Below are positions 1 through 36,111 of a stretch of 36,111 nucleotides of DNA, in pieces. Positions within the stretch are counted from its first letter, which is position 1. Each line of letters begins with the position of its first letter. Both the position numbers and the translations under genes were made by a program. Below the pieces are notes generated by a model. The model saw only the letters and a program-made list of their open reading frames with translations, ran no database searches and was not told where the DNA came from. Source of the DNA: Methanobacteriota archaeon (GTDB taxonomy: Archaea > Hydrothermarchaeota > Hydrothermarchaeia > Hydrothermarchaeales > BMS3B); contig JAADFX010000010.1 in assembly GCA_013152685.1 (NCBI GenBank), positions 1-36,111 of the forward strand. The letters are read 5' to 3'.

Positions 1-1
1 T

Positions 2-400
2 TGCGATGACGAACTGCACCCACAGGGAGTAGGGCAGCCTGTCCACGGGTAAGCCAACGAGGTCGCCGTAGAGCAGCAACAGCAGCACAAAGCCGGAGCT
101 GAACCCGGCTATCACCCTGCGCCTCAGCTCGGCGATGTACCTCTCTCTTGCCTCCCTCTCGGCGTCCTGCTCCTCCTCCTCGGCGACGCCGATGTAGGTG
201 TAGCCCGTCTTCTCTATAGCCTGCCTGATGTCCTCAAGGCTCACCATGCCCGGGTCGTAAACCACCCGTGCGCTCTCTGTTCCCAGGTTTACGCTGACCT
301 CCTGCACTCCTTCCAGGCCCTTTAGCGCCTTCTCTATGGTTGCCACGCACATGGCGCAGGTCATTCCCGTTATCCTGAGACTAGCCTCTTTAGCAGCCAT
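2..400 (-). CDS. copA: Heavy-metal (Cu) P1B-type ATPase, N-terminal part; runs off the window start
   Basis: Not in the ORF track. Manual translation from ATG at 400 gives MAAKEASLRITGMTCAMCVATIEKALKGLEGVQEVSVNLGTESARVVYDPG..., an HMA domain with GMTCxxC followed by the first TM helices (RRRVIAGFSSGFVLLLLLY...WVQFVIA). Metal specificity is not visible in this fragment. Confidence 0.88.
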   Translation of the reverse strand, partial: MAAKEASLRITGMTCAMCVATIEKALKGLEGVQEVSVNLGTESARVVYDPGMVSLEDIRQAIEKTGYTYIGVAEEEEQDAEREARERYIAELRRRVIAGFSSGFVLLLLLYGDLVGLPVDRLPYSLWVQFVIA

Positions 401-572
401 CCTTTATCCTCCACTTTCCCCGGCGCAGTGCGCTCTCAATCTCCCACACCTGCATCCGTGTGAGCCCGTACTTCCTTATTATCTCCTCTTCCTGCACAAC
501 GCCGGTAATCAGCTCCACCAGGTCGCGCAGCTTCAGCGTCACCTTCATGGATAGAGTGTCTGCGTCCTTCAT
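390..572 (-). CDS. Small hypothetical protein, possibly HTH-like, overlapping the copA start
   Basis: 60-aa ORF (alternative start 548) with host-like codons. It overlaps the copA start by 11 bp. EEIIRKYGLTRMQV resembles an HTH/DUF433-type segment. Confidence 0.55.
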   Translation of the reverse strand: MKDADTLSMKVTLKLRDLVELITGVVQEEEIIRKYGLTRMQVWEIESALRRGKWRIKDGC

Positions 573-579
573 AAATAAA

Positions 580-599
580 CCTTTTTGTTTTCAAAAAGG
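580..599. promoter_or_regulatory. Perfect inverted repeat, candidate operator of the copA unit
   Basis: CCTTTTTG-TTTT-CAAAAAGG, 8 bp upstream of the 572 ATG, in the AT-rich divergent intergenic region. Confidence 0.5.
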
Positions 600-737
600 C
601 AACACCCATTCCAATTTATTATTCATATGGAACAGCCCTGCCAACTATCCACAAAATAAAGATTCGGGATTGGTAGCCTTTTCATAATGAAGTACGAGAT
701 TACCGAGGTGAAGCTTCCGGGCACGGGCGGTGGTGTT

Positions 738-1157
738 ATGGCAGAGCCGAGCGATGAGGAGATAAGGGAGCTGCTCAGGAGCGCCAGGACGATTGCGGTG
801 GTGGGCTTCTCCACCAACCCAGCTAAGGATGCCCACAGGGTGCCAAAGAGGCTCATGGAGCTGGGCTACCGCGTCATACCCATCAACCCCTTCGCTGAGG
901 AGATTCTGGGTGAGCGGAGCTACCCCTCCCTTCTGGACGTGCCCAGAGACATCAAGGTGGACATAGTGAATGTTTTCCGCCCCGCCGAGGAGGTGCCCGA
1001 GATAGTGGAGCAGGCAATCCAGATTGGAGCCAGGGCGCTGTGGCTGCAGCTGGGGATAACCCACGAGGAGGCGGCCGAGCGAGCCCGGAGAGCCGGGCTC
1101 ACGGTGGTCCAGAACAGGTGCATCAAGGTGGAGCACCGGCGCCTGCTGGGGGAATAA
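738..1157 (+). CDS. CoA-binding protein (YccU/CoA_binding_2 family)
   Basis: TIAVVGFSTNPAKDAH, VIPINP, VDIVNVFRP, LWLQLGI and NRCIKVEH motifs. ATG 738 preferred over 687 because of the GGTGGTG RBS. Confidence 0.9.
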   Translation: MAEPSDEEIRELLRSARTIAVVGFSTNPAKDAHRVPKRLMELGYRVIPINPFAEEILGERSYPSLLDVPRDIKVDIVNVFRPAEEVPEIVEQAIQIGARALWLQLGITHEEAAERARRAGLTVVQNRCIKVEHRRLLGE

Positions 1158-1189
1158 GTATTTAATCAGCGCGGGAGAAAATTTCAGCA

Positions 1190-2344
1190 ATGCGTGAGAA
1201 GAGTCGGAGGCTCTCGGGAAGGCGCATAGCGCTCTGCGTCACCGGAAGCGCTGCTGCAATCGAGGCGCCCAAGCTTGCGAGGGAGCTCCGCAGGCACGGC
1301 GCCAGGGTCAGGGCGTACATGAGCGAGGGGGCGACGGAGGTTCTCCACCCCAATGCGATGGAGTTTGCCACGGGTGAGAAGCCCGTGACAGGAATCACCG
1401 GCGCCCTGGAGCACCTGGAGGAGTACGACCTGGTGCTCGTGGCACCTGCCTCGGCGAACACCATCGGCAAGCTCGCCCACGGCATAGCGGATACCCCGCC
1501 GGCGCTGCTCTTCCTGGCTTCCGAGGCCAAGCTCATTGTGGCGCCTGCAATGCACCTCTCAATGCACCGCAAGCAGGTGGTGGTGGAGAACCTGGAGAAG
1601 CTCAGGGAGATGGGGGCTCTGGTTGTGGAGCCGGTAATCGCCGAGGGTGCGGCGAAGCTCGCGCCCGTGGAGGAGATTGCCGAGCACGCGATCCGCGCGC
1701 TGGGCGGCGGGGAGCTGGCCGGGAAGAGGGTGGTTATAACCGCGGGCGCCACCGAGGAGGCGATAGATGCGGTCCGCGTCATAACCAACAGGAGCTCCGG
1801 CAGGATGGGTCTTGCGCTGGCGAAGGAGGCCTTCTACCGCGGCGCTGAGGTCACCCTTATTGCGGGCAGGATGGGCGTTTCTCCCCCCGGCTACCTGCGC
1901 ACAGTTAGAGCGCTTACCATTGAGGAGATGCGCAGGGCCGTGGAGAGGCACTCTGAGGGGGCGGATGTGTTTATCTCCGCCGCCGCGGTGGGCGACTTCG
2001 TGGTGGAGCCTAAGGTGGAGGGCAAGCTGGACTCCTCGCGGGAGGTTACTCTCACCCTGAAGCCGGCGCCCAAGGTGCTCGCCGCGAGCAGGGGGGCAAG
2101 CTTCAGGGCCGCCTTCAAGGCGGTGCACGGCGCCAGCGGGGAGGAGCTCGTTGAAGCGGCTAAGGCGCTGATGGAGGGGGAAGGCCTTGACCTGGTGGTG
2201 GCCAACGACGTTTCCCGGGGGGTGTTCGGCTCTGAGGAGAATGAGGTGGTGCTCGTGACCCGCGACGGGGCGCTTTCCCTGCCCAGGATGCCCAAGAGCG
2301 AGGTTGCGAGGCACATCTTCGACCTGGTGGTAAAGAGGCTCTGA
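1190..2344 (+). CDS. coaBC: Bifunctional phosphopantothenoylcysteine decarboxylase/synthetase
   Basis: Flavoprotein domain (VTGSAAA, APASANTIGKLAHGIAD, APAMH) plus synthetase domain (ITAGATEEAIDAVRVITNRSSGRMG, SAAAVGDF, VVANDV). TATA-like TATTTAAT about 24 nt upstream. Confidence 0.95.
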   Translation: MREKSRRLSGRRIALCVTGSAAAIEAPKLARELRRHGARVRAYMSEGATEVLHPNAMEFATGEKPVTGITGALEHLEEYDLVLVAPASANTIGKLAHGIADTPPALLFLASEAKLIVAPAMHLSMHRKQVVVENLEKLREMGALVVEPVIAEGAAKLAPVEEIAEHAIRALGGGELAGKRVVITAGATEEAIDAVRVITNRSSGRMGLALAKEAFYRGAEVTLIAGRMGVSPPGYLRTVRALTIEEMRRAVERHSEGADVFISAAAVGDFVVEPKVEGKLDSSREVTLTLKPAPKVLAASRGASFRAAFKAVHGASGEELVEAAKALMEGEGLDLVVANDVSRGVFGSEENEVVLVTRDGALSLPRMPKSEVARHIFDLVVKRL

Positions 2345-2345
2345 G

Positions 2346-3218
2346 ATGCGTGCTGGAGCTTTTGTTCCGGGGCACATTACCGGCTTCTTTGAGGTGTTTT
2401 TAACCGGAGACGCGCTGACCTCTGGCTCCAGGGGCGCGGGCGTGGTGCTCAGCGAGGGCGTTGTGACCCGGGTGGAGGTGAGGCGCGCCTCTGAGCCCAG
2501 CATAGAGGTGGAGCTCAACGGCGAAGCTTGCGAGTGCGAGGTGAGTGAGCGCGTTGCCACGGCTCTGCTGCGCAGTTGCGGCTCGGGGTATGCGCTGAAA
2601 ATCTCCCACACCACCCCTCTGCCCGTGATGCAGGGCTTCGGCACCTCCGCCGCCGGTGCTCTTGGCACAGCGATTGCCCTGAATGAAGCTTTAGGCTTGA
2701 GGATGAGCGCCCTGGAGCTTGCCAGGATAGCGCACTGCGCCGAGGTGGAGTGCCGCACCGGCTTGGGGGATGTGGTTGCCCAGCTCAGCGGCGGGCTGGT
2801 GGTGCGCACCCGTGCCGGAGCCCCCGGTGTGGGGGAGGTGAGGAAGTTCTACTCCAGCGCGGGGCTGGTGGTCTTCCTTGTGGGCAGGGGTTTGAAGACC
2901 AGGGAGGTGCTCTCCTCTCCGGGGGTGCTGGAGAGGATAAACCGCATTGCGCGGGGTTGCCTCGAGGAGCTGCTCAGGGCTCCCTGTGCTGAGCGCTTTA
3001 TGAGCCTTTCAAAAAAATTCGCCCTGAAGAGCGGGCTTGCGAGGGGAAAGGTCAGGGAGGCGATTTATGAGCTGGAGGAGCACGGGATTGAGGCGAGCAT
3101 GGCGATGCTGGGCGAGGCTGTATTTGCGCTTTCTGAAAAACCTGATGAGCTTGTTAACCTTCTGGATTTTCCCAGTATAATCGCGAGAGTTGACAACTGC
3201 GGGGCGAGACTGCTATGA
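2346..3218 (+). CDS. pok: Pantoate kinase (GHMP family)
   Basis: FVPGHITGFF, GSRGAG, PVMQGFGTSAA and TGLGDV motifs; CoA-operon context. Confidence 0.93.
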   Translation: MRAGAFVPGHITGFFEVFLTGDALTSGSRGAGVVLSEGVVTRVEVRRASEPSIEVELNGEACECEVSERVATALLRSCGSGYALKISHTTPLPVMQGFGTSAAGALGTAIALNEALGLRMSALELARIAHCAEVECRTGLGDVVAQLSGGLVVRTRAGAPGVGEVRKFYSSAGLVVFLVGRGLKTREVLSSPGVLERINRIARGCLEELLRAPCAERFMSLSKKFALKSGLARGKVREAIYELEEHGIEASMAMLGEAVFALSEKPDELVNLLDFPSIIARVDNCGARLL

Positions 3219-3802
3219 CTCTGCTGCAGAGCATCAGGAACACCTTTCTGACGGGCCTCCTCCTGTTTATTCCGCTGGTGGCCACTGTGTACGTGCTCTG
3301 GTTCGGCTTCGACTTCCTGGACGGGCTTCTGAGGCCTCTCCTGAAGCGGGTGCTCGGCGTCTATATCCCCGGCTTCGGCGTCGTGGCGACGCTGCTGCTC
3401 ATCTTCGCCCTGGGCGCCCTCGCCAGGCTGGCGCTGGGGAAGAGGATAGTCGGCGCCCTGGAGCAGGCGATAATGCGCATCCCCCTGGTGAAGACCGTCT
3501 ACGCCACTGTGAAGCACGCCAGTGAGGCGCTGATAGACAACAGGGCGAGCGGCTTCAAGGGCGTGGTGCTGGTGCAGTACCCCAGGCGCGGATGCTACGT
3601 TATCGGCTTCACCACCGGCGCCAACATCACTGAAGCAAGGGAGAGAACCGGGAAGGAGCTGGTGAACGTCTTCGTGCCAACTGCGCCAAATCCCACCTCG
3701 GGGATGGTGATAATGGTGCCCGAGGACGAGGTTATCCCGCTGGAGATGAGCGTGGAGGACGGGCTCAAGCTGATAGTCTCGGGAGGTTTTGCCAGGAGAT
3801 GA
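3215..3802 (+). CDS. DUF502 family membrane protein
   Basis: FLTGLLLFIPLVAT, RIPLVKTVY, VFVPTAPNPTSG and MSVEDGLKLIVSGG are DUF502 hallmarks; ATGA overlaps on both sides. Confidence 0.9.
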   Translation: MTLLQSIRNTFLTGLLLFIPLVATVYVLWFGFDFLDGLLRPLLKRVLGVYIPGFGVVATLLLIFALGALARLALGKRIVGALEQAIMRIPLVKTVYATVKHASEALIDNRASGFKGVVLVQYPRRGCYVIGFTTGANITEARERTGKELVNVFVPTAPNPTSGMVIMVPEDEVIPLEMSVEDGLKLIVSGGFARR

Positions 3803-4551
3803 TTCCCCGCGACCACCCGCGGTACCACTCGCTCATGCAGCGGGAGAAGCTTGCCCGCGGCTACGAGCAGGGGGTGGTGGTGCTTGAGGGGCTTATCGCC
3901 CACGGCAGGGGTGAGGCCTTCGACTACCTCCTGGGTGAGACCACCATTGAGCCCGCGAGGCGCGCAATTAGAGCGGCTGCGGCGTCGCTTCTGCTCGCCT
4001 CCTCGCCGGTTATATCTGTGAACGGCAACACCGCCGCGCTCTGTGCGAAGGAGCTGGTGCGGCTCGCTAAGGAGGCGGGGGCGAAGCTGGAGGTGAACCT
4101 CTTCTACCGCTCCACGGAGAGGGCGAGGAGAATCGCGGAGCTGCTGCGCAGAGCGGGTGCGGAGGAGGTGCTGGGGGTTGAGCCCGAGGCTGAGATTCCC
4201 TCGCTGAGCAGCCAGCGCAGGCTGGTGGCGAGGCAGGGGATATACTCGGCTGACGTGGTGCTCCTCGCCATAGAGGATGGGGACAGAACAGAGGCTCTGG
4301 TGGATATGGGGAAGAGGGTTATTGCGATAGACCTGAACCCCCTCTCGCGCACCGCAAGGCGTGCGAGCATAACAATTGTGGACGAGGTCACGCGCGCCCT
4401 GCCGCTGCTCACGCGGGAGCTGGCTCGGCTCAGAGGTCTTGGCAGACCTGAGCTCAAAAGGCGGGCAAGCTTCGACAACTCCGCGAACCTCAGGGAGGTG
4501 CTGAGTTACATCGCGAGGCGCCTGGAGGAATTCCGGCCGGAGGATTTTTAA
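3799..4551 (+). CDS. pps: Phosphopantothenate synthetase (archaeal, DUF137)
   Basis: IPRDHPRYHSL, GLIAHGRGEAFDYLLGE, ISVNGN, EVNLFYR, EDGDR and IDLNPLSRT motifs. Confidence 0.95.
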   Translation: MIPRDHPRYHSLMQREKLARGYEQGVVVLEGLIAHGRGEAFDYLLGETTIEPARRAIRAAAASLLLASSPVISVNGNTAALCAKELVRLAKEAGAKLEVNLFYRSTERARRIAELLRRAGAEEVLGVEPEAEIPSLSSQRRLVARQGIYSADVVLLAIEDGDRTEALVDMGKRVIAIDLNPLSRTARRASITIVDEVTRALPLLTRELARLRGLGRPELKRRASFDNSANLREVLSYIARRLEEFRPEDF

Positions 4552-4576
4552 ACGTTACCTATCTCGCAGAGAAAAA

Positions 4577-6154
4577 ATGGACGAGCTCCTCACGCTGGCG
4601 AAGAGAGGCGAGGGAGGTAACGTAGAGTTCAAGGAGTACCTCTCGCGAAGGGTGCACCTCTCTCGTGAGAGAAGGCAGAGCCTGGCTTCGCAGCTCAAGT
4701 ACAGGGCCAACAACGGCTCGGGCAGGGCGGTCTATCTCCTCGGGGTGAGCGACTCCGGCGAGGTGGTCGGGCTTGAGAGGGAGAGGCTGGAGGAGAGCCT
4801 TGAGGTGCTCGCAGAGATTGCCCGCGACGTGGGCTTTGCCATTACTGAGGAGAAGGTCTACAGCATAGACTCGCGCTGCGCAGCCCTTGTGGTGCTGGAG
4901 CGCTCTCGCCTTGAGAAGGAGCACCTGCTCATCGCCACCGCGGGGCACGTGGACCACGGCAAGAGCACGCTGGTGGGCGCCCTCGTGTCGGGGGAGCTGG
5001 ACGACGGCTCGGGCAGGACGAGGCGCTACCTGGATACGCAGAAGCACGAGATTGAGCGCGGACTGAGCGCAGACCTTAGCTACGCGGTCTATGGGTTTAC
5101 CAGCTCTGGCGAGGCGATCCGCCTGCGCAATCCCCTGAGCAGGGAGGAGCGCGCGGGTGTGGTTGCAAGGGCGGCGAAGCTGGTGAGCTTTGTTGACACT
5201 GTAGGGCACGAGCCCTGGCTGCGCACAACCATAAGGGGAATAGTGGGCCAGAAGCTGGACTACGGTCTGCTGACCATTGCCGGCGATGACGGCATAACCC
5301 ACATTACCAAGGAGCACCTGGGGATTATGCTGGCGATGGACCTTCCGGTTATAATAGCCATAACCAAGGCTGACAGGGCGAGGGACCTGGGGGAGCTCCA
5401 GGGTGAGATAGCCCGTCTTCTGACACTGGTGGGCAGGGTCCCCAAGTTCATATCCTCCCCCAGAGACATAGCGGAGCTGGGAAACTTCTGGGAGAGCGGG
5501 GTGCTTGTCCCGGTTGTGGTGACCTCTGCAAAGACCGGTGAGGGGCTGGAGATTCTGGACAGGCTGTTCTACTACCTGCCCAAGCGCGTATCCCGGCCCG
5601 AGCGGGAGGCGGAGTTCATGATGTACATAGACAAGATATACAGCGTTCCCGGCGCCGGCACGGTGGTGAGCGGCAGCGTGAAGCGGGGGAGTGTAAAAAG
5701 GGGGCAGGAGCTGTTTTTGGGTCCGGATGAGAAGGGCGCCTGGCACAGGGTGAGGGGCGCCTCCATAGAGGTCCACCACCTGAGCGTTGAGAGCGCAGAG
5801 GTGGGGGAGGTGGTGGGGATAGCGATAAAGGGCGCAAAGATAAAGCCCAGGCGCGGAATGGTGCTGACCTCCAGGGAGAAGCTGCAGGCGGTGAGGAGCT
5901 TCCTCGCAGACGTTGTCGTGCTGAACCACCCGACGCGGATTGCACGCGGTTATGAGCCGGTGATTCACCTGGAGACAATCTCTGAAGCTGTGGTGCTGGA
6001 GCCTCTCGATAGAGAATTCCTCGCGGCCGGCGACAGGGGCAGGGTGAGGGTGACCTTCAAGTATGCGCCCCACTTCGTGGAGCGGGGGCAGCGCTTCGTG
6101 TTCCGCGAGGGCAGGAGCAAGGGCATAGGCGTTGTCACAGAGGTAGTTGCGTAG
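4577..6154 (+). CDS. Translational GTPase of the GTPBP1/2 (aGPBP) family
   Basis: G1 GHVDHGKS, G3 DTVGH, G4 TKAD, G5 TSAKTG; EF-Tu-like domains II/III (FVFREGRSKGIG); N-terminal GNVEFKE...YLLGVSDSG domain. TTTTAAA about 24 nt upstream. Confidence 0.9.
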   Translation: MDELLTLAKRGEGGNVEFKEYLSRRVHLSRERRQSLASQLKYRANNGSGRAVYLLGVSDSGEVVGLERERLEESLEVLAEIARDVGFAITEEKVYSIDSRCAALVVLERSRLEKEHLLIATAGHVDHGKSTLVGALVSGELDDGSGRTRRYLDTQKHEIERGLSADLSYAVYGFTSSGEAIRLRNPLSREERAGVVARAAKLVSFVDTVGHEPWLRTTIRGIVGQKLDYGLLTIAGDDGITHITKEHLGIMLAMDLPVIIAITKADRARDLGELQGEIARLLTLVGRVPKFISSPRDIAELGNFWESGVLVPVVVTSAKTGEGLEILDRLFYYLPKRVSRPEREAEFMMYIDKIYSVPGAGTVVSGSVKRGSVKRGQELFLGPDEKGAWHRVRGASIEVHHLSVESAEVGEVVGIAIKGAKIKPRRGMVLTSREKLQAVRSFLADVVVLNHPTRIARGYEPVIHLETISEAVVLEPLDREFLAAGDRGRVRVTFKYAPHFVERGQRFVFREGRSKGIGVVTEVVA

Positions 6155-6162
6155 TGGTGGCG

Positions 6163-6690
6163 ATGAGGCTGCTGGTGTACCACGCGGGGCAGTGCGCGCC
6201 CAAGAAGTGCACCGCCTTAAAGCTGTCGCGCTTCTCGCTGGTCAAGCTTGTGCGCAGCATGCGTGCAATTCCGCGCGGTGCGGTTGTTCTCAACCCCTTT
6301 GCGCCGAGGCTGCTCTCGCCTCAGGATGGCGCAGGCACCCTGGTGGCGCTGGACTGCTCCTGGGAGAGCGCGCGCGAGGTCTTCAGCAGGTACCGTGGCA
6401 GGGCGAGGCACCGCTCCCTCCCGCTGCTGGTGGCCGCGAACCCCGTGAATTACGGAAAAATCGCCAGGCTGAGCACCGTGGAAGCGCTGGCGGCGGCGCT
6501 CTGCATCCTGGGTGAGGAGGAGCAGGCCAGGGCTCTGCTCTCAAAGTTCAGCTGGGGGCACAGCTTCCTGGAGCTCAACCGCAGCCTTCTGGAGGAGTAC
6601 GCCGGCGCCTCAAGCGTTGAGGCCCTGCTGGAGGTGCAGCGGGAGTACTTCGGAGAGCTGGCGGAGCTTCACGCCAAGCCTGCGGAGTAG
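6163..6690 (+). CDS. tsr3: 16S rRNA aminocarboxypropyltransferase Tsr3
   Basis: QCAPKKCT, LDCSW, RSLPLLVAANPVNYG, LSTVEALAAAL and FSWGHSFLELN motifs; ATG 6163 after GGTGG (GTG 6154 also possible). Confidence 0.93.
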   Translation: MRLLVYHAGQCAPKKCTALKLSRFSLVKLVRSMRAIPRGAVVLNPFAPRLLSPQDGAGTLVALDCSWESAREVFSRYRGRARHRSLPLLVAANPVNYGKIARLSTVEALAAALCILGEEEQARALLSKFSWGHSFLELNRSLLEEYAGASSVEALLEVQREYFGELAELHAKPAE

Positions 6691-6800
6691 GCTTTACATG
6701 GAATTCACCGGGGCATGGTCCGGGTGATAGCCCCGCTGGCAGTTGTAAAATTTTATTTTAGAAAAATTTTTATTGTGCACAGTCCAAAATAGTAAAGACT

Positions 6801-9386
6801 GTGGCACTGGGCGTTATGCCGAGAATACCCGTGGAGGTACCTGGGAATTTGGAAAAGTTGCTTTCAAAAACAGATAAAAAAGAGCTCCTTGAAGATGTGT
6901 TCAATTCCATGGGGGAGGGCGTAGTTGTCATAGACTTGGACTACAACATAGTGGAGGCCAACCCCGCGGCACTGGAACTTTTCGGACGCACCAGGGAGGA
7001 GCTCATCGGCAGGAAGTGCTACGAGGTTATCCACGGGGAAGATGCCCCCTGCCGGGGGATTCTCTGCCCCCTGGCGGAGTCCCCGAAGCGCGGAAGGCTG
7101 AAGGGCATAATCCACGAGCATCTGAGGGGAAGCGGCGAGCGGTGGATTGCTGAAATCTCTGCCACGCCCATCAGGGACAAAAGCGGCAGGATAGTCGGGA
7201 TAGTTGAGATAAACAGGGACGTGACCAGGCAGAAGAAGTTTGAGAAGGAGATAAAGCACCTCAACAGGGTTCTCAGGGCGATAAATGAGGTGGGGAGCGT
7301 TATAACCAGGGAGAGGGACAGGGACTCCCTCTTCCAGTCGGTGTGCGAGATCCTCCAGCGGGTGAGGGGCTACAGGATGGTCTGGATAGGCGTGCCCAGG
7401 GAGGAGACGGGGGAGGTGGTGCCGGTGGCGAAGGCGGGCGTGGACGACGGCTACTTGGAGAGGGTTCGCATCACCTTTGACGATTCCGAGACGGGCATGG
7501 GTCCGACGGGCATGGCGATAAAGACCCGGAAGCCCCAGGTTGTGCGCGACATCTCCAGCGATGAGAACTATGCCCCCTGGCGGGAGGAGGCGATGAAGAG
7601 GGGCTACAGGTCCTCGGCGTCGGTGCCCATTGTGTGCGGCGACAGGGTTTATGGCACAATAAATGTGTACTCTGACTCCAGCGACGTCTTCACCGAGGAG
7701 GAGATGGAGCTCCTGATGCGGGTGGGGGAGGACCTGGCCTTCGCCCTCAGGGTTATCGAGGATGAGGAGGAGAAGCGGAGGGCTGAGCAGGCGGCAAAGA
7801 AGAGGGCGGAGCAGCACGCTGTTATTGCGAGGCTGGGAGAGCTCTTCATGAAGGGCGTGGGCGTGGACGCGCTTATGCAGGAGGCGGTGGAGCTGGTGGC
7901 AGAGGCGCTGGGTGCCGAGTTCTGCAAAATCCTGTGGCTGGAGGGCGAGAACCTCCGCCTCATCGCCGGCGTGGGCTGGCGCCCCGGAATGGTGGGCAGC
8001 GCCACCGTAAGCGCTGATACGGCATCCCAGGCGGGCTACACGCTGCGCACCAGGAAGCCTGTGCTGGTGGAGGACCTCCGGGAGGAGAGGCGATTCAGCC
8101 CGCCCCGCCTGCTGACGGAGCACGGTGTGGTGTCGGGGATAAGTGTGCCCATGATATACATGGACAAGGTCTACGGGGTTATGGGAGTCCACTCCAGGGA
8201 GCGGAGCAAGTTTACCCAGGCGGATGTGGACTTCCTCCAGTCGGTGGCAAACATAATCACCGCCGCCTTTGAGCGAATACGCACCGAGGAGATACTCAAG
8301 GAGTCCCAGAGGAAGCTGCGCGAAATCCTGAGGGAGATGGACAGCATTCTCCACACCATACCCGCGGCAGTCCTAACCACGGATGTGGACGGGACGATAA
8401 ACTACTTCAACCGCCGCGCCATGGAGTACCTGGAGAAGGGGGAGGGAGAGATTTTCACCACCCGGATTGGAGAGCACTTCCTGGAGCCGGGGGTTGAGGA
8501 GAGGGTGCTGGAGGTCCTCAGGGGCGAGGCGGAGGAGCCGGTCACCCTGGAGGCCACACTGCTCTCGGGCAGGGTTGTGCAGCTTTCAATTTCCTCCATG
8601 AAGGACGAGGAGGGAAGGATAGAGGGGGCTGTGGTTTCCTTCGTGGACATAACAAAACAGAAGGAGGCTCAGGAGAAGCTGAAGCGCGCCTATGAGGAGC
8701 TCAAGGAGATAGATGAGCTGAAGAGCAACATAATCGCCAATGTGAGCCACGAGCTGCGCACACCCATAACCATCGCCAAGGGCTTCATGGAGCTCGCCAT
8801 GGTGGAGGAGGATGAGGAGGACAGGAGGAATGAGCTGGAGTCGGCAATCAAGGCGCTGCGCAGGCTCAACGACATAGTGGAGGACCTGATAGAGATCGCA
8901 ACTGTGCAGCGCGGGGACCTCACCCTCCACAGGAAGCGCACCAGGGTGGAGGAGATAGTGAGGAGCGCTGTGGAGGAGAGGCGGGAGCTTGCGGCTGAGA
9001 AGGGAATAGAGATGGAGCTGGAGATTGACTACAGGGGCGAGGTGGTGGTTGACCCCTTCAAGCTGAAGAGGGCCCTCCTCAACCTGCTCGACAACGCCAT
9101 TAAGTTCAACAGGCCCGGCGGGAGGGTGAGGGTGACGCTGAAGGGAGAGAATGGGAGTGTGAGGATAAGCATCAGCGATACAGGCATTGGAATCCCGAAG
9201 GACAGGCTCAAGGACATCTTCAAGCCCCTCACCCAGCTGGACCCCTCCCCCACCAGGAGGTACGGTGGAACGGGCACAGGGCTGGCGGTGACAAAGCGGA
9301 TTATAGAGGCCCATGGGGGCAGGATATGGGTGGAGTCGGAGGTGGGCAGGGGGTCCACCTTCCACGTGAGCCTTCCCGTCGAGTGA
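6801..9386 (+). CDS. Cytoplasmic sensor histidine kinase, PAS-GAF-GAF-PAS-HisKA-HATPase
   Basis: H-box NVSHELRTP, N-box NLLDNAIKF, G1 DTGIGIP, G2 GGTGTGLA; no TM segments; start uncertain (6801 or 6816). Confidence 0.93.
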   Translation: MALGVMPRIPVEVPGNLEKLLSKTDKKELLEDVFNSMGEGVVVIDLDYNIVEANPAALELFGRTREELIGRKCYEVIHGEDAPCRGILCPLAESPKRGRLKGIIHEHLRGSGERWIAEISATPIRDKSGRIVGIVEINRDVTRQKKFEKEIKHLNRVLRAINEVGSVITRERDRDSLFQSVCEILQRVRGYRMVWIGVPREETGEVVPVAKAGVDDGYLERVRITFDDSETGMGPTGMAIKTRKPQVVRDISSDENYAPWREEAMKRGYRSSASVPIVCGDRVYGTINVYSDSSDVFTEEEMELLMRVGEDLAFALRVIEDEEEKRRAEQAAKKRAEQHAVIARLGELFMKGVGVDALMQEAVELVAEALGAEFCKILWLEGENLRLIAGVGWRPGMVGSATVSADTASQAGYTLRTRKPVLVEDLREERRFSPPRLLTEHGVVSGISVPMIYMDKVYGVMGVHSRERSKFTQADVDFLQSVANIITAAFERIRTEEILKESQRKLREILREMDSILHTIPAAVLTTDVDGTINYFNRRAMEYLEKGEGEIFTTRIGEHFLEPGVEERVLEVLRGEAEEPVTLEATLLSGRVVQLSISSMKDEEGRIEGAVVSFVDITKQKEAQEKLKRAYEELKEIDELKSNIIANVSHELRTPITIAKGFMELAMVEEDEEDRRNELESAIKALRRLNDIVEDLIEIATVQRGDLTLHRKRTRVEEIVRSAVEERRELAAEKGIEMELEIDYRGEVVVDPFKLKRALLNLLDNAIKFNRPGGRVRVTLKGENGSVRISISDTGIGIPKDRLKDIFKPLTQLDPSPTRRYGGTGTGLAVTKRIIEAHGGRIWVESEVGRGSTFHVSLPVE

Positions 9387-9417
9387 GGCAGGAGAATGGG
9401 GCAGGCAGGACAGAGAG

Positions 9418-9795
9418 GTGGTTGATGTGGCCAGGATAATGCTGGTGGATGATGAGCCGGAGATAAGGTACATAACCCGGAGGATGCTGGAGAGGGCGGG
9501 GCACAGCGTTGTGGAGGCGGGGGACGGGGAGGAGTGCCTCAGGAAGCTGAAAGAGGAGGAGGTGGACATTATTCTGCTTGATGTGATGATGCCCGGGATA
9601 AAGGGGTGGGAGGTGTGCCGCAGGATAAAGGCGGATGAGAGGACGCGGAGGATACCCGTGGTGATGTTTACTGTGAGAACCAGCGAGAGTGACGTGGAGG
9701 AGAGCAAGAAGTCGGGTGCGGATGCCCACATAAACAAGCCCTTCGACATGAAGGAGCTACTTGAGGTTATTGAGAGGGTGCTGGGCGATAGGTGA
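9418..9795 (+). CDS. Single-domain response regulator (CheY-like)
   Basis: LVDDE, LLDVMMPG phospho-Asp, VVMFT, NKPF. Confidence 0.93.
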   Translation: MVDVARIMLVDDEPEIRYITRRMLERAGHSVVEAGDGEECLRKLKEEEVDIILLDVMMPGIKGWEVCRRIKADERTRRIPVVMFTVRTSESDVEESKKSGADAHINKPFDMKELLEVIERVLGDR

Positions 9796-10287
9796 GCCCT
9801 CTGGGGTCTTCCAGCCCCTCACCACGGCGAAGTGCTCGTAGTAGTCCACCTCCACCCTCGCGAAGCGCTCAAACTCAGCCACGACCTCCTCTATGTCCAG
9901 CTCGTGCTCGCACCGGAAGTCGCGGAAGGCGAGGAGGGCGAGCTTTCCCCTGGGCTCGGCGGTAATCACCAGCCTCCTCGCAACGCGGAACATCTCTTTA
10001 ATCACGGCACGCCACTCCGGGATGTGCGCCAGCGCAGACCAGGTAGCGACAACGTCGAAGCTCCCGCTGCGGAAGGGGAGAAGGCGCGCGTCTCCAGCCA
10101 CAACCTCGCCTATTCTCGCAACCCTCGCCGCGTCTATGTCCAAGCAGACCACTCTGCCGCGAATCTTCCTGGCCAGGTACCCCGAGCCGGTGGCTACGTC
10201 GAGCACCCTGCCCGAGCAGAAGCTGGCGACTCTGCGCAGCACCCGCTCGCGGCTCTCAAGCTCTCCGAGAAGAGCAAGGAGGCTCAT
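9757..10287 (-). CDS. Class I SAM-dependent methyltransferase
   Basis: VLDVATGSG, CLDID, GDARLLPFRSGSFDVV. Start set at ATG 10287, where the GC-rich coding pattern begins about 24 nt after TTTAAA. The longer track ORF runs into the opposite-strand AT-rich gene. Confidence 0.85.
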   Translation of the reverse strand: MSLLALLGELESRERVLRRVASFCSGRVLDVATGSGYLARKIRGRVVCLDIDAARVARIGEVVAGDARLLPFRSGSFDVVATWSALAHIPEWRAVIKEMFRVARRLVITAEPRGKLALLAFRDFRCEHELDIEEVVAEFERFARVEVDYYEHFAVVRGWKTPEGSPIAQHPLNNLK

Positions 10288-10345
10288 GTCCTTAAAATTA
10301 GAATAATAAACTTTAAATAGAAGCACTCTAATTTTAGTTAGTGGG

Positions 10346-10768
10346 GTGTCTATTGTGAAAGAAATAAACCTTCCAAACGATACAAAGATAGTGGTGGCTG
10401 ACCATAAGGCTTGGTTACTGGAAAAAATTGTAAAAGATGAGGAAACAATAAAAATCATATTACAATGGTATAGCCAAAAACCTGAAAGAGAAAAAAGAGA
10501 TATATTGGCTGCCATTGGAGGTGCAATAGCAGGTTATGCGATTGACAAAAAGAGAATACGTGGAGCATCTATTGGTTCTACTATAGCAGTTGTGACCAGA
10601 ATGATTTATGACAGATTTGCAAAAGATGAAATCAAATTTACAGATGAACAGAAAAAATTGATTGAAAAATTAATAAACAGAAAACCAGGAGAGATAATTG
10701 AATTATCTGATGATGAATGCGATATTTTAATTGATTTGATCAAAAAAGTGCAAGATAAAAACAAATAG
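10346..10768 (+). CDS. AT-rich hypothetical protein with a glycine-zipper-like hydrophobic hairpin
   Basis: 140-aa ORF filling the low-GC patch; AAIGGAIAGYAI...GASIGSTIAVV; GTG 10355 after GGGGTG is an alternative start. Confidence 0.7.
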   Translation: MSIVKEINLPNDTKIVVADHKAWLLEKIVKDEETIKIILQWYSQKPEREKRDILAAIGGAIAGYAIDKKRIRGASIGSTIAVVTRMIYDRFAKDEIKFTDEQKKLIEKLINRKPGEIIELSDDECDILIDLIKKVQDKNK

Positions 10769-10851
10769 ATTCATGTATGGAATTAGAACTAATTGTTTCA
10801 TGCGAAGAGATAGATGTGACAAAGTCACCACTAGAAGGTGAGGGAGGGTTG

Positions 10852-10914
10852 GTAAGGGCGGGGTTGCCCGTCTCACGCAGTAGCGTGATAGGGTGACGAA
10901 GGCGGCGCCCTTAC
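10852..10914. other. Extended GC-rich stem-loop at the 3' end of the DUF59 gene
   Basis: GTAAGGGCG(10852-60)/CGCCCTTAC(10906-14); GCC-CGTC/GACG-AA-GGC; TCACGC-AGTA-GCGTGA. Confidence 0.55.
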
Positions 10915-11189
10915 TTGCAGAGCATCTCGTTGAGCTCCTTCTCCTGCACGTGCCCGGAGACGCGCACCTTGACCTTCGTGACCCCCTCCACCTTCTCCAG
11001 CTTCTCCTTGATCTGCATGCTTAGCTGCACACCAAGGGGGCAGAAGGGCGAGGAGGGCACAAAGGTCAGCGAGACCTCGCCGTCTTTCACCTCCAGGTCC
11101 TTTATAAGCCCCATGTCGTACACGCTTATGCCGGTGTGCGGGTCTATTATCTCCTTCAGCGCCTTTACCACAGCCTCTTTTTCCACCAT
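10911..11189 (-). CDS. DUF59/SufT-like (MIP18 family) Fe-S cluster assembly protein
   Basis: LKEIIDPHTGISVYDMGLI and SSPFCP motifs; AGGTGA RBS. Confidence 0.9.
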   Translation of the reverse strand: MVEKEAVVKALKEIIDPHTGISVYDMGLIKDLEVKDGEVSLTFVPSSPFCPLGVQLSMQIKEKLEKVEGVTKVKVRVSGHVQEKELNEMLCK

Positions 11190-11227
11190 GCTTTCACCTG
11201 CCTAAGCCTTGAGCCCTAACCTCTGAA

Positions 11228-12649
11228 CTATTTTCTCCACTTCCAGCGCGTGCCCTGGGGGGTATCTTCAACCACAACCCCGTGCCTCAAAAGCTCCTCC
11301 CTTATGCGGTCTGCGGTGGCGTAGTCCCTCCGCCTCCTCGCCTCCTCGCGCTCGCGTATCAGCCTGAGAAGCTCCTCTGGCAGCTCCCTTTTCTCCTCGC
11401 GGATTACGCCGAAGACGCGGTTGAAGTCGGCGAAGAATTGCCTGAGCGCTTCCACATCCGCGGCGCTCGCCCTGCTCGCACTTATCGCCCTGTTCGCCCT
11501 GCGCATGAGCTTAAAAACTGCCGCAAGGGCGCGGGGTGTGTCCAGGTCGTCGCAGAGGGCGGCTTCGAACTCCTCCCTTGCCTTCTCAACCTCCCTCGAA
11601 AGCTCAGTGGGCCCCTCTGCGCTGGCGGAGTAGCCCGCGAGGCGGGCAAGGAAGTCGTTGAGCCTCTCCACCGCCCGGGTGGCGTCTTCCAGGGCTTTAA
11701 AGGTGAAGTTGAGCTTCCTGCGGTAGTGCGTCGCCAGCAGCAGGTAGCGTATTGCAAGCGGGTCGTAGCCCCTCGCGAGGAGGTCCCTGAGCGTATAGAA
11801 GTTGCCGTAGCGCTTGCTCATTTTGCGCCCTTCCACGAGCAGGTGCTCATTGTGCACCCAGTAGCGCACAAAGGTCTTGCCCGTCGCCGCCTCGCTCTGG
11901 GCAATCTCATTCTCGTGGTGGGGGAAGATCAGGTCCACTCCCCCTGCGTGTATATCCAGGGTCTCGCCCAGGTAGCGCATGCTCATGGCGCTGCACTCAA
12001 TGTGCCACCCCGGCCTGCCTTTACCGAGGGGCGTGTCCCAGTAGACGTCGCCGTCCTCCTCGCTCCACGCCTTCCACAGCGCAAAGTCGCGCGCCTCCTC
12101 CTTCGCATACTCATCCTGCCTCACGCGTGCGCCCGCCTTCAGCCCCTCCAGCTTCAGCCTGGAGAGCTTCCCGTATTCTTTGAACTTTGAGATGTCGAAG
12201 TACACGCTTCCATCTTCGCCGCGGTAGGCGTAGCCCTTCTCCATGAGTTTCTGAATCAGCGCCACCATCTCCGGGATGTGCTCTGTGGCGCGGGGGTAGT
12301 ACTCCGCCCTCTCTATGTTCAGCTTCTCCAGGTCCTCGAAGAAGGCGCGCTCGTAGCGCCGCGTGTACTCGCGCAGGCTTATCCCAGCGTCGCGGCTCCG
12401 CTTTATGGTCTTGTCGTCCACATCGGTTATGTTCATCACCTGAAGCACGCGGTAGCCCAGGTACTCCAAAAACCTGCGCAGCAGGTCCTCAAAAACATAC
12501 GCGCGGAAGTTGCCTATGTGGGCGTAGTCGTAAACCGTCGGACCGCAGGTGTACATCCTCACCTCGCCCTCGCGCAGGGGCACAAAGCGCTCTTTCCTGC
12601 GCGTCATGGTGTTGTAGAGCCTGAGAGGCGGCTTTTCTGGCATAACCAT
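11228..12649 (-). CDS. cysS: Cysteinyl-tRNA synthetase (class I)
   Basis: MYTCGPTVY, HIGN, NITDVDDK, DFALWK, GRPGWHIECS, FPHHENE, KMSK; start at 12649 or 12643 after AGGT. Confidence 0.97.
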   Translation of the reverse strand: MVMPEKPPLRLYNTMTRRKERFVPLREGEVRMYTCGPTVYDYAHIGNFRAYVFEDLLRRFLEYLGYRVLQVMNITDVDDKTIKRSRDAGISLREYTRRYERAFFEDLEKLNIERAEYYPRATEHIPEMVALIQKLMEKGYAYRGEDGSVYFDISKFKEYGKLSRLKLEGLKAGARVRQDEYAKEEARDFALWKAWSEEDGDVYWDTPLGKGRPGWHIECSAMSMRYLGETLDIHAGGVDLIFPHHENEIAQSEAATGKTFVRYWVHNEHLLVEGRKMSKRYGNFYTLRDLLARGYDPLAIRYLLLATHYRRKLNFTFKALEDATRAVERLNDFLARLAGYSASAEGPTELSREVEKAREEFEAALCDDLDTPRALAAVFKLMRRANRAISASRASAADVEALRQFFADFNRVFGVIREEKRELPEELLRLIREREEARRRRDYATADRIREELLRHGVVVEDTPQGTRWKWRK

Positions 12650-12755
12650 TACCTGTTTAATAACAACTAAAAGGAGATGCTGCACTTCGCGCTCCTGTTC
12701 AGCGGCATAGCCAGGTAAAACTATATATAAGCTCCCCCGGGAAATTTAGGTTATC

Positions 12756-13352
12756 ATGAAGAAGAAGGTGACGATTATCGGCGAAGTCCACGACGTCGGC
12801 TACCGCCCCTTCCTCCTGGGCCTGGCTGAGAGCCTGGAAGTTGAGCGCTTTTTTGCCGACAACACCTACGTCAGCAGCAGGCAGGCGGTTTATGCTCTGG
12901 TTGACTCTTCCGAGGAGAAGGTGAACGCTTTTATCGAAATCGCTTCCTCGAAGTTCCCCGAGAACAGCCGTGTCGAGAGGGTGGAGGTTGAGGACTACGC
13001 CGGCAGTGTTATGAAGACTGAGAACTACTACCGCTACCTCACCGCAGCGCAGCTGGGCAAAATCGCCACCTACGGCGGGAAGATGCTTAAAAAGCAGGGG
13101 GAAATGCTTGAAAAACAGGATAAAATGCTCAAAAAGCAGGGTGAGATGCTCAGCAAGCAGGATAAAATGCTGGGTAAAATGGATGAAATGCTAAGCAAGC
13201 AGGATGAAACCATCCGCGCGATTAGAGAGGAGGGGGAAAGGAATAGGGAAGCCCTCAAAGACCACCTCGCAGAGGATATAGCGAGAATATACGAGGAGAT
13301 AGACGAAATAAAGGCGACCCTTGCAAGAGTTCTTGAGAAGGTTGGAGCGTAG
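12756..13352 (+). CDS. Acylphosphatase-domain protein with C-terminal heptad coiled coil
   Basis: IIGEVHDVGYR (variant of GxVQGVGFR) with a downstream DN; TATATAA upstream. Confidence 0.8.
   Translation: MKKKVTIIGEVHDVGYRPFLLGLAESLEVERFFADNTYVSSRQAVYALVDSSEEKVNAFIEIASSKFPENSRVERVEVEDYAGSVMKTENYYRYLTAAQLGKIATYGGKMLKKQGEMLEKQDKMLKKQGEMLSKQDKMLGKMDEMLSKQDETIRAIREEGERNREALKDHLAEDIARIYEEIDEIKATLARVLEKVGA
13080..13205 (+). repeat. Six degenerate in-frame 21-bp tandem repeats
   Basis: Encode KMLKKQG-EMLEKQD-KMLKKQG-EMLSKQD-KMLGKMD-EMLSKQD. Confidence 0.9.
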
Positions 13353-13374
13353 CCATCACAAAAATCTTTGCAAT

Positions 13375-13405
13375 GTTAGTATTCTAACCACGGGTTAAAA
13401 TAACC
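13375..13405. promoter_or_regulatory. Twin palindromes upstream of the small ORF
   Basis: GTTAG-TATT-CTAAC (13375-88) and GGTTA-AAA-TAACC (13393-405), followed by the GAGGTGA RBS. Confidence 0.5.
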
Positions 13406-13418
13406 TGAGGTGAGGATA

Positions 13419-13544
13419 ATGGGAATGTGCGCCGGCAACTGCGGGACCCACGCCCACGCTGCGGCGGAGGAGGGCGTGCAGCTCTACGACCCCCGCAGGG
13501 TGAGGAAGCTCACAGAGGACGACCTCCTCAGGACCTACTGGTGA
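13419..13544 (+). CDS. 41-aa Cys/His-rich small protein (not in ORF track)
   Basis: MGMCAGNCGTHAHAAAEEGVQLYDPRRVRKLTEDDLLRTYW*; strong GAGGTGA RBS 5 nt upstream; almost all codons end in G/C; fills the gap before the fae-hps stop. Confidence 0.75.
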   Translation: MGMCAGNCGTHAHAAAEEGVQLYDPRRVRKLTEDDLLRTYW

Positions 13545-13559
13545 GTCTCTAACCTCTTT

Positions 13560-14756
13560 TTAGAAGTCGGTCATTATTCTGAACTGGTCCACCTCTGTGA
13601 CGCCCATCTCCTTCAGGAAGGCCCTCGCGGCGCCGGTGACATCCTTCGCGGCGGTAATCGCCCTGCCCACCACCAGGATGTCTGCCCCCGCCTTCAGCGC
13701 CTCCTGCACGCGGTCGACGCGTATCCCGCCGGCAACCGCGACGAGGGTCTTGCCGCCGCACACGCGCTTAATCTCGGCGATGTTGCCCCACTCGCTCTCC
13801 TGCGTCTGCTCCACGTCTATGGCGCGGTGGAGTTCCACGATGTCCGGCTTGACCTTCAGCTTCTTCAGCACCGCTACCGGGTCGGGGACGTTCAGCGTGT
13901 CCATCAGCGAGAGTGCGCCCACCTTCCTGCACTCCTCGATGAACTTCTCCATGGTCTTGAGCGGGGCTAAGCCTGAGAAGCCTATTACGTCTGCGGTGGC
14001 GTCGCCCGCCATTCTTGCCTCGAGGTTGCCGGTGTCCAGGGTTTTGAGGTCCGCCACCACCACCGTCTCCGGGCGGAGCTGGTGGATCTTCTGCACCACC
14101 TCCACGCCGTAGCGCTTTATCAGGGGTGTGCCCGCTTCAATGATAATTGCGTCGCTCCTGGGCAGTGCCCTGATAATCCCTTCCACCCTGCGCCAGTCGG
14201 GTATGTCCAGCGCCACCTCCAGGTAGGGCGGGTGCTTCAGGTTGTTTATTCTGAATCCTATCATGGCATGCATAGACTTATCCTTCTCCTCTAAAACTTT
14301 ATCTATACACGGGAACTTCGCCATCGCCCTGCGCAGCGCCAGCTTCGCCGCGGCGTAGTTGTAGCGGTAGATGCGCTGGTAGTCTCTTCCGCGGGGGTGT
14401 ATGAACACCGAGGCTATGACCACGAGCTCCTCCGCCCTCTCCTTCGGGATTATGCCCTCCTCCACGGCGTCTGCCACCGCCTTGGCCACGGCGCTCTGCG
14501 CCGGGCCGAACATCTTCTCCGCGTCCTCCAGGTTTCTTATCGTCACCTTGGGCACTATAAGCGTCGCCGGCTTCGCCGGGAGGTTGGGGCGGATTACCCC
14601 GAGAATGGGTGTGTGCCCCGCCCTGGGCTGGGCGAGGGAGCTGGCGAAGGCCACTCCAGCGGCGCCGCTCTTCTTCCCCACAATCAGGTCTATGTGGGCT
14701 ATCTCGGGCTCCTCTCCAACCAGAGCCTCTCCAACGAAGAAGTCCTCATCAGTCAT
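13560..14756 (-). CDS. fae-hps: Bifunctional formaldehyde-activating enzyme / 3-hexulose-6-phosphate synthase
   Basis: Fae domain ([38 protein letters not shown]) plus HPS domain ([37 protein letters not shown]). Confidence 0.95.
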
Positions 14757-15033
14757 AGTGGTCTATCCTGTACTCGTATCCCATCGCCTGGGCGAACTCC
14801 ACAAGCTCGCTCCTCTCGTGCCATATCCTTATGTGGATGAACCCCCGCCTGTCGTCCAGGCCCATAATCTCCCTGGCGAAGGTGGGGAAGTCCGGCGGGA
14901 GGGGACGGTCGTTCCTCAGGAGGTAGTCCAGGTAGTCCTTGAGGAAGGTGATCCTGCCCTCCTTTCCCTTCTCCTTCAGCTTCACCTTGAGCTTCTTGTG
15001 GAATACGCTCTCCTCTTCACAGCAGCAGCTCAA
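14749..15033 (-). CDS. Hypothetical protein with N-terminal CCC, overlapping the fae-hps start
   Basis: TTG 15033 after a GGTGA RBS gives [11 protein letters not shown]...; host-like codons; 8-bp overlap with fae-hps. Confidence 0.7.
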
Positions 15034-15230
15034 CCCGATCACCAGAATTCAACAGTTGCGGCGGGTGTATTTAATACTTTCCATGTGCTATTGCCAACTT
15101 GGTGATAATCGCTCGCGCATATTATCTTTGGGTGTACAATTTCAACAAGCTGGAGATAGTATTTTTAATGTACAAACACGAAAATTTAAATATTAGGGAT
15201 ATGGTAACTGTATTGGGGGTAAATATAACG

Positions 15231-15773
15231 ATGATGGAACAAGATTTCCAATATTTTCTAAAAAGTTTAATTAAAGCGGCAGAAAATATGGAACCACATT
15301 ATTTTCAATTACCTGTTGCAGGAGGCGATGAGCCGGAGTATAGAGAACGTGTTTACTGTTATGAACTTTACCATCAACTTCGCTGCATTTTAGGAAATGA
15401 TTTTCAATCTAAATATAAGTTGAACGGCGAGGTTGATAAAAAAGGGCATCCAATTATTAGGAAAGCCAAGAAACCAGATTTTATCGTTCACGCTCCAGGA
15501 GATATGAATAATCTTGTGGTAATTGAAGTAAAATCAATAAAAGTAGAAAAGAGAATAAATGAATTGAGAAAAGATTTAGAAACTCTAGAGTACTTTTTGA
15601 ATGAGGCGGAGTATTATAGAGGTGTGATGTTAATATATGGCAGCGTTAATGGAGAATTACCAGAAAATATTAAGCGGAAGATTGCAAACATTGATGACCC
15701 AAGAATAATGGTTTTGTGGCACTCCGAACCAAATAACATAAAGATATATCATAGGCATCTAAGGCGCATCTAA
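15231..15773 (+). CDS. AT-rich PD-(D/E)XK nuclease-superfamily protein
   Basis: ERVYCYELYHQL helix, KPDFIVH and VIEVK; ATG 15231/15234 after GGGGGT; low GC relative to neighbours. Confidence 0.7.
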   Translation: MMEQDFQYFLKSLIKAAENMEPHYFQLPVAGGDEPEYRERVYCYELYHQLRCILGNDFQSKYKLNGEVDKKGHPIIRKAKKPDFIVHAPGDMNNLVVIEVKSIKVEKRINELRKDLETLEYFLNEAEYYRGVMLIYGSVNGELPENIKRKIANIDDPRIMVLWHSEPNNIKIYHRHLRRI

Positions 15774-15808
15774 GTAGTGATGAATAAATAGATACCAGTT
15801 GGTGACTT

Positions 15809-17584
15809 CTACAGGTAGTAGTACTCCCCCCTCGCCTTCTGCTCCCTGTCCTTAACGCTTCCGGGCTTGTTGGCGCGGGGTCTCCCCGTTTCGGGGTCCC
15901 TGCGGAAGGTTATGTCCATGTTGCGCAGGAAGGTGTTCATGGCGGTGCGCATCTCCAGGGGTGGTGTGGCCCTGCCCCTTGTCCCGGGCTCGCCTGCGAA
16001 CACCATCGCCCTGTCGGAGATGTAGTCTATGAAGAGGATGTCGTGGTCCACCACTATCGCGAGAGCCTCGCGCTTCTCCATGACGCGGCGTATCAGCTTT
16101 GCCACGCGGAGGCGCTGCTCCACGTCCAGGTAGGCGCTGGGCTCGTCCAGCAGGTACACCTCCGCCTCCCTAGCCAGGCACAGCGCTATTGCCACGCGCT
16201 GCAGCTCGCCCCCGCTCAGCTCCCTAACGCTCAGGTCGTAGAGGGGCTTCAGCGCCAGAGGCCTGGCGATCTCGTTCTCAAAGAAGGCGTCCCCCGGCGG
16301 GGCCACCTTTGCAATGGCCTCGAGCACCGTGCCTTGGAACTCGGGCTTGATGTACTGGGGCTTGTACGCCACCCTCGCGGAGGTGCTCACCTCCCCCGCG
16401 TCCGGCTCAATCACGCCCGCGAGCATCTTCACGAAGGTGGTCTTTCCGGTGGCGTTGGGCCCCAGGACGCCCACCACCTCGCCCCTGTAAAACTCGCCTC
16501 CCTCCACCTCAAGCTCAAAGCCGTCGTAGCTCTTCCTGAGCCTCGAGAAGCTCAGCAGCAGGTTCTCCTCCCTTGCAACCACCGGCGGGCGGACCTCAAA
16601 CCTCACCGGCTCGCTCCTTATCCTGACGTTCTCCTCCCGCAGGTAGCCGTTGAGGTAGGCGTTTATCCCCTGGCGCACACTGCGCGGATGGGAGACTATT
16701 CCGTAGGCTCCCGCCCTGCCGTAGAGCACGTGCACATAGTCGGCGAGGTAGTCGAGAACAACCAGGTCGTGCTCCACCAGGATTACGCGCTTCTCCCGCG
16801 CCAGCTCGCGAATCACCCTGCCCACCCTCAGGCGCTGGGCAACGTCCAGGTAGCTGGAGGGCTCGTCGAAGATGTACACGTCGCCCTCCCGCAACAGCGC
16901 CGCCGCTATCGCCACGCGCTGCAGCTCGCCCCCGCTGAGCTGGGAGAGCTCCCTCTCCAGCGCATGCTCCAGCTCCAGCTTCTCCACAAGCTCGCGCATC
17001 CTGCCCCGCTCATCTATGCCCGAGAGCAGCTCCCGCACCTCCCCCTGGACAACCTTGGGCAGGGCGTCCACGTACTGGGGCTTGTGCACCGCCCTGAGTT
17101 CGCCCGCGTAGAGCGCCCTGAAGTACTCGTAGAGCTGCGTGCCGGCGAACTGCTCCAGCACGCGCTCCTTCTCACCCTCGCCGGAGCCGAAGTTGGGCAC
17201 CAGCTCGCCCGCGAGAATCTTCAGCACAGTGGTCTTGCCCATGCCGTTCTCGCCGATCAAACCCGTGACCGCGCCCTCCTTGGGGTAGGGCAGCCTGAAG
17301 ATGCGGAAGCCGTTCTCGCCGTACTGGTGCACCTTCTCGCTGTCCAGCTCGTCGGGGAGGTTGACTATTGTCAGCGCCTCGAAGGGGCACTTCTTTACGC
17401 AGATTCCGCAGCCGGTGCAGAGGAGCTCTGAGATCACCGGCTTGCCCCTGGCATCATCCATCACCACCGTCTCATCGCCCATGCGCACGCCGGGGCAGAA
17501 CTTTATGCACTCCAGAGAGCACTTCTTCGGCTGGCAGCGGGAGTGGTCGATTACGGCGATCCTCAAGCGCTCACCCGTGCTCAA
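15809..17584 (-). CDS. rli: Ribosome recycling ATPase ABCE1/Rli1
   Basis: N-terminal 2x[4Fe-4S] domain (CQPKKCSLEC..CP; CTGCGICVKKCP), two NBDs (GENGMGKT, GPNATGKT, LSGGELQ twice), C-terminal FRRDPETGRPRANK. Confidence 0.97.
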   Translation of the reverse strand: MSTGERLRIAVIDHSRCQPKKCSLECIKFCPGVRMGDETVVMDDARGKPVISELLCTGCGICVKKCPFEALTIVNLPDELDSEKVHQYGENGFRIFRLPYPKEGAVTGLIGENGMGKTTVLKILAGELVPNFGSGEGEKERVLEQFAGTQLYEYFRALYAGELRAVHKPQYVDALPKVVQGEVRELLSGIDERGRMRELVEKLELEHALERELSQLSGGELQRVAIAAALLREGDVYIFDEPSSYLDVAQRLRVGRVIRELAREKRVILVEHDLVVLDYLADYVHVLYGRAGAYGIVSHPRSVRQGINAYLNGYLREENVRIRSEPVRFEVRPPVVAREENLLLSFSRLRKSYDGFELEVEGGEFYRGEVVGVLGPNATGKTTFVKMLAGVIEPDAGEVSTSARVAYKPQYIKPEFQGTVLEAIAKVAPPGDAFFENEIARPLALKPLYDLSVRELSGGELQRVAIALCLAREAEVYLLDEPSAYLDVEQRLRVAKLIRRVMEKREALAIVVDHDILFIDYISDRAMVFAGEPGTRGRATPPLEMRTAMNTFLRNMDITFRRDPETGRPRANKPGSVKDREQKARGEYYYL

Positions 17585-17611
17585 CCCGCGGAACCACGTG
17601 TAAAAATATTT

Positions 17612-18604
17612 TTATTCCCCGAGCAGCTCATTCAGCTCCCCAATAACCCGGGAGGTGAGGAGCACCTCCTCCAGCCTCACCCTCTCGCGGTGGGTGTGGC
17701 AGGGTGCAAGCTCCCCCGGACCGAAGACCACCACGTCCCACCCCGCCTTTTTGAAGTTGGAGGCGTCGCACCAGGAGGGCATGCTCCCGCAGAGGGGCTT
17801 CACCCCCTGCCGCCTGAGCGCCTCCTCCAAGAGCTCCGAGGCTTCCCCCTCCAGGGTGAAGGCCTCTTCCTCCTCCACCACCTCAACGCTTCCGTAGGCT
17901 CTGCCGATTGCAATCGCCCTGCGCCGCACCTCCTCCAGGCTAACGCCGGGGGGAAATATCAGGTCCACCACCAGGGTGCAGCTCTCCGGTACAGCGTAGA
18001 TGTCGCCTCCACCCTCTATCCTGAAGGGGGTCACCCTTGCGGGGAGCTCCCTCAGCTTCTCCAGCAGCTCGAAGGCGCGCTCAATCGCATTGCTTCCGCG
18101 CTCCGGCACAGCCGCATGCGCCGCCCTCCCGGTTACCCTGAAGCTCAGCTCCACTCCGCCGTACTGCTCCGTTGCTATGCGCAGCGAGGTGGGCTCCAGC
18201 ACAACGCAGCGCCTCGGGGAGAAGCGCTCCACAACCAGCGCCGAGCCCCTGCCTGAGGTTTCCTCCTCCACCAGGAGGGCGAACCCCAGCCTGAGCTCCT
18301 CAATCTTCTCCAGGGCCAGGAGCATCGCGGCTATGCCCGCCTTTGCGTCGCACACACCTGAGCCGAAGGCAACCCCGCCCGAGACGCGGAACTCGCCGCT
18401 CACGCTCAGCGTGTCCAGGTGGGTCGCCACCCAGAACTCCGCCCCCGGGTTCAGCAGCAGGTTGCCCTCCACTAGCTCCGCCCTGTGCCCCAGCTCCTCC
18501 ATCCTCGCGGCGATGTGCTCAGCCAGCATTTGCTCTCCGCCGGGCGGCGAGGGGATACTCACCAGCTCCCTCAGGAGCTCCGAAGCCCTTTCAAGCTCTT
18601 CCAT
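17612..18604 (-). CDS. M20 family metallo-deacylase/peptidase (ArgE/DapE/LysK-like)
   Basis: HLDT, GVCDAK, VEEE, LEPT, GRAAHA and CHT motifs; TTTTTATAA about 22 nt upstream (leaderless). Confidence 0.88.
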   Translation of the reverse strand: MEELERASELLRELVSIPSPPGGEQMLAEHIAARMEELGHRAELVEGNLLLNPGAEFWVATHLDTLSVSGEFRVSGGVAFGSGVCDAKAGIAAMLLALEKIEELRLGFALLVEEETSGRGSALVVERFSPRRCVVLEPTSLRIATEQYGGVELSFRVTGRAAHAAVPERGSNAIERAFELLEKLRELPARVTPFRIEGGGDIYAVPESCTLVVDLIFPPGVSLEEVRRRAIAIGRAYGSVEVVEEEEAFTLEGEASELLEEALRRQGVKPLCGSMPSWCDASNFKKAGWDVVVFGPGELAPCHTHRERVRLEEVLLTSRVIGELNELLGE

Positions 18605-18653
18605 CAGGTTAGATATATGGCGTGGTTATAAAAAGGTTAATACAGGTGGTATC

Positions 18654-19115
18654 ATGGAGGTCAGAATACGCCGCGGGAGCAGGCAGGACCTCCCCGCCTT
18701 TCTCGAGGCGTACAGGGAGGCGTACCGCGGGCTGGAGGAGTACTCCTACCGCTCCCGCAGGAGGATAAAGGCCTACCTCCACTGGCTGATCACCCGGGAC
18801 AGGGAGGGCGTTTTTGTCGCCGAGGTGGGGGACAGCCTGGCGGGCTTCATATGTGCTGACTCGAACTGGGTCAGCGACACCGGCGAGACGGTGGGTGCCA
18901 TCCACGAGCTGGTGGTTCGCCCCGAGTACCGCCGCCGCGGAGTTGCCCGCAGGCTCATGGAGGCGGGTATGGAGTACCTGAGGAGCAGGGGCAGGCGCGT
19001 GATTGAGCTGTGGGTGGGAGTTGACAACCACTCCGCCAGGAGGTTCTATGAGAGCCTCGGATTCCGCGCCGGAGATGTGGTGGGCAAGTGGAGGAGAATG
19101 CTCAAAACTTTTTGA
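18654..19115 (+). CDS. GNAT family N-acetyltransferase
   Basis: ATG 18654 after AGGTGG, inside track ORF 18000..19115; ELVVRPEYRRRGVA (motif A) and NHSARRFYESLGF. Confidence 0.92.
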   Translation: MEVRIRRGSRQDLPAFLEAYREAYRGLEEYSYRSRRRIKAYLHWLITRDREGVFVAEVGDSLAGFICADSNWVSDTGETVGAIHELVVRPEYRRRGVARRLMEAGMEYLRSRGRRVIELWVGVDNHSARRFYESLGFRAGDVVGKWRRMLKTF

Positions 19116-19142
19116 ACAGCCGCCGGTCTGAGAGAGCCGCCC

Positions 19143-19217
19143 TGTTTGACCCATCTCAAACATTGCCGTGGAAAAATTTTTATATTACCTGTTGGTTAGA
19201 TAGTTGGGTTGTTGGTT
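19143..19217 (+). promoter_or_regulatory. Promoter of the complex I-like operon with flanking repeats
   Basis: Inverted repeat TGTTTGA-N6-TCAAACA (19143-62); BRE/TATA GAAAAA-TTTTTATATT (19171-86); direct repeat TGTTGGTT at 19190 and 19210. Confidence 0.6.
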
Positions 19218-19240
19218 CTTCAAAATAAAAGGGTGATAGC

Positions 19241-19618
19241 TTGAGCATCGGTGAGCAGTACATCACCATTGCACTCTTCGTGATTATCGGCGTGATATTC
19301 CCAGCGGTTACGATATTTGTGGCCAGCCTCCTGAGAAAGCCGGCAAAGCCCGAGCCCCAGAAGTACCTCACCTACGAGTGCAGCGTCCTGCCCTTCGGCC
19401 CCGCCTGGGTGCAGCACAACGTGGAGTACTACATGTATGCGCTTCTCTTTGTAATCTTCGACGTGGAGACCGTCTTCCTGTACCCCTGGGCGATGACCTA
19501 CAGGAGCTTTGGACTCTTTGCCACCATCGAGGTAATAATCTTCATAGGCGTACTCGCCCTCGGCCTTGCCTACGCCTGGAAGAAAGGAGCTCTGGAGTGG
19601 ATGCGAGGATGGAAGTGA
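19241..19618 (+). CDS. nuoA: Complex I-like (Nuo/Fpo) subunit A
   Basis: [35 protein letters not shown]; TTG start after GGGTGA. Confidence 0.95.
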
Positions 19619-20079
19619 AGCTTCCCAATGTGATACTCACGAAGCTGGACCGCCTCGTCTTCGACAGGGCGAGGCCCTACACCATGTGGCCCCTCACCTT
19701 TGGCTTAGCCTGCTGCGCCATAGAGATGATGGCCACCGGCTGCTCGCGCTACGACGCCTTCGAGCGCTTCGGCATGCTCTTCCGCGCGACGCCGAGGCAG
19801 GCCGACCTGATGATAGTGGCGGGCACCATAACAAAGAAGATGGCGCCCAATGTGCGCAGGCTGTACGAGCAGATGCCCGAGCCCAAGTACGTCATAGCCA
19901 TGGGGGAGTGCGCCATCTGTGGCGGGCCCTTCTACGACAGCTACAGCGTGGTGAACGGCGCCGACCAGATAATACCCGTGGACGTCTATGTGCCCGGCTG
20001 CCCGCCCCGCCCGGAGACGCTCATAGATGCGATAGTGAAGCTGCAGAAGAAGATAAGAGAGGGCAAGATAAAGAGGTAG
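19609..20079 (+). CDS. nuoB: Complex I-like subunit B
   Basis: [31 protein letters not shown]; ATG 19609 overlaps the nuoA end. Confidence 0.95.
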
Positions 20080-20083
20080 TGGC

Positions 20084-21730
20084 ATGGCGGAGGAGAAGTC
20101 GCAGAGTGAGGCAGGGGAAGAGCAGGTGAGGCACGAGCTCATCGACACCCTCACGTCCAAGTTTGGAGACAGGCTGCTGGAGGCGCGGGTGCAGCGGGAG
20201 CGGAGGCTGCAGGTGAGGATAAGGGGTGAGGACCTCCTGCCCGTGGTGGAGTTTTTGAAGGGCTCCGGCTTCGACCACCTCTCATGCATCTCCGGCGTTG
20301 ACTACGAGGACAGGATGGAGGCGGTGTACCACCTGTGGAGCTACTCCCGGGGAGAGCTGGTCCAGATAAACGCCGAGCTACCCAGGGATAAGCCGGAGAT
20401 TGACAGCCTGGTCCCCCTCTACCGCGCCGCGGACTGGCACGAGCGCGAGGCCTACGACATGCTCGGCATAGTCTTCAGGGGCCACCCCAATCTGAAGCGC
20501 ATGCTCCTGCCGGAGGGTTTTGAGGGCCATCCCCTGCGCAAGGACTTCAAGACCAAGCCCATGTCCTGGTATCTTGAGGGCGAGGCGGAGATGTGGGAGA
20601 CCCCTGTGGAGATTGAGCAGGATGGCGAGGGTGAGATAGAGACCATGGTGCTCAACATCGGCCCGCAGCACCCCTCCACCCACGGCGTTGCCCGGCTGGT
20701 GACCACGCTGAGCGGCGAGACGGTGGTTAAGATAGAGCCCATCATAGGCTACCTCCACAGGGGTGTGGAGAAGATAGCCGAGAACCGCACCTACCAGCAG
20801 TTCCTTCCCCTCACCGACAGAACCGACTACATCTCCTCCATAACCAATAACCTGGCCTACGTGCTGGCCGTGGAGGAGCTCATGGGCGTGCGCGTGCCCG
20901 AGAGGGCGGAGTACCTGCGGGTGATCCTCTCGGAGCTGCAGCGCATCGCGAATCATTTAATGTTCATCGCCGCCTTCGGCGCAGACCTGGGCGCCTGGAC
21001 GGTGATGATGTACGGCTTCCGGGAGCGCGAGATGGTTCTGGACCTGATGGAGCAGGTCTCCGGGCAGCGCCTGCTCTACAACTTCCTGCGCATAGGAGGC
21101 CTGAAGGAGGACGTTCCGGAGGGCTGGACTGAAGCGGTCAGGAACTTCCTGCGTGTCCTGCCCGAGCGGCTCTCCGACTATGAGACCTACTTCTTCAACA
21201 ATGAGATTTTTATAAAGAGGTGCGAGGGTGTTGGTGTCCTGGAGCCGGAGCTGGCGATTGAGCTCGGGGTCACAGGCCCAATGCTGCGCGCCAGCGGCGT
21301 TGCGCGGGATGTGCGCAGGGACGACCCCTACTCCATCTACGACCGCTTTGACTTTGAGGTTGTTACCGAGGAGGCGGGCGACACGCTGGCGAGGTTCAAG
21401 GTGCGCTTCCGCGAGATCTTCGAGAGCCTGCGAATAATAGAGCAGGCCCTCGATGACCTGCCGGAGGGCGAGGTCAGGTCTCCGGATGTGCCCAAGGTCA
21501 TACGCCCGCCGAAGGGCGAGGTGTACTCGCGGATAGAGGCGCCAAAGGGCGAGCTTGCCTACTACATTGTAAGCGACGGCAAGTCCACATCGCCCTACAG
21601 GCTCAAGATAAGGAGCCCCGCCTTCTGCAACCTCTCCGCCTTCCCCCACTACGCCACCGGTGAGATAATCCCCGACATGATTGTCAACTTTGCCAGCGTG
21701 GATATAGTCATGGGTGAAATAGACAGGTGA
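20084..21730 (+). CDS. nuoCD: Fused complex I-like subunit C/D
   Basis: C part [19 protein letters not shown]; D part [29 protein letters not shown]; no NiFe-binding CxxC pairs. Confidence 0.95.
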
Positions 21731-21734
21731 GGCT

Positions 21735-22757
21735 ATGGTGGAAGATCTGCTGATGAAGGTGCTGCGCGGCCTGGTAGGTGTGGTGGCCGTAATCCTGTTC
21801 CTGTCCCTCAATGTGCTCTTCCTCACCTGGATGGAGAGGAAGGTCATCGCGAGAATCCACGTGCGCTACGGTCCGAACCGCGCCGGTCCCTACGGTCTGC
21901 TCCAGCCGATAGCCGACATGCTGAAGCTGCTCACAAAGGAGGACATAGTGCCCGAGAAGGCCGACAAGCTGGTGTACAACCTTGCCCCGGTGGTTGCCTT
22001 CCTCTTCGCCCTGCTCCCCGCGGCGGCGATAGGCATAGGCTCGGGGCTGATAGCCGCCGATGTGGGCGTTGGCGTGCTCTACATCACCGCCGTGGCGTCA
22101 CTCTCGACCCTGGCGGTGCTCATGGCGGCGTGGGGCTCCAACAACAAGTACTCCCTGCTGGGGGGGATGCGAACAGCGGCGCAGAGCCTGAGCTATGAGA
22201 TACCCCTGGTGCTCAGCATGATAGGCATTGTGGCGATAGTCGGCTCCCTGAGCACGCAGGACATTGTGGCGGCGCAGTCCCAGACCTGGTTCGGGATAAT
22301 ACCCAAGTGGTTCATCTTCTACCAGCCCCTCGCGTTCATAGTCTTCTTCGCCGCAGTCGTGGCTGAGATGGGCAGGATACCCTTCGACCTGCCGGAGAGC
22401 GAGTCGGAGCTCGTCGCGGGATTCCACACCGAGTACAGCGGAATGAAGTTTGCCATGTTCATGTTCGCCGAGTACATCCACTTCGTGGTGGGCTCGGCGC
22501 TGGTGGTGACCCTCTTCCTGGGCGGCTGGCACCTCCCGGTAATCTCGCCGATGGTGGAGAACCTGGGCATGCTGAAGTACCTGGTGCAGGTGGCAATTTT
22601 CGTTGCCAAGATGTATGTGATAATCTTTGTGCTCATGTGGGTGCGGGGCACACTTACACGAACAAAGGTGGACCATGTGCTGAGCTTCGGGTGGAAGGGC
22701 CTGCTTCCCCTGGCGCTGGCGAACGTGGTGATAACCGGAGTGGTGTTAAGCATTTAG
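21735..22757 (+). CDS. nuoH: Complex I-like subunit H
   Basis: ERKVIARIHVRYGPNRAGPYGLLQPIAD, SNNKYSLLGGMR, PFDLPESESELVAG. Confidence 0.95.
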   Translation: MVEDLLMKVLRGLVGVVAVILFLSLNVLFLTWMERKVIARIHVRYGPNRAGPYGLLQPIADMLKLLTKEDIVPEKADKLVYNLAPVVAFLFALLPAAAIGIGSGLIAADVGVGVLYITAVASLSTLAVLMAAWGSNNKYSLLGGMRTAAQSLSYEIPLVLSMIGIVAIVGSLSTQDIVAAQSQTWFGIIPKWFIFYQPLAFIVFFAAVVAEMGRIPFDLPESESELVAGFHTEYSGMKFAMFMFAEYIHFVVGSALVVTLFLGGWHLPVISPMVENLGMLKYLVQVAIFVAKMYVIIFVLMWVRGTLTRTKVDHVLSFGWKGLLPLALANVVITGVVLSI

Positions 22758-22766
22758 GTGGTGGTT

Positions 22767-23222
22767 ATGCTCAAGCAGAGGCTGAAAAATCTGTCGCACA
22801 TCCTGCCAATGAGTGTCACCTTCAAGCACTTCTTCAAGCCTCCGATTACCATCCAGTATCCGGAGCAGCGCGATGTGATGAAGCCGCGCTACCGCGCCAG
22901 GCAGCGCCTCGATGACAAGAAGTGCATAAGCTGTGGCAGCTGTGCCCGCGTGTGTCCAAACAAGACGATTCAGATGAAGGTGGTGGGCGTAGAGGAGAAG
23001 AAGGTCAAGGACAGGGTGATAAAGAGGGAGAAGAAGCACCCCGAGATATACCTGGGCAGGTGCATGTTCTGCGGGCTGTGCGTGGAGGTGTGCCCCACGG
23101 GAGCGCTGAGCTGGGACAACGAGCCCATAGAGCTGGCGGAATACACCAGGGAGGAGCTCTTCTACCCCTGGTGGAAGCTCGCGGGCTATGAGAGCGATCC
23201 GCGGGGTGGTGCCGGTGATTGA
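22767..23222 (+). CDS. nuoI: Complex I-like subunit I (2x[4Fe-4S])
   Basis: TIQYP, CISCGSCARVCP, CMFCGLCVEVCP; ATG 22767 after GGTGGTGG. Confidence 0.95.
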   Translation: MLKQRLKNLSHILPMSVTFKHFFKPPITIQYPEQRDVMKPRYRARQRLDDKKCISCGSCARVCPNKTIQMKVVGVEEKKVKDRVIKREKKHPEIYLGRCMFCGLCVEVCPTGALSWDNEPIELAEYTREELFYPWWKLAGYESDPRGGAGD

Positions 23223-23712
23223 CCTGCTGGTCTTCCTTGTAATCTCAGCCCTGGTCATCGCAGGCGCTGTGGGCGTGGTGATGGCAGAGCGCATCTTCCA
23301 CGCGGTGCTAGCCCTGGCGCTCTCGCTTCTCGGCGTCGCCGCCCTGTTCATCACCCTGGGTGCGGAGTTCCTGGCGGCGATTCAGGTGCTGGTGTATGCG
23401 GGCGGTGTGGTGGTGCTCTTCCTCTTTGCGACGATGCTCACGCGGAGCGACCTGCAGCTGCGCAGGCCCAAGGGTGATGAGCTCGCCCCGGTGGGCGCCG
23501 TGGTCTTTGCCATAATCGCCCTCTTCTACGTCGCGAGCTCCGGGTTTGTGTCGCTGGGGGAGCGCGGCAGTGTGGCTGGCAGCGTGGAGAACGTGGGTAA
23601 GCTGATATTCGACCTGGGAACCTACGCTGTGCCCTTTGAGCTCGTGGGCCTGCTGCTGCTCGCCGCAATGGTGGGAGCGATATTCCTGGCGAAAAAGGAG
23701 GAGGCAAGATGA
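23215..23712 (+). CDS. nuoJ: Complex I-like subunit J
   Basis: AEFLAAIQVLVYAGGVVVLFLF, PFELVGLLLLAAMVGA; GTG 23215 preferred (ATG 23188 possible). Confidence 0.92.
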   Translation: MIDLLVFLVISALVIAGAVGVVMAERIFHAVLALALSLLGVAALFITLGAEFLAAIQVLVYAGGVVVLFLFATMLTRSDLQLRRPKGDELAPVGAVVFAIIALFYVASSGFVSLGERGSVAGSVENVGKLIFDLGTYAVPFELVGLLLLAAMVGAIFLAKKEEAR

Positions 23713-24014
23713 GCGTTACAGTCTTCCACTACGTGTTCCTGGCGATGCTCCTGTTCTCCATAGGCGCCTACGGCTTGCTCTCAGCGCGCAACGCCGTGAG
23801 GATGCTCATGAGTATTGAGCTCATGCTCAATGCCGCCAACATAAACCTGGTGGCCTTCTCAAGCTATCTCGGAAGCCTCAACGGGCAGGCCTTTGCCGCC
23901 TTCACCATAGCCATAGCCGCCGCGGAGGCGGGCGTGGGGCTGGCGATCCTGCTTGCCCTCTACAGAAACTTCCGCACAGTGAACCTGCGCGAAATTAAGG
24001 AGCTGAGGTGGTGA
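23709..24014 (+). CDS. nuoK: Complex I-like subunit K
   Basis: LMSIELMLNAANIN, AAAEAGVGLA. Confidence 0.95.
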   Translation: MSVTVFHYVFLAMLLFSIGAYGLLSARNAVRMLMSIELMLNAANINLVAFSSYLGSLNGQAFAAFTIAIAAAEAGVGLAILLALYRNFRTVNLREIKELRW

Positions 24015-24015
24015 A

Positions 24016-25860
24016 ATGATAGAGTACGCCTGGGTAATTCCGGTGCTTCCAGTCATCTCCTTTCTGATTATTCTGCTCTTTGGAGGCCGCATGAAGGAGG
24101 GCGGCGGCCATGTTGCAGTTGCCTTCGTGGGCATGAGCATGCTCCTCTCCCTGCTCACCATAAGGGACGTCTTCCAGGTGGGCAGGTACGAGAGCGAGGG
24201 CATAGCCTGGCTGGGCATTGAGGCGCTGCGCTTTGGCGTGCTCGTCGACCCCCTGGCGGCGGTTATGCTCTTCGTGGTCAGCTTCGTGGGCTTCCTCATA
24301 GTGGTCTACTCCCTGGGCTACATGCACGGCGATCCGGGGGTGCAGCGCTACTACGCGGAGATAAGCCTCTTCATCGCCAGCATGCTCGCCCTTGTAATTG
24401 CCAACAACCTGGTCTTCCTCTTCATAAGCTGGGAGCTGGTGGGGCTGTGCTCTTACCTGCTCATCGGCTACTGGTACCGCAAGCCGAGTGCGGCGAGCGC
24501 CGCGAAGAAGGCCTTCCTGGTCACCCGCGTGGGCGACATCCTGCTCCTCGCCGGCATACTGGTGCTCTACGCCAACTTCGGCACCCTCAACATGAGTGAG
24601 CTCTTTGAGCTCGCCCCTGCGGCGGTGCCGGCGACCCTGACCCTGGCGTCCCTGCTCCTCTTCGGGGGCGCAGTGGGCAAAAGCGCCCAGTTCCCGCTGC
24701 ACGTGTGGCTTCCCGACGCCATGGAGGGCCCCACCACTGTGAGCGCCCTCATCCACGCCGCCACCATGGTCAAGGCGGGCGTCTACCTGGTTGCCAGAAC
24801 CTACCCACTGTTTACCCCCGAGTCCCTGTTCGTTGTGGCCTGGATAGGGGGCATCACGGCGCTTATTGCCGCGACCATGGCGGTGGTGATGACAGACCTC
24901 AAGCGGGTCATCGCCTACTCCACCGTCTCCCACCTGGGCTTCATGACTCTCGCCCTGGGTGTGGGCGGCTTTGCCGCGGGCATCTTCCACCTGCTCAACC
25001 ACTCCTTCTTCAAGGCGCTGCTCTTCCTTAGCGCGGGCGCGGTGATCCACGCGGTCCACTCCCAGGATATTCGCGACATGGGCGGACTCTGGCGCAGGAT
25101 GCCCATCACCGGCACGGCGTTCTTCATAGGCGCCTGGTCGCTCTCCGGCCTGCCGCCCTGGAGCGGCTTCTGGAGCAAGGACGAGATTCTTGCTTCGGTT
25201 TACGACTACAGCACCGCCCTCTTCGCCGTCGCCGCCCTGGCGGCGCTGCTCAGCGCGGTGTACATCTCCAGGCTGTTCTTCATAGTGTTCACCGGGAAGG
25301 AGAGCGAGGCGGTGAGGCATGCGCACGAGGCGCCCAGGGTTATGACGGTACCGCTCATAATCCTCTCCGTGGGTGCGCTGTTCTCGGGCTTTGTGACCTT
25401 CGCGGGCTTCGGCGAGTTTGTGCTGGGCTCACTGCCGGAGGAGATGGCCGAGAAGCTGGCCCACCACGAGACGAGCTCGCTGGTGGTGCTCCTCTCAATA
25501 GCCCTTGCAGTCGCGGGGATAGGCGTGACGGCTCTGACCTACTTCAAACCTGTGATCTCCGCCGAGCGCGTGCGCACCACCCTTAAACCCCTGCACTCCC
25601 TGCTGGTGCACAGGTACTACCTGGACCACCTCTACCTCTTCTTCGCCACCAGGGTGGTCAGGGACACCAGCACTGTTATCAACGCCGTAGATGCCTACTT
25701 CATAGACGGTGTGGTGAACGGCGTCGGCAGGGTTACCGCCAGGGCAGGTGAGCTCCTGCGCAGGATTCAGACGGGAGTTACCCAGGACTACGCCGCCTGG
25801 CTCCTGCTGGGCGCGAGCCTGCTGCTTATCCTGGCCCGCCTTACAGGAGGTGCTGCGTGA
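24016..25860 (+). CDS. nuoL: Complex I-like antiporter subunit L
   Basis: WELVGLCSYLLIGYW, GKSAQFPLHVWLPDAMEGPTTVSALIHAATMVKAG, HSFFKALLF. Confidence 0.96.
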   Translation: MIEYAWVIPVLPVISFLIILLFGGRMKEGGGHVAVAFVGMSMLLSLLTIRDVFQVGRYESEGIAWLGIEALRFGVLVDPLAAVMLFVVSFVGFLIVVYSLGYMHGDPGVQRYYAEISLFIASMLALVIANNLVFLFISWELVGLCSYLLIGYWYRKPSAASAAKKAFLVTRVGDILLLAGILVLYANFGTLNMSELFELAPAAVPATLTLASLLLFGGAVGKSAQFPLHVWLPDAMEGPTTVSALIHAATMVKAGVYLVARTYPLFTPESLFVVAWIGGITALIAATMAVVMTDLKRVIAYSTVSHLGFMTLALGVGGFAAGIFHLLNHSFFKALLFLSAGAVIHAVHSQDIRDMGGLWRRMPITGTAFFIGAWSLSGLPPWSGFWSKDEILASVYDYSTALFAVAALAALLSAVYISRLFFIVFTGKESEAVRHAHEAPRVMTVPLIILSVGALFSGFVTFAGFGEFVLGSLPEEMAEKLAHHETSSLVVLLSIALAVAGIGVTALTYFKPVISAERVRTTLKPLHSLLVHRYYLDHLYLFFATRVVRDTSTVINAVDAYFIDGVVNGVGRVTARAGELLRRIQTGVTQDYAAWLLLGASLLLILARLTGGAA

Positions 25861-27314
25861 TGCTGGCATACCTGGTATTACTTCCGCTGCTGGGAGCTCT
25901 CGGGAGCTACCTGGGAGAGAGGTACGGCCTTGCAAGGGCGCGCTCAGTGGCCCTCGGCACGAGCCTCCTCACAGCCCTGCTTTCAGTGCTCGTGCTGCAG
26001 CGCTATCTCGGCGGTGCCGAGATGTTCCCAGAGCAGTCGCAGGTATGGATATCTGACTTCGGCATAGGCTTCATCCTGGGCGTGGATGCCATGAGCCTCT
26101 CGCTGGTGCTGCTCACCGCCCTCCTGTACGTCGTGGCAGTGCTCGCCTCCTGGAACATATCCACCAATCCCGGCAGGTACTTCGGTCTGCTTATGACCAT
26201 GGAGGCGGGTCTGATGGGCGTATTTCTCGCCCTCGACCTTTTCCTGTTCTACGTGTTCTGGGAGATTGTGCTCATCCCCGCCTTCTTCCTGATAAACGGC
26301 TGGGGAGGTGAGCGACGCAGCTACGCCGCCATGAAGGTGCTCATCTACACCCACCTGGGCAGCCTCTTCATGTTCATAGGCATAATAATGCTCTACCTCA
26401 AGGCGGGGAGCTTCTCCTTCTTTGCCATCTCCGACATGCTCTCAGCTGCGGACGCGGGCTTCAAGAGCCTGGTCTTCCTGCTCCTCTTCGTGGGCTTCGC
26501 CTTCAAGATCCCCCTGGTTCCCTTCCACACCTGGCTCCCCGACGCCTACACTGAGGCGCCCACCCCCGTCACCATCCTGCTGGCGGGGCTGCTCTCCAAG
26601 ATGGGCGCCTACGGTCTGCTCCGCCTGGGCGTCACCCTGCTGCCCGAGACCTTCCAGAGCTACGCCTACGCCATAGCCCTGCTCGCCCTGGTGAGCGTGT
26701 TCTACGCCGCCTTCACTGCCCTCGCCCAGAGGGACATAAAGCGCCTGGTGGCCTTCTCCAGTGTTTCCCACATGGGCTTCCTGGTGCTGGGTATTGCCAG
26801 CTTCGACTTCGTCGGCATAAGCGGTGCCATCTTCCAGATGGTGAGCCACGGCTTAATTGTGGCGCTGCTCTTCTTCCTCACCGGGATGCTCGTGGAGAAG
26901 GTGGGCTCCCGGGAGATACCGCGCCTCGGCGGTCTGATAACAAGGGCGCCCTTCCTGGGCTGGGTGCTGGTGTTCGCGTCCCTGGCCTCTCTGGGCTTAC
27001 CGGGGCTCAGCGGCTTTGTTGCCGAGCTCAGCATACTGCTGGGGCTCTTCAGCACCTACCCCTTCCTGGCCTACCTGGCGGTGCTATCCCTGCCCCTGAC
27101 GGCTGGCTACTACCTCTGGATGCTCCAGCGCAGCACCTTCGGTGCCACCAGTGAGCTGGTGGAGGGGGCGCGGGGTGATGTGCGCTGGCACGAGGCGGTA
27201 CCCGTGCTCCTCCTGGTGGTGCTCATAACGCTGCTCGGACTTTATCCTGCGCCCCTGATGGAGATGATAGGAAGCACTTCCAGAGAGATAGTGGCGCTGA
27301 TAGGAGGTATCTGA
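25860..27314 (+). CDS. nuoM: Complex I-like antiporter subunit M
   Basis: LFYVFWE, KIPLVPFHTWLPDAYTEAP, KMGAYG, SLGLPGLSGFVAE; start 25857 (GTG) or 25860 (ATG). Confidence 0.96.
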   Translation: MLAYLVLLPLLGALGSYLGERYGLARARSVALGTSLLTALLSVLVLQRYLGGAEMFPEQSQVWISDFGIGFILGVDAMSLSLVLLTALLYVVAVLASWNISTNPGRYFGLLMTMEAGLMGVFLALDLFLFYVFWEIVLIPAFFLINGWGGERRSYAAMKVLIYTHLGSLFMFIGIIMLYLKAGSFSFFAISDMLSAADAGFKSLVFLLLFVGFAFKIPLVPFHTWLPDAYTEAPTPVTILLAGLLSKMGAYGLLRLGVTLLPETFQSYAYAIALLALVSVFYAAFTALAQRDIKRLVAFSSVSHMGFLVLGIASFDFVGISGAIFQMVSHGLIVALLFFLTGMLVEKVGSREIPRLGGLITRAPFLGWVLVFASLASLGLPGLSGFVAELSILLGLFSTYPFLAYLAVLSLPLTAGYYLWMLQRSTFGATSELVEGARGDVRWHEAVPVLLLVVLITLLGLYPAPLMEMIGSTSREIVALIGGI

Positions 27315-27315
27315 G

Positions 27316-28779
27316 ATGCTGGAGTTGCTGCTACCCGAGCTGGTAATCGCCATCTTCGCCCTGGCGGTGATCTTCATCGACATGACGCTGCGCGAGGATG
27401 ACAAGGAGTTTCTGGGCTACCTCAGCCTCTTAGGTCTCGTGGTGGCCCTCGCCCTGGTGCTGATGCAGGCTAAGTCGGCATACACCTCCCAGCTGCTGGA
27501 TGCGGGTGTGCTCTCGGACCTTATAAGGCTCGACCTCTTCGCCATCTTCTTCAAGCTGGTGTTCCTCCTGGTGGCGCTTCTGGTGGTGCTCGGCTCCCTG
27601 GACGCCACCAGGAAGGACAGGTACAAGGGTGAGTACTACTCGCTGATGCTCCTCTCCACCCTGGGCATGATGTTCGCCGCCATGGCGGTGGACCTGGTGC
27701 TGATTTTTGTGGCGGTGGAGCTCGCGAGCATCGCCACCTTCGCCCTTGCGGCGTACCGCAAGAACCGCCGCACCACAGAGGCGGCGATGAAGTACTTCGT
27801 GATAGGCGCCTTCTCCTCGGGTTTGATAGTCTTCGGAATGTCCCTGCTCTACGGCTTAAGCGGCAGCACCAACCTCTACGAGATAGCGACTGCCCTCCCC
27901 GGTGCGGGTGAGCTGTACTGGGTGATGGTGCTCGGGGTTGTGTTCCTCATCGCCGGCTTTGGCTACAAGGTGGCGGCGGTGCCCTTCCACATGTGGGCCC
28001 CGGACACCTACCACGGGGCTGCATCCCCGGTTAGCGCCTTCCTCGCGGCAGCCACCAAGAAGATGGCCTTCGTCGCCCTGCTGCGCATCTTTGTGGTGGG
28101 CCTCTCGACGCCCGCCCTGCTCCAGGACTGGGCGCTGCTCTTCGGCGTGCTCGCCGCGGTAACCATGACGCTGGGCAATGTGGTTGCCCTGGCGCAGAGG
28201 AACATAAAGCGCATGCTCGCCTACTCCAGCATAGGCCAGGCGGGGTATGTGCTCATAATATTCGCCCTCCTCGCCTCGGAGGCAGACGTCAGCCTGAGCG
28301 TGGGTGCAGGCCTGCTCCACATCCTGACCCATGCCATAATGAAGGGCGGCGCCTTCCTTGCGGTGGCTGCGGCCAGCTACTACGCCATAGGCTCCGAGCT
28401 TGAGGACTTCTCCAACCTGGGCAGGCGCCTCCCGCTGACGGCGCTGGCGATGACCATCTTCCTCCTCTCCCTGGCGGGGATACCCTTCTTCGCAGGCTTT
28501 GTTAGCAAGTTCATGATCCTCACCGCCAGCGTGGCCGCGGGCGGCTTCTACCTCTTCCTGGGCATCCTCCTGGTAATCAACAGCGTGGTCTCCCTCTACT
28601 ACTACGCCCGGGTGATACGCTACATGTACTTCTCCGACAGGGAGGTGAAGCGCGAACGCGAGCCCAGGCTCCTGGCGGCAGCCCTGCTGATAGCCGCCTT
28701 CTTGGTGGTCTACATAGGCGTATTCCCCGACGCCTTCGTCTCCCTCTCCCTCAGCGCCGCCAGCAGCCTGTTCTCCTAG
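27316..28779 (+). CDS. nuoN: Complex I-like antiporter subunit N
   Basis: EAAMKYF, KVAAVPFHMWAPDTY, KRMLAYSSI, SLAGIPFFAGF. Confidence 0.96.
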   Translation: MLELLLPELVIAIFALAVIFIDMTLREDDKEFLGYLSLLGLVVALALVLMQAKSAYTSQLLDAGVLSDLIRLDLFAIFFKLVFLLVALLVVLGSLDATRKDRYKGEYYSLMLLSTLGMMFAAMAVDLVLIFVAVELASIATFALAAYRKNRRTTEAAMKYFVIGAFSSGLIVFGMSLLYGLSGSTNLYEIATALPGAGELYWVMVLGVVFLIAGFGYKVAAVPFHMWAPDTYHGAASPVSAFLAAATKKMAFVALLRIFVVGLSTPALLQDWALLFGVLAAVTMTLGNVVALAQRNIKRMLAYSSIGQAGYVLIIFALLASEADVSLSVGAGLLHILTHAIMKGGAFLAVAAASYYAIGSELEDFSNLGRRLPLTALAMTIFLLSLAGIPFFAGFVSKFMILTASVAAGGFYLFLGILLVINSVVSLYYYARVIRYMYFSDREVKREREPRLLAAALLIAAFLVVYIGVFPDAFVSLSLSAASSLFS

Positions 28780-31154
28780 AACCACCTGCTCAGGCTGGTC
28801 TGGGTGATGCCCTCTTTCAGGTAGTCCCGGGTGTAGCCTATCGCCTCGAAGATGCGCTGTATCGCGGGCAGGATCTGATTGTCTATGTAGTACTCCGGGT
28901 CGTAGTCCTCCAGCCTTGCGAACTCCACCGGAGTGGCGCGCTGTGATATCCCCTTTGTGCCCTTGGTTATTATGTAACCTATAATCATCCCGGGCGCCAC
29001 CTCCCTGCCGCGCTCCTTGAGCTTCTGCGCCGCCACCACGTGTGGTTCAAGGCTCTTGTAGCTCTTTATCCGCTTTGTGAGCTGGGTGTAGATGGTTATG
29101 TCCTCCAGGCTAACGCGGCGCTGGCGTATTCGCTCAATCACATCGCGCACCAGCCTGGCGGCCTTCTCGGGGTCAGCCTCCTCCAGCAGGATGCGGAGCA
29201 CCTCCTTCTGGGTCTCTCTCGCTATGGGCGCCCAGTCGCGGCGCACAAACTCGAGGCCCTTGACCACCATCTTCCCGTCCTCGCTGAGCAGCGCATACCT
29301 CTTCTTTGTGACGAAGAGCCCCCTCCTGTAGAAGCCCTCAAACTCCAGCTCAATTATGCCAGGCATGCTCTCGTTGACCTTCTGGAGGAACTTCTGCGCG
29401 AGCTCGCGCTTCTCGGGCGGTATAACGACGAAGAGCGAGTCGGTGTCGCCGTACACCACCTCCAGCTTGAACTCCTCCTCGGCGATGCGCATGACCTGCT
29501 TGATGTACATTCTCGCAAAGGCTGCCACGCTCTCGGCGCACTCGCGGCGGTACCACCTGGCGCGGGGGTAGCCCATGTAGCCGTAGAAGGAGTTGGCCAG
29601 AATCTTGAGCGCCTTCTCGGCGAAGCTCAGGGTTCTCCTCCTGTCCCCCTCGCTCCTCTTCAGCTCCCGCTTTATCTCTGCTCTCCTCCGGATAAGCTCC
29701 TTCAGAATCGCCGGGATGAAGCCCTCCCTCTCCAGGGAGAAGCAGTACTCAAGCTCCGGAGCGCGGTTCTCCTCGCAGTTGCCCACAATCAGCGTGCTCG
29801 GGTCTATGTTGTGGCTCACTATTATGCTTGGATACAGGCTGCGGAAGTCGAACACGGCTATGTGCTCCACCAGCCCGCGCTTCGGCTCCCGCACGTAGCC
29901 CCCGGCGTAGGTGGCCCTCGCTCTGGCGGCGTACTCCTCTCCGGCGGGGTGGTTGGGAATCAGCTCCCCGCGCGGTGTGGCGTAGCGCATGAGCAGCCAC
30001 TCCACCAGCTGCCCGGAGGTCATCCTGGCCACGTCGTTGAGGCTCTGCCCCACTATCGTGGAAAGCTCGCAGTAGAGAGGCAGGAACTTCTCCGCCAGCG
30101 CCAGGGTTACGCGCGCATCCTCCAGCGCATACCTTGCAAGAAGGGCGCGCTTCTCCCCGCCTTCATCCCAGTAGGTGAAGAGCCTCTCCCCGTCCAGCTT
30201 CTCCTTCTTTATGCCCAGGAGCTCCTCCACCACGCTCTCCAGCACGTAGCTGTTGAGCTTCACGTGCCGCCTCACGATGGGGTAGAGGTCCACGTGGGCT
30301 CTCCCCCTGATTCTCGCCTCGGGTAGCGCGCCCCGCCTGCTCACCTCCAGCTCCGCGTCCAGCCGTCCCAGGGGCAGGGAGATGCCCAGCTTCTTCAGCC
30401 TGTCGCGGATGTAGGGGAAGTCGAAGCTGTCGGTGTTGTAGCCCACGATAACATCGTAGTCGCCCTCTTTAATGAGCTCCGCAAACCTGAGCAGCATCTC
30501 CTTCTCGTCCTGCAGCACCTCCACCTGCTCGAGGCCCTGGACCTCCCTCCAGGTGAGCACCTTCTCCACGCCGTCGCTGGTGGCGACGCTTATCATTATT
30601 ATCTCATCCTTGCTGCTGCGAGGCGCCCCCTTGGGGTTGTACACCTCTATGTCCACCGCCGCCACCCTGAGCTCCGGGGGCTCCTCCTCCAGCTGCTCCA
30701 CACCGCGGAGCAGTGCTCTTCCGTCCCTCTCCTCCACCTCCAGGCGCAGCCAGGTGAGGGGCTTTATTCCGCGGTCTATCAGGTAGCGCCTCACAAAGAG
30801 GATGTCGTGCTCCAGTATCAGGTCCACGCCCTCCACCCGGCGTATCCGCTCCCTTATCCTGGGCACATCCTGGGGGTGGCTAACAGTAATGCGCAGCGCC
30901 ACCCTGGGCGTGCCGAAGAGCCTCTTCTCCTCTATCTCCACCTTCTGAATTGCCTCCGCCGCCCCGGAGGCGAGTATCCTCTCCTTAACCCTCTCCGGCT
31001 CATCCCCGGGAAGCGCGTAGAAGTAGGGCGAGAAGGAGTCGTCGTAAACAACGAAGCTCCCCTCCTCCCCCCTGAGGAAGAGGCGGATGAGCGCGCGGCC
31101 TTCCACAGTCTCGTAGTCGGCGTCTATCAGGAAGCCCTTCAGGATACGGGGCAT
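28776..31154 (-). CDS. polB: Family B DNA polymerase (PolB3 type), intein-free
   Basis: Exonuclease motifs DIE, YNTDSFD, YALED; polymerase motifs DFRSLYPS, KILANSFYGY, YGDTDS; uracil-pocket segment HPQDVPRIR; C-terminal PIP box QTSLSRWF. Confidence 0.97.
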   Translation of the reverse strand: MPRILKGFLIDADYETVEGRALIRLFLRGEEGSFVVYDDSFSPYFYALPGDEPERVKERILASGAAEAIQKVEIEEKRLFGTPRVALRITVSHPQDVPRIRERIRRVEGVDLILEHDILFVRRYLIDRGIKPLTWLRLEVEERDGRALLRGVEQLEEEPPELRVAAVDIEVYNPKGAPRSSKDEIIMISVATSDGVEKVLTWREVQGLEQVEVLQDEKEMLLRFAELIKEGDYDVIVGYNTDSFDFPYIRDRLKKLGISLPLGRLDAELEVSRRGALPEARIRGRAHVDLYPIVRRHVKLNSYVLESVVEELLGIKKEKLDGERLFTYWDEGGEKRALLARYALEDARVTLALAEKFLPLYCELSTIVGQSLNDVARMTSGQLVEWLLMRYATPRGELIPNHPAGEEYAARARATYAGGYVREPKRGLVEHIAVFDFRSLYPSIIVSHNIDPSTLIVGNCEENRAPELEYCFSLEREGFIPAILKELIRRRAEIKRELKRSEGDRRRTLSFAEKALKILANSFYGYMGYPRARWYRRECAESVAAFARMYIKQVMRIAEEEFKLEVVYGDTDSLFVVIPPEKRELAQKFLQKVNESMPGIIELEFEGFYRRGLFVTKKRYALLSEDGKMVVKGLEFVRRDWAPIARETQKEVLRILLEEADPEKAARLVRDVIERIRQRRVSLEDITIYTQLTKRIKSYKSLEPHVVAAQKLKERGREVAPGMIIGYIITKGTKGISQRATPVEFARLEDYDPEYYIDNQILPAIQRIFEAIGYTRDYLKEGITQTSLSRWF

Positions 31155-31176
31155 AGAATAACTATGGCAGTGCAGG

Positions 31177-31200
31177 TATAAAAAAAGTGGGGGAGGCCCC
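31177..31200 (-). terminator. alba terminator (short hairpin plus T7) overlapping the polB TATA box
   Basis: Minus strand GGGG-CCT-CCCC-CAC-TTTTTTT-ATA; the TTTTATA lies about 23 nt before the polB ATG. Confidence 0.55.
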
Positions 31201-31202
31201 TT

Positions 31203-31472
31203 TCACTTGGCCAGGGTTATCTCCATGCTGGACACGTTGATGGTACTCCCGTCCTCCCTGGTTATAGTCTCTGTTCCAATCTCTATGTTCTTCACCTTGA
31301 CCTCGGGCATGAAGCGGTTTCTGACTATCTCTGCGGTGTCCACCGCCCTGGAGATTGCCTGGCCCCTCGCCTTGATTGTAACCTCATTTGCGGTGTTCAG
31401 CTGGGTGGTCACAGCCAGAACGTAGTTCATCACGGGCTTGTTGCCGATATAAACGACGTTGTCCTCGCTCAT
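31203..31472 (-). CDS. albA: Chromatin/RNA-binding protein Alba
   Basis: [34 protein letters not shown]; ATG 31472 after GGAGGAGGT. Confidence 0.97.
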
Positions 31473-31524
31473 GCTATCTACCTCCTCCTTACACATAGGA
31501 GCGGGAGATTTAAATAGATTTCGA

Positions 31525-32007
31525 CTATCCCCGCCTTCTCTCCTCGTAGCTCCTCAGCGCACCCCGGGCGTACTGCAGGAACGCGTCCCTGGGCACGTAG
31601 CCCATCACCCGCTCTATCACCTGGCCGTTCTCGTCGGTGAAGATAATCGCCGGCGGGTACTGCACCCCGTACTTCGGCGGAACCTCCTTGTCCCTGTCTA
31701 TGTTTATGGCCACCAGCACGAAGCGCTCCGTGAGCAGGGAGTTCACCTCGGGGTCGGGGTAGACCTCATCGTGGAGGCGCTTGCAGAACTTGCACCAGGT
31801 GGCCCAGAAGTAAAGAACCACCGGCTTCTGCTCCTGCCTGGCCTTCTCCAGCCCCGCCTCGTAGGAGTTGAGCCAGACCAGGTTTCCCACGTAGGTGTAG
31901 TTCTTGTCGCTCACCACGGGGGTGGTCTTGGCTGAGAGCACTGCGAAAGCCACAATTGCAAGCAGCGCGGCGAGGGTTATCAGGGTCTTGGGGTTTTTTG
32001 TGTCCAT
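31525..32007 (-). CDS. Membrane-anchored or exported thioredoxin-fold protein
   Basis: N-terminal hydrophobic helix; FWATWCKFC; cis-Pro segment YGVQYPP. Confidence 0.88.
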
Positions 32008-32016
32008 CCATCCACC

Positions 32017-32484
32017 TCACGAGGGCCAGGGTGTGGGCGTCGGGTCGGCGTACCTTCCCGCATATTTCGCGTCGATTGTAGCACGGATCTCCTGGAGGGA
32101 GTAGCCCCTGCGGTACATCTCGTAGCTCTCCAGCATCTCGTCAACGCAGATGAAGCAGTTTGCTCCGTGCGAGGTAAACCGCCCGTCGTCGCTCAGGAAG
32201 CAGTTGTACAGGCTTTTGTGCCCGGTGGGGAACTGCTCACTGCGCACGTCCTTGCAGCCGCAGTAGCAGGGCACCGCCCTGCCTATCTCAGGGTAGGCGA
32301 CGGCTATCCTGTAGGCGGTGAGCACCCTTTCATTTTTGTAGGCGTAGTCAGGAAGCTGAACCCTGGGAAGCTCCTCCTCCCCGTCCTTCGTGGCGAAGTA
32401 CACAAGCGTTCCGGCGATTACCACCAGCGACAGAATCAGCGCCGGATTTCTCTGCCTCTTCCGGGGCTTCCTCCTCTTCACCAT
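32017..32484 (-). CDS. PCYCGC-domain membrane-anchored protein
   Basis: Basic N-terminus plus TM helix; PCYCGC, GHKSLYNCF, HGANCFIC. Confidence 0.88.
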   Translation of the reverse strand: MVKRRKPRKRQRNPALILSLVVIAGTLVYFATKDGEEELPRVQLPDYAYKNERVLTAYRIAVAYPEIGRAVPCYCGCKDVRSEQFPTGHKSLYNCFLSDDGRFTSHGANCFICVDEMLESYEMYRRGYSLQEIRATIDAKYAGRYADPTPTPWPS

Positions 32485-32532
32485 CTTATCCCTCTCCAGC
32501 GGACTAACTTAACCTTGTCAACTCTTTCGAAA

Positions 32533-32814
32533 CTACCTGGTGCTGATGTAGAGGAGCACCACCAGCGCTACCGTCTCAAAGGCCGACGCGAGCGCATGGT
32601 AGGGCTCGAAGGGGCACACGTCGTAGCCTGAGAAGAGGTAGAATATGCTGGGGCAGGACAGGAGGGCGTTTATGAAGAGCACCACCGCGAAGATAACCAG
32701 CCCCAGGGTAAAGGTGGAGCGCACCTTCCTGTAGTCCTGCAGGTAGAGGTAGATTAGGATTATCAGAAGCACCATGTTCAGAAAGTTTGAGACGGTGTAG
32801 ATGGCGTGGAACAT
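32533..32814 (-). CDS. Small 3-TM membrane protein
   Basis: Three hydrophobic segments; two Cys and a His in the loop between TM2 and TM3; GGAGGTGA upstream. Confidence 0.8.
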   Translation of the reverse strand: MFHAIYTVSNFLNMVLLIILIYLYLQDYRKVRSTFTLGLVIFAVVLFINALLSCPSIFYLFSGYDVCPFEPYHALASAFETVALVVLLYISTR

Positions 32815-32823
32815 ACCTTCAAC

Positions 32824-33123
32824 TCACCTCCCTTTCTTTAACTTGCTTTTCCCAATTTTGCTCCAGATTTCTTCAAGCACGTGGATATTCTCCTCCATCT
32901 GCGGTGACAGAAAGTAGAGCCTCCCATACCTCTCACCCCTGGCAACAATTATCCTGTTCTTCTGGAGAACGCGCAGGTGGTGGCGCACAGTCTTGTAGTC
33001 AACACCCAGCTCCCGGGTGAGCTGATTGGCGTTGTAGGGGCGCTGCTTAAGTAGCCTGAGTATCATTGCACGGGTCTCTCCTCCCCGTGTGCCGGCGAGA
33101 AGCCACCAGAGAAGCCTTTTCAT
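32824..33123 (-). CDS. Winged-HTH (ArsR-like) transcriptional regulator
   Basis: LWWLLAGTRGGETR, PYNANQL, DYKTVRHHL; BRE/TATA GAAAAAC-TTTTAAG about 24 nt upstream. Confidence 0.88.
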   Translation of the reverse strand: MKRLLWWLLAGTRGGETRAMILRLLKQRPYNANQLTRELGVDYKTVRHHLRVLQKNRIIVARGERYGRLYFLSPQMEENIHVLEEIWSKIGKSKLKKGR

Positions 33124-33180
33124 TGGATATCGAATGTTTTTTCAGGCTTAAAAGTTTTTCACCCCGTGGAGCGGCACACC

Positions 33181-33957
33181 CTAGGCGCTCCCCGCGGGAG
33201 TCAGGAGGGGGCAGGGATTCGGGATAGGAGGTGAAAACACATGAGGAAACCTGCCCCACAATCTATATATGAGCCTTCTAATATAAAAAGTTCTGCTAAA
33301 CCCATTTTTATCTAATTTAAAAAGTTTTTCAATCATTTTCTCCAATCCATCGCCCAGGGCACCGCCTCTATCCAGAACAACGGCGCATCCGGAGGATCTG
33401 ACCTCCTCGTACCCCGCTGCCGGTCCGGCCTCAGCCTCTGTTTTTATTATCACGTCCGCCCCGGACTCCAGGGAGGAGTACACGTGGGGAGGGTGCACAT
33501 ACTCGTGCACTGTGAAGAGGAGAACGCCGCCCATGCTCCTGGTGTAGGAGAACCTCTCCCGCAGGCGTTTTATCTGGCGCCTGTCTCCCACCCTGAAAAG
33601 AAAGGAGGAGAGGGAGTTTACAATTATGTTGCTGCTTAGCCTCTGCACGCCCGCGAGGAGGCTGTCCAGCCGCCGGCTGTGCAGCTGGCTTACCCGTCCC
33701 CTGAGCTCGGAGACCTTCCTGTAGTCCTCTATGCCCCAGCAGGTGCCGTCGATGTACAGCACCCGGGACAGCTCCTTCCCCAGTCCCAGGGACTCCTCTA
33801 TTTCCATGGGGCTGACCTCCGTGGTTATGTAGACGGCCTCCTCCCCCCTGCTCACCAGCTGCCCCAGGAGCCGGGCTGCAATTCTCCCCTTTCCCGTCCC
33901 CGGTGCCCCGGTGACCATTATCACGCACCCCTCAGACGGTGGCGGTCCTCCCCGCAT
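33181..33957 (-). CDS. Degenerate KaiC/RAD55-like ATPase; 3' end probably frameshifted, real end near 33333-33368
   Basis: VTGAPGTGKG, VYITTE, IIVNSLS, ADVIIK. The last ~50 codons cross AT-rich promoter-like DNA. Confidence 0.6.
   Translation of the reverse strand: MRGGPPPSEGCVIMVTGAPGTGKGRIAARLLGQLVSRGEEAVYITTEVSPMEIEESLGLGKELSRVLYIDGTCWGIEDYRKVSELRGRVSQLHSRRLDSLLAGVQRLSSNIIVNSLSSFLFRVGDRRQIKRLRERFSYTRSMGGVLLFTVHEYVHPPHVYSSLESGADVIIKTEAEAGPAAGYEEVRSSGCAVVLDRGGALGDGLEKMIEKLFKLDKNGFSRTFYIRRLIYRLWGRFPHVFSPPIPNPCPLLTPAGSA
33188..33259 (-). ncRNA. Candidate small RNA with an anti-SD/anti-start-codon loop
   Basis: Minus-strand TATA TTTTTATATT (33289-33280); stem GGGGCAGG/CCTGCCCC enclosing TTTCCTCATGTGTTTTCACCTCCTATCCCGAATC; second hairpin CTCCC-GCG-GGGAG. 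Confidence 0.5.
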
Positions 33958-34312
33958 TCCTCAGCACCCACTCGATGGTTTTGAAAAGCTGCATCTTCTT
34001 AACGGGCTTGGGCACGTGGGCGTCAGCCCCCTGCTCGAAGCTCCTCTCCCTGTCGCCCACCTCGTAGAGTATTGTGAGCATTATAACCGGCGTGGTGCTT
34101 CCCAGCCTTCTCATCTCCCTCAGCGTCTCCCAGCCGTCCAGCTCCGGCATCATGATGTCCAGCAGGATTAGGTCCGGGGAGACCTCCTCCAGCATCTCGA
34201 GGGCGCGCTTCCCGCTCTCCGCCAGGTACACCTCGTAGCCCCTCTCCTCCAGCATCCTCCCCAGAATCCGCAGAAACTCCGGGTCGTCGTCCACGCAGAG
34301 TATCTTCACCAC
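33932..34312 (-). CDS. Single-domain response regulator (CheY-like)
   Basis: CVDDD, LLDIMMP, VIMLT, PKPV. Confidence 0.92.
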   Translation of the reverse strand: MVKILCVDDDPEFLRILGRMLEERGYEVYLAESGKRALEMLEEVSPDLILLDIMMPELDGWETLREMRRLGSTTPVIMLTILYEVGDRERSFEQGADAHVPKPVKKMQLFKTIEWVLRNAGRTATV

Positions 34313-34363
34313 CGCTCTCCCCGCTTAAAAGCTGGGGGAGGCGGGCTACTTATACTTTATTTT

Positions 34364-35041
34364 TCAGCGCCCAGAAGAAGTTGGCTTCAATTCCGCGACC
34401 CTGCGCAGGAAGCCGTACCAGCTGGAGAGGTTCTCCCCCGTCCTGGCCGAGAGCTGCAGCACCTCAAGCTCGGGGTTAAGCCGCCTCGCGTCCCGCGCCA
34501 TCTTCTCCGGGTCAGCGCCCACAAAGCTCGCCAGGTCGATTTTGTTGATTACCGCAAGCTGCGCCCTGCGGAAGATTCCGGGATGCTTGGCCACGATGTC
34601 GTCGCCCTCCGTCACGCTCACCACCACAACGCGCACCTGCGCCCCAAGCTCAAAGTCAGCGGGGCATATCAGGTTCCCAACGTTCTCCACGAAGATCAGG
34701 TCCAGCTCCTCCAGGGGCAGCTGCTCCAGCGCGTGCCCCACCAGGTGCGCGTCCAGGTGGCACTCCCTGCCGGTGTTGAGGGGCACCACCTCTATTCCAA
34801 GCCTCCTGAAGCGCTCTGCGTCCAGGCTTGCGACGACGTCTCCGGCAATGGCGGCGATGCGGTACTGCTTCAGCTCCCCCACGGCGAGCTCAATCAGGGT
34901 GCTCTTCCCCGAGCCTATGGCACCGCTCACCTCTACCGCCACCACGCCCTTCTCCTCCAGAAGCCTCCGGTTCCTCTCCGCCAGCTCGCGGTTCGCCTGC
35001 AGCAGGTCCTCCTGCACCTCCACCTCACTAACGCGGTGCAT
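34364..35041 (-). CDS. hypB: Hydrogenase nickel-incorporation GTPase HypB
   Basis: GAIGSGKS, ECHLDAH, ENVGNLICP, VTEGDD, NKID. Confidence 0.96.
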   Translation of the reverse strand: MHRVSEVEVQEDLLQANRELAERNRRLLEEKGVVAVEVSGAIGSGKSTLIELAVGELKQYRIAAIAGDVVASLDAERFRRLGIEVVPLNTGRECHLDAHLVGHALEQLPLEELDLIFVENVGNLICPADFELGAQVRVVVVSVTEGDDIVAKHPGIFRRAQLAVINKIDLASFVGADPEKMARDARRLNPELEVLQLSARTGENLSSWYGFLRRVAELKPTSSGR

Positions 35042-35360
35042 CCTCCACCACCTTCAGCCTTTCCAGAAGAAGCTCCTCTCCGGAGAGCACCTCCATTGCG
35101 GAGCCGCATCTCCCGCAGGTAAAGCTCTTTCCGCGCGTGCGGCAGCGCACACAGCGCAGCTCCGCCTCCACAATCCGCGTCTTGAGCTCTGCCCCCTCAA
35201 GGGCTGTGCCCCTGGAGGCTATCTCGAAGGCGAAGCGGAGCTGCTCCGCGTTTATGTGGGTGAGCTCTCCTATCGCTACCTGCACCTCAACCACGCGTCC
35301 CCTCTTAACCCTCTTCAGCGCCGCCTTCACAATTCCCAGAGCCACGCTAAGCTCGTGCAT
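35028..35360 (-). CDS. hypA: Hydrogenase nickel chaperone HypA
   Basis: Starts MHELS at ATG 35360; CVRC and CGRC zinc pairs; SGEEL. Confidence 0.95.
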   Translation of the reverse strand: MHELSVALGIVKAALKRVKRGRVVEVQVAIGELTHINAEQLRFAFEIASRGTALEGAELKTRIVEAELRCVRCRTRGKSFTCGRCGSAMEVLSGEELLLERLKVVEDAPR

Positions 35361-35361
35361 T

Positions 35362-36111
35362 CTACGCACCGTAGCGATAGGCGACGTTGCAGGTGCCCTC
35401 GCTGGAGACCATGCACGGCCCATAGGGCTTCGTGGGGGTGCAAGCTTTGCCGAACATCCTGCACTCCCTGGGCGAGAGCTTGCCTATAATCACCAGGTGG
35501 CAGCTGCACCCCGGGCGTATGTCTGTGCTTCGCCTCTGCTCTATGCCGTACCTCTCCCTGGCGTCATGGCGGGAGTACTCCTCCCTCAGCTTTAGGCCGG
35601 AGAAGGGCACCCTGCCTATTCCGCGCCAGTGCACCGTCGCAACCTCAAAGACCTCCTCCACGAGCCTCTGTGCTATGGTGTTGCCCTCGTAGCTCACCGT
35701 GCGGGTGTACTCGTTCTCCACCCTGGCATCGCCCTCCCTCACCTGCTTTATGAGCATCGCCACGCTCAGGAGGACATCCAGGGGCTCAAAGCCGGAGACC
35801 ACCACAGGCATGCTGTAAGCCCTTGCGAGCACCTCATAGGCGCGCGCGCCAATTATCGCCGACACGTGTCCGGGGGCGATGTAGCCCTCGAAGTGCAGGT
35901 CGCCCATCCCCAGCATGAGCTCCATCACCGGCACCGTAAGCCGGAGGGCGTTCAGGATGCTCAGGTTCTCCGGCAGCCCGCGCCTCACCTCTGCGGCGAC
36001 GCTGGGAGCTGTTGTATCCAGCCCGATGGAAAAGAACACGAACTCCCTCTCCGGCTCCCTCTGCGCGAGCTTCACCGCCTCGCGGATGCTGTAAACCACG
36101 CGCACATCCCC
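35362..36111 (-). CDS. hypD: Hydrogenase maturation protein HypD, 5' end outside the window
   Basis: DVRVVYS, PGHVS, SGFEPLD, VENEY, C-terminal CSC...EC..FGKACTP..PYGPCMVSSEGTC. Confidence 0.95.
   Translation of the reverse strand, partial: GDVRVVYSIREAVKLAQREPEREFVFFSIGLDTTAPSVAAEVRRGLPENLSILNALRLTVPVMELMLGMGDLHFEGYIAPGHVSAIIGARAYEVLARAYSMPVVVSGFEPLDVLLSVAMLIKQVREGDARVENEYTRTVSYEGNTIAQRLVEEVFEVATVHWRGIGRVPFSGLKLREEYSRHDARERYGIEQRRSTDIRPGCSCHLVIIGKLSPRECRMFGKACTPTKPYGPCMVSSEGTCNVAYRYGA

Follow-up and report, generated by a model that had tools for sequence, protein, structure and literature searches.

A hairpin locus in Hydrothermarchaeota as a candidate antisense small RNA gene directed at the translation start of a multihaem cytochrome

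Targets are, to our knowledge, established for very few archaeal small RNAs. Three from Methanosarcina mazei, sRNA162, sRNA154 and sRNA41, are described as products of their own genes that repress translation by pairing to, and masking, the ribosome-binding sites (RBSs) of distant mRNAs; the anti-RBS of sRNA154 lies within a hairpin loop (loop 2 on glnA2) (PMC3510493, PMC5867862). The candidate reported here resembles them in its extended complementarity to the Shine-Dalgarno (SD) sequence and start codon of an mRNA from another locus, and in its own sense promoter, a motif match at six of six loci. It differs in several respects: it has no sequence or Rfam relationship to them; its host belongs to an uncultured thermophile lineage; it is predicted from sequence; and, whereas their pairing is limited, its pairing covers 21–27 nucleotides, is perfect, and includes the start codon.

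Bacterial small RNAs of the RsaE/RoxS type use C-rich hairpin loops to pair with GGAGG-type SD sequences and block initiation. The candidate likewise carries a pyrimidine-rich loop on a stable stem, but its long antisense stretch is gene-specific, in contrast to short UCCC seeds that serve many targets. Small RNAs of the DapZ/MicL type arise from mRNA 3' ends through an internal promoter; they are bacterial and Hfq-dependent, whereas the candidate is archaeal. Common to both is a promoter located within the last part of the preceding coding sequence, with the operon 3' end and terminator shared. RNA-level control of genes for extracellular electron transfer is described for Geobacter, through cGAMP (GEMM-Ib) riboswitches (PMC8835794, PMC6456294). 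The candidate would likewise control extracellular cytochrome genes at the RNA level, but GEMM-Ib elements are cis-acting, ligand-sensing bacterial leaders, whereas the candidate would be a trans-acting antisense RNA.

The window, the whole stretch of 36,111 nucleotides analysed, belongs to a 1.8-Mb Hydrothermarchaeota genome (G000). Compared with it were four other genomes of the same genus (G001–G004), two metagenome contigs (L038 and L043), a neighbouring genus (g3), and a genome of another family (G029). The host setting is that of an uncultured vent archaeon, and relatives of G000 bear the name "Ca. Pyrohabitans". A full-text literature search, judged by title and abstract, returned no small RNA described for Hydrothermarchaeota.

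A first-pass annotation had noticed a hairpin with a start-complementary loop on the minus strand. Its base-level observations proved correct throughout, every coordinate having been re-checked on that strand (Table 1). The TATA element that it named, TTTTTATATT, lies at 33289–33280, and 20 nucleotides separate it from GTGGGGCAGG (33259–33250). The perfect 8-bp stem is there as described, with GGGGCAGG (33257–33250) paired to CCTGCCCC (33215–33208), and so is the 34-nucleotide loop (33249–33216), UUUCCUCAUGUGUUUUCACCUCCUAUCCCGAAUC, the complement of AGGAGGUGA-AAACAC-AUG-AGG-AAA. The second hairpin that it listed, CUCCC-GCG-GGGAG, stands at 33200–33188; alignment with relatives finds this hairpin and the GC-rich stretch 33207–33163 specific to G000, not conserved.

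Table 1. Features of the candidate small-RNA locus and its neighbours, in coordinates of the window.
Feature	Positions	Strand	Basis
KaiC-like ATPase ORF, 3' end over promoter and hairpin	33181..33957	-	PF06745, residues 9–60
Second AT-rich block GAAAAACTTTTTAAATTAGATAAAAAT, BRE/TATA-like, within 3' end of KaiC-like ORF	33304..33330	-	Near-invariant in G000, G001, G002, G004
BRE/TATA AGCAGAAC-TTTTTATATT, candidate small-RNA promoter	33280..33297	-	PWM match, motif only
Predicted transcription start	33256..33259	-	TATA-to-stem distance and archaeal promoter geometry
5' stem arm GGGGCAGG	33250..33257	-	Sequence, folding, stem comparison
27-nt exact antisense to cytochrome translation start (G000:C121:9174)	33224..33250	-	Genome search
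Pyrimidine-rich 34-nt loop with anti-SD, anti-spacer, anti-AUG	33216..33249	-	Sequence, folding
3' stem arm CCTGCCCC	33208..33215	-	Sequence, stem comparison
GC-rich tail and extra hairpin(s), G000 only; in place of the relatives' T5–T6 run	33163..33207	-	Alignment
BRE/TATA-like promoter of ArsR-family gene, GAAAAACTTTTAAGCC	33145..33160	-	Conserved in G001, G002, G003, G004
ArsR-family HTH regulator gene, next downstream	32824..33123	-	PF01022, E = 5.9e-11

For the 103-nucleotide minus-sense RNA the folding energy is −35.9 kcal/mol, about that of shuffled sequences (z = 0.10). What sets the element beyond chance is comparison with other sequences, namely an invariant loop and a single long partner, and not folding energy alone.

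That partner lies on another contig, C121. A 27-nucleotide segment of the hairpin, made up of 26 loop nucleotides and the G that closes the stem, is exactly reverse-complementary to the SD, spacer, ATG, and codons 2 and 3 of a gene at G000:C121:9174, whose start region consists of a 9-nucleotide SD, a 6-nucleotide spacer, and AUG. When up to four substitutions are allowed in the 21-nucleotide core, the G000 genome contains only the hairpin itself and C121:9159. Apart from this target, no exact complement in the genome is longer than 14 nucleotides (C93). A seeded RNAduplex scan of the genome also places the C121 target first among non-self duplexes at 37, 65, and 80 °C; the margin is small (−27.8 versus −22.8 kcal/mol for an off-target at 65 °C), a consequence of the pyrimidine-rich loop and of a genome rich in GAGG. 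The first-pass annotation had proposed a trans-acting translational repressor, a reading that still fits best, with a likely target that is one distant gene on C121 and not a local one. The two local targets that it suggested, the DUF59 start and the RBS of the 3-TM gene, each have only 8 nucleotides in common with the loop complement and are set aside.

The C121 protein contains four CxxCH motifs and a hydrophobic, signal-like amino terminus. It matches Pfam Cytochrome_C7 (PF14522) and, over residues 4–205, PDB entry 8e5g_A (E = 1.5e-7), described as the nanowire of Archaeoglobus veneficus (PMC12954529). The gene next after it encodes an S26 signal peptidase. The predicted product is thus a secreted tetrahaem c-type cytochrome, a homologue of the A. 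veneficus nanowire subunit (AvECN type).

Could the loop serve SD sequences in general? The first-pass annotation had raised the alternative of an rRNA-tail mimic, and the match behind it is borne out: UCACCUCCU equals the last 9 nucleotides of the G001 16S rRNA, which ends ...GGATCACCTCCT (the G000 assembly is without a 16S gene). A general anti-SD RNA of this kind would titrate many strongly SD-led mRNAs, and the full AGGAGGTGA indeed stands at 43 G000 ORF starts (ORFs of at least 50 codons). However, invariance runs 14 nucleotides past the anti-SD, through the spacer, AUG, and codon 2; exactly one gene matches past 14 nucleotides; and the start region of that gene is co-conserved with the hairpin. 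A general mimic is thereby very improbable.

Archaeal promoters place TATA at about −30 to −23. A simple BRE/TATA regular expression proved weakly directional (134 versus 86 of 247 occurrences); used instead was a PWM trained on 52 G000 promoters of SD-bearing genes, with the target gene left out. The minus-sense motif in G000 scores 16.0 bits, against a training median of 17.9 and a 99th percentile of 13.9 for random 60-nucleotide windows, and its counterparts at five other loci score 17.9–23.2 bits. A putative minus-strand promoter, at the place where the first-pass annotation had put it, is thus suggested by motif scores above the random 99th percentile at all six loci; the distance from the TATA end to the stem is 22–25 nucleotides in every one. 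A T5–T6 run follows 3–8 nucleotides past the stem at five of the six loci. G000 is the exception, its first T-run after the hairpin being TTTT (33153–33150), within the ArsR-gene promoter. All genes around the hairpin lie on the minus strand.

Read on the plus strand, the same DNA could duplicate the cytochrome start region, either to drive a tiny ORF (MRKPAP...) or to serve as a same-sense decoy for whatever factor binds that region; the hairpin loop would then expose the SD and AUG. Plus-sense folding gives z = −2.22 relative to shuffles, the SD-N6-ATG arrangement is perfect in that sense, and an A-run, the complement of the T-run, stands about 20–23 nucleotides upstream of the SD in four lineages. 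In G004 and L043, moreover, the minus-sense stem is down to 5 bp (−4 kcal/mol) and folding is slightly better in plus sense; a second conserved locus pair of the genus, described below, shares a start region, with orientation either way. Set against this are the promoter scores: plus-sense candidates at the six loci range from −19.4 to 12.0 bits at variable distances, with none in G000, where no TATA-like site lies within 70 nucleotides upstream (−19.4), and with the others (2.8–12.0 bits) under the random 99th percentile of 13.9. ORF length also varies (7, 7, 7, 24, and about 25 codons), and the only shared residues are those from the core and stem. Two A.C mismatches interrupt the G001 stem in plus sense, the transcript would be antisense to all neighbouring genes, and a start site alone would not predict an invariant SD-to-AUG spacer. 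The plus-strand reading is therefore unlikely.

The first-pass annotation had taken the tail of the overlapping ORF, here KaiC-like, for spurious, which is partly right. The ORF passes through the invariant core in a different frame in each of G000, G001, and G004; conservation of the core is therefore not at the protein level. As far as roughly the TATA, by contrast, the frame looks truly coding, G003 retaining the KaiC-like peptide pattern with different codons. The ORF is broken in G001 and G002, and the hairpin element is intact in both.

These observations bear on the proposal that the hairpin has no regulatory role, being with its T-run simply the 3' end and terminator of the KaiC-like operon, and that the cytochrome match is an evolutionary leftover. 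The hairpin does lie where a run of minus-strand genes ends, oligo-T does follow it in relatives, and decay of the element in G003, and of the stem in G004 and L043, shows that the element can be lost. Archaeal termination requires only oligo-T, however. Nor does termination account for the 34-nucleotide loop, 23 of whose bases are invariant, for the element's own promoter, or for its persistence beside a broken KaiC-like gene; we give the proposal little credence.

The element is conserved among relatives. BLAST finds it at the syntenic site in three of the four other genomes of the genus (G001, G002, and G004), and in these and G000 a 23-nucleotide run of the loop is invariant within flanks about 72% identical, as the first-pass reading required. 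In the fifth genome, G003, the element has decayed at the locus. The hairpin and BRE/TATA also occupy the syntenic site on L038 and L043, contigs recovered through the exact core pattern, so that their core invariance is by construction. A covariance model scores G000, G001, G002, and G004 at 68–79 bits; among 38 genomes of the class it finds no credible member beyond the genus, all other matches, target sites aside, having E values of at least 0.09. Of twelve weak matches (E = 0.09–0.65) that were inspected, each was either a random hairpin or the start region of some other gene. A look-alike in another family, G029:C201 (E = 0.11), combines GGGGCAGG...CCCGCCCC with a T7 run and a variant anti-start loop; no matching target for it was found in G029.

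Searches for known RNA classes were negative. Rfam yields no match in the whole window at gathering thresholds and, by E-value threshold, only three chance lncRNA matches in 32900–33600. No C box (RUGAUGA) of a C/D box sRNA occurs in any of the six sequences, and CUGA occurs only in the G000-specific tail. A tRNA/tmRNA search of 32500–34000 found none.

The stem was compared across loci by script. In L038, both partners of two pairs have changed (one pair from G-C to A-U, the other from C-G to U-A), and in minus sense G001 presents the G.U intermediate of these double changes. Both come from a single sequence, and covariation is weak and not statistically significant: with six sequences, and the G002 row misaligned, the observed number of pairs is equalled or exceeded in 118 of 500 shuffles, and the covariation score in 93 of the 500.

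Loop and target can be compared within a genome wherever both are present. In all three such genomes the loop shares a long exact stretch with the cytochrome start of the same genome: 27 nucleotides in G000, 21 in G001, and 25 in G002. G001 retains its 21-mer despite a protein identity of only 51% for its cytochrome. Lineage-specific compensatory changes between loop and target were not found, and G004 has the hairpin, yet a matching target was not found in its assembly (93% complete). In the neighbouring genus g3, the cytochrome orthologues (79–80% identical) start with GTG behind a different spacer and are without a promoter of their own, and no hairpin is present (three of three genomes). 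The cytochrome start region thus appears to track the presence of the hairpin RNA. Unrelated bacteria share this 20-nucleotide start region too (Oerskovia in 6 of 12 matches to genomes, and 6 of 14 matches to metagenomes), so the sequence can arise as a good start site on its own.

Shared sequence at two loci might instead reflect an operator, the 21–27 bp being bound at both by a transcription factor such as the adjacent ArsR-family regulator. At both loci the sequence lies directly downstream of a TATA box, and the ArsR-family gene is 85–120 nucleotides downstream in G000, G003, and G004. Yet in G001 and G002 the ArsR gene lies 1.5 kb off, with a convergent gene in between, and G003 has the regulator gene but lost the element. 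The 27-mer is nearly without dyad symmetry (only GTG-N4-CAC), and the flanking arms stay paired through double changes, pairing for which a protein-binding site has no need. Control at the DNA level is, on this evidence, improbable.

The reading that we favour, at a probability of roughly 0.58, is that the hairpin is a trans-acting antisense small RNA that masks a translation start. Its sequence anatomy, its unique complementarity, its promoter-like motif, and its conservation together with the target start region are direct observations; from them we infer a discrete RNA species, pairing in vivo, and a repressive effect. The gene would occupy 33297–33208 of the minus strand, and in G000 may reach about 33150. 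Transcription from the BRE/TATA promoter, which falls in the last part of the KaiC-like ORF, would start near 33259–33256, and would yield an 8-bp GC stem with a 34-nucleotide open loop, next to which relatives have an oligo-T terminator. The loop and closing G would present a 27-nucleotide perfect antisense, running from about the predicted start of the cytochrome mRNA through codons 2 and 3. Pairing of the loop with the mRNA leader and start codon would block 30S binding, and might expose the duplex to RNase. The outcome would be that less filament subunit is produced.

A 2026 review names the physiological roles of extracellular cytochrome filaments as an outstanding challenge (PMC12954529). 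Filaments are costly to make, and the locus offers a concrete RNA-target pair: a candidate RNA of 55–100 nucleotides and a 27-nucleotide site. If the antisense reading is true, a nanowire subunit of a subseafloor archaeon would be under post-transcriptional control, and the candidate would be a prokaryotic trans-acting RNA whose pairing is perfect in the manner of microRNAs.

Some plant microRNA genes were born by inverted duplication of their targets. In the candidate, too, the pairing segment reproduces part of the target exactly and in inverted orientation, which points to an origin by duplication; domain, machinery, and length differ, and the analogy concerns origin only. A more speculative idea, which we consider doubtful, is that the genus uses a class of long perfect trans-antisense RNAs born in this way, with the cytochrome pair and a second, independent locus pair forming an RNA control layer over genes for respiration and extracellular electron transfer. 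On this idea, the length and perfection of the pairing could be adaptive, since short seeds would fail at 60–80 °C. A promoter scan of the second locus, G000:C79, found no conserved promoter on either strand. This locus is intergenic and structured; in five of five genomes it has 23–26 exact nucleotides in common with the sequence around the start of a molybdopterin oxidoreductase gene, which in G000 lies on C2.

The candidate small RNA lies on the minus strand of the window, which is contig C10 of G000, a genome of 1.8 Mb, 60% GC and 130 contigs. It occupies the end of a KaiC-like ATPase ORF, and the flanking genes are on the minus strand throughout. The coordinates in the first-pass annotation all agree with the window sequence. 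The same-genus relatives used for comparison (G001 to G004) are Hydrothermarchaeota MAGs, including two of Candidatus Pyrohabitans, JdFR-16 and JdFR-17.

Features of the hairpin locus and its neighbourhood, in minus-strand order
Feature	Position	Strand	Remark
HypB-like GTPase		minus	first in order around the hairpin
Response-regulator receiver		minus	after HypB-like GTPase
KaiC-like ATPase ORF	33957-33181	minus	passes through the hairpin
TATA TTTTTATATT	33289-33280	minus	20 nt before GTGGGGCAGG
Stem arms GGGGCAGG / CCTGCCCC	33257-33250 / 33215-33208	minus	mutually paired
34-nt loop	between stem arms	minus	complement of AGGAGGUGA-AAACAC-AUG-AGG-AAA
Small GC hairpin	33200-33188	minus	downstream of main hairpin
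ArsR-family regulator	33123-32824	minus
Small membrane protein		minus	after ArsR-family regulator
PCYCGC-motif protein		minus	after small membrane protein
Thioredoxin-like protein		minus	last in listed order

Searched with the hairpin by BLAST, the genome yielded one second match on contig C121, a 27-nt stretch with 100% identity. The loop complement itself matches there over 26 nt, or 27 including the closing G of the stem; the runner-up, 14 nt on contig C93, is not a start site. Only two sites in the genome, the hairpin and C121, lie within four substitutions of the 21-nt core. The match on C121 marks where a gene of 225 codons begins; its start region has the following order: BRE/TATA (GAAAAATATTTAAATAA); 21 nt; AGGAGGTGA; AAACAC; and ATG AGG AAA C. 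If the promoter geometry here is that of the hairpin, the mRNA would start at or just before the SD, and complementarity would begin at about its first nucleotide. The DUF59 and 3-TM gene starts, which the first-pass annotation named as possible local targets, match the loop complement exactly over only 8 nt.

Pairing energies point to the same partner. Of some 6,800 sites compared by seeded RNAduplex, the C121 start region gave the best non-self duplex at each temperature tried: −48.3, −27.8, and −17.2 kcal/mol at 37, 65, and 80 C, versus −42.9, −22.8, and −14.8 kcal/mol for the next best site. This margin is small because GAGG-rich coding stretches are numerous and a U/C-rich loop can pair loosely with them. 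(The coding regions of G000 also commonly contain exact repeats of 18-20 nt.) A general mimic of the 16S rRNA tail, which the first-pass annotation set beside a trans-acting repressor, is an unlikely reading, since the long exact match runs on through the start codon. The second-best duplex partner, C93:17029-17095, precedes a RAMP-like ORF and is non-coding; its 14 nt in common with the plus-sense hairpin loop (GGGATAGGAGGTGA) take in the G000-specific part of that loop.

At its N-terminus the partner protein carries a hydrophobic segment that ends in AMA-K; it also has four CxxCH haem motifs and matches Pfam Cytochrome_C7. Among solved chains it has one match, 8e5g_A (E = 1.5e-7, residues 4-205). 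According to a review (PMC12954529, figure 2 legend), entry 8E5G is the extracellular cytochrome nanowire from Archaeoglobus veneficus. The gene is the last of three multihaem cytochrome genes clustered at C121 ~7660-10680, with an S26 signal-peptidase gene behind them. The other two are a larger gene with an MtrC/MtrF-like domain and, directly upstream, a tetrahaem paralogue whose start region is unrelated. The partner, itself the second tetrahaem paralogue, is the only gene of the cluster with both a promoter of its own and the hairpin-matched start region.

How far is the element conserved? A 301-nt BLAST query against 41 genomes located it in G001, G002, and G004, each time in syntenic position (78-80% identity over 118-133 nt). 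These three and G000 share an invariant run of 23 loop bases (UUCCUCAUGUGUUUUCACCUCCU), in an alignment whose mean column identity is 72% and whose next longest invariant run is 9 nt. A covariance model of six copies scored these four genomes at 68-79 bits and yielded no credible copy in the other 34 class genomes, the 12 weak matches examined being noise. Two further variants, L038 and L043, came from public metagenomes scanned for the exact pattern; these were selected by the core pattern and so match the core by construction, and served for stem and flanks only. The comparison set comprises five genomes and these two variants. A look-alike occurs in G029, from another family of the same order (GGGGCAGG...CCCGCCCC, then T7, at G029:C201:437-481; L020/L057). 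Its loop carries a variant anti-start sequence, its covariance-model E is only 0.11, and neither a matching target nor a cytochrome homologue was found in this 70%-complete genome.

The loop and the cytochrome start region of the same genome have 27 nt in common in G000, 21 in G001, and 25 in G002. Both the 21-mer and the promoter are retained in G001, even though its cytochrome is only 51% identical to that of G000. The orthologue in the neighbouring genus g3 is 79-80% identical; in all three genomes it begins with GTG after another spacer and lacks its own promoter, and the hairpin is absent. By these sequence comparisons, the start region goes with the RNA rather than with protein similarity. 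G004 (assembly 93% complete) has the hairpin, and its cytochromes are only paralogues with other start regions. In G003 (L082, G003:C9 ~1430-1560, syntenic to window 33160-33300) the KaiC-like and ArsR genes are present around a decayed element, which has lost its TATA, carries mutations in the anti-SD and anti-AUG, and is read through by the KaiC-like ORF. The only 21-mer substitution seen is in the cytochrome start region of G003; a near-identical metagenome contig has that region unmutated, and this single observation proves nothing by itself.

Protein coding does not appear to explain the invariant core. The KaiC-like ORF reads it in three different frames, as FPHVFSPP in G000, FLMCFHLL in G001, and SSCVFTSF in G004. 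Even in G003, where the codons are GC-rich, a peptide pattern (L-D-x-N-x-hydrophobic...Y) persists upstream of the TATA, so the small-RNA promoter is probably embedded in genuine coding sequence. The ORF tail dismissed as spurious in the first-pass annotation thus fits that description at the core, but not upstream of the TATA.

The flanking genes are all on the minus strand, so minus-sense sequence is expected at least in the 3′ end of the KaiC-like mRNA; that the element is a plain operon 3′ end is an unlikely rival reading. The KaiC-like gene, intact in G000 and G003, has stops or frameshifts in G001 and G002 (L021, L014), and the element is intact in both despite this interruption. In the same two genomes a convergent gene of about 440 codons is inserted between the hairpin and the ArsR gene, leaving the hairpin unit isolated with its own T6 run. 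(The inserted gene encodes a signal peptide, a C-terminal Pro/Thr-rich linker, and a hydrophobic tail that looks like an archaeal sorting signal.)

The promoter was scored with a PWM trained on 52 promoters of SD-bearing G000 genes, the target gene left out; sites were pre-selected for TTTWWAWW, so only the BRE half carries independent information. Minus-sense sites before the stem scored 16.0 (G000) to 23.2 bits in six loci, with the TATA ending 22-25 nt from the stem in all six; the training median was 17.9 bits, and the 99th percentile of random 60-nt windows 13.9. A plus-sense micro-ORF or decoy would be the rival here, and in the 70 nt upstream of its SD the scores were −19.4 (G000) to 12.0 bits at inconsistent distances (2 to 54 nt). 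Five of the six loci have a T5-T6 run within 3-8 nt of the stem; in G000 its place is taken by 45 GC-rich nt, then TTTT within the ArsR promoter. Folding energies give z = −2.22 for the plus sense and 0.10 for the minus sense. The ViennaRNA fold contains the 8-bp stem and leaves the loop essentially open, but the minus-sense energy is no better than that of shuffles, so folding by itself is no proof. Wobble pairs give a mixed strand signal: two minus-sense G.U pairs in G001 become A.C mismatches in the plus sense, and the degraded stems of G004 and L043 are slightly better in the plus sense.

Stems are perfect in G000 and G002; L038 has two pairs altered on both sides, with G001 as a G.U intermediate. 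In alignment A5 (six rows, G002 misaligned), 77.8% of cells are paired, versus at most 53.8% in shifted registers. The covariation sought by the first-pass annotation did not stand out in these six rows: 118 of 500 shuffles matched the doubly changed pairs, and 93 of 500 the covariation score. The helix is plausible, not statistically established. Rfam gave zero matches for the hairpin, and no tRNA or tmRNA was found at the locus.

These results suggest a model in which the end of the KaiC-like gene holds a separate promoter for the candidate RNA, which might also be released from the longer KaiC-like mRNA. The exposed loop of the RNA would pair over 26-27 bp with the nanowire-cytochrome mRNA, covering its 5′ end, SD, and AUG and blocking translation initiation. 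Masking of ribosome-binding sites in archaea has precedents in sRNA162 (PMC3510493), and in sRNA154 loop 2 and sRNA41 (PMC5867862). The pairing proposed here differs in being longer and perfect, in taking in the start codon, and in its target. The match ends sharply at the stem arms, which suggests that the RNA arose by inverted duplication of the target start region. A shared DNA operator would be another, less likely reading of two matching copies; the flanking arms keep pairing through double changes, which a protein-binding site would not need. The start-region sequence can also arise simply as a good start site. The 20-nt SD-spacer-ATG-AGG also begins unrelated bacterial genes in Oerskovia (L026, L027, L031, L033-L035) and metagenomes (L039, L040, L044, L047, L048, L050; translated flanks of some look pilin-like), apparently through convergence on a strong start site.

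All SD-bearing G000 starts were compared with the rest of the genome for exact matches of 22 nt or more. With paralogues and repeats removed, one further isolated pair remained whose start site is plausibly a true one. The gene is a molybdopterin oxidoreductase (PF04879; C2 ~7640, minus; L115), and its leader and SD have 23 nt in common with C79:2299-2420 (L114), an intergenic, hairpin-rich stretch that includes a 12-bp hairpin and four GGAGG/CCUCC motifs. The two loci, with a 24-26-nt exact match between them, occur in all four other genus genomes; the conserved C79 nucleotides fall in different frames among genomes and so are not protein-coding. No canonical promoter was found at this pair on either strand. 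By its sequence the pair could belong to a class of such RNAs; it could equally reflect shared start regions serving another purpose. A short repeated hairpin, ATAGGAACC-N7-GGTTCCTAT preceded by GGAGGT, occurs at C79:2306-2331 and on the C88 minus strand (~15083, reverse-complement coordinates). These are the two copies in G000; relatives have several per genome, with many in G001 and G002, at 87-94% identity.
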